DNA of 64,000 nt from NCBI GenBank assembly GCA_965248925.1, contig CBDFLE010000006.1:1568001-1632000 (forward strand), read 5' to 3'. Each line of letters begins with the position of its first letter. Position 1 is the stretch's first letter. The position numbers and the translations under genes were made by a program. This document shows, piece after piece, positions 1 to 64,000 of this stretch. The notes under the pieces are model-generated. The model worked only from the letters and a program-made list of their open reading frames with translations, searched no databases and had not been told where the DNA came from. The stretch is from Candidatus Multivoradales bacterium. GTDB taxonomy: Bacteria; Acidobacteriota; Thermoanaerobaculia; Multivoradales; J023.

Positions 1-452
1 CGCCGTCGAGTGTAGGCAGCCAACCGAGAGTTGGATTCCAAGGCCACCAAGATCTGTGGATCGGCGAGAATCGCTTCCTGCCGCAGCACCAACATTTCTT
101 GCAGCTCGGCGTCGAGCACCGGCGCCAGCTCACGCAGCAGATCAGGGGCTACGTCGCGACGCTGCAGTACAGCGCGCAGCACCTCGGGATGGGGTACGCG
201 GGTGGCGAAATAGCGTAGCTCAGCGGCTCCCGCCGGACCCTCGAGAAAGGCCACCGCAACGCCAGGATCGATCGCCGACAGCGCCTGGCGCGCATGACCG
301 GCGACTTCTGGATCTGGACTCCGGGTCAGGCCAACTTGAATCGGCAGCAACACCTCAGGTTCCAGCGGCACCAATCCAGAGGCTGCCAAGACCTGCAGCT
401 GGCGGCTGCGGCCCGAGAGAATCTGCTCGAGCAGAATGTCGCTTTCGCTCAT
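1..452 (-). CDS. Conserved hypothetical helical protein, 3' part outside the window (not in the ORF track)
   Basis: ATG at 452, just after the rodZ-like stop; open frame MSESDILLEQILSGRSRQLQVLAASGLVPL...ALESNSRLAAYTRR runs to the window edge. Confidence 0.75.
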   Translation of the reverse strand, partial: MSESDILLEQILSGRSRQLQVLAASGLVPLEPEVLLPIQVGLTRSPDPEVAGHARQALSAIDPGVAVAFLEGPAGAAELRYFATRVPHPEVLRAVLQRRDVAPDLLRELAPVLDAELQEMLVLRQEAILADPQILVALESNSRLAAYTRR

Positions 453-459
453 GGCTCGA

Positions 460-1347
460 TCACGGTTCAGCAGCCATGAGAGAGGCCACCGTGTCGAGAT
501 CGATCTTCAAATTTTTCAGCACTTTGCCACGGCTGATCGGCAGCGAGAAAGTGCGTTCATTGACCTCGACCCCGGCCACTCCAGCATCACCAAAGGTCAA
601 CTGCACCTCACGTTCGGCGTTGAGTTGTAGCGACTCGCCCTGCACCCGAATTTCGCTCAGTGCCCGGACGCCATCGATCCACGCTTCGACCCAACATTGA
701 CCAGTGAAATCGACCGTCACTCGCAGCGGCGCGAGCACAGGCGCCACACCCTCAGCCATCGGCCGAGCACCGGCAGCATCGACTTTCGGCGACGCCCCCA
801 ACGCGGCCGGGGTCGACGTTGCCGCCACCTCACCCGCAGCTGCTGCTGCCGAAACGGGTGGCACCACCGAACTCGGTACCGCCACCGGCGAAGAGGCGGG
901 CTCTTCACCTTGGCGACGATCGTTGTACCAACTGAGCAAGTAGACCACCAGCAGCAGCAGGGCGACCGCCGCGATCGCCATCAAATAGGCCCATATAGGG
1001 GTGCGGCGAACCGATCTGCGCGGCTCTACCTGCGTCTCCTCGCTGTCGCCAGCGCGGCGGGCAAGGTCGAAGAAATTGACCGCCTCCTCCGGCTCCAAAC
1101 CAATATAGCGAGCGTATTGGCCCAAGAATCCCCGAGCAAATACCAACGACGGTAGAACCTCGAATTTCTCTTCCTCGAAGGCCTGCAGGTAGCGCAAGCT
1201 GATCTTGGTGGAATCGGCGATCTCTCGCAGGGTAATCTCTCGGCCTTCGCGCTGACAGCGCAGCCAAGTACCAAAGCCTTGCCCCTCGGGGTCAAGGGCC
1301 GCGGAAGTTTCGTCGCTCTGGTTTCCAGTTGGTCGGCTTTCGGTCAT
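460..1347 (-). CDS. rodZ: RodZ-like protein (XRE HTH, TM helix, DUF4115-like C-terminus)
   Basis: FGTWLRCQREGREITLREIADSTKISLRYLQAFEEE, FARGFLGQYARYIGL, one TM, C-terminal CWVEAWIDG...GDAG; start uncertain (1347 or 1365). Confidence 0.85.
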   Translation of the reverse strand: MTESRPTGNQSDETSAALDPEGQGFGTWLRCQREGREITLREIADSTKISLRYLQAFEEEKFEVLPSLVFARGFLGQYARYIGLEPEEAVNFFDLARRAGDSEETQVEPRRSVRRTPIWAYLMAIAAVALLLLVVYLLSWYNDRRQGEEPASSPVAVPSSVVPPVSAAAAAGEVAATSTPAALGASPKVDAAGARPMAEGVAPVLAPLRVTVDFTGQCWVEAWIDGVRALSEIRVQGESLQLNAEREVQLTFGDAGVAGVEVNERTFSLPISRGKVLKNLKIDLDTVASLMAAEP

Positions 1348-1752
1348 CCATCCACGCCTCTTCACAAGCTCTCGACCGGTGATCGACTCAGTCGTTCTCT
1401 ACCGACGGTTCGCCATCTTCGCGCCTTGCTTCTAGCGGTTGATTCTACTCAGTTTAGCAGAACGTCTCCAGCCCGAAAGTGAGTCCGCCGGGTAACCCCC
1501 GAGGACCTCTGCCGTCGAGCACATAGTTGCCTCCCCGACAAGCCACTCAAGAAGGCCAGAATCCTCCAGCAAAAGGGCGGGCCGAGCCCTCCATCACCTG
1601 CCAGTATCCGCTGCGAGCCAACATCCTGCCCCGTCCGGCTTGCCTTTCGACCTCAATTGCCTTTACCTTAACGGGAAATCCCGACATCTGGCGGCAATGC
1701 GCGAGCACACCGTAGAAAGTAACCAGCCTCGATCTGATACTTTGGGAGAGTC

Positions 1753-3837
1753 ATGAGCATTCCAAGCGAAATCAAAGAACTCCTCAACGCCGCTAACTTC
1801 GACGCGGTCGAGGAAGCATGGCTCAACCGCCTCAACGATCGGCTGTTCGATTTGCGCTGGTTCTCCAGTGTCGCCCGCGCCTTGGCTCGCGCTGGCGACC
1901 ATGAACGCACCCAGCTGCTGGTCGGCCTGCTCGATGAGCATCTGGCCGACGATGAAAAATGGAGCACCCGGCTGGAGATGTTGCGCAGCGATGGTCAGCT
2001 GATGCAGCCCCAGACCGGCAAGCTGCACGAGATCATTCTCGAGACCCTGGAGAAACTCTACGGCGAAAAAAGCAGCTATCAGCAGATGGTCGACAAAGTG
2101 GGTCTAAGCAAAGCCATCGACGACATTCCCAAGACCTGGAAGAAAGTCGACCGACTGGTAACCCTTCTGACCTACGACATCGGCTCGATCGTGCTGATGG
2201 AAGGCAAGGGCGCCGGCCAGGTCATCGACATCAACATGGCGCTGGAGAGCTTTAAGATCGACTTCGAGAGCCATCCCGGCCTGCTAGTGGGCTTCCGTGC
2301 CGCCGGTAAGATGCTTCAGCCCCTCGATCCTGGCCACTTGCTGCGGCGCAAATTCGAACAGCCCGAGGCCCTCGCCAAACTGCGCGACGAGTCGCCGGCA
2401 GAACTACTGCGCGCCTTGCTAGGCAGCTACGACGGACCCCGCACCGGCGCCGAGATTCGCCGCGATCTGGCCGGCATCGTCGCCGACAACAAATGGAATA
2501 GCTGGTGGTCCGCGGCGCGCAAGCATCCGCAAGTGATGATCGAAGCCAAGGGCCGCCGTGCTTACCGCTGGGCGGAGTCCACCGAGGACGCCGAAGACGC
2601 TGTATGGCTGAGCTTCGAGGCCGCTAAACCACGCGCCCAGATCGACTTGCTGCGGCGCGAAGGAAGTCGCGAACGACACCTGAAGGAACGCATGTCACAG
2701 CGACTGGCAGCGACCGCCGCCAAGGTCTTGGCCGAAGAACCAGGCCTGGCAGCAGAGATCTGGTTTGCCCTCGATCGCCACGGCAAGCTACCCGCCACCG
2801 AGCCTTCGTGGTCACCCCACGCATCGATTCCCGCATCCAGCGACGCCAACCAGCTGATTCGTGGCATGCAAGATCGGGCGCGGCGCGAGAGCGGGTACGA
2901 GATCGCCCGTCGAACCCGTCAAGACTGGGGCGAGATCTTCGCCTCCGCGCTGTGGCACGAAAGCGAGTCGCGCTCCTTGGACTACTTGTCGAGCCAGCTG
3001 GTCGAAGGAGCGCCGCAGCTCTTCGACAGCTTCTTCGATCAAGCTCTGAGCCAACCCCGCAAAGGCCCAGCAGCTTTCGCTTGGCTCGCCGAACGCTCAG
3101 CAGAGAAAGAAGCTTGGCAACAGCGCAACTCACTACGTTTGCTGCAGCAGATCCTATGGGCTCTCGACAGTCCTGATTTTGCCCCCTATCGCACCCGCCT
3201 GGTCAATCTTTGCGAGTCCGGCGGCACTTTGCCGCGGCTGCTCAACCACCTCAGCGAAGACCAAGCTGAGCGCGCCCTCGAGTCGATCGACAAGGCAGGC
3301 GGTCTGGCCGAATACCAGCGCGAACCGCTGGTCAGTGCCATCGAGCTACGCTTCTCCAGCCTGCGGAAAGAAGACCAGGCACCGCTCTACGCTACCGCTG
3401 AAGCGATCGAGAACAAGCGGGCCGAGCTCAAGAACCTGGCGGAGGTGGAGATCCCCACCAATCGGCAGGCGATCGAAGAAGCCCGCGCCATGGGCGACTT
3501 GCGCGAGAACTTCGAGTACAAAGCAGCTCGCCAACGCCATGAATACCTGTCGGCGCGGGCCGCCGCGCTGAGCGGTGATCTCACTCGTGTACGGCCGATC
3601 GATGTCTCCGTGGTGTCCGGCAAGGAGGTGGTGATCGGCAGCCGAACGACCCTCGAGACCGAGGGTGGGGGCCGGATCGTCACCATCCTGGGCCCGTGGA
3701 ATAGCGAGCCCGAGAAAGACATCCTGTCGAACGAGTCAGATCTCGCCAAAGCAATGCTCGGCGCCAAGCCGGGCGACAAGGTCGAGCTACCGGACGGTGT
3801 GACTTACAAGATCGCCAGCATCGAGCCCTACATCTGA
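1753..3837 (+). CDS. greA: GreA/GreB-family transcription elongation factor with a long N-terminal extension
   Basis: C-terminal IEEARAMGDLRENFEYKAAR, VVIGS, TILGPW, LAKAMLG; RBS GGGAG. Confidence 0.85.
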   Translation: MSIPSEIKELLNAANFDAVEEAWLNRLNDRLFDLRWFSSVARALARAGDHERTQLLVGLLDEHLADDEKWSTRLEMLRSDGQLMQPQTGKLHEIILETLEKLYGEKSSYQQMVDKVGLSKAIDDIPKTWKKVDRLVTLLTYDIGSIVLMEGKGAGQVIDINMALESFKIDFESHPGLLVGFRAAGKMLQPLDPGHLLRRKFEQPEALAKLRDESPAELLRALLGSYDGPRTGAEIRRDLAGIVADNKWNSWWSAARKHPQVMIEAKGRRAYRWAESTEDAEDAVWLSFEAAKPRAQIDLLRREGSRERHLKERMSQRLAATAAKVLAEEPGLAAEIWFALDRHGKLPATEPSWSPHASIPASSDANQLIRGMQDRARRESGYEIARRTRQDWGEIFASALWHESESRSLDYLSSQLVEGAPQLFDSFFDQALSQPRKGPAAFAWLAERSAEKEAWQQRNSLRLLQQILWALDSPDFAPYRTRLVNLCESGGTLPRLLNHLSEDQAERALESIDKAGGLAEYQREPLVSAIELRFSSLRKEDQAPLYATAEAIENKRAELKNLAEVEIPTNRQAIEEARAMGDLRENFEYKAARQRHEYLSARAAALSGDLTRVRPIDVSVVSGKEVVIGSRTTLETEGGGRIVTILGPWNSEPEKDILSNESDLAKAMLGAKPGDKVELPDGVTYKIASIEPYI

Positions 3838-3849
3838 GCCACCGGCCGC

Positions 3850-6687
3850 TCAGGCGGTGGTTGCCCGACCGGCACGCTTGAGCAGCCGGCCGAGGTAGCG
3901 GCCGGTATGACTGCCAACGACTTCGGCCACCTGCTCAGGGGTGCCTTGAGCCACAAGCTCCCCCCCTCCCGCGCCACCTTCCGGACCGAGGTCGAGGAGC
4001 CAGTCGGCAGTCTTGATGACCTCCAGATTGTGCTCCACTACGATCACCGTATTGCCCTTGTCAACCAGCTGTTGCAGCACCTCGAGTAGCTTGCGAATAT
4101 CCTCGAAATGCAGCCCGGTGGTCGGCTCATCAAGCAAATAAAGAGTGCGCCCGGAAGCCCGTTTCGACAACTCCGTGGCCAACTTGACTCGTTGCGCCTC
4201 GCCGCCCGACAGGGTGGTCGCCGGCTGGCCGAGGCGGATATAACCCAGGCCAACAGCGTTGAGGGTGCCGAGAATCCGCGCCACCGGCGGAATGTTCTCG
4301 AACACCTCGAGCGCCTGCTCGACCGACAGGGCCAGAATCTCGGCAATATTCAACCCGCGATAGCGTACCGCCAGAGTCTCGCGGTCGTAGCGCTTGCCGC
4401 CACAGACCTCGCAGGTGACATAGATATCGGGCAAAAAGTGCATCTCGATCTTGTTCTGACCGTCGCCGCTGCAGGCCTCGCAGCGCCCCCCCTTGACGTT
4501 GAATGAGAAACGCCCCGGCAGGTAGCCGCGGGTCCGCGCCTCCTGAGTCTTGGCCATCAGACTGCGAATATGGCCGAAGACCTGGGTGTAAGTCGCCGGG
4601 TTGGAACGCGGAGTGCGACCAATCGGACTCTGATCGATCGAAATCACCTTGTCGAGATACTTGAGCCCGAGCAGCTCATCATGGGCCCCGGAACGTTCGC
4701 GAGAACGGTAGAAATGCTGCGCCAGAGCACGGTGCAAGATATCGCTCACCAGGCTGCTCTTGCCCGAGCCCGACACCCCGGTCACCACCGTCAAGCGACC
4801 GATCGGAAAAGCCGCGTCAATACCCTGCAAGTTGTTGTGCCGTGCCCCCTTGACGATCAGCCGCTTCTCCAACTCTGGCGGCCGCCGTTGGGGAATCGGT
4901 ATCGCCAACTCACCGCTGAGGTACTTGCCCGTCAGACCCAAAGATCCTGCTTCGAGATCCTCTGGGGTGCCCTCGGCAACCACCTCGCCACCGTGAATGC
5001 CAGCCCCCGGACCGAGGTCAAGCACCCAATCGGCAGCACGAATAGTGTCCTCATCGTGCTCGACCACCAGCACCGAATTGCCCAGGTCGCGCATTTCGCG
5101 CAAAGTGCTGATCAAGCGCTCGTTATCGCGTTGGTGCAGGCCGATGGAGGGCTCGTCGAGGACATAGAGCACCCCCATCAACTTGGAACCGATCTGGGTC
5201 GCCAAGCGAATACGCTGGCTCTCGCCCCCCGACAAAGTAGCCGAAGAGCGGTCCAGGGTGAGGTAGCCGACCCCCACATCACGCAAAAAACCGAGCCGAT
5301 CGCGGATCTCCTGCAACACCTTGGTGACAATTACCACCTGCCGTTCAGTGAGCTGAAAATCACCCACCACCTCGAGCAACTCCCACACCGGCAGGGCCAA
5401 CAAATGATCGATCGAATGCCCCGACACAGTGACCGCCAGAGCCTCCGGACGCAACCGCCGCCCAGCGCAAGCCGGGCACGAATGCACCGACATGTACTTC
5501 TCAATTTCACTCCGCACCGACGCCGACTCGGTCTCCCGGTAGCGGCGATCGAGCCGCGTCACCAGACCTTCAAACGAACCCTTCCACTGGTAGCGAGAGC
5601 GCTTGCCTACGAAACTGAACTCCAGTTCCCGATCACCGCTGCCGTAGAGCAACACCTGACGCACCTTCTTGGTCAGTTTGCACCACGGCTTGTGCAGCGA
5701 AAAGCGCAGCTGCTTAGCCAGCGTCTCGACCATCCGCATCTGGTGCGACGACGAGCCTGCCCGCCATGGTCCCACCGCGCCGGCGGCAATCGAACGCTGC
5801 GGATCTACCACCACCTTGTCCTCATCGACCCCCATCAGCGTGCCCAAGCCAGAGCAAGTCGTACAGGCCCCATACGGGCTGTTGAAGGAGAACAACCGCG
5901 GCGTGATCTCGGTCAGGCCGGTGCCGCAGTCAGCACAGGCATAGCTCTCAGACAGCGTCTCCTCGGGCTGCCCATGGGCGGCGACCAGCACCAGCCCACC
6001 GCCCACCTTGAGCGCTGTTTCGATCGACGACGCCAGTCGTTTCTCGATTCCCGGCTTCACCACCAGCCGGTCGATGACGATGTCGATACTGTGCTTCTTC
6101 TGCTTGTCGAGGGTCGGCGGCTGGCTGGCAAGATCCACCACTTCGCCATCGATACGCGCGCGGATGAAGCCCTCTCGCGCCATCTGCCGCAGCTGCTTGC
6201 GATATTCGCCCTTCTTGCCCCGAATGTAGGGAGCGTAGAGGATCACCCGCGTCTTCTGCTTCAGATTCGCCACCCGATCGACCATCTGTTGGACGGTCTG
6301 AGGCCGGATGACTTGGCCACATTGCGGGCAGTGCGGCTCACCCACCGAAGCGTAGAGCAGGCGCAGGTAGTCTTGAATCTCGGTCACCGTGCCGACCGTC
6401 GAGCGCGGGTTCTTCGACACCGATTTCTGCTCAATAGAAATCGCCGGCGACAACCCCTCGATAGCGTCGACATCTGGCTTCTCCATCTGCTGCAAGAACT
6501 GCCGGGCGTAGGTCGAGAGGGATTCGACATAGCGCCGCTGGCCCTCTGCAAAGAGCGTGTCGAAGGCTAGCGAGGACTTGCCAGAGCCCGAGACCCCGGT
6601 CACCACCACCAGGCGATTGCGCGGGATCTCGACATCGATGTTGCGTAGGTTGTGCTCGCGGGCACCGCGTACTGTGATCTTGTCCAT
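3850..6687 (-). CDS. uvrA: Excinuclease ABC subunit A
   Basis: [14 protein letters not shown] start; two [10 protein letters not shown] Walker A motifs, LSGGE signatures, CxxC zinc fingers. Confidence 0.98.
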
Positions 6688-6811
6688 CGGGACGACAGAC
6701 TCTAGCCGATTCATCGGCAGCTGGCCAGATACGACAAAGGTCCGGAGCCCGCCTTGCGGCATCCCTCCGGACCTCGATTGTCTTGAGCAAGCGACAATTG
6801 ACTCCTCGGAC

Positions 6812-7042
6812 TTAGCCCACCGGACCGCCCGGGTCGTCCTCGTCACACTCGATGTTCTGAGCGTCAATAGCATCTAACAGCAAATTGCTGCAAACGTCGA
6901 GCTGCGCCTCGGTGATCTCAAGATGGAGATCGATGTCGTCACTGAACACACCACATTGCGGTGGCGTGCCGAGGTGGATAGCACCGACCAGATCACCACT
7001 AATGACTTCGATAGAGTCGGTGCTGATCTCACAGCTATAGAT
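6812..7042 (-). pseudogene. Startless remnant of an acidic Cys-containing protein
   Basis: 77-codon protein-like frame IYSCEISTDSIEV...[49 protein letters not shown], preceded by an in-frame TAG, no usable start. Confidence 0.4.
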
Positions 7043-7257
7043 CTAGGTAGATAGATCTGGGTTCTCCTGAAGACACTGCCAGCTAGTGAATTACAGGAGA
7101 CCCCACCCTCCAGAGAGCCCGAGTGGTCTTCAACTACAACGCCAGAGTTCCCTCCCCCGGACTTCCATGTGCAGTGCCTGCCACGACTCGTGGTGGGGAT
7201 CGAGTCCGCAAGCAACCACCCTCCCACGCTCGTCGGTCTACTCAACGGCGATACGGG

Positions 7258-7289
7258 GAAGAGATTCAGATCAGCTTTGAATCTGATCA
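7258..7289 (-). promoter_or_regulatory. Candidate ECF-type promoter TGATCAGATTC-N15-CTCTTC (copy 1)
   Basis: Same two boxes and spacing as 34546-34577. Confidence 0.5.
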
Positions 7290-7410
7290 TTTCTCCTGCC
7301 TAAAATCCCTGACCTTGGCCATCACTCCAACGTCGCGAGCCGCGCGAAAAAATTCTATTTCTTGCATCGAGAATGAGGGAATCCAACCTACTAATCCGCC
7401 TCTTTAAGCA

Positions 7411-7583
7411 GAGGAACCGCGGTCCCGAGCTTGCCGTCCTCGGACGGGAGGCTTTCGGCGGCCAGCCAGCTGCTCCGCGAGCACTGGCAGCTGCCGAAGC
7501 AGGGACACAAATCCTCGACCCCAGTTTGCCTCCGCGGTAGGAGAGACAACGGCCACGTCGGCCGGCCGCGGAGGTCATTTTTT
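7411..7583 (+). other. Highly structured intergenic element ending in a terminator-like hairpin
   Basis: Nested complementary pairs GAGGA/TCCTC, GTCCC/GGGAC, CCGTCC/GGACGG, TTCGGCGGC/GCTGCCGAA, then CCTCCGCGG/CCGCGGAGG followed by a T6 run. Confidence 0.4.
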
Positions 7584-7661
7584 GCCCTCAAACCTCCCCT
7601 TGCCTCCCCTCTCACCCCACCAGACTCTGCCGGCGACTTGCGCACCGCCAGCGGTGAATAA

Positions 7662-7930
7662 CTGCACCTGGACGACTTTGGTACCGGCTACGCTTCGCTC
7701 AGCTATCTGCGGCAATTTCCCTGCCGAGCGATCAAGATCGACCGCAGCTTCCTCACTCAAGACGGCAACAGATCCTCAACAGCATGGTCAGTTTGGCGCG
7801 AGTTCTGGGACTCGGAGTGACCGCCGAAGGAGTTGAAACTGAGGCCCAGCTCGACCGCGTCCGCCAGCTCGGCTGCGACCACGCCCAAGGCTATCTACTA
7901 GCCCGGCCCCTCGACGCCACCGCGATCTAG
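7662..7930 (+). pseudogene. EAL (c-di-GMP phosphodiesterase) domain remnant
   Basis: [30 protein letters not shown], frameshift near 7766, then [48 protein letters not shown]; TAA immediately upstream. Confidence 0.9.
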
Positions 7931-8016
7931 ACATTGATCGAGGGCGATCTGCCGCTGTGCTAAGAAGGTGTCTTGGCAGATTGTGCGTGGGACCTGCCCA
8001 GCATCGTTGGCACAGC

Positions 8017-9912
8017 TCACCGGCGAACGATCTGTCGCTGATCGCCCAACCGACGGGTGGCGCCGATCGAATCTAGGTGCTCGAGCAGCGGGATTGCCCA
8101 CTTGCGGCTGAGGCCGAAGCGCTCCTTGAACTGTGCGACGGTGATCTGATCGAGTCCGCTTTGCTCAAGCTCGTCGCGCAGTCGATCGACCGATCTGGCC
8201 GCCAGCATCAACCCTGAGGAAAGGCGCACCAGCTGACCGCCGTCAAGCAAGTATTTGACCAATCCGGCGACAATTTGTCGCTTGGCGCCAAGTTCTGCGT
8301 CGAGTTGATCGGGGTGGGGTGGGGTCAGTCCAGCAGCTTCGACCCGGGCGAGCAAGTCTTCGGCCAGCCTGGATTCTTCACCGCTCAGCTGAGCCTCGCG
8401 CCCTGGAAGATTGACCCGACCACCGGCGCTCTCGAGCACTTTCTGGGCCGCCAACCAACGGAGGTAGAAGTCGGCGAGTTCGTGGGCTTTCTTGGGCAGC
8501 AGACGCGACAGTAGCTCGGCTTTGGGCATGCTACGCGCCAGACGATCGGCGGCAAAGTAGTCGCTCAGCACCTGCCGAGCCTGTTCGGCAACCCGCTGCA
8601 CGACACGCGGCTCAAGCCAGCGGCGACCACGACCGGAGTCGAGACTCAACAATCGGCCTTCTTTGACCTGCTCGTCGAGGGCAGCACTGGCGCGAGCGGT
8701 CGGCCACCCTAGACGACGGGCGACAACGCTGGCCTCGATCCCCCGCTCAGCACCTTCTGCAACCCACAAACACAATGCCTTGCCGGGCTCACCGAGGGCC
8801 TTGAGCGCCGCCGTCAACTGGCGACCGCGACGGCGGCGCCAACGGGGATCGAGGATCTCCCCACCACCGAGAGTGGTCGCCGGAGAAGGCCGACGCACCA
8901 CGAAGCGATCGCCGCGCACGGCGGTGATGGCCTCTGCCAGGCGAATTTCCACCCAGCCTTCGTCTCCGGGCTCCAGCACCTGGCCACCCAGCGGCCTCAG
9001 CTTGCCGATTACTTCCGAGGAATAGAGGTGGAGGCGCACCGGCACGAAGGACTTCAGTGCTTCCGGAGCGTCTTCGAGCAACGTAAATCTGGCGCAGAGG
9101 CCTTTGCTGGCTTCGAAAGCCCCGGGCGTAGTCAGTTGCACGCCGCGAGCAACCCGCTGCAGATCGATACCGCCCAGTTGGACGGCGGTGCGTTCCCCCG
9201 CCTCGGCCTTGTCGCGGGCGCTACCGTGGACTTCCAAACCACGCACCTTGGCGCTCTCACCGGCTGGCAACACCGCCACCGCCCGCCCGCTCTCTAGAGA
9301 GCCGCTGATCAGCGTGCCGGTGGCGACCACGCCGAGACCTCGGAGGTGGAATGCCCGGTCTATCGGCAGGCGTAAGGGCAGCTCCGGATCGGCCTCCACC
9401 GCAGCTTCTCGTGCCCTGACGAGTAAGGCCCGGCGCAACTCCTCCAGCCCTTCACCCGTGGTGCTCGACACTGGCATCACCGGCGCTCCAGCAAAGGCGG
9501 TGTCGGTGAGCAGCTCTTCGACTTCGAGCTGCGCCAGCTCCAGGAGATCGTCGTCCACCAAATCGCGCTTGGTCAGCGCCACCACGCCACCCTGAATGCC
9601 CAGCAGGCGGCAGATCGCCAAATGTTCGCGGGTTTGTGGCTTGACTCCCTCGTCGGCGGCGACCACCAGCAGCATCAAACGAATGCCGCCGAGACCGGCC
9701 AGAGCATTGTGCAAGAAACGCTCGTGACCAGGTACATCGATAAAACCGACCTGCAAATCGCCGTCTTCGAGATGGGCAAAACCGAGGTCGATGGTGATGC
9801 CCCGCGCCTTCTCCTCGGCCCAACGGTCGCAGTCGGTGCCGGTGAGGGCTTCGAGCAGGCGGGTCTTGCCGTGGTCGATGTGACCCGCGGTACCGATGAT
9901 GACGCGCTGCAT
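8017..9912 (-). CDS. selB: Selenocysteine-specific elongation factor
   Basis: [31 protein letters not shown]; C-terminal winged helix [14 protein letters not shown]. Confidence 0.96.
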
Positions 9913-9963
9913 GGCAAGCAAAAGGCGACGATTAGAGGTTTGGAAGGTAGCAGTGCTGGCGAG

Positions 9964-10413
9964 CTAGCCCGCCAGCACCTCGCGGGCGATGCGGCTGATG
10001 GTCGAGCCACTAGCGGTGGCACCGAAGCGCGACAACATCGCCTTCATGATCGCGCCCATCGCTTGCAAGCCGGTCATCCCTTCGCTCTGGACCAGCTCGG
10101 TGATGGCTTGCCGGATCTCGTCTTCGCCGACCTGCTGTGGCAAATACTCGGACAAGATCTCGGCTTCGCGCTCTTCCTTCTCGGCCAGCTCGACGCGATC
10201 GCCCTTGCGGAATTGTTCGGCGGCCTCCTTGCGCTGCTTGACACTGCGTTGCAGCAAGCGGATGAAGCCGTCGGAATCGACCTCTTCCCGGCGCTGGATC
10301 TGGTCGTTCTTGATCGCTGTCAGCAGCATTCTCAAAGTCGCCAAGCGCTCTGGCTGACGCGCTTTCATGGCTGTCTTGAGATCGGCTTGGATACGTTCTT
10401 GGGGGGTGCTCAT
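9964..10413 (-). CDS. GatB/YqeY domain protein
   Basis: IQADLKTAMKAR, LATLRML, VKQRKEAAEQF, EAEILSEYLPQQ, MGAIMK. Confidence 0.92.
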   Translation of the reverse strand: MSTPQERIQADLKTAMKARQPERLATLRMLLTAIKNDQIQRREEVDSDGFIRLLQRSVKQRKEAAEQFRKGDRVELAEKEEREAEILSEYLPQQVGEDEIRQAITELVQSEGMTGLQAMGAIMKAMLSRFGATASGSTISRIAREVLAG

Positions 10414-10642
10414 GAGATGCCGATTATAACCATGCTGGAGGACTGTGCTACCTTGGGACCGTCCGTTACAGAATTCTCCATGGCGCTCCCACCCGCGGGC
10501 GGGGTGCCAGCGGTAAGTGTACCGTTCCTGCACGGGGAAGGCAGGCTTGGAATTTGCCTGCCGCTGGTTTCGGATTCGTTCCCGACGCATGGCTCACCGT
10601 GGATCCGTGCGCGGGCCTCTACCCATAGTCGAAGGAGACCCA

Positions 10643-10813
10643 ATGAACCTGAACGCACCAAAACAGATCACTTGGCTGATCGCTGTCATTCTTGGAGTGG
10701 TGGGTATCGTCGGACACTACGCGGCCCTTGGAGCGATATCTGGCTACTCGTTCGTACTAGTTTGCCTAGGCTTCGTATTGCTCGCCTTGGGAACCCTCCT
10801 GAAGGGACTGTAG
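10643..10813 (+). CDS. Small two-TM membrane protein (56 aa)
   Basis: RBS AAGGAG; MNLNAPKQITWLIAVILGVVG...GFVLLALGTLLKGL. Confidence 0.8.
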   Translation: MNLNAPKQITWLIAVILGVVGIVGHYAALGAISGYSFVLVCLGFVLLALGTLLKGL

Positions 10814-10861
10814 CCAGATTGTACCGGGTCTTCTCGAAGACCCGGCCAAGCCGCCTCGGCG

Positions 10862-13096
10862 TCATTGCACCGGCACTTCGAGAATGAATACCGTGCCACG
10901 CGGCTTGTTGTCCTCGACCCGGATGGTCGCCTGATGGTCGTCGACCACCCGATGGACGATGGCCAGACCCAGACCGGTACCTCGGCCTTTGGTGGAGTAG
11001 TACGGCAAGAACACTTTGTCCGTATCCTGTCGTGGGATACCGCGGCCGGTGTCGGCTACTGCAATTTCCAGCACGGCACCGCGCAGCTCTGAACTCAAGG
11101 TCACCTGGCCGGACGCCTCGGTGGCTTCCAGGGCGTTGTCCAGCAGGTTGATCAAAACACCCCGCAGCTGCCCGAGGTCGAACTGCACCGTGGCCGCGTC
11201 GGCGGCTACCGCCAGCTCCACTGCGACTCCCGGCTTGAGTCCGCGGTATAGCCGCAAGAGATCGTCGAAGAGCACCCGGAGATCGATCTTCGTCGGCTGT
11301 GGCCGCGGCATCCGGGCGTAGCTCGAAAACTCATCGACCATCGCCTTCATGCTCGCCACCTCACGGGTTATCACTTCGACACCAGCTTCCAGGGCCTGGG
11401 GGAAGTCCGCCGCCCGCGCCTGGTGTTTGCGCAGCAAGCGCTCGGCGGTGAGCTTGATCGGGGTCAGCGGGTTCTTGATCTCATGGGCGATACGCCGCGC
11501 GACTTCGGTCCAGGTGGCCATTTTCTGCGCCCGGATCAGCTCGGTCCGATCCTCCAGGACCACCACCCGGCCGCCTGCCTGAATACCGCCGGGAAGCTCC
11601 TTGACCTTGACATCGAGGGTCTTCCACACCCCGCCGATGGTCAACTTCAGCTCGCCACCAGCGGTCGTGCCATCGAGATCGCCCGCCACTACCGCCGCCA
11701 GCTTGGCGCGTTCTGAGTCACCCCAGGCAACCGCCAGGGGCTGGCCGATGACCTCCTCCTCGCGCTGGCTGAGAATGCCCAACGCCGCGCCGTTGCAAGT
11801 CAGGATGCGCTGCTCGCCATCGAGGGAAACCACTCCGGCGGCGACATTCTCGAGTACCGCCGCCAAACGCTCGTTGGCGCTCAGCAGCCGATGATTGGCG
11901 CGGTCGACCAGTTGGCGGTTGCGCTGCAACTCGCTAGCCATGTGATTGAAATCGTCCACCAGCACCCGCAACTCGTCGTCGACCGCTACCTCAACGCGAT
12001 GATCCAGGTCGCCCGAGGAGATCCTCCGGGTGGCGTCGGCGAGCAGCTGAATTGGCTCCGTCACCCGCCGCGCCAATCGCAGACCGATGGAAGAGAAAGC
12101 CAGAATCACTAGCAAGGTGACCATCAGCAAGATCGACAAATAGGCACCGCGGACCGCTTCCTTCTCCAACGACAATTGCTGGTAGGCCTGATACGCCGCC
12201 CGCAGGCGCTCGCTCTTGCCAGCCAGTTCGGGCGGTAGCAGGGTGCCGACCACGACCACCGGTGTTGACCCAAACTGCGGGGACCCCGTCGGCTCTTCCC
12301 CCCCGGCGGCCACCGGGTCGGCATCTGGCGACTTCGGAACCGCCCGTGCCGCCAACACCAGATGGCCGTCGATGCCGAGCTCCCGCACCACCCGCGTCTG
12401 CTCACCTTGGGCCATGGCCTCGCCCAAGAAACGGTTGAACCGCCGCACATCCGGCAGCCGGCCAATGCCCTTTCCAGGATCCGCGGTACCCTGCACAAAC
12501 TCGGTGCCGTCGTGGACCAGCAAGTAGTGCAAGCCCAATTCCTCGCGCAGCGCGCGGAGCCGGCGCTGCAGCTCGGCTTGCTGCGACAAGTCGCGCAGAT
12601 CGATGTCGCCGATCTCGCGCAGCACCCGCCCGGCATCCCGTAACCCTCGCCACTCGAGCTCGCCGATCAGCGCCAAGGCCACCTCGTCGCCCTCGGTCAC
12701 CACCTGTTCGATCGGCAGGCTGAGCCAGAGTTCGAACGAATCGACCACCAGGCGGGTGGCGAAGGGGAACAAGATCAACACCGGCACCAGCGACAGGGCA
12801 ATCGCCGACAGCACCAGCTTGGTCTTGAACTTCGAGCCCAGGATACGATGGCGACGCTCCAGCAGCAGCCGGAAAAGGCTGCGCACCAGGAAATAGAGAA
12901 TCGCCAAGATCAGAATGACGTTGATGTACCAGAGGGCGAAGAGCAAGACCTTGTTGTTGAGCAGCGCGGGCGGCAAGCCGCTACTTCGCAGCAAGAGGTA
13001 GTAAACCCCGGCGACCACCACGAAAAGGGCGGTCAGCACGGTCACCAAGCGCCGTGAACCTCGCCCCAAGACCCGCCGTTCCGAGTCGCCAGCCAT
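10862..13096 (-). CDS. NtrY-like sensor histidine kinase (TMs, HAMP, PAS, HisKA, HATPase)
   Basis: WTEVARRIAHEIKNPLTPIKL H-box, NLLDNA, DTGRG, GTGLGL. Confidence 0.92.
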   Translation of the reverse strand: MAGDSERRVLGRGSRRLVTVLTALFVVVAGVYYLLLRSSGLPPALLNNKVLLFALWYINVILILAILYFLVRSLFRLLLERRHRILGSKFKTKLVLSAIALSLVPVLILFPFATRLVVDSFELWLSLPIEQVVTEGDEVALALIGELEWRGLRDAGRVLREIGDIDLRDLSQQAELQRRLRALREELGLHYLLVHDGTEFVQGTADPGKGIGRLPDVRRFNRFLGEAMAQGEQTRVVRELGIDGHLVLAARAVPKSPDADPVAAGGEEPTGSPQFGSTPVVVVGTLLPPELAGKSERLRAAYQAYQQLSLEKEAVRGAYLSILLMVTLLVILAFSSIGLRLARRVTEPIQLLADATRRISSGDLDHRVEVAVDDELRVLVDDFNHMASELQRNRQLVDRANHRLLSANERLAAVLENVAAGVVSLDGEQRILTCNGAALGILSQREEEVIGQPLAVAWGDSERAKLAAVVAGDLDGTTAGGELKLTIGGVWKTLDVKVKELPGGIQAGGRVVVLEDRTELIRAQKMATWTEVARRIAHEIKNPLTPIKLTAERLLRKHQARAADFPQALEAGVEVITREVASMKAMVDEFSSYARMPRPQPTKIDLRVLFDDLLRLYRGLKPGVAVELAVAADAATVQFDLGQLRGVLINLLDNALEATEASGQVTLSSELRGAVLEIAVADTGRGIPRQDTDKVFLPYYSTKGRGTGLGLAIVHRVVDDHQATIRVEDNKPRGTVFILEVPVQ

Positions 13097-13099
13097 TGC

Positions 13100-13690
13100 T
13101 CAGCGAACCGCGGCCGGCAGGTGAAATTTGGCCGACTCGCGCCAGCCGGTGGTCTGGGTAAAGGGAATAATAAACAGCAGCTGGCGGGTGCCAAGCTCGG
13201 CCCGCACCCGCACCAGGGCGCGCTTGTGACCGGTCAAACCGGCAACGCTGAACACCGGCAGGCGGACGATCTCGGTCATCGCCCGGCGCAGTTCATCGCG
13301 ATCTCGCACCACCCGGCTTTCGATCAGGTCGCCGTCGTGCTTGAGATTGATCAGATACTCACGACTGATGGCGTTGTACAGCGCTACCACCTGTAGCCGG
13401 CTGGACCCGATCCGCTTGTCGGCCCAACGCAGACGGTCGCGCATGAGCTGCAACTGGAAGGTGTAGCCGGTGGCCAAGCCGCTTTCGACCCGCCGCACCA
13501 CCTCGTCGTCAAACGCCTGGTCAAGGCGAAAGGACAACAGCACCCGATCGCCCTCAAGCTCCACCACCACGTCTTCCACGGTGGCCGCCGTGGCGACACT
13601 GCCCCAGCCCGCCAGCAAGCTAGCGAGAAGCAGCACCACAACCCTTCGCAGGCCGTGGCAACCACAGCAGGGCTCAACTGTTAATCTCAT
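13100..13690 (-). CDS. DUF4390-family exported protein
   Basis: Signal-like N-terminus, VESGLATGYTFQLQL, YNAISREY; conserved position upstream of ntrY-like kinases; start uncertain. Confidence 0.75.
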   Translation of the reverse strand: MRLTVEPCCGCHGLRRVVVLLLASLLAGWGSVATAATVEDVVVELEGDRVLLSFRLDQAFDDEVVRRVESGLATGYTFQLQLMRDRLRWADKRIGSSRLQVVALYNAISREYLINLKHDGDLIESRVVRDRDELRRAMTEIVRLPVFSVAGLTGHKRALVRVRAELGTRQLLFIIPFTQTTGWRESAKFHLPAAVR

Positions 13691-13815
13691 CGTTAGTCGC
13701 ACTCTAGCAGGAGCTGATTGGAGCAGCAGCCTCGACACAGACAAGCCGATCGGCGCTATCATCCAGCCGTCAACAACCCGGCGCCCCCGCCGCGCCGCTA
13801 CCCGATTCGAGCACC

Positions 13816-14298
13816 ATGGCCAGCGAAAAACATCCCAACATCCAGCAACTCGCCGCCAACCGCCGCGCGCGCCACGAGTACCACCTGCTAGATAGCCTGG
13901 AAGCCGGCTTGGTGCTGACCGGCACCGAGGTCAAATCGGCCCGCCTGGGCAATGTGCAGTTGAAAGAGAGCCACGTTGAGTTCCGCAATGGCCAAGCCTG
14001 GCTGGTCGGCGCCCACTTCAGCCCCTACAGCCACGGCAACTACAACAATCACGACCCGGAACGGCAGCGCAAGCTACTGCTGAAAAAACGCGAGATCGAG
14101 CGTTTGGATGGCAAATCGCAAAGCAGCGGCATGACCGTGGTGCCGCTCAAGCTGTATCGCAAGGGCAATCGAATCAAGCTCGAAATCGCCCTGGCGCAGG
14201 GCAAGAAGCTGTACGACAAAAGAGAAACTGAACGCCTGCGAGTACTCGACCGTGAGGCGCACGAAGCGATGAAAGACGCCGGCCGCGGCGGCGGTTGA
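13816..14298 (+). CDS. smpB: SsrA-binding protein
   Basis: NRRARHEY, EAGLVLTGTEVKS, RKLLL, GKKLYDKR. Confidence 0.97.
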   Translation: MASEKHPNIQQLAANRRARHEYHLLDSLEAGLVLTGTEVKSARLGNVQLKESHVEFRNGQAWLVGAHFSPYSHGNYNNHDPERQRKLLLKKREIERLDGKSQSSGMTVVPLKLYRKGNRIKLEIALAQGKKLYDKRETERLRVLDREAHEAMKDAGRGGG

Positions 14299-14340
14299 GC
14301 AGCCGGAATACTAGATCACTGAGCCGGCAATTGCCCGGTG

Positions 14341-14820
14341 TCAATTACGCATTGCTTGTCGCCGACGTTCACGACCGCCGGTGTCGCGAATCCTGTCCAG
14401 CGCCCGCTGGCCACCGTATTTGGCGACGATGCGGTCGTCCCATTCGTCAGAAATCTCCGCCACCGCCGCCACCGCACCCAGCACATTGCTGCGCTCGACC
14501 GCGCGGCCAAACAGCGAGTAGGCGAAGAAAATATCGCTGCCGACCAGCGAGAAGGCGCCGAATGGCAGGCTGTGGTTCAGTTCCAGCAGGCCGCGTAGCA
14601 GCTTGTCGTCGACCTTGACCCCTTGGACGCAGTAGGCCATCACTTGCATCGCCACATCCTCGGCGCCATAGGGGTCGACAGAAACCTCCAACACGGTGCT
14701 GCCATAGCGGACATAGAAGTGGCCGGTTTCTTCTTCGTGATGGATATCGTCGAATAGCTCGCCCAGGTAGGTCTGCACCCGCTCGTAAGCTTGGCGATGG
14801 CGATCGTTGTTGAATTCCAT
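14341..14820 (-). CDS. YbjN / T3SS-chaperone-like domain protein
   Basis: FYVRYGST, LLELNHSLPFGAFSL, SDEWDDRIVAKYGG; RBS AAGGAG. Confidence 0.75.
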   Translation of the reverse strand: MEFNNDRHRQAYERVQTYLGELFDDIHHEEETGHFYVRYGSTVLEVSVDPYGAEDVAMQVMAYCVQGVKVDDKLLRGLLELNHSLPFGAFSLVGSDIFFAYSLFGRAVERSNVLGAVAAVAEISDEWDDRIVAKYGGQRALDRIRDTGGRERRRQAMRN

Positions 14821-14876
14821 TCTTATCTTCTCTCCTTCGAGCCGTCGCTAGCGCTGGGAACGGCACCGAGCGAGCA

Positions 14877-14946
14877 TTGCCGGCGGCTCGTTGCGCGGCG
14901 CTCGCTGCCGGTGACTCGTTGCCGGTGGCTCGTTGCCGGTGACTCG
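14877..14946. repeat. Five imperfect 14-bp tandem repeats (consensus TTGCCGGTGACTCG)
   Basis: ttgccggcggctcg / ttgcgcggcgctcg / ctgccggtgactcg / ttgccggtggctcg / ttgccggtgactcg. Confidence 0.85.
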
Positions 14947-15138
14947 TTGACAGCGGCGGCGGCATGAATTAAGTTGCCGACTATTCGAATCGGCTCTAGC
15001 TTACGACAACTGGAGCACCTAGAACCATCTCCAACCCTCGGCTCGTACCGAGGCTGTTGCGGTGGACGCTGAGCCCGCCCCCGCCCTGCGAGAGGAGCTA
15101 TGGGACACCTACCCAACAATTCTGAGGAGGAATTCTGC

Positions 15139-16422
15139 ATGCATCGGCGAGCGCAGCTAATCAGCCGCATCGTAATTTTGGTCAGCCTCGTTCTGATCGC
15201 CAGCTGGCCGGCCTTCGGCGCCGGCTTCTCGATCTATGAGCAAGGAGCCAAGGCCATGGGTATGGCCGGCGCCTTCACCGGCCAGGCCGACGACGGTTCG
15301 GCGATGTTCCACAACATCGCTGGTATCGGTTTCATCAAAGAGCGCCAGCTGCAAGGCGGCGTGACCTTCATCACCATCGAATCGAGTGAGTTCACCGGTC
15401 TCGACCCGTTCCCTGGCAGCGGCGTCCGAGAAGAGCAAGAAGACCTCATCTTCTTCCCCGTACAAGCCTACTTCGTGCAGCCGGTCAATGATCGAATGAC
15501 CTTCGGCCTCAGCCTCAACAGCCCCTTTGGCCTGACCACCGAGTGGGCCAACGAGGACACCTTCACCGGCCGCTTCATCAGCACCCGGGCAGAGCTGCGG
15601 GTGATCGATCTCACCGCCGGCCTGGGCTGGCAGGTGACGGACAACCTGAGCCTCGGATTGGGCCTCGGCCTGCGGGTTTCCGATGTCGAGCTAACGCGCC
15701 GCGTACCGTTGATCAATCCCTTCACCCTGAGCACGTTCGACGCCGCCAACGCGGTACTCGGAAGTGATGTCGAAACCGGCCTGACCTACCACTTCAGCTG
15801 GCTGCACCGGGTCGGTCAGCAGTTCTCCTGGGGCTTCACTTACCACGGCAAGACCGAGATCGACTACGGCGGCTCGGGCCGTTTCACCCAGCTTTCTTCC
15901 GGCAACCCGGTGCTCGATGCGATCGTCGCCGGCCGCATCCCCTTCGACCAGGATCTGCCGATCTCCACCTCGATCGAGTTCCCCGATCAGGCAGTGCTGG
16001 GCTTCTCGCTCGGACTGACCCAGCGATTGCGAATGAATGTCGATCTCGGCTGGACCGGCTGGACCACTTTTGATCAGGTTGTGCTCGAATTCCCCGACAA
16101 CCCTCAGTTCAGCTCAGTGATCCCCGAGGACTACGAAGACGCCTACTTCTATCGCGTTGGTTTCAATTGGCAGGTCCATCAAGATCTGGCCTGGCGCTTT
16201 GGCTATGTTCTCGACGAGACACCGCAACCCGATAGAACGGTTGGCCCTCTGCTGCCCGACTCCGATCGCGGCGGCATCACCCTCGGCCTGGGGTGGAAGC
16301 GCTACGACCTGGCGCTGATGTATCTGCAGTTTGACGAACGGACGACGACCACCAACGATAACGACTTCAACGGCACCTACGAGACCACCAGCTGGCTGCT
16401 CGGTCTCACCATAACCCTGTGA
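15139..16422 (+). CDS. FadL/OmpP1-family outer-membrane transporter
   Basis: RBS GAGGAGG; signal peptide, AGFSIYEQGAKAMGMAGA, PFGLTTEW, LPDSDR. Confidence 0.9.
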   Translation: MHRRAQLISRIVILVSLVLIASWPAFGAGFSIYEQGAKAMGMAGAFTGQADDGSAMFHNIAGIGFIKERQLQGGVTFITIESSEFTGLDPFPGSGVREEQEDLIFFPVQAYFVQPVNDRMTFGLSLNSPFGLTTEWANEDTFTGRFISTRAELRVIDLTAGLGWQVTDNLSLGLGLGLRVSDVELTRRVPLINPFTLSTFDAANAVLGSDVETGLTYHFSWLHRVGQQFSWGFTYHGKTEIDYGGSGRFTQLSSGNPVLDAIVAGRIPFDQDLPISTSIEFPDQAVLGFSLGLTQRLRMNVDLGWTGWTTFDQVVLEFPDNPQFSSVIPEDYEDAYFYRVGFNWQVHQDLAWRFGYVLDETPQPDRTVGPLLPDSDRGGITLGLGWKRYDLALMYLQFDERTTTTNDNDFNGTYETTSWLLGLTITL

Positions 16423-16436
16423 TAGGGAGGAGCACG

Positions 16437-18047
16437 ATGATGAAATCTCGACAAGTCATTCGCACCCACCTCAGTCGTGCCTTGGCCCTGGCCACTCTCA
16501 GCAGCCTACTGCTGGTCGCCCAGGCACCGGCACAGGATACTGGCAGCGCCGACTTCACCCGCTACGTCTCGATCGGCGACAGTCTGACCGCGGGCTTCAT
16601 GAGCGGCGGCTTGGTTGCTGAAGTGCAGGCCCTGTCCTACCCTGCCTTGATCTCCCGCCAAGCTCAGGGCAGCAACCAGGGATTCGAGCAGCCGACGGTG
16701 TCGGCGCCGGGTATCCCACCGCTGCTCAGATTGCGCAATCTGGCACCGCTGACCATCACTCCCAGTGGCACAGGTCTCGGCTCGCCCACCAATCTGACTC
16801 TGCCGCGGCCATACAGCAACCTGGCGGTGCCGGGTGCCAATATCAACGATCTGATCAACACGGTCAGCGATGGCGGCGGTCTGCACGACCTGATCCTGCG
16901 CGGCCTGGGTACCCAACTGCAGCAGGCAGCGGTCCAGCAACCGACCTTCGTCACCGTGTGGATCGGCAACAACGACGCCCTCGGCGCGGCCACCTCCGGT
17001 CTGGTGATCGAAGACGTTACTTTGACCAGCCTGAGCAACTTCGAGAGCAAGTTCCGCACCGCCATCGCTACTTTGCAGGCGGTCGGCGCACAGCTGGCGA
17101 TGGCCACCATTGCCGACGTGACGGCGATTCCCTTCGTCACCGCGGTGCCACCGGTGCTGGTCAACCCGGCGACCAACCTGCCGGTGCTGGTCAACGGTCA
17201 GCTGGTGCCACTGATCGGCCCTGACGGACCGCTCACCCCCGGTGTCGACTTCCTCACCCTAAACGCTCCCGGCCAGCTGGCCCAGGGACGCGGTATCCCG
17301 CTAGCGTTCGGCGGCAGCGGCTTGGCGCTGACCGACGACGTGGTGCTCTCAGGCGCTGAGGTAGCGACCATCAATGACCGCATCAACGGCTTCAACTCGG
17401 TCATCCGGACCGTCGCCGGGGAGGTCGGAGCGGCGGTGGTCGACATGAATGTGGTGTTCAACCGCATCGCCAGAAACGGCCTCAGCATCGGCGGTGTCAC
17501 GCTGACCACCGAGTTCCTCACCGGTGGCCTGTTCAGCTACGACGGCGTCCACGCTTCGGCGACCGGTTATGCGGTGGTTGCCAACGAGTTCATCAAGGCG
17601 ATCAACGCTCAATTCGGCGGCGCCATCCCGCAGGTGGCGTTGGCGCCGTTTTTCTTCGGCCCCGACGGTAGGGTCGGCACTAACGTCGAGACCGGCGCCA
17701 ACTTAAACGCCGGCTTTCTCTTCACCCGCCGCGGCGACAACAACCTACGCTTTGCTCTCGGCGTGCCCGATCGCGCCACTCTGCGGCGCATCAAAGCCGA
17801 GCGCGAGGGCCAGATCTCGACCGGCGATGGCGACGGCGATTCTCCTGGCGGCGATGGCGGCGACTCGACACCGATCGACAACCGCGGATTCCCGGTCGGC
17901 CACGGCCACTATTGCAGCGACGAGTTCAAGTGCGGCTTCGGCCTCGGCGACTGCGATGTCGACAGTCACTGCGAAGCTGGACTGCGCTGCATCGACAATC
18001 GGGGCGCCGACTTCGGCTTCCGGCCAAAGGTCGACATCTGCCTCTAG
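16437..18047 (+). CDS. Exported SGNH/GDSL lipase with a C-terminal Cys-rich tail
   Basis: YVSIGDSLTAG, NLAVPGA, WIGNND, DGVH; RBS GGAGGAG. Confidence 0.9.
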   Translation: MMKSRQVIRTHLSRALALATLSSLLLVAQAPAQDTGSADFTRYVSIGDSLTAGFMSGGLVAEVQALSYPALISRQAQGSNQGFEQPTVSAPGIPPLLRLRNLAPLTITPSGTGLGSPTNLTLPRPYSNLAVPGANINDLINTVSDGGGLHDLILRGLGTQLQQAAVQQPTFVTVWIGNNDALGAATSGLVIEDVTLTSLSNFESKFRTAIATLQAVGAQLAMATIADVTAIPFVTAVPPVLVNPATNLPVLVNGQLVPLIGPDGPLTPGVDFLTLNAPGQLAQGRGIPLAFGGSGLALTDDVVLSGAEVATINDRINGFNSVIRTVAGEVGAAVVDMNVVFNRIARNGLSIGGVTLTTEFLTGGLFSYDGVHASATGYAVVANEFIKAINAQFGGAIPQVALAPFFFGPDGRVGTNVETGANLNAGFLFTRRGDNNLRFALGVPDRATLRRIKAEREGQISTGDGDGDSPGGDGGDSTPIDNRGFPVGHGHYCSDEFKCGFGLGDCDVDSHCEAGLRCIDNRGADFGFRPKVDICL

Positions 18048-18084
18048 CCGAGGCGAGATAGTCGGTCACTCAAGACCGATACGG

Positions 18085-18122
18085 GGCGGCGAGTAAAGAA
18101 CTCGCCGCCTCTTTTAATTTTA
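18085..18122 (+). terminator. Intrinsic terminator
   Basis: GGCGGCGAGT-aaaga-ACTCGCCGCC followed by TCTTTTAATTTT. Confidence 0.85.
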
Positions 18123-18135
18123 CTATCCGTTCTAC

Positions 18136-18918
18136 CTAATCGCTGCCCGCGGCGGCGCGGATTGCTTGCACCCAGGCCCACAGCAGGTCGAGTTCTTCTT
18201 CACTCAGATCGGCACCGTAGGCCGGCATCGAGATAGCCTGACGGCGCCAGAAAAAGCGCGCTACAGGATTGCGCTGTAGGCGGCGGCTGGTGCCGGTGCG
18301 CACCCAATCGCGAAACTCCTCTTGATCGCGCACCAGATGGTCAAAATTACCACCGGCAAAGCCCGGCACAAAGCCACCTAGGGAACCCGGATTGGCCACT
18401 CCGCCAGCGCCGTCGAAGCCATGACAGTCGAAGCAGCCTTGCTGCCGAGCCAATTTGCGGCCAGCGGCTGCTGCCTCACCAGCAGTCTGATCCACCCGCT
18501 CGACAACCGCGACGTAGGCCACCAAATCGGCGATCTGCTGATCATTGAGGCGCTCATCGTAGGCCGGCATGCGCAGGCGCTGGGTCGCCAAGCGCAAGCG
18601 GATCGCTTCGTCGTCCAGCCATTTTCGTGGCGCGCCGAAGCGAATGAACTCTTCGATACCCTGCCGAGTGGGCTGGTACATCATCGCGTTACCACTACCA
18701 AAGCGGGGCACGGTCCCCCAGCGGCTGCCGGGATTGGGGATCTCCGACCTCTTGGTCTGAGAATGACAGGCAAGACAGCCCACTTGCGCGGCTAGCTGAC
18801 GACCTCGCAACACCGGCGTGGACTCCAAGCTGTGAAGCACGCGCCGTACACCAACAGGCAACACGGCGATCACTGCCACCATCAGCAGCAGCCCAACAAC
18901 AGTTCGTCTACGTAGCAT
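18136..18918 (-). CDS. Membrane-anchored di-haem c-type cytochrome
   Basis: CLACH and CFDCH, two MPAY ligand motifs, internal duplication. Confidence 0.9.
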   Translation of the reverse strand: MLRRRTVVGLLLMVAVIAVLPVGVRRVLHSLESTPVLRGRQLAAQVGCLACHSQTKRSEIPNPGSRWGTVPRFGSGNAMMYQPTRQGIEEFIRFGAPRKWLDDEAIRLRLATQRLRMPAYDERLNDQQIADLVAYVAVVERVDQTAGEAAAAGRKLARQQGCFDCHGFDGAGGVANPGSLGGFVPGFAGGNFDHLVRDQEEFRDWVRTGTSRRLQRNPVARFFWRRQAISMPAYGADLSEEELDLLWAWVQAIRAAAGSD

Positions 18919-18961
18919 GGCGGCAGGACTCTCTGGCAGGAATGAGGGAGGGTAGCTGCAG

Positions 18962-19002
18962 AAAAGAGAACGGCCGCAGAGCCATGGCGACTCCGCGGCC
19001 GT
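18962..19002 (-). terminator. Probable intrinsic terminator after 19018-19383
   Basis: ACGGCCGC...GCGGCCGT stem followed by TCTCTTTT on the minus strand. Confidence 0.6.
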
Positions 19003-19017
19003 AGGTCGGGCAGGCTA

Positions 19018-19383
19018 CTAGCTCGCCGCTTTGGCGCCGCTGACGGTCAGGACTTTCACCCCGCCCTTGTCGGCCAGGTCACCGGTGACCTCGGCGTTAC
19101 CACCGGCCATGTCCTTGAGCGCCGCGAACGAGTCGCCGTTGTCATGACTGGCGGCGAGGATCACCACCGTGCCATCTTCGAGCAACAGGCCCATCGGCTG
19201 GCCACCCTTGACGCAAGCCGTGGCACAGCCGGCGTGATCAGCGCCCGCGGCACCTTTGGGTACGTAGCAGGCAACATCGATCACCTCGCCAGTCCAGGAA
19301 CCTTCCTCGGCACTGACGGTGAACACCGCGCCCAAGGCAACCATCGAAACCACAAGCATCAAAACCAAAATGCGCTTTTGCAT
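19018..19383 (-). CDS. Small exported protein with Cys/His motif (possibly metal-binding or disulfide-linked)
   Basis: RBS GGAGG; signal peptide; GEVIDVACY...HAGCATACVKGGQPMG. Confidence 0.85.
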   Translation of the reverse strand: MQKRILVLMLVVSMVALGAVFTVSAEEGSWTGEVIDVACYVPKGAAGADHAGCATACVKGGQPMGLLLEDGTVVILAASHDNGDSFAALKDMAGGNAEVTGDLADKGGVKVLTVSGAKAAS

Positions 19384-19565
19384 TACCTAAGACCTCCATT
19401 AGTGAACAAGGCGTTAATTATACACGGAGAAACCTGTTTATATCCAGACACGGGTCTTGTTGGGTTCGGACAGAGTTCAACTACGGAAGCACCAGTTTAC
19501 CGGATGGGAGGAATACCGTTATGCTCCCCTCTGTTATCAGATATGAGGGCTGGCGACTCAGGTTT

Positions 19566-19592
19566 CTTGAAGTCCAAGGCGCTCACCCAACT
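19566..19592 (+). promoter_or_regulatory. Possible heat-shock (RpoH-like) promoter
   Basis: CTTGAA-N14-CCCAACT upstream of cbpA-clpB. Confidence 0.3.
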
Positions 19593-19654
19593 AAGGAAAA
19601 TCGGGCGACTGCCCGGGCGGCGCGCCGCCCGGGACCGCTGACGGAGGGCTGGTC

Positions 19655-20617
19655 TTGGACTACAAGGACTACTACGACACGCTGGGAATCTCCAAAGGGG
19701 CACCCGCCGAGGAGATCCAAAAGGCGTATCGCAAGCTGGCCCGCAAGCATCATCCGGACGTCAATCAGGGCAAGGCGGCCTCCGAGGAGAAATTCAAAGA
19801 GATCAGCGAGGCCTATGAGGTGTTGAAAGACCCGCAGAAACGCGCCACCTACGATCGCTTCGGCTCGAATTGGAAAGGCCAGAGCGGTCGCGGCGGGCCG
19901 CCACCAGGATTTGGCGGCTTCGACTTCGGCGGTATGGGCGGCGGCGCCAGGGGCGCTGGGGACGACAGTGGTTTCAGCTCCTTCTTCGACATGCTGTTTA
20001 GCGGCGGTCGCGGACGCGGCGGCAGTCCTTTCGCTGGCGCCGAGGGATTCGGCGGCTTCGAGGGTGGCAACCGCCCGCGGGGCCAAGGTGCGGATCAAGA
20101 GGCAGAGTTGAAGCTCAGCTTGGAACAAGCCGCCGGGGGCGGCGCTCGCGAACTCACTCTGACCGACTCGGCCAGCGGTCGCCCACGGACCGTTTCAGTG
20201 AAGCTGCCCCAGGGGGTACGGGCCGGACAGAGAATCCGCCTCGCCGGCCGTGGCGGCCAGGGTTTCGGCAACGCCCCCGCTGGCGACCTGTTCTTGAAAG
20301 TCGAATTGCTGCCCCACGATCACTTTCGCCTCGAGGGCCTCGATCTGCACGCCCCCCTGCCCATCACCCCCTGGTTGGCGGCTCTCGGCGGTCCAGCGAA
20401 AGTGCGTACCCTCGGCGGCTCGGTGACGGTGAAGATCCCCGGCGGCTCCTCCAGCGGTCGCAAGATCCGCTTACGGGGCCAGGGCTTCCCCAATCCCAAG
20501 GGCCAGCCGGGCGACCTCTACACCGAGATCAAAGTGATGGTGCCGAGTCAGCTAACGGCCACAGAGCGTGAGCTGCTAGAGGAGCTTTCCCAGGTGTCGA
20601 GCTTCGCCCCCGAATAG
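19655..20617 (+). CDS. cbpA: Class II J-domain chaperone (CbpA-like)
   Basis: DYYDTLG, HPD motif, G/F-rich linker, no zinc finger; TTG start after GGAGG. Confidence 0.88.
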   Translation: MDYKDYYDTLGISKGAPAEEIQKAYRKLARKHHPDVNQGKAASEEKFKEISEAYEVLKDPQKRATYDRFGSNWKGQSGRGGPPPGFGGFDFGGMGGGARGAGDDSGFSSFFDMLFSGGRGRGGSPFAGAEGFGGFEGGNRPRGQGADQEAELKLSLEQAAGGGARELTLTDSASGRPRTVSVKLPQGVRAGQRIRLAGRGGQGFGNAPAGDLFLKVELLPHDHFRLEGLDLHAPLPITPWLAALGGPAKVRTLGGSVTVKIPGGSSSGRKIRLRGQGFPNPKGQPGDLYTEIKVMVPSQLTATERELLEELSQVSSFAPE

Positions 20618-20685
20618 GGCGAGCGGCACTCTAGAGTACTTACAACGGTCCACGCCAACCGGCAGCGACCGCGGGAGATAAGACT

Positions 20686-23328
<2,643 letters not shown>

Positions 23329-23344
23329 GGAGGGCCGTTTTCCT

Positions 23345-23391
23345 CGTCCCCTGGGGACGTCATCGCATAGCGAGGGGTTTCAACCCCTCGC
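23345..23391. repeat. REP-like palindromes
   Basis: CGTCCCC-t-GGGGACG and GCGAGGGG-tttcaa-CCCCTCGC. Confidence 0.6.
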
Positions 23392-23487
23392 GTCGGGCGG
23401 CTGCTGGGGGCTGTACCCTGCGGCCTGGCCCTACTGAAGACCGGAGCTGATCTGCCAGCAAATGCTAAGATTCCCTAGAGTTTCGTC

Positions 23488-23808
23488 ATGAAGAGCCAAC
23501 CGATCCAGACCAAGCGACAGCTGACTCAGCGCCTGCACCACCTGGAAAGCCAGCTGCGGGAGCTGGGCGTAAGACGCCTGGCGCTCTTCGGTTCCTTTAT
23601 ACGCGATCAGCAGAACGCCAGCAGTGACGTGGACCTGCTGGTGGAATTCGAACCCTCAGCCAAGAGCTTCGACAATTTCATGGCCATCGCCGAGTTACTC
23701 GAAAACACCCTCCATCGGCGAGTCGAGCTAGTCACCAGGGAGGCCCTCAGTCCGTACCTTGGCCCCCGGATCCTCAGCGAGAGTCAAGATGTCCTACTCG
23801 CCGCGTGA
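23488..23808 (+). CDS. MNT nucleotidyltransferase antitoxin (MntA-like)
   Basis: LALFGSFIRD...SDVDLLVEF (GSx10DxD), RVELVT. Confidence 0.92.
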   Translation: MKSQPIQTKRQLTQRLHHLESQLRELGVRRLALFGSFIRDQQNASSDVDLLVEFEPSAKSFDNFMAIAELLENTLHRRVELVTREALSPYLGPRILSESQDVLLAA

Positions 23809-24127
23809 CTACCTGCGACACATGCTCGACGAAGCCGACTACCTCTGCGCACACTCCGCAAACCTCAGTCGCGCAGATTTCCTGACCGATGAGACACTGC
23901 GCCGGGCCTTCGTCCGTTGCCTCGAGATCATCGGCGAGGCGGCGAAGAAGATGCCCTCAGAGTTCGTCAAGACCCATCCAGACGTCGAGTGGCGCGCCAT
24001 GGCAGGAACGCGCGACCGATTGATCCACGGCTACTTCGGAGTTGACTATGAGCTGGTCTGGGACGTGGTGTTGAACAAGATTCCCAAACTCCGAGAGAGA
24101 ATCCGGGAGCTGCTGCAAGCCCGCTAG
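23789..24127 (+). CDS. HepT-like (DUF86) HEPN ribonuclease toxin
   Basis: LEIIGEAAK, RDRLIHGY (Rx4HxY), VDYELVW; overlaps the antitoxin. Confidence 0.92.
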   Translation: MSYSPRDYLRHMLDEADYLCAHSANLSRADFLTDETLRRAFVRCLEIIGEAAKKMPSEFVKTHPDVEWRAMAGTRDRLIHGYFGVDYELVWDVVLNKIPKLRERIRELLQAR

Positions 24128-24154
24128 CATCCGCCTCCCGGGAGGTGACTGGCT

Positions 24155-24196
24155 CTTCTTTGGCCGGCACTTCTTTGGCCGGCACTTCTTTGGCCG
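24155..24196. repeat. 15-bp tandem repeat, about 2.8 copies (CTTCTTTGGCCGGCA)
   Basis: Directly visible at the left junction of the clpB copy. Confidence 0.85.
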
Positions 24197-24633
24197 AGAA
24201 CGCCTCCGCCAACAGCTTGCTGCGCGAAGAGGTCACCGCCAACGAGATCGCCGACATCGTCTGCAAATGGACCGGCATTCCGGCCACCCGCCTGGTCGAA
24301 GGCGAGCGCGACAAGCTGCTGCACCTCGACGAATTGCAGCAGATCGTCGAGCTGCTGATCCAAGACCTGCGCGGCCGCCTCGCCGAGCGCCACATCGGCC
24401 TCGAGCTCAGCGTCGCGGCCCGCGAGCACATCGCCCGCGAAGCCTACGACCCGGTCTACGGCGCCCGGCCCCTCAAGCGCTTCCTCCAGCACCAGCTGGA
24501 GACCAAGATCGGCCGCGCCCTGATCGCCGGCGAGATCGGCGAAAGAGGCACCATCGAAGTCGGGCTGGCAGACGGCCAGCTGGCGGTCACCCTGCGCAGC
24601 GCTGAAGTCGAAGCAGAGGCAGTCACCGCTTGA
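24193..24633 (+). pseudogene. clpB: Diverged duplicate of the clpB 3' end with a 624-bp in-frame deletion
   Basis: 24193-24332 matches 22264-22403 and 24325-24633 matches 23020-23328, joined at CTCGACGA. Confidence 0.92.
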
Positions 24634-24697
24634 TAGGCGGTGGAAATGGGAAGCCCTGCTCTGCAGATCTAGAACAAACACTACCTACGAAACGTCT

Positions 24698-25864
24698 TTA
24701 CCCAGCGATGCTCCCCACCGGCGTCGCGACGACGCCGAAGACCAGCACATGGCCCGGTGGCGATTTTATGAAGATCTTGAATACGTCTTCTTGCTTGATG
24801 ATCGACAGACTCAATGTCGGCCGACGACTCTTGCCTGGCGCTGGCGGAATGGCAAAGAGGGGGGCGATGCCTTCTGCCGCCGCTTGCTGCAGGGCTTTCT
24901 GCTCCTGGTCGCTGAAATCGGCGTGGGACTCCAGCTCGATATCGACCCCGTCTACCAACACGACTCTGGTGACCAGCCGCTGCAGGCTGCCCGAGGGCCC
25001 GAAGGTCTGCTCCCAAGTGGGCTTGATGCCGGCCGGCCACACCGGTTCCCCGTGGGTCTGGAATGCCAGATCCAGGGCCGCTGAGCTGTACCAGGCCGGG
25101 TAGAGCTTGTCGCCCACCTGCTGACGGCTTTGCAGGGGCTGGGCAGCGACTCCGGTTTGATGGTCGAAGACCGCGCTGCCGGTGACCCGCTGGGCAGCCA
25201 GCTTGAGCAGCGCGGACTTGGTGTGGCGATGGGTCTGGGCATCGGAGATGCTGGCCAGACTGCCGGCCAGCCAGGCGGGAAAAACGGGCTTCGCGGTGCC
25301 GAGCCGTGGCGTGCTATCGATCGAGAAACGATAGCTCGGCGCCTGGCTCACCGCGGCGCGGGCGTCGGTGATCGACTTGCTGAAAGCGTAGCTGCCGTGG
25401 GCCTCGATGAACCGGGCTTGCGCTACCGGCACCGTGCTGAAGAGGATCCCACTGTAGGCACTGATCGCTCGCTCGGCCCGCGTCGGATCGGCAATCGTGC
25501 TCCTCGCCCAGCCGCTGAATAGCTCGAGCATGCCACCGGCTGGAATCTCGGGGCCGGACTCGAGGAAGCTCACCCAGCGCGGGTAGTCGTCGCCGACCGC
25601 TTGGCGCCACTCTGTGCCAAACTGCGGAATAATCAGATTGACCACCGCACCATAGCAGTCTGAGAAGCGGCTGAAGGTGGGCTCGTAGTAGTGGCCGCCG
25701 GTGTCGGCGGGGATCACGTCGTAGAAGCTCCACAACTCCCGCGAGCTCACCCCCGGCGGTGTCATCGAGCCAGCGATCAAGAAGCTCAGCGGCGACAGGC
25801 CGAAGGCCTTCACCACCGCGTCAAACCAGACTTGCTGCAGATCCTCGCCCGAACTCAGAGCCAT
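24698..25864 (-). CDS. Hypothetical protein, paralog B of 25973-27187
   Basis: ATG after GAGG; shares LWxxYDxIP, SRFSDxY, GGML.LF, PAW.SSAAL, W..TFG.SG.L.R with its neighbour. Confidence 0.85.
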   Translation of the reverse strand: MALSSGEDLQQVWFDAVVKAFGLSPLSFLIAGSMTPPGVSSRELWSFYDVIPADTGGHYYEPTFSRFSDCYGAVVNLIIPQFGTEWRQAVGDDYPRWVSFLESGPEIPAGGMLELFSGWARSTIADPTRAERAISAYSGILFSTVPVAQARFIEAHGSYAFSKSITDARAAVSQAPSYRFSIDSTPRLGTAKPVFPAWLAGSLASISDAQTHRHTKSALLKLAAQRVTGSAVFDHQTGVAAQPLQSRQQVGDKLYPAWYSSAALDLAFQTHGEPVWPAGIKPTWEQTFGPSGSLQRLVTRVVLVDGVDIELESHADFSDQEQKALQQAAAEGIAPLFAIPPAPGKSRRPTLSLSIIKQEDVFKIFIKSPPGHVLVFGVVATPVGSIAG

Positions 25865-25972
25865 CGCCAACCTCGCCAGATAGTCCGGATATTCTACGGA
25901 GAAAAGAGCGCGAGCCCGCAATCGCTGGCAGCGATTCCGGGCTCGCCTTCACATCGGCAAAGACACAGAGAT

Positions 25973-27187
25973 TCAGCTGAAGATGTCTTCGATCGGTAGT
26001 ACGTTGGCGCCGAGCACCAGCGGGCTACCCTTGGGGCTGGTGGCGGTCACCACCATCTTGCCGCTGTCGTCGAAGGTCACGTCGTTGGTGAAGCCACCGG
26101 AGACATCGGCGCGGAAGAAGGGCCACACACCGCCACTGGCCTGGCCGGTGATCTTCTGCCGCTCCTCAGTGCTGAAAGTAGCCGTCGACGACATGGTCAT
26201 GGTCATGCCGTCGCCGACCACCAGATTGGTGGCGAAGCGCTTGAGATTGCCGCTGGCACCGAAGGTCGAGTCCCAAGAGGCCGCGCCGTCGACCGGCCAC
26301 ACATCGTTGCCCTTGTTCTGGAAGGCGAAGTTGAGCGCCGCCGAGCTGAACCAGGCGGGGAAGTCCTTGCTACCGACGAAAGTCTTGGTCTGCAGCGGCG
26401 CGGCGGCGAAGGAGATCACGTTGTCAAACTTCACGTCGATGGTGACCTCGCTGCCGCCGAAGGTCGCATTGACCTGGTCGAAGCTGCTGCTGCCACCACC
26501 CCACAGGAAGCGAAAGGCGCCGCTGATCGAGCCCTTGGCCCAGGTGTGCTGAATGCTGCTGCTGGCGGTGCTGCTGTCGAAGGAATATCCCTGGCTCGGC
26601 CCCTGCTTGACCGCCGAGCGCAGGTCGTCGATGCTCTTGTCGTACGCGTAAACTCCGGCCGCACTGATGAAGCGACCCTGGGCCGTGGGCACCACTCCGT
26701 TGAGAATCTGGCTGTAAAGGGTGATTGCTTTCTGTGCCTTGGCGGGATCCTCGATGTTCAGCTGCGCCCAGTTGGTGAACAAGGTCAGCATGCCGCCGCT
26801 GGGTAGGGGATCGCCACTCTGACGAAAACCGTCGAGGTAAGTCACCCAATCGGGGTAGGTGTCGGCCAGAACCTGCTTCCAGGCCAGCGCACCGGAGGGC
26901 AGAATGGTGTTGATCACGCCGCTGTAGTTGTCCGAGAAACGGCTGATCTGCGAAGGCTCGGCCATCTGGGTGACCGACAGGGGCGGGATCGAATCGTAGA
27001 TCGCCCACAGCGCGGTCGACAGGTTGCCCAGCTGGACATTGCTCTGATAGATCTGGAACGTTTGATCTGAGAGATTCAGACCGGTCACCATGGTGTTGTA
27101 CCACTTCTCGGTGAGGGTCTTCATCGCATCTGCGCCGGAGCTTCCGGCGGTCTTGACTTGAGGTTTGGCGTAAGTTGTCGTGCTCAT
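25973..27187 (-). CDS. Hypothetical protein, paralog A; putative beta-pore-forming protein
   Basis: Strong GC3 codon bias, purine-rich RBS, no signal peptide, two Ser/Gly/aromatic segments; the function is inferred. Confidence 0.85.
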   Translation of the reverse strand: MSTTTYAKPQVKTAGSSGADAMKTLTEKWYNTMVTGLNLSDQTFQIYQSNVQLGNLSTALWAIYDSIPPLSVTQMAEPSQISRFSDNYSGVINTILPSGALAWKQVLADTYPDWVTYLDGFRQSGDPLPSGGMLTLFTNWAQLNIEDPAKAQKAITLYSQILNGVVPTAQGRFISAAGVYAYDKSIDDLRSAVKQGPSQGYSFDSSTASSSIQHTWAKGSISGAFRFLWGGGSSSFDQVNATFGGSEVTIDVKFDNVISFAAAPLQTKTFVGSKDFPAWFSSAALNFAFQNKGNDVWPVDGAASWDSTFGASGNLKRFATNLVVGDGMTMTMSSTATFSTEERQKITGQASGGVWPFFRADVSGGFTNDVTFDDSGKMVVTATSPKGSPLVLGANVLPIEDIFS

Positions 27188-27331
27188 TGATTATCCCTTT
27201 CATTGTGACAGCGACTTGATGAAACACCCACATTTCGATCATGCCGGCCGCCGGTTTCAGTTGCGATCGCGGAGACCGTGACTACGAGCCACCATCTTCC
27301 TTGTGCTGTCGCATTAGGTTCTGCCTGGATA

Positions 27332-27358
27332 CTGCTGCGAGATCGCGGGCTATCTCAG
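27332..27358 (-). promoter_or_regulatory. Candidate ECF promoter CTGAGATAG-N11-GCAGCAG (upstream of the paralog pair)
   Basis: Same boxes and spacing as 29468-29494. Confidence 0.7.
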
Positions 27359-27461
27359 GTCAAGATAAGAATCTTTCGACCGACAACGAGAGAGCCCTCT
27401 GGAGCGCTCTCCAACAAGGACTCTGAGGAGCCGACAGAAGGGCAGGAAAAGGGGAGATCGG

Positions 27462-28217
27462 TCAGCGAGCGATCAGCACGCGGAAGGAGAAATGCGCTAC
27501 AGGAGTAGCATCACCGGCTTCTACCCGGACCACGTAGTCGCCAGCAGAGAGCCATGACGAGTGCAGGCTCAGGACCAGGGAATCGAGATAGTTGGGTTCT
27601 AGACCCTGGCGTTGCCATGCCTGCTGCTCGCCGCGCCACAGGGTGACCTGGTAGCTGTCGTATTCGACCAGTCCAAGCTCCAGGGAAAGCACCAGCCACT
27701 CGGGAGCGGCAGACAAGCGCACGATGTGGCTGGGTTCAAGATCACCCAGGGCAGTGCCGCGCTCGGCGCTGAGTGAGAAGAGGGCAGTGTTGATCTGCGG
27801 CTCGTAGACCCGATCCGGGACCGCCGCGGCCAGCGGCTGGTGCTGGCGAAGGGCGGCCAGAGTCGAGTGCGCGTGGTCGAGCTGGCGACCGAGCTGGCGC
27901 TGGTTGCGAACCAGCAGACCTGCGGGCAGCAGGGCAACCAGGAGAAATGCCATGACCAGCAAACCAGCCCGCGGCGAGCGTAGCAGCCGGCCCAACCAGG
28001 CGAGCCGGCCCAAGTGCTGAGCAGTGGCAATGCGGGTCGCGTCTTCGGCCACCGCCCGCTTGAGTCCGCGCTGTAGCTTCTCGGCAACTTCGAGCTGACC
28101 GAGGCAATCCTGGCAATCCAGGTAGTGCTCTTCGAAGCGCCGAGCCTCCCCGGCCGGCAGCTGGTGCATCAGGTAACGATCGATCAGCTGCTGCTCTTCG
28201 ATGTAGCTATGTTCCAT
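27462..28217 (-). CDS. ZAS (zf-HC2) anti-sigma factor with TM and extracytoplasmic domain
   Basis: FEEHYLDCQDC (HxxxCxxC), one TM, C-terminal beta-rich domain (AGDYVVRVE). Confidence 0.88.
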   Translation of the reverse strand: MEHSYIEEQQLIDRYLMHQLPAGEARRFEEHYLDCQDCLGQLEVAEKLQRGLKRAVAEDATRIATAQHLGRLAWLGRLLRSPRAGLLVMAFLLVALLPAGLLVRNQRQLGRQLDHAHSTLAALRQHQPLAAAVPDRVYEPQINTALFSLSAERGTALGDLEPSHIVRLSAAPEWLVLSLELGLVEYDSYQVTLWRGEQQAWQRQGLEPNYLDSLVLSLHSSWLSAGDYVVRVEAGDATPVAHFSFRVLIAR

Positions 28218-28247
28218 GATTGCACCGCGCTTTGCAAAGACTACTCA

Positions 28248-28856
28248 TCAGCGTCTCTCCCTGACCAGGCGCCGCTGCTTGTCGGCCCGCTCGAGCAATG
28301 ACTTGTAGCGCTGCCGGGCACGAAACAAAACTCTGTTGAAGTGCAGGCTCGACAGCTCGAGGTCGGCACAGATCCGTTCCTTGGCCTCTTCGACAATGTA
28401 GAAGCGGTAGAGCAGCTGGCGATCACGGTCGGGCTCGAGTTGGTCGATCAGCCGCCGCACCAGGGCGGCTTCTTCATCCAGCAAGACTCGGCTGAGCTGG
28501 TTCGGCGCCGGATCGGCCGGTGGCTCGGCCTGCTCGAGGTCGTCGGTCTTGCGCCGGGTCGTCTTGCGGTAGTCAGCGATGAAGAGATTGCGCGCCGTGC
28601 GATTGAGAAACCCTGCCAGACGCTCGGGATCGGCTAAGCCGGCACCGCGCAGGCGTTCGAGCACGATGCGAAAGGCATCTTGATGGAGATCGTCGGCGAG
28701 GTCCGGATTACCGGTCATGCGGCGCAGCATGAATAGCAAGCCGCGGCTGTAGCGCGCCACCATATCGGTTTCCGCCGCCGGCTCGCCAGCAGCGATTCGA
28801 CGTACCAGAAAGGCGGCGGTCTGAGCTTCGCCCTGGGTGGCTGGATCCTCGCGCAT
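28248..28856 (-). CDS. ECF sigma-70 factor
   Basis: LVRRIAAGE, ADDLHQDAF, region 4 DRQLLYRFY...FNRVLFRARQR. Confidence 0.9.
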   Translation of the reverse strand: MREDPATQGEAQTAAFLVRRIAAGEPAAETDMVARYSRGLLFMLRRMTGNPDLADDLHQDAFRIVLERLRGAGLADPERLAGFLNRTARNLFIADYRKTTRRKTDDLEQAEPPADPAPNQLSRVLLDEEAALVRRLIDQLEPDRDRQLLYRFYIVEEAKERICADLELSSLHFNRVLFRARQRYKSLLERADKQRRLVRERR

Positions 28857-28980
28857 CGGTTGAGGAGAGATTCTAGCCGGAATACCGCGGTGCGACAAGG
28901 ATGGCGAAGGAGCGATCGGTCGATGGCCGCGTTCCCCTGACCGACCGCAGTATTCGGTGCTCAACATAGCCCGTTGCTCT

Positions 28981-29409
28981 TCATTCCTCGTTGGCGTCCC
29001 ACTCTCCAGGTTCTTCCAGGGGATGGACTCCGCCCTTCAGTCCCTGAGCGTGGAGACTGCCATCCGACTCCAGTGAGATAGCCCAATAGGTGTCGACCTG
29101 CTTGAAGTGAAACACCAGCTTGCCAGCCACCAGCTCGAGTTCCGCTTGGCGCCAATCCTCAGCGATACGATCTCTGGACCCCCTCGCCTTGATCTTGAAG
29201 TACTTGCGCTCCGGCTCGGTGACCTCGTAGATCAAGAACTGCTGAGTCATGGGCATACCGACCTTGGGCGATGCTCTGGTGACCTTCCACTTCTTGACGA
29301 ACCCTAGTCCTCCCAACATGCTCGCTCCATTCCTCACTAGCGCCCTCTCGCTCCAGCTCGGCTGAGAAATCGGGCGGGTCTCGGTGGATACGCTCAGTCC
29401 ATAAGTCAT
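28981..29409 (-). CDS. Hypothetical protein (142 aa)
   Basis: RBS GAGGA 7 nt before ATG, co-oriented between the CHAT and sigma genes, downstream of the repeated motif. Confidence 0.6.
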   Translation of the reverse strand: MTYGLSVSTETRPISQPSWSERALVRNGASMLGGLGFVKKWKVTRASPKVGMPMTQQFLIYEVTEPERKYFKIKARGSRDRIAEDWRQAELELVAGKLVFHFKQVDTYWAISLESDGSLHAQGLKGGVHPLEEPGEWDANEE

Positions 29410-29467
29410 CGCGATTTCCTCGCAGGTCCGACGAGCTCGTCATTGAACGCCGTCTTTCACTGTCTAC

Positions 29468-29494
29468 CTGCTGCCAATCGCGGTTCTATCTCAG
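29468..29494 (-). promoter_or_regulatory. Candidate ECF promoter CTGAGATAG-N11-GCAGCAG (upstream of the orphan gene)
   Basis: Same boxes and spacing as 27332-27358. Confidence 0.7.
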
Positions 29495-29505
29495 TATTTC
29501 TCCGC

Positions 29506-32500
29506 TCATTGCCATTCTCCTTGCAGCACAAAGGCACCCCAGTAGTAGGGATCGGCCCAGCGCCGCTGACTGAGAATCGAGATCTGGGCCGCCCGCAGCG
29601 CCGCCGCCGGGGTCAGACCGTCGACCGACATGGAGCGGTAGAAGTGGGCCATCAGCTCTGCCGTGGCCCGATCCTCCACCCGCCACAGACTTGCCACCAC
29701 CCGCGGCACGCCGGCATACATGAAGCCGCGGGTGAGGCCGACCAAACCCTCGCCCAGAATCTCCCGTCCAAGAGCGGTTTGGCAGCCGCTTAGAACCACC
29801 AAGTCGGCAGCGAGCTGCAGGTCGTAGATATCGCGCAAACGCAGGAAGCCCTCGCGCGCCTTGCCCTGCTGATCGAACAACGACAGCACCAGGCCCGACA
29901 GCTGCGGTGTCTCGGCGTGGATCAGCCCATGGGTGGCGAAATGGACGATTCTGTAGTGGCGCAGCTCACCGCCGAGCACCAGTTGGCGATTGGCGGCGAA
30001 GTCGAGCGCCATCATCACCTCAGCGGGCGCTCCCAAGGAGGCTATCGCCGTGGCCTCGCGACGGCTAGAAGGCAGGCGATCAAAGGACAGCTGGCGAAGT
30101 CCTGCCGCTCCGGCCGGCGAGCCCGACCGGACCCGAGCGGCGCCCAGTCTGGGATCGCGCGCGTCGAAAACCGGATCGGCCAGCACCGCCGCCCAGCGCG
30201 GAGCCGGCAGGCGGCTAGCCGTGGCGGCCCGCTGGATGCTCAAGGCCGAAGCCGAAGGCAAGTGGACGACTTCATGCTCCAGCACCAGGGGCATTGGCCG
30301 GCCGGCGGATTCGGTCGCACCGCGCCGTGCGGGCGCCGGCAAGGTAGCGAAGGGTAGGTAGTGCAGCACGCCGTCGGCAACCACCACCAAACGGTGTCCC
30401 AACAAACGCTCGGCAACCGGCCCCAGGAGCAGGTCACTGAGCTTTCTGGCAGCCTGCCGTTGCTCGCCACTGGCCCGCGGATCGAAGGTAGCGAGCTGCT
30501 GTACGACCGGGCGAACCACCTGCTCTAACTCCGCGCTGCCGGGCAGCTCGTGGACTTCGAAGCTGCTAGCGGTCAGCACCCATAGAAAGCTCCGCCGGGT
30601 ACCCAAGGTGTATTCCAGCAGCAGCGTATCGTCGGTCAGAAGATCTTGGGTGGCCGCCAGATCGAGGGGTCGCGGGTAGGCCAGCGCTTCGTAGCGCGGA
30701 CTCTGCCGGCGAATCTCCGCCTCGAGAGAGTCGAGATCGGCAACCACTTCGTAGAGCTCCAGCTGGGCCTCTTCTTCTGCCCGTCCCTGACTCAGCAAGG
30801 TCAGCCGGCGACTGGCCTTGGCGTCAAGCCTCCGCTGCAGCAGTTGACGGCGACGGCGCAGGTCGGGATCCAGGGGCCGGCCCAGATTGGTGCCGGCAGC
30901 CGACAGCATGTCGAGCAGACTGCGAGCGCGAGCTTGTTCAGCCACCTGCCGCGCCAGCTGGGCGAATTCGCCTCCCGGCTGAGGCGAGTGCAACTCCATC
31001 AACAGGTCGATTTCGAGCTCGTAAGCCTGCCTTTGCGAGGCGAGAAACGTGGCCCTTAGATCGGCCGCGCTCACCCTTGTGCGCAGGGATTCGACGCGAG
31101 CCAGAGCTTGCTCCACATCGCGCCTCGCTGAGTGCAACTGACCCAGTTGACGCTGGGCTTCGGCGAGCACGGTGAGACTCTCGATTTCACCATAGGGATC
31201 GCTCATCCCCAAGCGCAGGCTGAGTGCTCGGCGGAGGCTGAATTGGGCCTGCCGCGGCTCTCCCAAGGCTAGCTGCGCCGCGCCGCGAGAGTGCAGAGCA
31301 GTGGCTGCTTCGCGGCGGTCCTCGATGCTGGCCAATACCGCCAAGACTTGATCGAACAGACCGAGTGCAGCGCGCGGATCACCCGCCGCCACCAGACTCT
31401 GGCCCATGCGATTCAGCGTGCTCGCTTCGCCGCGCCGATCACCCACCGCCCGGCGCAAAGCCAATGACTGACTGAAGAGCTGCTGCGCGTGGCGATGCTC
31501 GGCCAAACTCGACCGTACCTGGCCGAGCACACTGAGGGTGATCGACTCACCCCGCCGATCGCCCACCTGGCGCCGCAAGGCCAAAGCCTGGCCCAAGAAG
31601 GTCAAGGCCCGGCGCGGCTCACCCAGGCTGAAGTAGGCAAAGCCGATGTTGTGCAGAGCCGACCCTTGACGACCCGTGTCGCCGAGCTCGCGGCGCACTG
31701 CGAGAGCCCCCAGATAGTGATCGAGAGCCGCTTGCATCTCACCGCCCCGGCGATAGACCACGGCGATGTTGTTGAGGCTCTGGGCTTCTCCCTTCCGGTC
31801 CCCGGTCGCTTGCCGCAAGGCCAATGCCCGTTCGTGGTGTTCGAGCGCCAGCTGCGGCTCTCCCAGGTTGTTGTAGGCGCTGCCCAGATTACTGAGCACC
31901 AGAGCCTCGTGCCGAAATTCCCCCTGCTCACGGAGCAGCTGAAGTACCTCCTGATAGCACTCCAAGGCGTCACGCAAGCGGCCTTCCGAGTGAGATCGCA
32001 AGCAGAGATTGTTGAGCGCAATCGCCGCGCCATAGCGGTTGCCCAGGGCCTGCTGCAGGGCCAGCGCCGCCTCGAGTGCGGTCTGCGCCTCGGTACTCTC
32101 GCCCAGCCGCCAATGAGCCAGGCCAAGATCACTCAGGGCGACCGCTTCGGCCTGCCGTTCACCCAGCTGCCGCAGCAAGGGCAGGGCGGCGCGGTAAGCG
32201 GTGATCGCCAACCGCGGCTGGTCCAAGGCGGCCCGCGACGCACCCAAACCAAAGAGCGCTCGCGCTTCGCCCTGCCGATCGGCCAAGGCGCGCCAGGAGC
32301 ACAGTGCTTGTTCGAGTTGCTCGGTCGCTCGCCGCCGATCTTCGACCGTTGCCAGGAAGTTCAGCTGCCCCGCTTCACTCACCGCCGCCAGGGCTAACAA
32401 CCGCTCCGCTCCAGCATCGGTAACCTCGACCAATTGGATGCGATAAGCACCCGGACCGACCGCTGCCGACGCCGACTTGACGGTGATCCGCCAACTGCCG

Positions 32501-32826
32501 GCAGCCCGCGGTGGAAAAAGAATCGACTCCCAGCCATGGCGGTAGGTCGGCGCATTGACCACCAGGGGAGCGTTGTCGGCCAGCTCTGCTTCGAGAATGA
32601 TATCGATACCGCGCTGCTCGAGTTGCACCAAGTATCGATGGCGAGGGTCGAGCTCGGCCTGGTAGCTTTGTACCTCCGCGGCCTCGAGGCGGCGTTCGAT
32701 CACCCGCTCACTCGCGCTGAGATAGCGGGGCACCGTAGGCGGCTCACCGGCGAGCAACAGCGGGCAGGCCAACAACACGGCAAACATCCACCACCGCAGG
32801 AGGCGGCTTGGCTCAAGCAAGGGCAT
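29506..32826 (-). CDS. Exported TPR-CHAT caspase-like protease
   Basis: Signal peptide, about ten TPR-like repeats, IVHFATHG (His), LVVLSGCQTALG (Cys), VVASLWRVED, PYYWGAF. Confidence 0.95.
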   Translation of the reverse strand: MPLLEPSRLLRWWMFAVLLACPLLLAGEPPTVPRYLSASERVIERRLEAAEVQSYQAELDPRHRYLVQLEQRGIDIILEAELADNAPLVVNAPTYRHGWESILFPPRAAGSWRITVKSASAAVGPGAYRIQLVEVTDAGAERLLALAAVSEAGQLNFLATVEDRRRATEQLEQALCSWRALADRQGEARALFGLGASRAALDQPRLAITAYRAALPLLRQLGERQAEAVALSDLGLAHWRLGESTEAQTALEAALALQQALGNRYGAAIALNNLCLRSHSEGRLRDALECYQEVLQLLREQGEFRHEALVLSNLGSAYNNLGEPQLALEHHERALALRQATGDRKGEAQSLNNIAVVYRRGGEMQAALDHYLGALAVRRELGDTGRQGSALHNIGFAYFSLGEPRRALTFLGQALALRRQVGDRRGESITLSVLGQVRSSLAEHRHAQQLFSQSLALRRAVGDRRGEASTLNRMGQSLVAAGDPRAALGLFDQVLAVLASIEDRREAATALHSRGAAQLALGEPRQAQFSLRRALSLRLGMSDPYGEIESLTVLAEAQRQLGQLHSARRDVEQALARVESLRTRVSAADLRATFLASQRQAYELEIDLLMELHSPQPGGEFAQLARQVAEQARARSLLDMLSAAGTNLGRPLDPDLRRRRQLLQRRLDAKASRRLTLLSQGRAEEEAQLELYEVVADLDSLEAEIRRQSPRYEALAYPRPLDLAATQDLLTDDTLLLEYTLGTRRSFLWVLTASSFEVHELPGSAELEQVVRPVVQQLATFDPRASGEQRQAARKLSDLLLGPVAERLLGHRLVVVADGVLHYLPFATLPAPARRGATESAGRPMPLVLEHEVVHLPSASALSIQRAATASRLPAPRWAAVLADPVFDARDPRLGAARVRSGSPAGAAGLRQLSFDRLPSSRREATAIASLGAPAEVMMALDFAANRQLVLGGELRHYRIVHFATHGLIHAETPQLSGLVLSLFDQQGKAREGFLRLRDIYDLQLAADLVVLSGCQTALGREILGEGLVGLTRGFMYAGVPRVVASLWRVEDRATAELMAHFYRSMSVDGLTPAAALRAAQISILSQRRWADPYYWGAFVLQGEWQ

Positions 32827-32962
32827 GTCTCATCCTAACTCGCCGGGCGGCGGCAGCGCCGCGATCGGGGTGGACCTTGACCCATCGCCGCCAGTGCCAT
32901 AGAACTTTGGGCCAATTTGCTCGACTCCTTTTCCCAACGAATTTCTTATTAGGAGACCATCC

Positions 32963-33679
32963 ATGACCGCAAACAACAACCAACTTGAAGGACAACGCGC
33001 CCTGGTCACCGGCGGCAGCACCGGTATCGGCCGAGCCATCGCCGAAGCCTTGCTGCGCCAAGGTGCGACGGTGGTGGTGAACTCACGCAATGAAGAGCGT
33101 CTGGCGAAAACCGCCAGCGAACTGGGTTGCCATCATGTTGCTGGCGATGTCGGATCAGAAACCGACGCCCGGCAGATCGTCGCCAGAGCAGTCGAGATCC
33201 TCGGTGGCCTCGACATCCTGATCAACAATGCCGGCTTTGGCACCTTCGCGCCGCTGATAGAGACCGAGCTGGCGGACCTGGAAGCGGTGCTGCGCACCAA
33301 TGTCATCGGCGCCTTTTTGATCGGTCGCGAGTCGGCGCGTCACTTCGTCGACCAAGGCTCGGGAGCGATCGTCAACATCGCCTCCACCGCCGCCACCAAA
33401 GGGTTTCAAGGAGGCACCGTCTACACCGCCTCCAAATTCGCCCTGCGCGGCATGACTGAATGTTGGCGCGAGGAGCTGCGCCGCCACGACGTGCGGGTGC
33501 TGCTGATCAACCCCAGCGAGGTGATCACCGAGTTCGCCCAGGTCGCTGGCTACGAGCAAGAGACCAGCGACAAAAAACTACGGCCCGAAGACATCGGTGA
33601 AGCCGTGGTGGCGGTGCTGGCGATGAACCCGCGAGGCTTCATTCCTGAGCTCAGCGTGTTCGCCACTAATCCGTTCTGA
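32963..33679 (+). CDS. Short-chain dehydrogenase/reductase
   Basis: VTGGSTGIG, NNAG, YTASK. Confidence 0.95.
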   Translation: MTANNNQLEGQRALVTGGSTGIGRAIAEALLRQGATVVVNSRNEERLAKTASELGCHHVAGDVGSETDARQIVARAVEILGGLDILINNAGFGTFAPLIETELADLEAVLRTNVIGAFLIGRESARHFVDQGSGAIVNIASTAATKGFQGGTVYTASKFALRGMTECWREELRRHDVRVLLINPSEVITEFAQVAGYEQETSDKKLRPEDIGEAVVAVLAMNPRGFIPELSVFATNPF

Positions 33680-33701
33680 GCGATGCTCATTGAATGGTAC
33701 A

Positions 33702-33733
33702 CTTGTTGTGCGCTGAGCAATGCGCACAACAAG
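33702..33733. promoter_or_regulatory. Perfect 12-bp inverted repeat, probable antitoxin operator
   Basis: CTTGTTGTGCGC-N8-GCGCACAACAAG overlapping the AAGGAG RBS. Confidence 0.7.
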
Positions 33734-33742
33734 GAGCCCCAG

Positions 33743-34000
33743 ATGCCACGCATGAACGTCTCCCTACCGGAACCCTGTTTGAAAGCGCTGCGCGAGCAGG
33801 TACCCAACCGACAGGGTAGCCGCTTCGTTGCCGAGGCTGTGCAAGAGAAACTTGACCGGTTTCGGCAAAAGCTAGCGGTACGCGCAGCCGCGAATAGCTG
33901 GAGCAACGAGGGGCGTGGCGATGTGGGAACAGAGGTTCGCGCCTTGCGCCGAGGGTGGCACGAAGCCCGTCGTTCGAGAACCAACCCAGCCGGGGATTGA
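33743..34000 (+). CDS. RHH/CopG-type antitoxin
   Basis: MPRMNVSLPE...SRFVAEAVQEKL; RBS AAGGAG; precedes a PIN gene. Confidence 0.8.
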   Translation: MPRMNVSLPEPCLKALREQVPNRQGSRFVAEAVQEKLDRFRQKLAVRAAANSWSNEGRGDVGTEVRALRRGWHEARRSRTNPAGD

Positions 34001-34001
34001 A

Positions 34002-34360
34002 ATGCCGGTCGACGCTATTCTCGATACGGATGTGGTGATCTAGCACCTCCGTGGCCATCCATCCATCGTCGAGCAAGTCACAGAACTCGCCGGGCACGCT
34101 AACACTCGGAGTGTCGGCAATTACCCGCGCCGAAGTCATCCTCGGAATGCGAGATTCTGAGAGAGCATCCACCTTCGAACTGCTGGACTCGCTCCGCAAG
34201 TTGACGGTAGACGCTTCAATCGCCGACCGAGCGGGTGAGATCATCCGTGATTTCCGCCGCCGCGGTATCACTCTGCACCTACCCGATGCCTTGATTGGCG
34301 CCACCGCAATTCTCGCCTCTGCGCCCCTGCTCACCGGCAACGCCCGCCACTATCCAAGCC
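34002..34360 (+). pseudogene. vapC: VapC PIN toxin pseudogene
   Basis: MPVDAILDTDVVI*HLRG (TAG at 34041), frameshift near 34100 into LGVSAITRAEV...DALIGATA...LLTGNARHYP. Confidence 0.88.
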
Positions 34361-34447
34361 CAGATCGAGCTGAGAGAACTCGCCATCTAGTGCAGCGCGT
34401 TCCACAGCTGGCTCTACGATTTCGAGACCCGGCAGAAGAAGTGTCTG

Positions 34448-34477
34448 GCACCTCCTCCGGCAGCACCTCCTCCGGCA
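34448..34477. repeat. 15-bp tandem duplication (GCACCTCCTCCGGCA x2)
   Basis: Directly visible. Confidence 0.7.
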
Positions 34478-34545
34478 GTGACGTCACGCCGCGGGATACC
34501 TTCGATCATCGCGGCCTCGCAGGAAGAAATAGGTTGAAGAACAAG

Positions 34546-34577
34546 TGATCAGATTCGGGGTTCATTCTCGCCTCTTC
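34546..34577 (+). promoter_or_regulatory. Candidate ECF-type promoter TGATCAGATTC-N15-CTCTTC (copy 2)
   Basis: Same boxes and spacing as 7258-7289; about 100 nt upstream of ATG 34675. Confidence 0.5.
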
Positions 34578-34674
34578 TACCTAGAAGGCGTTCGAGCCGC
34601 CTTGGAAGTTACAACACGGTGCGGGCAAATTGACTGCCCTTTTCACCAATACGTCCCAGATGAGGTCTTCGGCA

Positions 34675-36110
34675 ATGCGTTCTGAACTCTTGAAAATTCT
34701 GACTCTCACCGGTTGCATTCTATCCTTGTCGTCGCCGACCCGCGCTGCTGACGACATCTTTATCGTGCCTCAGCCAACAGGGTCCTTGCCTGTCTCTTTC
34801 GAGATTCAAGATCCGGAGTTTTGAGCAACGACGGCCAAGGTGCCGAGGTCGTATCCTTCACCACCACCAGCCGCGGCACCCTGGAGCGAGGTGGAAGCGG
34901 ATTCGTCTACCACCCGGAGGCCGAGTTCTGGAGCAAGGGAACGGACTTCTTCAGTTACAGATTCGATCAGCTGCCGGAGGAATCGGCGATCGTTTTTCTT
35001 CTGGCCGATCCACTGTCGGAGCCGACGATGGTGATTGATCTGGAGCTGGAGCTGGAGCTACCCATCCGGCTCACCGCCCGCCAGGGCACCCTGGCCGCCC
35101 AGGGCAACGTCGACCGTCTCGGCTTGGGAACGGAGGCCGAAAGTTCCTTCGTCTCGGCTATGCTCCGCAAACCGGTCAAGCCTGCCGGCAACAAGGTCAC
35201 GACCGGTCTCAATCCCGGCCAAATGACTCTCATCAACGGTGAGGAGGTCACCTTCGCCAGCATCGGCCAACTAGATTTGGTGGTCGGCTTCGACGGCACT
35301 TCTTACTCGCTCAAAGCCCGGCGTAGCTCCACTGGCGAAACCCCCATTTCAACCCTCTTGCAGCAGAGTCCACAGTCGGTCGCTGCTCGCTGGTGGAGTT
35401 CGGGCGCAACAGCGGACCGCGATCGCGGACTCATCTTGCAGGTCGGTAACCGAGTCGCTGCCAGCCTGCCCGACGCCAAGCGCTTCGATGACCCTTCGCC
35501 GACCATCGAGCTGCGCTTCGGGGCACTGAGCCTAGGGCCAGGCGCTTCGGGGCTCCTCGCCTTGGACGGCATCGAGGCTTGGATCGAGCCGGCGAGTTCG
35601 CCACACCTGCTGCCAATATTCGCCGACGGCGTCGAGAGAGCTGGTCTCGACGCCTGGGCTGCCACCACTGGCAACCTCGCGGTCACCGGTCTAGCAGCGA
35701 TCAGCGGCAACCTGGGAATCGACGTTGCCGGCCCCTTCCCAGCCTACCTGGAAGCCCCTTCGGTGGGCGGTCTGCCCCGTTACCGTGCCCGTTTCAGCTT
35801 CGATCCGGCCCAGCTCAGTTGGACGGCTGGCGATGCAACCACCATTTTGGAGGGCATCGATGAGCACAGCTCAGAGACCCTCTTCATCGTCGAGCTACGT
35901 TGGTGGTCAGCCGACGACACCAGCAGCGATGACGGCGGCTTGAGAGTCTGGCTCGACGATGGCTCCGGCGGCGGCAATCAACTGATCGGCGAGGTTTCGA
36001 ATCTGGCCAACAGCTCGCAAGACCTCGGCGAAGTGCGCTTTGGCGCCATCGATCCCCAAGGCACGGCTGACGGTCCACTGTACCTCGACGACCTCGAGTC
36101 TTGGCACTAG
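34675..36110 (+). pseudogene. Frameshifted exported protein with an Ig/cadherin-like domain and beta-rich C-terminal domains
   Basis: Signal peptide and AADD in the first frame; adding one base near 34815 gives DPGVLSND...G.FVYHP...GTDFFSY; IFADGVE motif later. Confidence 0.7.
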
Positions 36111-36130
36111 CCGCGGCGCGGCAGGGGCTC

Positions 36131-36158
36131 TTGACAGCCAGTAGATCCCAAATATAAT
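36131..36158 (+). promoter_or_regulatory. Consensus sigma-70 promoter of the aib operon
   Basis: TTGACA-N16-TATAAT. Confidence 0.85.
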
Positions 36159-36279
36159 GCCGCTTGCTCGATACCAAACGAACGGTCGGTCTGTTTTCTA
36201 CTACCCGTCGAGGCCCTCCCATGAATCTACCCGGCAGAATTCAGCAGCAAAGTGCCGCGGCGAGCACCCGGAGATCGCC

Positions 36280-37107
36280 GTGAGTCGGGCCACCTGGGTC
36301 AGTCTCGAACAGGCTGTGCGCACCATCAGCGATGGCAGCAGCCTGGCGATCGGCGGCTTCATGCTGGGCAGCGCGCCAATGGCGCTGATCTTCGAGTTGG
36401 TGCGGCAAGACCGCCGTGATCTGCATGTATTGTCGTTGCCCAACCCGCTGCCGGTGGAAATCCTGGTAGCGGCAACAGCGGCACGCAAGGTGGAGTTCCT
36501 ATTCACCGCGATCAACGTCGCCGGCCGGGTCTACCCGATGCCGAGCCTCAAGCGAGCGATCGAGCAAGGCACCATCGAATGGGCCGAGCACGATGGCTAT
36601 CGCTTGGTCCAGCGATTGCGCGCCGCCGCCCTGGGCCTGCCATTTCTGCCCGTTCCCGACTTCGGTGGCACCGACCTGGCGCAACGCGACCCGCTGCCCG
36701 AAGTCGAGGATCCATTCACCGGCGAGAAGGTGCCGGTGGAGCAGGCTTTCTACCCCGACGTGGCGCTGATCCACGCTCAGGCGGCTGATGGCGAAGGCAA
36801 TTTGTGGATCGATGATCCGGCGACCGAACGTTTGCTAGCGGGCGCCGCCCAGCGAGTCATAGCCACCGTCGAACAACGCCTGGAACGCTTGCCGGGAGTC
36901 GCCACGGTGCCGGGGTTGATGGTCGACTTGGTGGTCGAAGAACCCCGTGGCGCTTTTCCCACCGGCTGCCTGGGCCACTACCAAGCCGACGACCCGCACC
37001 TACTGCACTATCTGAAACTGGCCAAGGCAGGAGAGCAGCAACGCTACATCGACCGAGTGATCCGCCCTTCGACTCACCAGATCGATCTGGTCGGGGAGGC
37101 GGCTTGA
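36280..37107 (+). CDS. aibA: CoA-transferase-like subunit A, AibA-like (3-methylglutaconyl-CoA decarboxylase)
   Basis: GGFMLGSAPMAL, SLPNPLP, EHDGYRLVQRLRAA, EDPFTG, AFYPDVAL match M. xanthus AibA as I recall it; GTG after GGAG. Confidence 0.8.
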   Translation: MSRATWVSLEQAVRTISDGSSLAIGGFMLGSAPMALIFELVRQDRRDLHVLSLPNPLPVEILVAATAARKVEFLFTAINVAGRVYPMPSLKRAIEQGTIEWAEHDGYRLVQRLRAAALGLPFLPVPDFGGTDLAQRDPLPEVEDPFTGEKVPVEQAFYPDVALIHAQAADGEGNLWIDDPATERLLAGAAQRVIATVEQRLERLPGVATVPGLMVDLVVEEPRGAFPTGCLGHYQADDPHLLHYLKLAKAGEQQRYIDRVIRPSTHQIDLVGEAA

Positions 37108-37847
37108 GCGATTCTGACCACACCGCCGCCAGCCGTGCCGAGACCCTGGTGGCGGCGATGGCCCGACGACTCGAAGATGGCTCGGTGGTGGCCACCGGGG
37201 TAGCTTCCTCGCTACCTATCCTGGCCATCGCGGTGGCGCGGGCTACTCATGCACCACGCCTGACTTACCTGGCCAGTGTAGGTGCGATCGACCCGGACAT
37301 CGATCGGCTGCGGCTGGGTTCCGAAGACCTGGCTTACCTCGACGGTCGGCGCGGCGAGTTGACCATTCCCGATCTCTTCGACCACGCCCGGCGCGGACGC
37401 ATCGACGTGATGTTCTTCGGCGCCGCCGAGGTCGATGGCCGCGGCAACACTAACCTCACCGCCATCGGCCCACTCGAAGCGCCGCGCTACAAGCTGCCCG
37501 GCGTGGCCGGCGCCGGCACGCTGCGCCGCTGGGTCAAGCGGCCGGTGCTGCTGGTAACCCGCCAGAGTCGCCGCAGTCTGGTGTCCAAGGTGCAAGTGAT
37601 CTCGACCAGCGACGCCAGCCGCCCGACGCCATTGATGACCAATCTCGGCACTTTCGAACTCGGCCCGGCGGGCGCCCTCCTAGTGCAGCGCTACCCCTGG
37701 GCCGAGGTGGCCGAGATCGAGGCCGCCACCGGCTTCGAATTTCACTCCAACGAGCCGGTGGGGCTAGCCCCCGAGCCGTCCGCCGAGCATTTGCGGGCAA
37801 TCCGCGCCATCGACCCCGACGGGCTGCGTGAGAGCCTGGTCGCTTGA
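37104..37847 (+). CDS. aibB: CoA-transferase-like subunit B, AibB-like
   Basis: VVATGVAS, VARATHAP, SEDLAYLDGR, TIPDLFDHARRGR, PGVAGA; no canonical catalytic Glu after the TYLA strand. Confidence 0.8.
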   Translation: MSDSDHTAASRAETLVAAMARRLEDGSVVATGVASSLPILAIAVARATHAPRLTYLASVGAIDPDIDRLRLGSEDLAYLDGRRGELTIPDLFDHARRGRIDVMFFGAAEVDGRGNTNLTAIGPLEAPRYKLPGVAGAGTLRRWVKRPVLLVTRQSRRSLVSKVQVISTSDASRPTPLMTNLGTFELGPAGALLVQRYPWAEVAEIEAATGFEFHSNEPVGLAPEPSAEHLRAIRAIDPDGLRESLVA

Positions 37848-37869
37848 CCGAAACACAGGAGAGATTGCC

Positions 37870-38904
37870 ATGCAAGCCGTTGTGCTGAGAGCTTTCGGAG
37901 GTCCTGAAGGACTGAGTCTGGAGACCGTGCCCGACCCCAGTCCGGGGGCCGGTGAAGTGCTGCTGCAGGTCCGCGCTTGCGGCGTCTGCTTCCACGACGT
38001 GATCAACCGGCGCGGCAATTTGCCCCGCACCTCGGTGCCGGCAATCCTCGGCCACGAGGCCGCGGGCGAGGTGGTGGCGGTCGGCGAAGGGGTCAAAGGC
38101 TGGGCAGTGGGCGATCGGGCGGCCACTCTGCAACGCCTGTCCTGTGGCAGCTGCGCCCGCTGCCATAGTCGGCGGGCCAGCCTGTGCAAGGTCGACCGCC
38201 GATTCTTTGGCGAAGAGATTCCCGGCGGCTACGCTGAGTTCATGACCGCGCCGGTCGCCGGTATTGGCAAGATTCCCGACGATGTTCTCTGGCCAGTCGC
38301 CGCCACCGCCTGTTGCACCACCGGCACGGCGGTGCATGTGGTGCGCAGCCGCGGCCGGGTGCAGGCCGGTGAGACGGTGGTAATCACCGGTGCCAGCGGC
38401 GGGGTCGGCATCCAGGCGGTGCAACTGGCCCGGCTCGATGGCGCAAGGGTGATCGCGGTGACCTCGGGAGAGCAGAAAGTCGCGGCCCTGGAGCAAGCCG
38501 GCGCCCACGATGTCATCGTCGCCTCCGACTTGTTGTTTTCCAAACAGGTACAGCAGCTGACCGATGGCGAAGGCGCTGACCTGGTGTTGGAGATCGTCGG
38601 CAGCGCCACTTTCGAGCAGAGCATGCGCTGCCTGGCCCCAGGCGGCCGCCTGGTGGTGGTGGGTAATTTGGAGAGCGGTCTGGTCGAGATCAATCCCGGC
38701 CTGGTGATTGTCAAAGAGTTGGAAATCATCGGCGCCTACGCCACCACTCAGAACGAGCTACGCCAAGCCCTAGCATTGCTCGAGAGCAAGGCCGTGAAAC
38801 CCTGGATTGCAGAGGTTCTGCCGCTCGCCGAGGCGGCGCGCGCCCATCAATTGCTCGAAGACCGCGCCGTTGCCGGGCGCCTGGTGCTGGCACCACGCCA
38901 CTGA
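37870..38904 (+). CDS. aibC: Zn-dependent MDR reductase, AibC-like (dimethylacrylyl-CoA reductase)
   Basis: CGVCFHDVINRRGNLPRTSVPAILGHE, CxxCxxCx7C, CCTTGTAVH, GASGGVG. Confidence 0.82.
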   Translation: MQAVVLRAFGGPEGLSLETVPDPSPGAGEVLLQVRACGVCFHDVINRRGNLPRTSVPAILGHEAAGEVVAVGEGVKGWAVGDRAATLQRLSCGSCARCHSRRASLCKVDRRFFGEEIPGGYAEFMTAPVAGIGKIPDDVLWPVAATACCTTGTAVHVVRSRGRVQAGETVVITGASGGVGIQAVQLARLDGARVIAVTSGEQKVAALEQAGAHDVIVASDLLFSKQVQQLTDGEGADLVLEIVGSATFEQSMRCLAPGGRLVVVGNLESGLVEINPGLVIVKELEIIGAYATTQNELRQALALLESKAVKPWIAEVLPLAEAARAHQLLEDRAVAGRLVLAPRH

Positions 38905-38920
38905 GGCCAGCGGCAACGAC

Positions 38921-40249
38921 TCATCCACGGGTCTCGCGCTGCTCCCCGGATAGCGGCTGCAAGAGAGGCCCCAGACTGGCCAACCGCGCCTCCAGGAAAC
39001 GACGCTCGGGAGCGCTGCAGGTACAGGCCAAAGCCTGCCGATAGCTAGCCGCCGCCCCTTGCCGGTTGCCGATCTCGGCCAACAGCTCGCCGCGGGTCGC
39101 ACCCAGCAGGTAGTAGCCGGCCACTGCCGGACGGCTCTCGATCTGCGCTAGCGCTCCAAGCCCCGCCCGCGGTCCCAACGCCCGCGCTACCGCCACCGCT
39201 CGATTGAGCGCCACCACGGCGCTGGGATTGAGCGCGAAGAGTTGATCGTAGAGTTCCAGGATCGACCGCCAGTCGGTAGTCTCGGGAGAGGCCGCCATGG
39301 CGTGGTAGGAAGCGATCGCCGCTTGCAGATGGTAAACCCCCTGCTGCCGGCCGCTGGCCGCTTGGCTCAGATGACCGAAAGCCCGACGCAACAGGCCGCG
39401 GTCCCAGCGCGAGCGATCTTGATCTTCCAACCGCACCAGATCCCCGGCGGCGTCTAGCCGGACTGGCAAGCGCGAAGCCTGGAAGGCCAACAGAGCCGCC
39501 AGAGCATGGCTCGCCGGCCGCATGGTCAGTTTCAGGCAGGCCAGTTGCTCGGCCAAGTGCAGGGCCTCGCAGCAAAGCTCGGTCCGTACCAAGTGCTCGC
39601 CATGGTGGGCTGAATAACCCTCGTTGAACATCAAATAGACCACCTCGAGAACCGTCTCGAGACGCTCCGGCAATGCCTCACCCGTGGGCATTTCTAGGGT
39701 CAAGCGGCGAGCCGTGATCAGCCGCTTAGCCCGCACCAGGCGCTGCGCCAAAGTTGCTGGAGGGAGCAGAAAAGCACCAGCAATCTCGGCGACACTGAAA
39801 CCAGCTACTACTTTCAGGGTCAACGCAACTCGTGAATCCCGTGGCAACTCTGGGTGGCAGCAGAGGAAGATCAGGCGCAGTTGGTCGTCACTCAGCTCCC
39901 CCCCGAGGCGCACCTCGGCCGCGCTAGCAGAGCCGGGCACAGCCACCAGGCGAAGGCGTAGTTCGGCTTCTTTGCCGCGCAATCGGATGTCGCGACGCAG
40001 CCGATCAAGGGCTAGGTTGCGGGCCACCCGGTAGAGCCAGGCGACGGGGCGTTCAGGAATACCGCTAAAGGGCCACCGCCGCAAGGCTTGCAACATCGCC
40101 TCTTGGACGACTTCTTCAGCCAGACCAAGGTGAGCCGAGCCAAACGAACGGCTCAGCAAAGCCACCAAGCGACTCGCCTGGCGTCTGAACAGGTGATCGA
40201 CGAGGCCATGCACTTCGCCGCCTCGCCCTGGCTCTGCTTTCTCGTCCAT
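38921..40249 (-). CDS. ECF42-type sigma factor with C-terminal TPR extension
   Basis: AEEVVQEA, DDQLRLIFLCCHPEL, AQRLVRAK, YHLQAAIA, VVALNRAVA. Confidence 0.92.
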   Translation of the reverse strand: MDEKAEPGRGGEVHGLVDHLFRRQASRLVALLSRSFGSAHLGLAEEVVQEAMLQALRRWPFSGIPERPVAWLYRVARNLALDRLRRDIRLRGKEAELRLRLVAVPGSASAAEVRLGGELSDDQLRLIFLCCHPELPRDSRVALTLKVVAGFSVAEIAGAFLLPPATLAQRLVRAKRLITARRLTLEMPTGEALPERLETVLEVVYLMFNEGYSAHHGEHLVRTELCCEALHLAEQLACLKLTMRPASHALAALLAFQASRLPVRLDAAGDLVRLEDQDRSRWDRGLLRRAFGHLSQAASGRQQGVYHLQAAIASYHAMAASPETTDWRSILELYDQLFALNPSAVVALNRAVAVARALGPRAGLGALAQIESRPAVAGYYLLGATRGELLAEIGNRQGAAASYRQALACTCSAPERRFLEARLASLGPLLQPLSGEQRETRG

Positions 40250-40264
40250 CGGCTCGACCTTCGT

Positions 40265-40618
40265 TCAGTCCATCTCTTCGATGCGGCGAATCTCGATTCT
40301 ACCGCCATACTCCAAGTGTGGGCAGCTGCGGGCGATCTCCACCGCCTGGTCGTAGCTTTCGGCGGCGAGTTGGAAGAAGCCGCCCACCACCTCCTTGGTC
40401 TCGCTGTACGGCCCATCGAGTAAACGCTCACGGCCGTCTTGGCGGACGATCACCCGGCCTTCGCCGTCGGCCAGCTTCTCGCCACCGAGCAGCTGACCCG
40501 CCTCCTGCAATCCGTCCGCCCAGGCTCGATAGCTCTCGACCACTTGCTGCATCTGCTCCGGGCTGAGGTCCCCGAGACCGTCCGGATCTTCACGCAGTAG
40601 AAAAATGTAACTCGGCAT
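40265..40618 (-). CDS. YciI/DGPF-family protein
   Basis: LDGPYSETKEVVGGF, IEIRRI. Confidence 0.92.
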   Translation of the reverse strand: MPSYIFLLREDPDGLGDLSPEQMQQVVESYRAWADGLQEAGQLLGGEKLADGEGRVIVRQDGRERLLDGPYSETKEVVGGFFQLAAESYDQAVEIARSCPHLEYGGRIEIRRIEEMD

Positions 40619-40706
40619 AGAAACCTCCTAGGGATGTCGGCGCGGCATGACCACAGCCAACAGGTTGGTTTTTCGTGGCGCCCAAATGATGAGCATTCGA
40701 TGAGAT

Positions 40707-40733
40707 GACGAACGAGATGAGAAGATATCGACA
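40707..40733 (-). promoter_or_regulatory. ECF42-type promoter
   Basis: TGTCGA-N17-CGTC upstream of the DGPF gene, matching the described ECF42 consensus. Confidence 0.75.
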
Positions 40734-40894
40734 CTGGCGACAAAATTTCCAACTTCGCAGACCACCATTGACCTTCCAACGGCCACCGCTGACCAATGCC
40801 GGTGAGTCAACGGCGGGGGTTTGCGTAGCTAACCACAGCAATCGTCGAACTCGCCTACCACCGCCCTGACCAATGGCACCACCTGGAGGCCCCA

Positions 40895-42232
40895 TTGTCG
40901 ACAACACTCCAACTCACCGGCGCCCACAAGCGCTTCGGCTCAACCCAAGCCCTGGATGGCGCCGATCTAGAGCTGCACGCCAGCGAATGGCTGGCTCTGC
41001 TAGGTCCCAACGGCGCCGGCAAGACCACCCTGGTGCGCGCCATCGCCGGCAGGGTAAGGCTCGATCAGGGCAGCTTGATCCTCTTCGGTCAGACCCTCAC
41101 CGCCACCAACCTCGAGGCCCGCCGCCAGCGTGCTCCACCGACCGGAGGTGGTGTTGCTCGACGAACCCACCGTCGGTGTCGATCCACAGAGTCGCGAGCG
41201 CATCTGGCAAATGCTCGACGGCCTGCGCCAGCAAGGCACCGCCCTGCTGCTCACCACCCATCAGCTGGACGAAGCCCAGCAAGTGGCCGATCGCATCGTC
41301 ATCCTCGACCACGGCCGCACGGTGGCTGCCGGCACCTTCGACGAGTTGGTGCGCGCCACCATCGGCCAGAGACGACGACCCCAACCCAGCGCCCTACGAC
41401 CTGGAGACCGCCCAACGCTTGGTGCGCGGTAGCCGCTACCCTGCGGCGGTGATCCTGCCAGCCGGTTTCGGCGCCAGCTTTGGCGACTTCACCACCACCG
41501 GTGAACCGGTGCAGCGACTCGCCTTTCGCTCAGGGCATCGTCCCGGTACAAGCGATCGACGTGCATTCCCTCGACCAGAACTCCAAACCGAACCGCCCCA
41601 AACGCTCGATGGTGGCCTACTATGCCGCCGGCATCAGTGTCATGTTCCTGCTCTTCTCGATGAGCGGCGCCGCGGGCTCGCTGCTCGACGAAGAGGAGTC
41701 CGGAGTGCTCGAACGGCTGCTCTCGACCCGCGCCTCGATGACCTCTCTGCTGGCTGGCAAATGGCTTTTCTACGGCCTGATGGGCTACTCCCAAGTGCTG
41801 CTGATGTTCGGCTGGGGAGCGCTGTTCTTCGGCCTCGACTTGAGCACCCCTAGACGCCTGGTCGGCCTGTTGGTGATGGCCCTCTTCACCTCTCTGGCGG
41901 CGTCGGGTTTCGGCTTGGTGCTGGCGACAGTCTGCCTCACCCGCGGACAGCTGAGCGGCGCCTCGACGGTGGCAATCTTGCTCATGTCGGCGATTGGCGG
42001 CAGCATGTTTCCTCGCTTCATGATGCCCGAGCTGATGAACAAGGCGGCACTCTTGACTTTCAACGGCTGGGCTCTCGATGGCTTTCTGAAGATCTTCTGG
42101 TACGACGATCCGGCGGTTGGCCTGAGCGGCGCGTTGCTCGACCTGCTACCCCAGTTAGCCGTGCTGGCGGCGATGACGGTGGGCTTCGTCGCCCTCGCCC
42201 GCCACTTGGCGCGGCGCTGGGAAGCAGTCTGA
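40895..42232 (+). pseudogene. Collapsed ABC-2 exporter operon (ATPase and permease fragments)
   Basis: Walker A GPNGAGKT jumps near 41129 to LLDEPT in another frame with the signature motif missing; further jumps near 41370 and 41512 into a permease C-half (YYAAGISVMFLLF...GGSMFP). Confidence 0.85.
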
Positions 42233-42324
42233 GTTCAGCTGCCACAACACTCTCGTACCGCCTCCGCGGTTGTGATTGAATCCTAGTCGTAATCCGACCA
42301 CGCCCGACCGCGGAGAAGACCCCC

Positions 42325-43725
42325 ATGGCCACCCAGCCTGTCACCGACAGCAGCCCGAAGAGCCAGCGCCTATCGCCCGTCGACCTCTCCTGGTTGCGCA
42401 TGGACGAGACGGCGAACCGGATGATCATCACCGGCATGATGTTCTTTGAGCGGCCGCTTGAGCAGGACGAATTCAGCCAGCTGCTCGACCAACGCCTGGC
42501 CTCGATTCCCCTCTTCCGCCGCCGCATCGTGGTCGGCCCGCGCGGCCGCGCTCACTGGCAGGAAGATCCAGCCTTCGACATCGGCCATCACCTGCACAGC
42601 TTGGATCTAGATCCGCCGGTCGATAAAGCAGCGCTGGAAAGGGCGGTCGGCAGCTTGATGAGCCGCCCTTTGAACGACAGCCACCCGCCGTGGGGTTTCT
42701 GGTTGGTGCCCTTCGAGGGTGGAACGGTCATGCTGTCGCGGCTGCACCACTCAATTGGCGATGGTGTCGCTCTGATGCTGGTGTTGTTGTCAATGACCGA
42801 GTTCGAACCTCCGGTGGCGGCTCAAGCCGAGAGCGACAATCCAATCCGCACCCTCCTCTGCGGCGGCGAGGTCGACCCCCGTGGCCTGGAGATCGCCCAT
42901 CAGATCATGCCCGAAGTGATGGGCCTGATGACCCGTCGCGGCGGCGGCAGCCCGCGCGGCAGCAAGCTCGGCCTGGGACTCAAGTTGTTGGGCTCGCTGA
43001 CCAGTTTGACCTTTCGTTCGGCGGATCCAAGCACCCGCTTCAAAGGCTCGCTGACCACCGACAAGCGCGTCGCCTGGTCCGAGTCCATCGATCTCGACGA
43101 GGTGCGGGCAATCAAGCAGCATCTCGGCGGGACGCTGAACGATCTCTTGCTGACCGCCCTGACCGGCGCCTTGCGGCGCTACCTGGAAGCCAAGGGGGAA
43201 TCAGTCTCTGGGCTCGACTTCCGCGCCACGGTGCCGGTTTCGATCCGCAAACTCGAAGACTTGAGCGCCCTGGGCAACCGTTTCGGTTTGATCTTCCTCT
43301 CCTTGCCGGTAGGCATCGCCGATCCCGTCTCTCGGCTCGCCGAGCTACAGCGGCGCACCACGGCCCTCAAGGGTTCAGTCGAAGCCGGCGTGGTCTACGG
43401 CGTCCTCCACGCCCTGGGGCACTCGCCACGCTGGGCTCATCGCTTGGTGTTGAAGATCTTCGGCACCAAAGCGACCGCCGTGGTCACCAATGTGCCCGGC
43501 CCGCGGCAACAGCTCTACCTCTGCGGCAATCCGATCCGCGACATGCTCTTCTGGGTCCCCCAAGCCGGCCGGCTGGGGCTCGGCATCAGCATCGCCAGCT
43601 ACAACGGCCAGGTCCGCCTCGGGGTCACCACCGACGCCGCGCTGGTGCCCGACCCGAGCAGCATTGTCAGCGCTTTCCACGACGAACTCGAACACCTGCG
43701 CACCCTGCTGCCGGCTGCACCTTGA
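42325..43725 (+). CDS. Wax ester synthase / diacylglycerol acyltransferase
   Basis: LSPVDLSWLRMD, HHSIGDG (HHxxxDG), TLND, TNVPGP, SYNGQV. Confidence 0.95.
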   Translation: MATQPVTDSSPKSQRLSPVDLSWLRMDETANRMIITGMMFFERPLEQDEFSQLLDQRLASIPLFRRRIVVGPRGRAHWQEDPAFDIGHHLHSLDLDPPVDKAALERAVGSLMSRPLNDSHPPWGFWLVPFEGGTVMLSRLHHSIGDGVALMLVLLSMTEFEPPVAAQAESDNPIRTLLCGGEVDPRGLEIAHQIMPEVMGLMTRRGGGSPRGSKLGLGLKLLGSLTSLTFRSADPSTRFKGSLTTDKRVAWSESIDLDEVRAIKQHLGGTLNDLLLTALTGALRRYLEAKGESVSGLDFRATVPVSIRKLEDLSALGNRFGLIFLSLPVGIADPVSRLAELQRRTTALKGSVEAGVVYGVLHALGHSPRWAHRLVLKIFGTKATAVVTNVPGPRQQLYLCGNPIRDMLFWVPQAGRLGLGISIASYNGQVRLGVTTDAALVPDPSSIVSAFHDELEHLRTLLPAAP

Positions 43726-43744
43726 AGTCGCGGGCAGACCGCCG

Positions 43745-44965
43745 ATGAGCCCCAAGTCGAAGTCCGCGAACGATGCGGAGACCCTGATCCTGAGCTTAGC
43801 CCAAGCCCTGCACGCCTACGGCACGCCGGCCCACCGGCTTGAAGAAGCGATGAGCCTACTGGCCCGGCGACTGGGGCTGACCGGCCAATTCTTCGCCACC
43901 CCGACCGCCCTCTTCGCCGCCCTGGGCAGCGGCGACGAACAACGCACCCGCTTGCTGCGGGTCGAGCCCGGCCAAGTCGACTTGGAGAAACTCTCGCGCC
44001 TTGACCGGGTGCTGACCCGAGCCCTGGCTGGCGAACTCGGTCCCCGCCAAGCCATCCGGCACATTCACCGGGTGGTCGCGGCCGCACCGCGCTACGGCCG
44101 CTTGGCTACCACCCTGGCCTTCGCTCTGGCTTCGGCAACCGCGGCCTACTTTCTTGGCGGCGGCTGGCCCGAGATCGGCGCTGGCGGCGCCGTCGGCTTG
44201 GGTGTCGGTTTGATGACCCTGCTGATCGACCGAATACCGGCCAGCCGCCGGCTGTACGAAATTCTGGCGGCGACTCTGGCCGCTGCACTGGCCACTTCGA
44301 TAGCCGCACTCAGCGGCCAGCTGGCAGCGCCGATTGCCACCCTCGCCGGTCTGATCATCCTACTGCCGGGACTCAACCTGACCATCGCCATGAGCGAACT
44401 CGCCACTCGCCATCTGGTCTCAGGTGCTTCGCGAATGGCCGGCGTTTCGCTGGTTTTCTTGACCCTCGGTTTCGGCACCGCTCTCGGCCGCCACCTGGGC
44501 ACCTTGGTGGCCGGGCCGGCACCGATAGTGATTCCGCAACCGCCGCCCTGGCCAACCGTGTTGGTGGCACTACCGCTGGCGGCCTTGAGCTTCGTGGTGC
44601 TGTTCCAAGCCCGACCACGGGAGTTCGGCTGGATCACCTTGGTGGGCGCCGCGGCGATCGGCGGTGGCCGGCTAGGGGTAGCCTGGCTCGGCGCCGACCT
44701 GGGGCCCTTCCTCGGCGCGCTGGTGGTTGGTTTGGCCAGCAACTTGCTGGCCCGCTACCGCGATCGTCCCACCGCCCTTACCCAGCTACCGGCGCTGATC
44801 TTGTTGGTACCGGGCTCCCTCGGCCTGCGTAGCATCTCCGCCCTACTGGCCAGCGATACCCTGGCCGGCGTGCAGTCCCTCTTCGGCGTCGCCCTAGTGG
44901 CGGTGTCCTTGGTCGCCGGTTTGCTGATGGCTAACGTTCTGCTGCCGCCACGACGGGTTCTGTAG
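43745..44965 (+). CDS. ThrE-family threonine/serine exporter
   Basis: LHAYGTPAHRLEE, VDLEKL, LLPGL, LLVPGS; many TMs. Confidence 0.9.
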   Translation: MSPKSKSANDAETLILSLAQALHAYGTPAHRLEEAMSLLARRLGLTGQFFATPTALFAALGSGDEQRTRLLRVEPGQVDLEKLSRLDRVLTRALAGELGPRQAIRHIHRVVAAAPRYGRLATTLAFALASATAAYFLGGGWPEIGAGGAVGLGVGLMTLLIDRIPASRRLYEILAATLAAALATSIAALSGQLAAPIATLAGLIILLPGLNLTIAMSELATRHLVSGASRMAGVSLVFLTLGFGTALGRHLGTLVAGPAPIVIPQPPPWPTVLVALPLAALSFVVLFQARPREFGWITLVGAAAIGGGRLGVAWLGADLGPFLGALVVGLASNLLARYRDRPTALTQLPALILLVPGSLGLRSISALLASDTLAGVQSLFGVALVAVSLVAGLLMANVLLPPRRVL

Positions 44966-44977
44966 GTTGTCCTCAGC

Positions 44978-45367
44978 CTACCAGGCGTCGATCTGGAGGC
45001 TCTCGACCTGGTCGAAGTGGCGGTCTCGGGTGGCTAGGATGAGGTTGTGCTGGAGCGCACTGGCGGCAATCCAGATATCGTTCTCCGGGATCGGCCGGCC
45101 CATTCTCTGGAGCTGTGCCTTGAGTGCTCCGTAATGTTCAGCCGTTCTTAAATCGTGCGGTAGCAACGAGCAGAGGTCAACCAGCCTCTCGACCCGCTCC
45201 CGGTTGACCTCAGAGCGGGCTGACTTTGCCGCTCCAAAGAGAAGTTCGCCGACGACCGTCAGGCAGAGGAGCACCTCGATTCCACTACCCCGGCGAGATT
45301 CGAGGTCCACTTCCTGGTTGAGCATGCGGATGGCAACATTGGTATCGAGCAGATATCTACCATTCAT
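44978..45367 (-). CDS. vapC: VapC PIN toxin (intact)
   Basis: YLLDTN, VVGELLFG, PIPENDIWIAA, TRDRHF. Confidence 0.93.
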   Translation of the reverse strand: MNGRYLLDTNVAIRMLNQEVDLESRRGSGIEVLLCLTVVGELLFGAAKSARSEVNRERVERLVDLCSLLPHDLRTAEHYGALKAQLQRMGRPIPENDIWIAASALQHNLILATRDRHFDQVESLQIDAW

Positions 45368-45587
45368 CGAGATCCACCTGCTCGCAGCCCTTCTCGACAG
45401 CCTCCATCATCTCGCGGGCTGACCTGTCGTCCAAAGTGCCAGCAACTTTCATCAGGTCCTCGACCGAAGCTCCGGTGACCCTGGGTGATACCAAGCCATG
45501 GACGAGATCAGCAGCACGCTTCTGTTTGGCAGGTGAAAGTTTGTTCAGGTCGTTAAGGATCTGCTTTTGGATCGCTAGCTGCACCAT
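45357..45587 (-). CDS. Cognate antitoxin
   Basis: 76 aa, RBS GAGGAGG, overlaps the vapC start, acidic C-terminus GCEQVDLDEW. Confidence 0.8.
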   Translation of the reverse strand: MVQLAIQKQILNDLNKLSPAKQKRAADLVHGLVSPRVTGASVEDLMKVAGTLDDRSAREMMEAVEKGCEQVDLDEW

Positions 45588-45712
45588 GGTTAGTGACCTC
45601 CTCGGCACCCACCGCGGGCACTCCATTCATTGTAACCGACAGCGTAGTGCGGTGGCTGCACCACTACTGCCAAACTGCCGAGAGCCCCGCGCCACACGAA
45701 AACCGAACTCAC

Positions 45713-47590
45713 TCAATCAATCTCTTCGAGCTTCTTCGCCAGCGTATTGCGGGCGATGCCCAGCAAGCGGGCAGCACGGCTTCGATTGCCGGCGGCAACT
45801 TCCAAAGCGCGGCGGATGAGGGTGTGTTCGAGACGGCGGGTATTGGCCTTGAGATCGAGGTCGCTATCCGCCGGCACCACCTCTGCTCGCCGCTCAACGC
45901 TGGCGGGGGTGGCCTGAAAACGAATTTCCAGTTGCCCGAAGTCGATCGGCCGACCGCCGACCGCCTGGCGCACCAGGCGCCGGGCCACATGTTCGAGTTC
46001 GCGAATATTACCCGGCCAGGCCCAGCGCTCTAGCGCCATCAGCGCCTTGCGGGTCAACCCCGGTATGTGCTTGCCTTCGGCGGTGGCGAAGCGACGGAGA
46101 AAATGCACTAGAAGCGATTGCATATCGTCCAGGCGATGACGCAGCGGCGGCAGGCTCAACTCGCAGGCGGCCAGGCGAAAATATAGATCGCGACGGAAGT
46201 TACCCTGCTCCATCGCCTGCTGTAAGTCACGGTTGGTGGCGGCAACGATTCGTGCACCAAAAGAGGTTGGCCGGCCACCGACCGGGGTGATTTCGTTCTC
46301 CTGCAGGGCACGCAGCAACTTCGCTTGCAACGTCAGAGCCAGGTCGCCGATTTCGTCGAGAAAGAGAATTCCCTCACCGGCCCGCGCCAGGACACCCGGC
46401 CGCGACCGCACCCCAGTGGCGGCGCCGGGAGCTACACCGAACATCTCAGCTTCCAACAGGTCAGCTGGAATGGCGGCGCAGTTGACCGCGACGAAGGGCT
46501 GCGCCGCGCGCGCTGAGGAGCGGTGGATAAGCCGCGCGATCAGCTCCTTGCCGGTGCCGGTCTCGCCGGTGATCAGGACCGGCGAATCATCCCGCAGCAG
46601 CGCTCTGACCTCGGCCAAGAGCGCCGCCATCGCTGCCGAGCTGCCGACGACAAAACCCGGCGGAAAGCGCAGCACGGCGGGCTCGCTGGGTGGCACGGGC
46701 CCATCGACCGAGCTACCGGGCAGGCCCAAAGCGAGAATCCGCAGCACTAGCCCGAGCAACGGCCGGCTGTGCTCGGCACCCTCAAATTCACCCAAGAACA
46801 CCAGCGCCAAGGAAGGTCTCCCCTGGCGGCCGGCCACCACCCAGGTCGATGACGACCCACCGATAGCAGAGCACTCGAAGACAACCTGGCCAGGCTGCCG
46901 TTCCGCCAAGCGGCCTTCGAGCGCAGGCAAAACGGCGAACTCAGCCAGTGGCAACTCCCCCGCTTTGGCCAACACCACAGGGTCTTCGGCCGACGACAAC
47001 TCGAGCAACGCCGCCCCATGAAGCCGTAGTTTCTCGACCAAGTGATGCAAGACCGAAGGGCCGAATTCGAACCCGGCTCCGGCCTCCGAGACCACCCTCG
47101 CCGCGGCTTCGAGGGACAACTCCACGGCTTGTAATGCCTCGGTCTCGACCCCACTCAGTCCAGTCATGGCGGTGAAGCGAGTCTCCGCTCGACTGCGCAG
47201 CGAATCGCCCACCTGGGCCGCCACCGAGGTCTGCTCCACCGCCAGCACGATTTCGGCGTCGTCGCGGTCTACCTTTTCGAGCCGCAAATCTACCTTGCCG
47301 AAGCGAATTTCTGCCCCGGAAGACACCACGCCACTGTCCACCGGCAGGCCATCGACGCGAGTGCCGTTCTTGCTCCCCAGGTCTTCGACCAGCACCTGCT
47401 CACCCTGGTCGGTCAGCCGAGCGTGGTATCTCGAAACACTGCGGTCGGCCAAGACGATCAGGTTGGAGGGGGCGCTACCCACCGTAGTCTCCACCTCGCG
47501 GAGGGCGAAAAAGCGCTCATCGCCCGCGCGAGCCCCCACCAACCTCCAGCTGGTCGACGAGTTTCGTTGCGCTGCTTTCTGGGTTGTCAT
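45713..47590 (-). CDS. FHA-domain sigma-54 enhancer-binding protein
   Basis: FHA (VGS, SVSRYHA, DLGSKNGT), GETGTGKE, FLDEIG, AATNR, WPGNIREL, Fis HTH; loop 1 reads GAATGV. Confidence 0.93.
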   Translation of the reverse strand: MTTQKAAQRNSSTSWRLVGARAGDERFFALREVETTVGSAPSNLIVLADRSVSRYHARLTDQGEQVLVEDLGSKNGTRVDGLPVDSGVVSSGAEIRFGKVDLRLEKVDRDDAEIVLAVEQTSVAAQVGDSLRSRAETRFTAMTGLSGVETEALQAVELSLEAAARVVSEAGAGFEFGPSVLHHLVEKLRLHGAALLELSSAEDPVVLAKAGELPLAEFAVLPALEGRLAERQPGQVVFECSAIGGSSSTWVVAGRQGRPSLALVFLGEFEGAEHSRPLLGLVLRILALGLPGSSVDGPVPPSEPAVLRFPPGFVVGSSAAMAALLAEVRALLRDDSPVLITGETGTGKELIARLIHRSSARAAQPFVAVNCAAIPADLLEAEMFGVAPGAATGVRSRPGVLARAGEGILFLDEIGDLALTLQAKLLRALQENEITPVGGRPTSFGARIVAATNRDLQQAMEQGNFRRDLYFRLAACELSLPPLRHRLDDMQSLLVHFLRRFATAEGKHIPGLTRKALMALERWAWPGNIRELEHVARRLVRQAVGGRPIDFGQLEIRFQATPASVERRAEVVPADSDLDLKANTRRLEHTLIRRALEVAAGNRSRAARLLGIARNTLAKKLEEID

Positions 47591-47729
47591 TCGCTAGTCA
47601 CCGAGCTAGTTCAAACGGATCCTTGCGCCGCCGTCTTGGGCGAAGAATACCGTATCTGATATTGAGATTCGCCATTCGCCGCAGGCTGCTAGGGTCTGGC
47701 ACCAAGAATGACAATTGTGGGAGAAGAGG

Positions 47730-49262
47730 ATGACCGTTGAATTACAACAGCGCCCCAAACGCCCCAAATCGAGCTGGAAGGTGTTGGTTGGGGCTAGCCT
47801 GCTGAGCCTGGTGGCGATTCCCGTGACCGCCCAGACCAACGACGAGATCAATGCCGGCCTCCAGCTCAGCTTCGCTCCCCCCGGCGCCCGCAGCCTGGCG
47901 CTGGGCGGCGCTTTCAGCGGTTTAGCCGACGACGCCACCGCCGCCTACTCCAATCCCGCCGGGTTGATTTGGTTGAGCGAGTCGGAGATCTCGCTGGAAA
48001 CCCGCCATCGCACCTACCGCACCCGCTACCCGGACACTGGTTCCGCCACCGGCGAGGCCACTGGAATTGGTCTCGATACGGTCGATTCGTTGGTTCTTGC
48101 CGAACGCGAGAGCAGCACCGCTGGGCTTTCTTTTCTGTCCTACGTTCAGGTCATCAATCGCGACTGGCGCGTCGCCCTCTATCGCCACGAACTGGCCGAT
48201 TTCAAGGCCGAGATCGAAAGTCAGGGGCCGTTCATCCGCAGCGATGCCGGCGCCGGCTCTCGCAGCCGCCTGTCGGCGCTCAGCGGCGCCATAAACTTGG
48301 CGATCGACAGCCTGTCGCTCGCCACCGCCTACCGCTTCAACGATCGTTTGTGGCTCGGCGCCGGTATCTCCTGGTTCTCGATCTCGATGCATGCCACCAC
48401 CCACCGTTTCTCCTCCCTGCTGCCCCGCCATCCGAGCAGCAGAGCACGCTTCGACCGGGTGCCGCTGGTCGACGAAAACGAGAACGACCGCCATACCCAA
48501 CGCGCCGACAGCAGTGACCTGGCGGCGCATTTCGGCATCCTGTGGAAAGGTCAGAACAATCGCTGGAGCGTTGGCCTGGCCTACCACTTGCCCCCCACCT
48601 TCGACCTCGACTACGACTTCGAGTGGGGCGCGCGAGCGATCGCCAACGCCGCTGGCGACGCCGATGGGGATGGCATCATCGAAGCCAGCCCCAACCTCAA
48701 CTTCACCGACCCGGCCACTGCCCGAGCCCTCTCCGGCAGCGGCAAATTCCGCGTCCCCGACGTGCTTAGCCTCGGCGCCATGATCCGCCCACGGGTGGCG
48801 CTCACCCTCTCGGTGGAACTGGTGGCGGTGGGCTATTCCCGGCTCGAACCGCAAAGCAATATCCTCCTGCTCGGCTTGGCCAACGGCGGCTCCTGCGGCA
48901 GCTTCGGCCGCGACGGGCAGCCCCACGACGTGCCCTGCACCACCGCCACCGACCGCTTGGCCCGCTTCCGCATCGACGACGCCCTCGAAGCCCATCTCGG
49001 AATCGAATACGTGCTGCGGCGGCGCTGGCCGCTGGCCCTGCGCCTGGGAGCCTGGCACGACCCGGACCACCAACTCCGCTTTGACGGCACCAGCAGCCGG
49101 CCGCCGAACGACCGTTTCGCCCCCCGCTTTCTACCTGGCGAGGACGAAATCCACCTCACCGGCGGCCTCGGCCTGGCCTTGAAGCAGCTGCAAATCGATC
49201 TCGGCGGCGACTTCTCCGACCGCGCCGAAGTGGTCTCTCTTTCTGGGGTCTACCGTTTCTGA
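47730..49262 (+). CDS. FadL-like outer-membrane beta-barrel protein
   Basis: PGARSLALGGAF...ADDATAAYSNPAGL; C-terminal VYRF. Confidence 0.85.
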   Translation: MTVELQQRPKRPKSSWKVLVGASLLSLVAIPVTAQTNDEINAGLQLSFAPPGARSLALGGAFSGLADDATAAYSNPAGLIWLSESEISLETRHRTYRTRYPDTGSATGEATGIGLDTVDSLVLAERESSTAGLSFLSYVQVINRDWRVALYRHELADFKAEIESQGPFIRSDAGAGSRSRLSALSGAINLAIDSLSLATAYRFNDRLWLGAGISWFSISMHATTHRFSSLLPRHPSSRARFDRVPLVDENENDRHTQRADSSDLAAHFGILWKGQNNRWSVGLAYHLPPTFDLDYDFEWGARAIANAAGDADGDGIIEASPNLNFTDPATARALSGSGKFRVPDVLSLGAMIRPRVALTLSVELVAVGYSRLEPQSNILLLGLANGGSCGSFGRDGQPHDVPCTTATDRLARFRIDDALEAHLGIEYVLRRRWPLALRLGAWHDPDHQLRFDGTSSRPPNDRFAPRFLPGEDEIHLTGGLGLALKQLQIDLGGDFSDRAEVVSLSGVYRF

Positions 49263-49479
49263 GCGTGTGGACCGCGGCCAGCCTTTGCCCGTCCCAGCCC
49301 CCACTTTTCCAGCAGCCACAGAGAAGCGAGTGTCGCCACCCCAAGCCACGACTGTAGGCTGACCGACTGCCCCCGTGAGAGCTCCAGCGAGGGCCACATC
49401 GCGATTAGCAAGACCACCAAGCAGCCGGTCGACAGCAGGATTCCGAGCAAGAAGCAGCCGAGACTGGAGAGCCCGACGA

Positions 49480-50754
49480 TCAATCTCGACACTGGCCCGG
49501 CAAGCTGACTGAATAGCGCCCATTGGCACTATAAGTGGCAGCGACATGCCCCACCCCGCCACCGACAAATGTCCACTCGACCACCCCGGTTGCGGCCCCG
49601 AGGTCGAGAGAGGCGGCGGTGATCGACGCAGCGTGCGGAGCGACAATCTCGATCGTCTTGATGAAATTGCCAGCCTCGTCGAAGACCTCGCCGATGGCGA
49701 GCAAGGCAGTGCGACCGCCCTCGACGGCGTAGAAGTCAAACACCGTACCGCCGCTAAAGCCACCGCCGACCAAGAACCGCGTATCCCAGCGGCGGCACAA
49801 CGCCGGTGGACTCGACCAGCTGCCTTTGCGAGTCAGCAAGCCACCGCTGGCAAAGTTCTCCTGAGAATCGAGGGAAAAGTAGTCGGCGTAAATTGGCGGG
49901 CTGTCGACCGGATCAAGGGTCTCCGGATCGAAGGCGTCGACAGTCAGAAAGCCCCGGAAAACAAAGTCAAGCTGCCGCAGGTTGAGGGTCGAAACCCCAC
50001 CGGCAGCCAGCTCGACGGTGATCGTCTTCTGCGGACTGACCGAAGGAGTCTGCTCCCAGAAGAGGCTCAAACGGAGGGTCAAGGGTGATTCCCCGGCATT
50101 GCGTATCGCCAACAGAGTACTCTTCGGGCCACCTCCACCATCGAATCTGAAGTACGGAAGCAGCAGCTGATCCCGTGGCGCGGATGGGAAAGACCAACGT
50201 TGATTCACGTCGCCATGACAGGGAAATACGATCAACGATGTTCCATTGGCCGTTCCTTCCTGAAACACATCGAGGCATTCGTCCGTTGAAAACCGCTTGA
50301 GCTGGAAATCGTCGGGAAAGGAGCCGACAATCTCCCAGTCTAGTGCTTCAGTACCCACCCGGCAATTGCGCAGCACCATCTCCGAGTAGCCAGAGGCGCC
50401 AACCGCCCCGGGAACCAAGCAGGTATCATCCAAGCCCCGAATTCCGATATTGCCGAAGCCGTCGGTGACCAGATCCCACTGTTGATTGTCCTCGCCATGG
50501 CATCCATAGAGCACCACCGGCGTGCCCACGGCAGCGTCTCCACCGAGGATATCCACACACTTGCCACCCACCCCGAGCAGCGGACCCGAGCGCAGCGACA
50601 GAAAAGCTGATGGTTGTGCCGGGTGCTTCGCCTGACCAACAGCAGGCAACCCCAGCCAGCAGAGAGTCACGGTCAAGCAGCCCAACGCCAGTCCACAGAC
50701 TTGGCCAAGGCATGATCGAGGTGAGAAAGAGTACATCGATGGGTAGTGCTTCAT
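49480..50754 (-). CDS. Exported ricin-B (beta-trefoil) lectin-domain protein
   Basis: GKCVDI, CHGEDNQQW, ECLDV, CHGDVNQRW (QxW repeats); RBS AGGAG. Confidence 0.88.
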   Translation of the reverse strand: MKHYPSMYSFSPRSCLGQVCGLALGCLTVTLCWLGLPAVGQAKHPAQPSAFLSLRSGPLLGVGGKCVDILGGDAAVGTPVVLYGCHGEDNQQWDLVTDGFGNIGIRGLDDTCLVPGAVGASGYSEMVLRNCRVGTEALDWEIVGSFPDDFQLKRFSTDECLDVFQEGTANGTSLIVFPCHGDVNQRWSFPSAPRDQLLLPYFRFDGGGGPKSTLLAIRNAGESPLTLRLSLFWEQTPSVSPQKTITVELAAGGVSTLNLRQLDFVFRGFLTVDAFDPETLDPVDSPPIYADYFSLDSQENFASGGLLTRKGSWSSPPALCRRWDTRFLVGGGFSGGTVFDFYAVEGGRTALLAIGEVFDEAGNFIKTIEIVAPHAASITAASLDLGAATGVVEWTFVGGGVGHVAATYSANGRYSVSLPGQCRD

Positions 50755-50838
50755 GATTTATTCTCCTATGTTGAGTTCATCGATAGACCGTTGCCGAAAA
50801 CGAACTCCGCCCACAGCAGACCGCCGCAACAGTCCTGT

Positions 50839-50855
50839 AGCGAGAAAGGTGCCAA
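50839..50855 (-). promoter_or_regulatory. Candidate sigma-54 promoter
   Basis: TTGGCAC-CTTTC-TCGCT (-24 GG / -12 GC) about 85 nt upstream of the lectin gene. Confidence 0.6.
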
Positions 50856-51124
50856 CTTGAAGCAGATCCTGTAAGTTCTGCAATGATGAAAGTTAAGAGA
50901 CTTCTTCCGAGACCAGGCCCGCCTCTGACCTCAGCTCCGCCTGCTCAACACCTGGGCGGTTGCTCACTTGTTGAGCAGCGTATTCGGCCATCGGGTAGGG
51001 GAAACTCTCCAGCAATCGGAGTGGAAGGAGGCCAATGCACACGTCTCGCGTAAGACGTCGCCGTACCCCGTCCCATCTAGCGGCCCGATCTGCTGCATGG
51101 TGATTCTCAAGAGGAGATCCACCA

Positions 51125-51337
51125 TGCAGCAACGAATCGCGAGCTGTCGTCATCAGGTCGAGATCCACTTAGGCAGCCGCCGAGGTCGCGGCGACCTTCT
51201 ACAGCCTGACCGGGTGTGCCACGCTCGGCGGCGGCGAGCCCAATGCGTACCGATTCAAGGCGCCGCGAGCGGCTCTCGAAAGGCCCGGCACTACCACCCT
51301 GCCAGCCCGACCCGGCGAAAGACCAGCGCCAAACTGA
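51125..51337 (+). mobile_element. IS66-family transposase C-terminal remnant
   Basis: AEVAATFYSLTGCATLGGGEPNAYRFKAPRAALERPGTTTLP resembles the IS66 TnpC end (AAxFYSLIESAKLxGVEPxAYL); stops upstream. Confidence 0.65.
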
Positions 51338-51484
51338 TCTTCCCTCTTCGAATCTGAGGCCGCTGTCAAGGCTTGGCAAGGAGAACTCTTAAGCCTAGGC
51401 CGTAGAATGTACATTCGGACCAGCCGCTCGCTCCGTACTAAGAGCCGTTGGCGGCTTACTATCAATTCGGAGTACAGCGCTGCC

Positions 51485-51826
51485 CTAATCGAACAAATGC
51501 ACAACGAGTTTGAACAATCTCTCAGCCGATCCGAGCAGTGTACCCACATAGAACCCCAAAACAAATTCCGGAAATATGAAGCCGAGCAGGGCGGACCCCA
51601 GGGACATCCACTTGAATACGTTCAGCGCAGAGTTCGGTGTTTGCCAGGCAGCGACGAGCAGAATTAATAACCCATAAATCCCCAAAGCAAAGAAGACAGC
51701 AGAGACGGCGCCGATAGCACCCAGCAGTCTGAACATGCAGCCTGGAGATTTCTTCTCTTCAGCCTCCGCCGGGCCGCTCCCGTTGGCAACCTCTTGATCT
51801 TGCTGCTTCATGATTCCGATCTCCAT
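51485..51826 (-). CDS. Small membrane protein
   Basis: Two to three hydrophobic segments; follows 51851-53155 on the same strand. Confidence 0.6.
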   Translation of the reverse strand: MEIGIMKQQDQEVANGSGPAEAEEKKSPGCMFRLLGAIGAVSAVFFALGIYGLLILLVAAWQTPNSALNVFKWMSLGSALLGFIFPEFVLGFYVGTLLGSAERLFKLVVHLFD

Positions 51827-51850
51827 TGTCTATCAGGACTTATCGTCTAG

Positions 51851-53155
51851 CTATGAATCCGAATTCTCTTCCAGAGCCTCCCGGAGGCTCTTCGGCCGCA
51901 TATCCACCCACACCTCTTCGATGTAGTCGAGGCACTCTTGTTTGCTCCCGGTCTTGCCGACCCTCCTCCAGCCAGAAGGAACCTCTTGATCCGCCGGCCA
52001 TATGGAATACTGCTCTTCTTCGTTCAAGACCACGACGTAGACTGTCTCGGCTTCCGTGGTCTCACCAGTGAAGTCCCCACCGCGATCGAGATTCTCAGCC
52101 AGCTGGCCCGTAGCGGCTAGATGTGCCAGTAAAGACACCCGCTGAATGTTGTCGACCGATTCCTCCCCGCCGAGCATCCATTCCGTAATCCAGTCGTAGA
52201 CCCAGCCGTCTTCGAGCGAGATCCCTAGATCTCGAAGCTGGAGTAAGGTGCGTGCCCGAAAGAACATTGCCGGCGAGTCGTATATGATTCGGCGCCAGCT
52301 CTCCACATCGTCAGCGAGTTCCCACAGCTCATTTGAACTCGTTTCGAGGAAGAGAAACTTCCCGTCCGAATCCCGCAACATGAGGTCTCCGAAAGCCGTG
52401 ATGCGAAATATTTCCACATCAGAGCCCACTCGCCAACGCCAAGACTCCAGCCAGTCGCCCTTTTCAGCAGCCTCGAAGGGAATGAAGAGATCGCCAGCAG
52501 CGTCATCAAGCGCCTCGGCACCAAGGTCCGCTGTGATAAGTCGAATCTCGTCATAACCAACGCCCGCCAGGACTAAATTGTCTTGATACAGTACCGGCTG
52601 GTAACCAACGGCCTCGATATCGAACGCGCTATGCCAGGGGAAGTTCCCCGACTTGTCAGGCCAGTACAGTTGAACCACCGGAAAGCTGTTGCCGCGGTAG
52701 TAACCTAAAGCTGTCCCGAGGAAACTCGCAAACCACTTGGGAAGGACACTCCGCACCCTGGCTGGATAGTCACCAAACGCCCCATCGATCGAGTCTCCAG
52801 CATTGAATTTCTCACCACTGGAAATTCTCTTGACCAAGGATTTGACCACACCACCCAGGGGCACAGGATCCTCGCTCGTTGCAAAGACGAGAATCTCAGG
52901 GTGCTTAAAAGACTCCCAAAGGCCGATGGTGAAGAGAAATCCCGCCCTCCCCTCCCCTGGAACTGCAACCATATGCCAGCCATGCTCGGCAATGTCCGCA
53001 CGGACCCTGGCGAGAATCTGGCTTATTTCATCCTCTTCACCGCTGGCAAGCTGCCCCGGCACCGACTCTTGCTGACCTAGCAAAGGCCTGCGGATCACCA
53101 ACAGCCAACAAACCATCACGATCGCGAAGACCACCAAGGTCAATCCTATTCGCAT
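51851..53155 (-). CDS. Fusion: N-terminal anchor, DUF4262, Tdi1/DUF1851-like domain, MbtH-like domain
   Basis: IAEHGW...FTIGLW...HPEI...VVQLYWPD; LESWRW...TAFGD...LGGE; VLNEEEQYSIWPADQEVPSGW...CLDYIEEVWVDMRPKSL; RBS AAGGGAG. Confidence 0.85.
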   Translation of the reverse strand: MRIGLTLVVFAIVMVCWLLVIRRPLLGQQESVPGQLASGEEDEISQILARVRADIAEHGWHMVAVPGEGRAGFLFTIGLWESFKHPEILVFATSEDPVPLGGVVKSLVKRISSGEKFNAGDSIDGAFGDYPARVRSVLPKWFASFLGTALGYYRGNSFPVVQLYWPDKSGNFPWHSAFDIEAVGYQPVLYQDNLVLAGVGYDEIRLITADLGAEALDDAAGDLFIPFEAAEKGDWLESWRWRVGSDVEIFRITAFGDLMLRDSDGKFLFLETSSNELWELADDVESWRRIIYDSPAMFFRARTLLQLRDLGISLEDGWVYDWITEWMLGGEESVDNIQRVSLLAHLAATGQLAENLDRGGDFTGETTEAETVYVVVLNEEEQYSIWPADQEVPSGWRRVGKTGSKQECLDYIEEVWVDMRPKSLREALEENSDS

Positions 53156-53204
53156 ACTCTACTCCCTTAGGTTCAGGTAGGAGATTCACTCCCCCATCCT
53201 TCTA

Positions 53205-53233
53205 TAGGCGTTGCCAAGCCCGCAAAAGTTACA
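53205..53233 (-). promoter_or_regulatory. Candidate ECF promoter
   Basis: TGTAAC-N17-CGCCTA, 50 nt upstream of ATG 53155. Confidence 0.5.
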
Positions 53234-53523
53234 GCCTTCTTGAGACCCAACGACCAGCACTCCAGCAAACTCATCATGGTCCCCACGTTGTCAGTGCCCA
53301 ACAACCAAGATTACGCTGTAGAGACATCGAACTGCGCCTGGCGAGGGGAAGTGTCTCGGATCTCTGGGGTTGATCGGTAGAGCAAGAGCGATGCCAGTCG
53401 GCAGCCTCGCCGCCCAACCCTTGTAACAGCTAGGGCTAGCGATATTGAGCGGATTTAGGGGAGCCATTTCAGTCGACCAAACTGCTCAGAAGCTGAGCAC
53501 TTGCGCAGACTCTGCGCAGCCGC

Positions 53524-54774
53524 TCAGTGATCGAGGCTGGCGGCAAAGAAGCTCCTGAAACCGGGTGGGAAGTAGGGCCCCTGGGGCCGCAAGTCGGGGT
53601 CTGCTGCGAAGCTGGCGGCGGCGAGACGCTGCGCGCTCGCCAGCCGCTTGCTGGACTCTGCCGGGCGCAGCTGGGCGAGGGCGAAGTGAGCGGCGGCAGC
53701 GAACAGGCGGGCCTGCGCTCGCGATCTGGGACGCTCGAAGTCAGCACTGTCAGCCCGCGCCAACAGACTGTCGTAACGGCCCTCGAAATAGGCACTGGCC
53801 AATGCCATCAACCCGGTGGGTAGGCGTCTATCTTGGGTCTGACCTCGCAGCTGTTCGAGCTGTGAGTGCGAGGCATTGATTCGCTGTAGTTCTGCCTCTA
53901 GCTCGCTGGCGGTGTTCACCGACGGCCTTGGATGAGTGGTGAGCCGATCGGCACGGGTGATGGCTGTGGTCAGCTCTTGCACCAGACTCGATGGCAAGGG
54001 CAGCTGGTCAGACGCGAAGTGCTGCCGACTCTGCTCAGCCAGCTCGGCCAGCTGCCGGCCGGCAGCTGCTACTTGGCTTTGCAGAGCTTCTACTTCTTGC
54101 AGCAAGGCAGCTTCCACTTGGTCTCTCAGCTGGTTGGCTTGCTGTTGCAGCTGCACCAACTCGGGCAAGGCTTGGGCTAGACGGCTCAACTCGCTCGCCG
54201 CCAGCGCCTGGTCGGTGAGGCGATCGAAGGCCGCTCGCAGTTGGGCTCGGCGCGCCACCTGGTCCACCGGCCAGCGGGCGGAACTCACTCGCCAACGATC
54301 CTCGAGCCGATCGAGCTGACGCCGGGCGGTCGAGCGCGCCTGCTCGAGCCGTTGACGGATTTCCGGCAACAGTGTTTCCTCGCATTGCCGACGCTCAGCC
54401 AGCAAACCGGTGGCTGCCGGAGATTGCGCCACCACCGCTTGCCGATCCGCTTCTCGCCAGGCCGCCAAGGCGGCTGCGAAATCGCCCAAGCGACACTGAC
54501 AGAGGCCGAGGTAGAAGTGCGGCAAGTAGGGCTCGAAGCGCATGCCATAGGGGCGGGTCACCAAGCTGGCCGAAGCCTCTGGCCGGCGCGCCGCGGTCGC
54601 TGTCAGCAGGTTCAGGGCCTCTTCCAGGTGGCCATAGCCGAGCTGCCGTAGGCCCTGCTCGTAGTCCCCGTAGCCACCATCGGCCGGTGCCGCCGAAGAC
54701 GCCCCCAGGCCGAGCCAGGCAACCACCAACCACCAACTCAAGAAGTTGCGCGCGAAGCCCTCCTGGCCTACCAT
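53524..54774 (-). CDS. Exported TPR/coiled-coil protein
   Basis: Signal-like segment, YLPHFYLGLC TPR, Gln/Ala-rich helices; start overlaps the kinase stop. Confidence 0.78.
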   Translation of the reverse strand: MVGQEGFARNFLSWWLVVAWLGLGASSAAPADGGYGDYEQGLRQLGYGHLEEALNLLTATAARRPEASASLVTRPYGMRFEPYLPHFYLGLCQCRLGDFAAALAAWREADRQAVVAQSPAATGLLAERRQCEETLLPEIRQRLEQARSTARRQLDRLEDRWRVSSARWPVDQVARRAQLRAAFDRLTDQALAASELSRLAQALPELVQLQQQANQLRDQVEAALLQEVEALQSQVAAAGRQLAELAEQSRQHFASDQLPLPSSLVQELTTAITRADRLTTHPRPSVNTASELEAELQRINASHSQLEQLRGQTQDRRLPTGLMALASAYFEGRYDSLLARADSADFERPRSRAQARLFAAAAHFALAQLRPAESSKRLASAQRLAAASFAADPDLRPQGPYFPPGFRSFFAASLDH

Positions 54775-56342
54775 CCGGTGCTCCTGAAATACTCCAGTGG
54801 ATCTCTACTTGGGAACTCGACACGAACCAGCGCCAACTGCTCGGCGACTACCTGCAGCTCGATCCGCCGGCGCCCACCGCCACCGCTGGCCAACACCACC
54901 GCCCGGTAGCTGCCGACCGGCAGCTCAAACTGGCATGGGGTCTCACAGCCATCTGGCAACAGCTGCACCTGGCCACTGGCATCACCCAGCTCCATCACTC
55001 TTCCCCACGGAACCGCCTCGACGATCACCCGGCCCAATACTTCGTCGGCCAGTTCCGGCTCGCCGACAGGCACGGGACGGATCAGCTCCGCCTGGGGCCC
55101 GCGCCCGGCGACTTCGTCCGCCGCCTGCCAACCGAGCCCGACCGAAAGATCCGGCTTGGGTCCAGGGTTGCGCAAGGTCGGCACCATGGTCGGCACCCAC
55201 CAGCTGCCCAGAGCCACCGCGAAGGCAAAGCCCAGCGCTAGCAGAATCACCCAACTGCCCCGCCGGGCCAACGACCCCAGATCTTCTGCACTCGCCACCA
55301 AGCCCGTCTCCTGACCGACGGTGTCAGTTCTCGCGCCCCAGGAATCGCTGGCCACGGTGGTAGCGGTCGAGAAACCCGCCGGGGCTATGTCGGCGGACTC
55401 CGCATCTGTCCTCGGCAATGCCGCGCGGACCTGCTCCAAGGCTTCGGCCAAGCCCTGGGCACTGGCGATTCGCCGGCTGGGCTCGAGCGCCATCGCTTGT
55501 TCGACCACCTCCACCAGTGGCTCTGGCAGCGACGGTTGCAGCTGCGCCAGGGGCTCCAACTGCTGCCCCCGCCAGCGCCGCAACGCCGCCATGGGCTGGC
55601 GGCCGCCAAGCAGCTCGTAAAGGGTAGCGCCGCAGGCGTAGACATCGCTCCAAGGACCGACCGGGCCACCGATTTCGCAGTACATCTCGGCCGCGGCATA
55701 GCCATGGGTGAGAGAAAAGGCACGCTGGCCAACGCTGTCGCCCACCGCCACCCGCGCCGCGCCGTAGTCGAGCAGCAAGATCTCGCCATCGTCAGTGAGA
55801 TAGATGTTGGGAGGCTTGATATCGCAGTGCAACACATCTTTGGCATGCGTCGCCTCAAGACCGTGCAACACCGCCACCAGGGTTTGCAACGCCGTCGGCC
55901 AAGGCAGCCGACCGCCAACCCGGTGCACATACTGAGCCAAAGAAGCACCACGGTGATACTCCATCACCAAGTAGGCGGTACCGTTCTCCTCGAAGAAATT
56001 GAGCACCTTGACCACATTGGGATGGCGCAGGCTGGCCAGCACCCTCGCTTCGGTCAGGAAGCGGCCCACGGCAAGACCAAACTTCCCTTCGCTACCCACT
56101 CCTCGCGACTCGACCGCCACCCCGTCACTGGCCCGAGCCACCAACCGACGGGGCAAGAATTCCTTGATCGCCACCTGCAAACGCAAAGTGGCATCCCAGC
56201 CTAAGTAGGTGATGCCGAAGCCACCAGGATGGCCGAGGATATTGCCGATCAGATACCTATTGAAAAGCCGATGCCGCAGTGGCAAGGACTCCGCCGGTCG
56301 ATCATTCGCCGCGCTGAAGAATTCGTCTGCTGGTTGCTCCAT
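54768..56342 (-). CDS. Hanks-type Ser/Thr kinase with TM and PEGA-like C-terminus
   Basis: [33 protein letters not shown]. Confidence 0.92.
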
Positions 56343-56467
56343 GGTGCAGGCCGAGGATATCCGACCCAAAGGCTGCCAGGGGCGGCAGCAGCCTGGCAGC
56401 GCTGCAACTGCGATATAACTTACTCCTCTATGCAACTCCCCACCCAGACCGCCGAGGACCGCCGCCG

Positions 56468-59400
56468 ATGACCATCGCAGTGGTGGCCGAGAAGCCCTCC
56501 GTGGCGCGCGATATCGCCCGCGTCCTGGGAGCCAGCCAGAAGGGCAAGGGAATACTCTCTGGCTCCGGCTACGTCGTCACCTGGGCCATCGGGCACCTGG
56601 TGACCCTGCCCCAGCCGCACGAGATCGAAGCAGCCTGGAAGGGCTGGCGCCGCGACACCTTGCCGATGCTGCCCCAGCGCTGGCCGCTGCAAGTGAGCCA
56701 CCGCACTCGCGAGCAATTTCGCGCTGTCAAGAAAACGATCTGCGCGGCGGACGTCGAGCAGGTCATCTGCGCCACCGATGCAGGCCGTGAAGGCGAGCTG
56801 ATCTTCCGCTACATCTACGAAGCCGCCCGCTGCCGCAAGCCGGTGCAGCGGCTGTGGATTTCGTCATTGACCCCCACCGCTATCCGCCGAGGCTTCGCCG
56901 AGCTGCGCGCCGGCGATCAGTTTGACGGCTTGGCCGACGCCGCCCGCGGTCGCAGCCAGGCGGACTGGCTGGTAGGGATGAATCTGTCGCGGGCGATCAG
57001 TCTGGTGGCCGACGAAACCCTCTCGGTCGGTCGGGTGCAGACCCCCACCCTGGCGCTGCTGGTAGAGCGCGAGCTAGCCATCCGCAACTTTGTGCCCGAG
57101 GACTATCAGGAAGTGGTCGCCAGCTTTGCGCCCACCACCAACGCAGCCACTGCCAAAGACCCCGCAGCCGCTTATCAAGGCACCTGGTTCAACGGCGACA
57201 AGCCCGCCAGCGGCAAACCCTCAGCCAAGGCCAGCCGGCTGCCGGCCGATGGCCAGCAAGCACAGCGGATCGTCGACCGACTGGCTAACGGCGAAGCGAA
57301 AATCGCCAGCGTCGAGCGCAAGACCCGCCGCCGCCCAGCTCCCTTGCTCTACGACCTCACCGAGCTACAGCGGCACGCCAACCGGCTCTTCGGCTGGAGC
57401 GCCAAGAAGACCCTCGGTATCGCCCAGAGTCTCTACGAAAGCAAGAAGCTGATCAGCTACCCGCGCACCGACAGCCGCCATCTGAGTCGCGATGTCGCCG
57501 CCGAGCTACCGCGAATCGTCGCCGCCATCGCCGGCCCTTATGCTGAGCTGATGGCTCCTGGCAGCGGTGAGAAACCCCTCGGACGGCGTTTCGTCGACGA
57601 GGCTCGGGTCGCCGACCATCACGCCATCCTACCCACCGCGACCGCGGCAAAAAGCGCCCGGCCGAATGCCGACCAAGCCAAGCTCTACGACCTGATCTGC
57701 CGCCGCCTGCTCTGTGCCTGGCATGGACCGCAAGTCAGCGCCATCGTCGAAGTGGTCACCACCGTCGACAGCAGCCCAGAGACCGCCGAGCAGGGAGACG
57801 AAGTCGTCGATCACTTTTTTAGCAGCGGCACCAGCATTCTCGAGCAAGGCTGGACCGTGCTCGATATCAGAGTACGCAAGAAGATAAAGAAAGAACAGCC
57901 GGTTGTTCTGCCAGCTGAACTTGCTCAAGGTCTAGCGCGTCAGGTCAGCGCCGTCCAAGCCATCGAGAAAACCACTCGCCCGCCGCGCCGCCACACCGAC
58001 GCCACCCTGCTGACCGCGATGGAGACCGCTGGTCGCAGCCTCGACGACGAAGAACTCTCCGCGGCGATGAAAGAACGCGGCCTGGGCACCCCCGCCACCC
58101 GTGCCGAGACCCTCGAAACCTTGTTGCGCCGTGACTACGCCCAACGGCAGCAAAAAGCTCTCATCGCCACCGACAAAGGCATCGCCTTGATCGACCGGGT
58201 CCATCCGAAAGTCAAAAGCCCGGTGATGACCGGCGAATGGGAGGCCGAACTCAAACGGGTCGAGCGCGGCGAGCTTGAACTGAAAACCTTTCTGGCACGG
58301 ATCGAAACCTACGTCCGCGAAGTGGTGCGCAGCATGCTCGCCCACGGCCATCGCCCTCTCGGCCAAGCGACCGGCAGACCCCGACCCCAGGTGGTTGAGA
58401 CCAGCCACCAAGCAAAGAGCGAGGCTCGGAAGCCCGCAGGTGGGCCGGTGTTCACCGGCAGACAGCCCTTCCCTTCCAGGCATTTATCGCCGACGCCCAC
58501 CGCTGCATCCAGTAGGCCAGCGCCAGCCAACGAGATTCCGGCGCCGAGCCTCACCACCCAGCCATCGTCCCCCAGTGAACAGAGCTGGCGCCCCACTGCG
58601 GCCTTGGCCGCCGACCAACTAGGTCAGCTGCTCACTCAGCCATTTGGTTTTGACGGTTTCCGCCCCTACCAAGAGCCGGTCTGCCGCGCCGTCGCCAGCG
58701 GCCAAGACGTCCTCTTGGTGATGCCGACCGGCGCTGGTAAATCCCTCTGCTACCAGCTCCCCGGCCTGGCCCGCGCCGGCACTACGCTAGTGATCTCGCC
58801 GTTGATCGCGCTGATGGAAGATCAGGTGGCCAAGCTGCAAGCGGTGGGCATCCGCGCCGAGCGCATCCACTCCGGCCGCGGCCGGGGGGCTTCGCGCCAG
58901 GCCTGCCGGGACTACCTCGATGGCCGCTTGGATTTTCTCTTTATCGCTCCCGAACGACTCGGCGTGCGCGGCTTCCCCGAACTGCTGGCGCGGCGCAAGC
59001 CAAGCCTGGTGGCGGTCGACGAGGCGCATTGCATCTCGCAGTGGGGCCACGACTTCCGGCCCGACTATCGGCGCCTGGGTGAACGTCTGCCTGAGCTGCG
59101 GCCTGCGCCGGTGGTCGCCCTCACCGCCACCGCCACCCCAGTGGTGCAAGACGACATCGCCAAACAACTCGGCCTGAGCAGCGGCCAGCGATTCATCCAC
59201 GGTTTTCGCCGCACTAACATCGCCATCGAGAGCGTCGAGCTGCGTCCCTCGGAGCGGCGGGGGGCGGTTCGCCGTTTGCTCGCCAACGACTCCAACCGAC
59301 CGGCGATCGTCTACGCCCCGACCCGCAAAGAAGCCGAGGGGTTGGGAGCCGAGCTGGCCGAACTGCTGCCGGCCAGCGCCTACCACGCCGGCCTGAGCGC

Positions 59401-60619
59401 CAGCCACCGCGACCGCGTGCAGAGCGGCTTCCTGAGCGGCGAGCTGGAAGTGGTCGTCGCCACCATCGCCTTCGGCATGGGTATAGACAAAGCTAATGTG
59501 CGCACCGTCATCCACACCGCCTTGCCCGGCAGCCTGGAGTCTTACTATCAGGAAATCGGCCGCGCTGGCCGCGACGGTCTACCCTCCCGCGCCGCCCTAC
59601 TGTGGGGCTATAGCGACCGCCGCACGCACCAGTTCTTTTTTGATCGCGATTACCCCGAGGTGGCGGTTCTGCAAGGCTTACTCGGCGCCCTCGGCCAGGC
59701 CACCCTCGGCCGCGAGGCGCTGGCCGTCCGCAGCGGCCTCGGCGAGGACACCTTCGAGCGCGCCTTGGAGAAGTTGTGGATCCACGGCGGGGTCGAAATA
59801 ACTACCGAGGACAGCGTCCGGCGTAGCAACAGCACCCGTTCCGGCGCCAGCTGGCAGCTAGCCTACGAGGAGCAACGGCAGCAAAAACTGGCTCAATTGG
59901 GCCAGATCACCCGCTTCGCCCAAGCCCGCCAATGCCGCATGCTGGTGTTGGTGCGCCACTTTGGCGATCAAGAAGACAGCGGCGAGCGCTGTGACGTTTG
60001 TGACCACTGCGCGCCGGAGAACTGCCAGGCGCTGGCCTTTCGCCCGCCCACCGGCACCGAGGTCGGCGCGATGGAGCGCATCTTGGCCTCCCTGCGCCAG
60101 CGTGACAGCCAAGGAACAGCCCAGCTGTTTCGCGCCAGCTGTGAACCCCGAGGTCTCGACCGGCGCACTTTCGACACCCTGCTCGCCGGTCTGGTGCGAG
60201 CCGAGCTGGTGGCAGTCAGCGAAGAGTCCTTCAACAAGGACGGCCGCACCATCCACTTCCAACGCGCCTCCCTGACCGCCGACGGCTACCGCGATCTACC
60301 GATGCTCGGCGCACGGGTGCGGATGGTCGACGAGGTGCCGTCCAGCGGTCGATCCAAACGCCGCCAGCGACCCTCCAAGGCGGCGGCAGACCTCGCCGCC
60401 AAAGCTCCCACGCAGTTGGTGGCCAAGCTCGAGCACTGGCGCAAGGGCGAGTCGCGGCAGCGCGGTGTGCCAGCTTTCAGAATCCTCCGCCAAGCGACCC
60501 TGCGAGCCATTGCCGCCGCGCGGCCTAGCGATCAGCAACAACTGGGGGCGGTGCGTGGCGTCGGTCCCGCCTTGCTGCAACGCTATGGCGATGAGCTGCT
60601 GCGCTTGCTGCGCCCATGA
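56468..60619 (+). CDS. DNA topoisomerase III - RecQ helicase - HRDC fusion
   Basis: [27 protein letters not shown]; Pro-rich linker; [24 protein letters not shown]...CDVCDHC, HRDC; one uninterrupted 1383-aa frame. Confidence 0.95.
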
Positions 60620-60727
60620 GGCCGCCCGCCGCGGCTTGGCTGGCGATATCCTGGGCCCCGGAATCCACCGATCGGTCATCGCGCCGAAAACTCAATTCAA
60701 AGGACCGCAGCTTTTAGGACAGATACG

Positions 60728-63304
60728 TTGGCCCAGCACAAAATCATCTTCTGGCTGACCTTCCTCACCCTCCAATTGGCGTTGGTCAGCAGTGCCCAGC
60801 AGTCGATGGATTGGCAGCAGCTATCGTTGACCGAGGCCTTGATCGAACTCCGCCAGCAAGGGCTCGGCCTGCTCTTCACCAGCCAGGTAGTTCGGCCCGA
60901 GATGCAGGTCGAAGCGGCCCCCACCGCGACCTCCAAGCGACAGATTCTCGATCAGTTGTTGGCACCGCACGGGCTCGCGGTGGAGCTTTCGCCAGCGGGC
61001 ACTTTAGTGGTAATCAAACAACCCTTACCGACCACCGGCAGCTTGACAGGGCAGGTTTGGGAACGACGATCGCGACACCCACTGGCCGGAGTCCAAGTGC
61101 TGCTGCCCAGCACCCCGTTCGCCACCGTCAGCGACGGTGACGGGCATTTCGAGTTGGGCGAGCTACCGGCCGACGAACACCTCCTGGAGCTGCGCCGCGC
61201 CGGCTTCGTGGTCGAGCAACGCCAGATCACTGTGGTCGCCGGCCAGGCACTCGAGCTAGCGGTCGGACTGGTGCCCGCGCCGCTAGCCTTGGGCGAGATC
61301 ATTGTTACCCCGAGCACTATCTCCCTCCTGCGAACCGACCCCCTGCCCCAGCTGGCCTTAGAGCGGGACGAGATCGCCGCCCTGCCCCACCTCGGCGACG
61401 ACCTCTTCCGTGCCCTCGATCTGCTGCCCGGGGTCTCTGGAAACGAACTCACAGCCCAGTTCAATATTCGCGGCGGACGGGCCGATGAAGTGCTGGTAAT
61501 CCTCGATCAGCTGGAACTCTACGAGCCCTACCATCTACCCGATTTCAGCAATGCGCTGAGCCTGATCGCACCACCGGTGATCGGCGAGATGGACTTGATC
61601 CTGGGCGGCTTTCCCGCTCAATTCGGCGACCGCATGGGCGGCGTACTCGACATGCGAACCACCGAACCCGCGGCAGATCGCCACGGCCAGTTCGGCCTCG
61701 GCATCATCAGCGTTCTGGCCAGCAACTCGGGGAGATTCGCTCAGCAGCGTGGCAGCTGGTTCACCGTCGGCCGGCTCGGCTCGCTCGAGCTGCTGTCGGA
61801 TTTTCTCAGCGAAGACGAGCAACCCCATTTTGGCGACGGTTTTGGCAAGCTCGAATACCAGCTCGTCGACACCCAGCGGCTCGGCCTGCGAGTGCTCCAC
61901 GGCGAGGACAGCCTGCAATTCCAAGTCACCGAGGAAGGCGATCAGGAGCAGGCCCGAACCGAATACACCAACACCTATCTATGGCTCACCCACCAAGCAC
62001 TGCTCGGCGACCGCCTGTTTGTCGACACGGTACTGTCGCGCGGCCGAGTCCAGCGCGGGCGCAGCTCCAGCGAGATCGAGCCTGAAGATCAGGGTTTCCA
62101 GCTGCGCGACCAGCGCAACCTGGAGATCTTCGGTCTGAAGCAAGACTGGAGCTCGCAAACCCATGGCGATAGCGACGGCCACTACCGACGCTGGGGGTTC
62201 GACCTGCGCCACCTGCGAGCGGATTACGACTATTTCAACAATCGCCAACTCGAAGATCTCTTCGACGCGATTCGCAGCGAGCCCCGAGTTGGCACCACTG
62301 AATTCCACCAGCGGTTGAGCGGCGAGCACTACAGCCTGTATTTCAGCGATCGCTGGCGTTGGCAACAGCTGACCACTGAATTCGGCCTGCGTTTTGACCG
62401 CCACACCGCCACCGCCGACAGCGACCTCAGCCCGCGGCTCAACCTGGTCTGGGCGCTGGGCCAAGCCAGCACCCTGCGAGCCGCCTGGGGATACTATTTT
62501 CAGAGCCAACGACTCTACGAGCTGCGGGTCGAAGACGGTGAGACCGAACTCCTACCTTCGGAACGCACCGAACAATTGGCGCTGGGCTTGGAGCACCTCT
62601 TCAGTAGCGGCATCACCCTGCGGCTCGACCTCTACCGCCGCGACATCAGGGATCCTCAACCGCGCTACGAAAATATTTTCGACCCGGTCAGCCTGTTTCC
62701 GGAAATCGAGCCCGACCGGGTGCGCTTCGCGCCTCAACACAGCAGGTCGAGCGGGGTCGAACTCTTCGTCCGCGGGCCGCGGGGCAACCAGTTCGGGTGG
62801 TGGGCGAGCTATGCGTTCTCGCGGGTGGAAGACGAGATTGACGGCGTCGACCTGCCGCGCAGCTTTGACCAACCCCACGCCCTGAATGCCAGCCTGAGCT
62901 ATCAACCAGGGCCTCGCTGGACCTTCAACCTAGCCTTCCGCTACCACACCGGCTGGCGCACCACCGCCCTCAGCGGCGAACTGGAACTTGACGACGACGG
63001 GGAACTAGAAGATGACGAGGAAGAGGCCGAGCCCGAGCTGGTGCTGCGTTTCGGCCCGCTCTACGGCGAGCGGCTGCCCGACTACCACCGTCTCGACCTG
63101 CGCATCAGCCGCCAGTGGTCACTGCGCAACGGCAAGATCACCCTGTTTTTCGACCTCCAGAACCTCTACGCACGTAAGAACCTAGCTGGCATTGACGTCG
63201 AGATCGATTTCGAGCTGCAAGACGATGGCGCCGTGCGGCTGCTACCGATCGAAGAGACCTGGGGCGGTCTGCTACCTTCCCTCGGTTTCCGCTGGGAGTT
63301 CTGA
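60728..63304 (+). CDS. TonB-dependent receptor with N-terminal STN-like and carboxypeptidase-regulatory-like domains
   Basis: Signal peptide, SLTEALIEL...LDQLLAPHGL, LPGVSG, IRGG, GGFPAQFGDRMGGV, LSPRLN, C-terminal RWEF. Confidence 0.92.
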   Translation: MAQHKIIFWLTFLTLQLALVSSAQQSMDWQQLSLTEALIELRQQGLGLLFTSQVVRPEMQVEAAPTATSKRQILDQLLAPHGLAVELSPAGTLVVIKQPLPTTGSLTGQVWERRSRHPLAGVQVLLPSTPFATVSDGDGHFELGELPADEHLLELRRAGFVVEQRQITVVAGQALELAVGLVPAPLALGEIIVTPSTISLLRTDPLPQLALERDEIAALPHLGDDLFRALDLLPGVSGNELTAQFNIRGGRADEVLVILDQLELYEPYHLPDFSNALSLIAPPVIGEMDLILGGFPAQFGDRMGGVLDMRTTEPAADRHGQFGLGIISVLASNSGRFAQQRGSWFTVGRLGSLELLSDFLSEDEQPHFGDGFGKLEYQLVDTQRLGLRVLHGEDSLQFQVTEEGDQEQARTEYTNTYLWLTHQALLGDRLFVDTVLSRGRVQRGRSSSEIEPEDQGFQLRDQRNLEIFGLKQDWSSQTHGDSDGHYRRWGFDLRHLRADYDYFNNRQLEDLFDAIRSEPRVGTTEFHQRLSGEHYSLYFSDRWRWQQLTTEFGLRFDRHTATADSDLSPRLNLVWALGQASTLRAAWGYYFQSQRLYELRVEDGETELLPSERTEQLALGLEHLFSSGITLRLDLYRRDIRDPQPRYENIFDPVSLFPEIEPDRVRFAPQHSRSSGVELFVRGPRGNQFGWWASYAFSRVEDEIDGVDLPRSFDQPHALNASLSYQPGPRWTFNLAFRYHTGWRTTALSGELELDDDGELEDDEEEAEPELVLRFGPLYGERLPDYHRLDLRISRQWSLRNGKITLFFDLQNLYARKNLAGIDVEIDFELQDDGAVRLLPIEETWGGLLPSLGFRWEF

Positions 63305-64000
63305 TACCGACAGCCGGCCAGCTTCGAGCTGGTAGGAGAGTCCGCTACCGGTCAGTGCCGAAATCACCGCTTCTTGCAGATTCTCGCCCACCGGTGGGCC
63401 ATAGATCTGGATCTCCGCCGCCAGCTCGGCCAAAGCCTGATCGGCGTAGTGCAGCTGCCAGCCGCCTTCGCGAGCCACCCAGGCGAGCACTTCGGCCAGC
63501 GACCGACCCTCGATCTCATAGCCCGGCCCCGCCACCACCACCCAATTCCAAGTCGGCCCGAAGGTCGGTACAGAACCGCGCACTACTGAGCCATCGGCCA
63601 GCACCGCCAACTGCTCACCCGCGGCAGCGGTATGTCGGTCATCAGCCAGCTCGAGTTCCACCCGTCCTTCGCGCACCCGGATCCGTAGTGAGCGGGTCGA
63701 CGCCATCAGCCGGACCTCGAATTGGGTGCCGATATCCCGCGCTGTGCCCAAGGCGGTGCGCACTTCGAACGCCGCACCCGCCACCGCTGAATCCAAGTAA
63801 ACCGCGCCCCGTTCGAGTTCGAACTCAGTCGCCGAGAGCAAGCGCAGCCGGCTACCCGCAGCGAGGCGCAGCGAGCCGCCAGCCGCCAGCCGCAGCGCCG
63901 TGTGAGCCACCGTCTGCGCCGCTGCCGCGGTCTCGATCAGCGTTCCGGCGACCAGCTCCACACCACCCTGTGCAACGGTCCCGGCACCGCCGTCGACGAA
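63272..64000 (-). CDS. FecR-family anti-sigma/sensor, 5' part outside the window
   Basis: LERGAVY, DIGTQFEVR, VREGRV, SLAEVLAWV; the frame stays open to the window edge. Confidence 0.85.
   Translation of the reverse strand, partial: FVDGGAGTVAQGGVELVAGTLIETAAAAQTVAHTALRLAAGGSLRLAAGSRLRLLSATEFELERGAVYLDSAVAGAAFEVRTALGTARDIGTQFEVRLMASTRSLRIRVREGRVELELADDRHTAAAGEQLAVLADGSVVRGSVPTFGPTWNWVVVAGPGYEIEGRSLAEVLAWVAREGGWQLHYADQALAELAAEIQIYGPPVGENLQEAVISALTGSGLSYQLEAGRLSVSELPAETEGR

What the first reader, a model, noticed from the sequence alone, without database searches (positions are those of the whole stretch)
24698..27187. Tandem paralogs that diverge mainly at two candidate membrane-insertion hairpins
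Seen: the proteins align along their length (YDSIP/YDVIP, SRFSDNY/SRFSDCY, GGMLTLF/GGMLELF, PAWFSSAAL/PAWYSSAAL, WDSTFGASGNLKR/WEQTFGPSGSLQR) but diverge sharply at two blocks. Paralog A has SSSIQHTWAKGSISGAFRFLWGGGSSSFDQVNATF and ITGQASGGVWPFFRADVSGGFTNDVTF, Ser/Gly-rich with aromatic tips. Paralog B has PRLGTAKPVFPAWLAGSLASISDAQTHRHTK and EGIAPLFAIPPAPGKSRRP. Known: MACPF/CDC proteins and gasdermins insert two beta-hairpins per subunit. Inference: A forms a beta-barrel pore, and B is a co-assembling non-inserting partner (inhibitor, immunity or nucleator). Neither has a signal peptide. The fold is a hypothesis from composition only.
Basis: partly seen in the sequence, partly recalled or inferred. 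Interest (0 to 1): 0.8.

Follow-up and report, generated by a model that had tools for sequence, protein, structure and literature searches.

The report
Gasdermin-like pore protein with decoy paralog
Two neighbouring genes encode related proteins of an undescribed bacterial family whose predicted shape resembles gasdermin, the cell-killing pore protein; the first copy keeps the two membrane-piercing segments and the second has lost them, suggesting a pore-former paired with a built-in regulator.

Summary
A (25973-27187, minus, 404 aa) and B (24698-25864, minus, 388 aa) are tandem paralogs: 37% identity, E 8e-82.

Neither protein matches Pfam, NCBIfam, PADLOC, PHROGs or any PDB sequence. The family has 335 representative clusters.

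The fold is a gasdermin pore-forming domain with a helical bundle of about 110 residues inserted. By order of secondary structure, the two blocks sit where gasdermins form their membrane "fingers".

A-type blocks are Ser/Gly/Thr-rich, alternate in hydrophobicity and are conserved family-wide. B-type blocks are Ala/Arg/Pro-rich.

Of 33 non-redundant loci, 19 carry a downstream paralog. These arose at least four times, and each time the downstream copy degraded or deleted both blocks.

No protease partner, C-terminal inhibitory peptide or N-terminal cysteine is present, so this is not a canonical bacterial gasdermin.

Pore formation and A-B binding are inferred, not shown. Verdict: a probable new, protease-independent variant of gasdermin-fold pore-formers with a non-inserting partner.

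The parts
25973..27187 (-). Gene A, 404 aa: upstream paralog, candidate pore-forming subunit with a gasdermin-like fold
   Evidence: ORF. AF2 model pLDDT 87.4, pTM 0.82. Gasdermins rank first.
24698..25864 (-). Gene B, 388 aa (the ORF is open up to the TTG at 25921): downstream paralog with both finger blocks replaced
   Evidence: ORF. Database copy P0172 has 388 aa. AF2 model pLDDT 89.0, pTM 0.86. Gasdermins rank first.
26603..26938 (-). A residues 84-195: helical bundle inserted into the gasdermin-like core
   Evidence: Helices 84-94, 100-124, 132-144, 148-163, 165-176 and 186-194. This stretch matches only unrelated helical bundles. It is missing from the short partners of other loci.
26447..26575 (-). 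A block 1, residues 205-247: Ser/Gly/Thr-rich alternating segment, candidate first membrane hairpin
   Evidence: 12% identity to B. Mostly coil with pLDDT 68-75. The family-wide alternating pattern and W216 are conserved.
26081..26185 (-). A block 2, residues 335-369: helix plus a Gly/Ser-rich segment with a conserved W-P-F motif, candidate second hairpin
   Evidence: 26% identity to B. Lies between strand 317-334 and strand 367-372. Conserved pattern.
25187..25315 (-). B block 1, residues 184-226: Ala/Arg/Pro-rich segment modelled as two helices
   Evidence: Helices 197-203 and 209-224 in the B model. The same character holds in the B-type clade.
24821..24925 (-). B block 2, residues 314-348: Ala/Pro-rich segment
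   Evidence: pLDDT below 50 at residues 339-346. T-P-L-F replaces W-P-F-F in the B-type clade.
27462..28217 (-). Context only: anti-sigma factor with a zf-HC2 domain, 274 nt upstream of A on the same strand
   Evidence: Pfam PF13490. A link to A/B rests on adjacency alone and is absent in relative L005.
28248..28967 (-). Context only: ECF-type sigma factor
   Evidence: Pfam Sigma70_r2.
29506..32826 (-). Context only: TPR-CHAT caspase-like protease with a hydrophobic, signal-like N-terminus
   Evidence: Pfam CHAT E 1.2e-70 plus TPR repeats. N-terminus read. Not conserved next to homologues.

Best explanation
A and B are a two-gene module of an undescribed bacterial protein family. The family has the fold of the gasdermin pore-forming domain, with a helical bundle of about 110 residues inserted between the N-terminal strands and the first finger region. 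A is the executioner. Its two conserved, Ser/Gly/Thr-rich segments of alternating hydrophobicity (43 and about 35-45 residues) would refold into two beta-hairpins and, after oligomerisation, form a membrane beta-barrel, as gasdermin fingers do. B is a tandem duplicate that keeps the globular core and the helical bundle, but both finger segments are replaced by Ala/Arg/Pro-rich sequence. B can therefore probably dock onto A through the conserved core but cannot insert. I take it to be a cognate modulator, most likely an inhibitor or cap (antidote, timer or immunity). Control is not by the bacterial-gasdermin route of protease cleavage of a C-terminal peptide. It is probably transcriptional (an ECF sigma/anti-sigma pair here, two-component and other regulators elsewhere), possibly with release of the helical bundle. 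Shown: paralogy, predicted fold, position and composition of the blocks, and recurrence of the pair architecture. Inferred: pore formation, A-B contact, the direction of B's effect, and the trigger.
For: Fold:
- Foldseek on A ranks bacterial gasdermins 1, 2, 3, 6, 7 and 9 (7n51, E 5.6e-3, prob 0.75).
- Foldseek on B ranks 7n52_C first.
- ESM features: the nearest named clusters are Thiol_cytolysin and MACPF at 0.86, a lead only.

Topology:
- The element order is helix, strands, [insert], strand 199-204, block 1, long strand 248-261, helices, long strand 317-334, helix 340-352 with block 2, then strands 367-398.
- This matches the gasdermin order alpha1, beta1-2, beta3, finger 1, beta5, alpha3, beta7, alpha4/finger 2, beta8-11. 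The gasdermin order is recalled; PMC10153256 passages give fingers of 17-18 residues, fingertip loops of 8-11 residues, and fingers formed by refolding of helices.

Blocks:
- 137 of 180 collected family sequences keep W216 and [W/F]-P at 355-356. Hydrophobic residues alternate with Ser/Thr/Gly in both blocks.

Partner pattern:
One of them carries adjacent locus tags, and loci L026 and L027 show the pair directly.
- 19 of 33 non-redundant loci with at least 900 nt of downstream sequence have a downstream paralog.
- A quick ML tree of 61 rows needs at least 4 origins of the downstream copies. Each downstream clade is sister to its own upstream clade and has a longer stem.
- The downstream copy has lower Ser+Gly+Thr in both blocks in all 6 complete full-length pairs examined plus the window pair. 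In the short partners both blocks are deleted.
Against: - No sequence or profile similarity to any gasdermin or other solved chain, and none to Pfam, NCBIfam, PADLOC or PHROGs.
- The block-to-finger mapping rests on the order of secondary-structure elements, not on a residue-level superposition, which the tools do not return.
- The nearly invariant W-P-F motif in block 2 is unusual for a plain transmembrane strand.
- 13 of 33 loci have no partner, so B is not needed by all members.
- In many loci the partner carries a signal-like N-terminus while the upstream copy does not. That puts the two in different compartments and is awkward for a simple intracellular cap model.
- No experiment on any member was found.
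Confidence: 0.5

Rival explanations
1. Obligate binary pore, as in the fungal RCD-1-1/RCD-1-2 pair. A and B heterodimerise, and the heterodimer is the active, cleavage-independent pore unit. B activates or nucleates rather than inhibits, and transcription of the operon alone decides cell fate.
Against: 13 of 33 loci have A alone. B and the other downstream copies lose exactly the segments needed for insertion. The short partners carry a signal-like N-terminus that the upstream copy lacks.
Confidence: 0.15
2. A is a toxin aimed at other cells (bacteria or eukaryotes) and is released without a signal peptide. The downstream paralog is an immunity decoy that stops incoming or nascent A oligomers. 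It is periplasmic in Bacteroidota and Photobacterium and cytoplasmic here.
For: The layout of an effector without a signal peptide followed directly by a small protein with one is the usual effector-immunity arrangement (general knowledge). 18 of 18 short partners have a hydrophobic N-terminal segment. The pyroptolysin preprint (10.64898/2026.10.05.756811, abstract and passages) shows that a gasdermin fold can serve as an outward-acting toxin. Downstream copies evolve faster.
Against: No secretion-system genes were seen among 108 neighbours scanned in 22 loci. B in this window has no signal peptide. 13 of 33 loci lack a partner. No targeting domain is present.
Confidence: 0.15
3. The gasdermin resemblance is only a shared arrangement of a twisted sheet and helices. 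The family has another role, such as lipid or envelope binding, or a stress protein under ECF or two-component control. The blocks would then be flexible surface loops that diverge quickly.
For: All fold scores are sub-threshold. There is no sequence link to any pore-former. Some solo homologues sit among housekeeping-looking genes (gene identities recalled, not tested).
Against: The same small structural family tops five searches by two programs on two independently built models. It covers 170-194 of about 230-250 target residues. The blocks are not fast-evolving loops in A-type proteins: they are among the best conserved motifs across phyla.
Confidence: 0.2

Closest known systems
Bacterial gasdermins (bGSDM; PDB 7N50, 7N51, 7N52, 8SL0, 9A84)
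   Same: Best fold match for both A and B over nearly the whole gasdermin chain. Cytoplasmic and without a signal peptide. Two segments at the finger positions are long enough for hairpins of 17-18 residues per strand.
   Different: No sequence similarity. A helical bundle of about 110 residues is inserted. There is no N-terminal cysteine (A has none) and no C-terminal inhibitory peptide (the model ends 6 residues after the last strand). No protease gene is conserved beside it. It is often paired with a paralog.
Fungal RCD-1-1 / RCD-1-2 gasdermin-like pair (PDB 8JYZ)
   Different: RCD-1 partners are alleles that meet only after cell fusion. Here the two are co-encoded in tandem, and one has lost its finger sequences.
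Pyroptolysins (gasdermin-CDC chimeras; bioRxiv 10.64898/2026.10.05.756811)
   Same: Bacterial, gasdermin-like N-domain, no protease partner, length 325-400 aa, mostly environmental Gram-negative hosts.
   Different: Pyroptolysins carry a C-terminal CDC-like Ig domain and are mostly solitary genes. A and B have no residues left for such a domain, have an internal helical bundle instead, and often come in pairs.
MACPF/CDC pore-formers (pleurotolysin B, perforin, TgPLP1, astrotactin-2)
   Same: Second tier of fold matches with 150-183 aligned residues. They also contribute two hairpins per subunit.
Phage holin/antiholin pairs (an analogy of mechanism only, recalled)
   Same: A membrane-lesion protein is co-produced with a near-copy that cannot insert properly and restrains it.
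   Different: Unrelated helical proteins. Lambda makes its pair from one gene with two starts, whereas here two diverged genes are involved.

Membership tests
Bacterial gasdermin (bGSDM) | Fold of the gasdermin N-terminal pore-forming domain | tested here: met
Bacterial gasdermin (bGSDM) | Sequence or profile similarity to known gasdermins | tested here: not met
   No Pfam, NCBIfam or PADLOC family at E up to 1. No PDB chain with a single sequence or with a 40-sequence profile at E up to 10, apart from one unrelated E 2 hit.
Bacterial gasdermin (bGSDM) | N-terminal cysteine that is palmitoylated and required for killing (PMC10153256 passages) | tested here: not met
   A has no cysteine at all. 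B has one, and it is not at the N-terminus.
Bacterial gasdermin (bGSDM) | Short C-terminal inhibitory peptide (17-67 aa; PMC13475620 passages) | tested here: not met
   The last strand ends at residue 398 of 404 in A and 382 of 388 in B.
Bacterial gasdermin (bGSDM) | Dedicated protease gene next to it | tested here: not met
   Among 108 neighbour proteins of 22 loci, only one S8 subtilase (L023) and one C39-like peptidase (L014) appear. The CHAT protease 2.3 kb upstream in this window has a signal-like N-terminus and is absent beside the 73%-identical homologue in L005.
Pyroptolysin | C-terminal CDC-like Ig beta-sandwich fused to the gasdermin-like domain | tested here: not met
   Only three short strands and a 5-residue helix follow block 2. 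No pyroptolysin structure was in the PDB copy, so no direct comparison could be made.
MACPF/CDC | MACPF or CDC domain by profile; bent sheet with two helical clusters by fold | tested here: inconclusive
Binary gasdermin-like system (RCD-1 type) | Two homologous gasdermin-domain proteins that bind each other to act | not testable with these tools
   The pair is present. Binding would need an experiment.

The most novel reading that the evidence does not exclude
This is a third, protease-independent branch of bacterial gasdermin-fold pore-formers, spread across at least five phyla. Its activity is governed by decoy protomers: tandem duplicates that evolved independently at least four times by stripping the two membrane fingers (and, in one lineage, by gaining export signals) to cap or time the pore. 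That would be a general evolutionary route to self-immunity for beta-barrel pore-formers.
Probability: 0.3. Interest if true: 0.85.

Novelty: new variant of a known kind. Interest (0 to 1): 0.72.

Why it matters
Gasdermins are the executioners of pyroptosis. In bacteria, only the protease-activated bGSDMs and, very recently, the toxin-like pyroptolysins are described. A widespread family with the same fold but a different control logic would widen the picture of how this ancient pore scaffold is regulated. Here the control logic is an internal helical bundle, no cleavage, and a recurrent finger-less paralog. It would also offer a natural example of dominant-negative protomers restraining a beta-barrel pore, and it gives a direct, simple test: A, B and A+B in E. 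coli and on liposomes. In addition it would annotate some 335 sequence clusters that currently have no name.

Tried and rejected
- A+B complex prediction gave no verdict (score 0.21, mark 0.32). It is neither support nor evidence against binding.
- Search for RNA runs: no RNA holder listed. The reads tool was not used.
- Promoter hunt. The sigma-70-type scan found 1 site against 1.1 expected. A generic ECF-like pattern (recalled consensus) gave 2 matches in the window against 3.5 expected, none near A. An alignment of the regions upstream of A from the window, L026, L027 and L005 showed no conserved motif. The ECF link therefore stays an adjacency argument.
- CHAT as activator. I considered it because bGSDMs use caspase-like proteases. 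I set it aside because the CHAT protein looks exported, A/B have no inhibitory peptide, and the module is missing next to the close homologue in L005.
- Fused longer forms: none found among proteins of 708-2020 aa (weak evidence).
- N- or C-terminal extensions of 14 longer database homologues, 3 over-long locus ORFs and one B-type protein (18 proteins scanned) have no Pfam family.
- Earlier notes of this scan: nothing on this sequence or place. One word hit on another genome was unrelated.
- Literature: three full-text searches found no description of this family. Supplements were closed, so tables of gasdermin homologues in the bGSDM and pyroptolysin papers could not be checked for these proteins.
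- The first attempt to scan genome contigs with the 26-row alignment failed for lack of a conserved stretch. A closer 18-row alignment worked.
Full report
**What is there.**
Two ORFs lie head to tail on the minus strand. A is 25973..27187 (404 aa). B is 24698..25921 (407 aa from the first TTG). The database copy of B has 388 aa and starts at the ATG at 25864, and B-type homologues align from that point. This leaves a 108-nt gap after A.

BLASTP gives 37% identity over 406 columns, E 8e-82.

A global alignment gives these identities:
- helical middle (A 84-195): 50%
- A 248-334: 46%
- block 1 (A 205-247): 12% (5/43)
- block 2 (A 335-369): 26% (9/35)
- the two ends: 31-33%

Block 1 is the clear minimum. 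Block 2 is low mainly in its second half. Neither protein has a hydrophobic N-terminus, and A has no cysteine.

**No known family by sequence.**
Pfam, NCBIfam, PADLOC and PHROGs give nothing at E up to 1 or 0.1. The PDB sequence search gives only one unrelated E 2 hit for A, and nothing for a 40-sequence profile.

The family is nevertheless real and sizeable:
- 25 proteins by word search, none with a Pfam domain.
- 335 representative clusters at E 1e-3 or better, and 103 at 1e-30 or better, among 1.84 billion representatives.

It is patchy. The window's genome has only these two copies. In a sample of 401 genomes of the phylum, 2 had a match, one of them G000 itself and the other a weak partial match.

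Homologues occur in 22 genome contigs from Myxococcota, Bacteroidota (many), Vibrionaceae, Alphaproteobacteria and Actinomycetota, and in 41 metagenome contigs. The closest named source is a Thermoanaerobaculia MAG.

**Fold.**
AlphaFold2 with family alignments gave confident models: A has pLDDT 87.4 and pTM 0.82; B has pLDDT 89.0 and pTM 0.86.

The five fold searches gave:

| Method and model | Top result |
|---|---|
| Foldseek vs PDB, A | Bacterial gasdermins at ranks 1, 2, 3, 6, 7, 9 (best 7n51, E 5.6e-3, prob 0.75); pleurotolysin B at ranks 4, 5, 8 |
| Foldseek vs PDB, B | 7n52_C first (E 1.4e-2); 7n50 and 7n52_D at ranks 3-4 |

In one search, the six gasdermin rows are the only rows with 150 or more aligned residues. 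Every other row aligns 50-134 residues, mostly the helical insert. In one search, the only other long alignments are to the MACPF protein astrotactin-2.

The language-model look-up names CDC and MACPF clusters as the nearest annotated ones at 0.86, a lead only.

**Anatomy.**
The element order in A is:
- helix 17-36, short strands 44-47 and about 66-74
- six helices 84-194
- strand 199-204
- block 1 (coil 205-236, helix 237-245)
- long strand 248-261, short strands
- helices 282-290 and 305-309
- long strand 317-334
- helix 340-352 and block 2
- strands 367-372, 378-384 and 390-398, then a 5-residue helix

B has the same order.

Read against the gasdermin topology, block 1 lies between beta3 and beta5 and block 2 around alpha4 between beta7 and beta8. 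These are the two finger regions. The topology is recalled; passages of PMC10153256 give the thumb/palm/wrist/fingers terms.

That paper states three things. Bacterial gasdermin fingers are 17-18 residues per strand. Fingertip loops are 8-11 residues. The fingers arise by refolding of helices and a strand. Block 1 (43 residues) and the stretch 327-372 fit those lengths.

The helices 84-194 are an insertion with no counterpart in the matched gasdermin chains. They match only assorted helical bundles. This mapping is by order of elements, because the tools give no residue-level superposition.

**The blocks across the family.**
Of 180 collected family sequences, 137 keep W216 and [W/F]-P at 355-356. 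In these A-type proteins both blocks are rich in Ser, Thr and Gly. Hydrophobic residues alternate at positions 221/223/225/227, 239/243, 248/250/252/254, 328/330/332/336/338 and 354-372 even positions. So the blocks are conserved motifs, not drifting loops.

The B-type clade (12 sequences) replaces block 1 with an Ala/Arg/Lys/Glu-rich segment, modelled as helices in B. It replaces W-P-F-F with T-P-L-F followed by Ala/Pro-rich sequence. B-type proteins are about 50% identical to one another, so they are under selection.

**The pair is a recurrent architecture.**
A-type and B-type hits have matching contig lengths in four cases: 14892, 5466, 4140 and 6056 nt. The last carries adjacent locus tags. 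Loci L026 and L027 show the pair directly.

Over all 63 fetched loci, grouped into 48 clusters at 95% identity, 33 have at least 900 nt downstream:
- 19 carry a paralog directly downstream on the same strand
- 13 have none
- 1 has a partial paralog upstream

No hidden partner was found in the solo loci with a profile of the short partners.

Three partner types occur:
- Full-length partners without a signal peptide, as in this window and in L041, L044, L048, L051 and L054.
- An insert-less partner without a signal peptide (L006).
- Short partners of 276-353 aa in Bacteroidota and Photobacterium. They lack the helical insert and both blocks. They begin with a hydrophobic, signal-like segment in 18 of 18 cases by a crude hydrophobicity index, against 0 of 9 full-length partners.

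A quick maximum-likelihood tree of 61 rows (the careful search did not finish) places each group of downstream copies as sister to its own upstream copies. Starred branches force at least 4 origins. The downstream stems are longer: 1.12, 0.76, 0.44 and 1.17 for the downstream clades, against 0.22 and 0.09 for the window and short-partner upstream clades and 0.60 for the L044 group. Long branches and unequal composition make this provisional.

In the window pair and the 6 complete full-length pairs examined, the downstream copy has less Ser+Gly+Thr in both blocks: 0.17-0.38 against 0.47-0.61 in block 1, and 0.11-0.26 against 0.37-0.54 in block 2.

**Context.**
Upstream of A on the same strand lie:
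- a zf-HC2 anti-sigma factor (27462-28217)
- an ECF-type sigma factor (28248-28967)
- a small ORF with no family
- a 1106-aa TPR-CHAT protein (29506-32826)

The CHAT protein starts with a hydrophobic signal-like segment. That fits a periplasmic role with the anti-sigma factor rather than cleavage of cytoplasmic A or B.

The module is not conserved. The 73%-identical homologue in L005 is preceded by an oxidoreductase-like gene and a short-chain dehydrogenase, and L026 is followed by a dehydrogenase.

Among 108 neighbours in 22 loci there is no recurrent protease. Regulators are frequent:
- histidine kinase/response regulator pairs or parts of them in L006, L010, L015, L017 and L025
- a Ser/Thr kinase with a sigma-54 activator in L011
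- PAS proteins in L021 and L022
- an AraC regulator in L018

I could not find a shared promoter.

**Mechanism proposed.**
A is a gasdermin-fold pore-former whose two conserved amphipathic blocks become the membrane hairpins. B keeps the core and the bundle but cannot insert, and it modulates A, most likely by capping or poisoning oligomers.

The missing C-terminal peptide, cysteine and protease mean that activation differs from bGSDMs. The helical bundle is the obvious candidate for an internal restraint, and transcription is the obvious switch.

The rivals are an RCD-1-like obligate heteromer, an outward toxin with a decoy immunity protein, or a non-pore function with only a look-alike fold. 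The signal-bearing short partners favour the immunity reading in those lineages. The solo genes argue against any obligate partner.

**Comparison and novelty.**
It works like a gasdermin but fails four of five bGSDM membership features (sequence, cysteine, C-terminal peptide, protease). It also lacks the Ig domain that defines pyroptolysins (preprint 10.64898/2026.10.05.756811, abstract and passages).

Three full-text searches found no description of this family. Supplementary tables were closed and might list such proteins.

I rate it a new variant of a known kind. All functional claims rest on predicted structures and comparative genomics.

Noticed in passing
window 23488-24633: Directly downstream of B lies a remnant of clpB. 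Positions 24192-24332 and 24285-24584 are 91% and 90% identical to 22263-22403 and 22980-23279 of the intact clpB (20686-23328), so the remnant is an internally deleted copy. A nucleotidyltransferase/HepT toxin-antitoxin pair (23488-24127) sits between the intact gene and the remnant, suggesting an insertion or rearrangement at the 3' end of clpB.
   Followed up: partly
window 27462-32826: A four-gene module on the minus strand: a TPR-CHAT protein with a signal-like N-terminus, a 142-aa ORF with no family, an ECF sigma factor and a zf-HC2 anti-sigma factor. It looks like a self-contained envelope-signalling unit. Its relation to A/B rests on adjacency only.
   Followed up: partly
P0014, P0016, P0028, P0029, P0031; L004:1264-2790: Some homologues of about 500 aa carry an extra N-terminal region of about 110-130 residues with no Pfam family. 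Others (P0026, P0038, P0041, P0140) are about 100 residues longer at the C-terminus.
   Followed up: partly
P0180, P0129 (B-type proteins): Two B-type partners have lost most of the helical insert (about 50 residues against 108). Partner reduction is therefore also under way within the window's own clade.
   Followed up: no
L055-L059, L063 (metagenome contigs): A solo subgroup (about 32% identical to A) sits in the same neighbourhood in six contigs, between genes whose N-termini look like PanB upstream and a membrane protein, a lipoprotein and a Der-type GTPase downstream. The identities are recalled from sequence appearance and were not scanned.
   Followed up: no
window 33690-34340 and 34821-36107: Two further ORFs (217 and 429 aa) near the locus have no Pfam family.
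   Followed up: no
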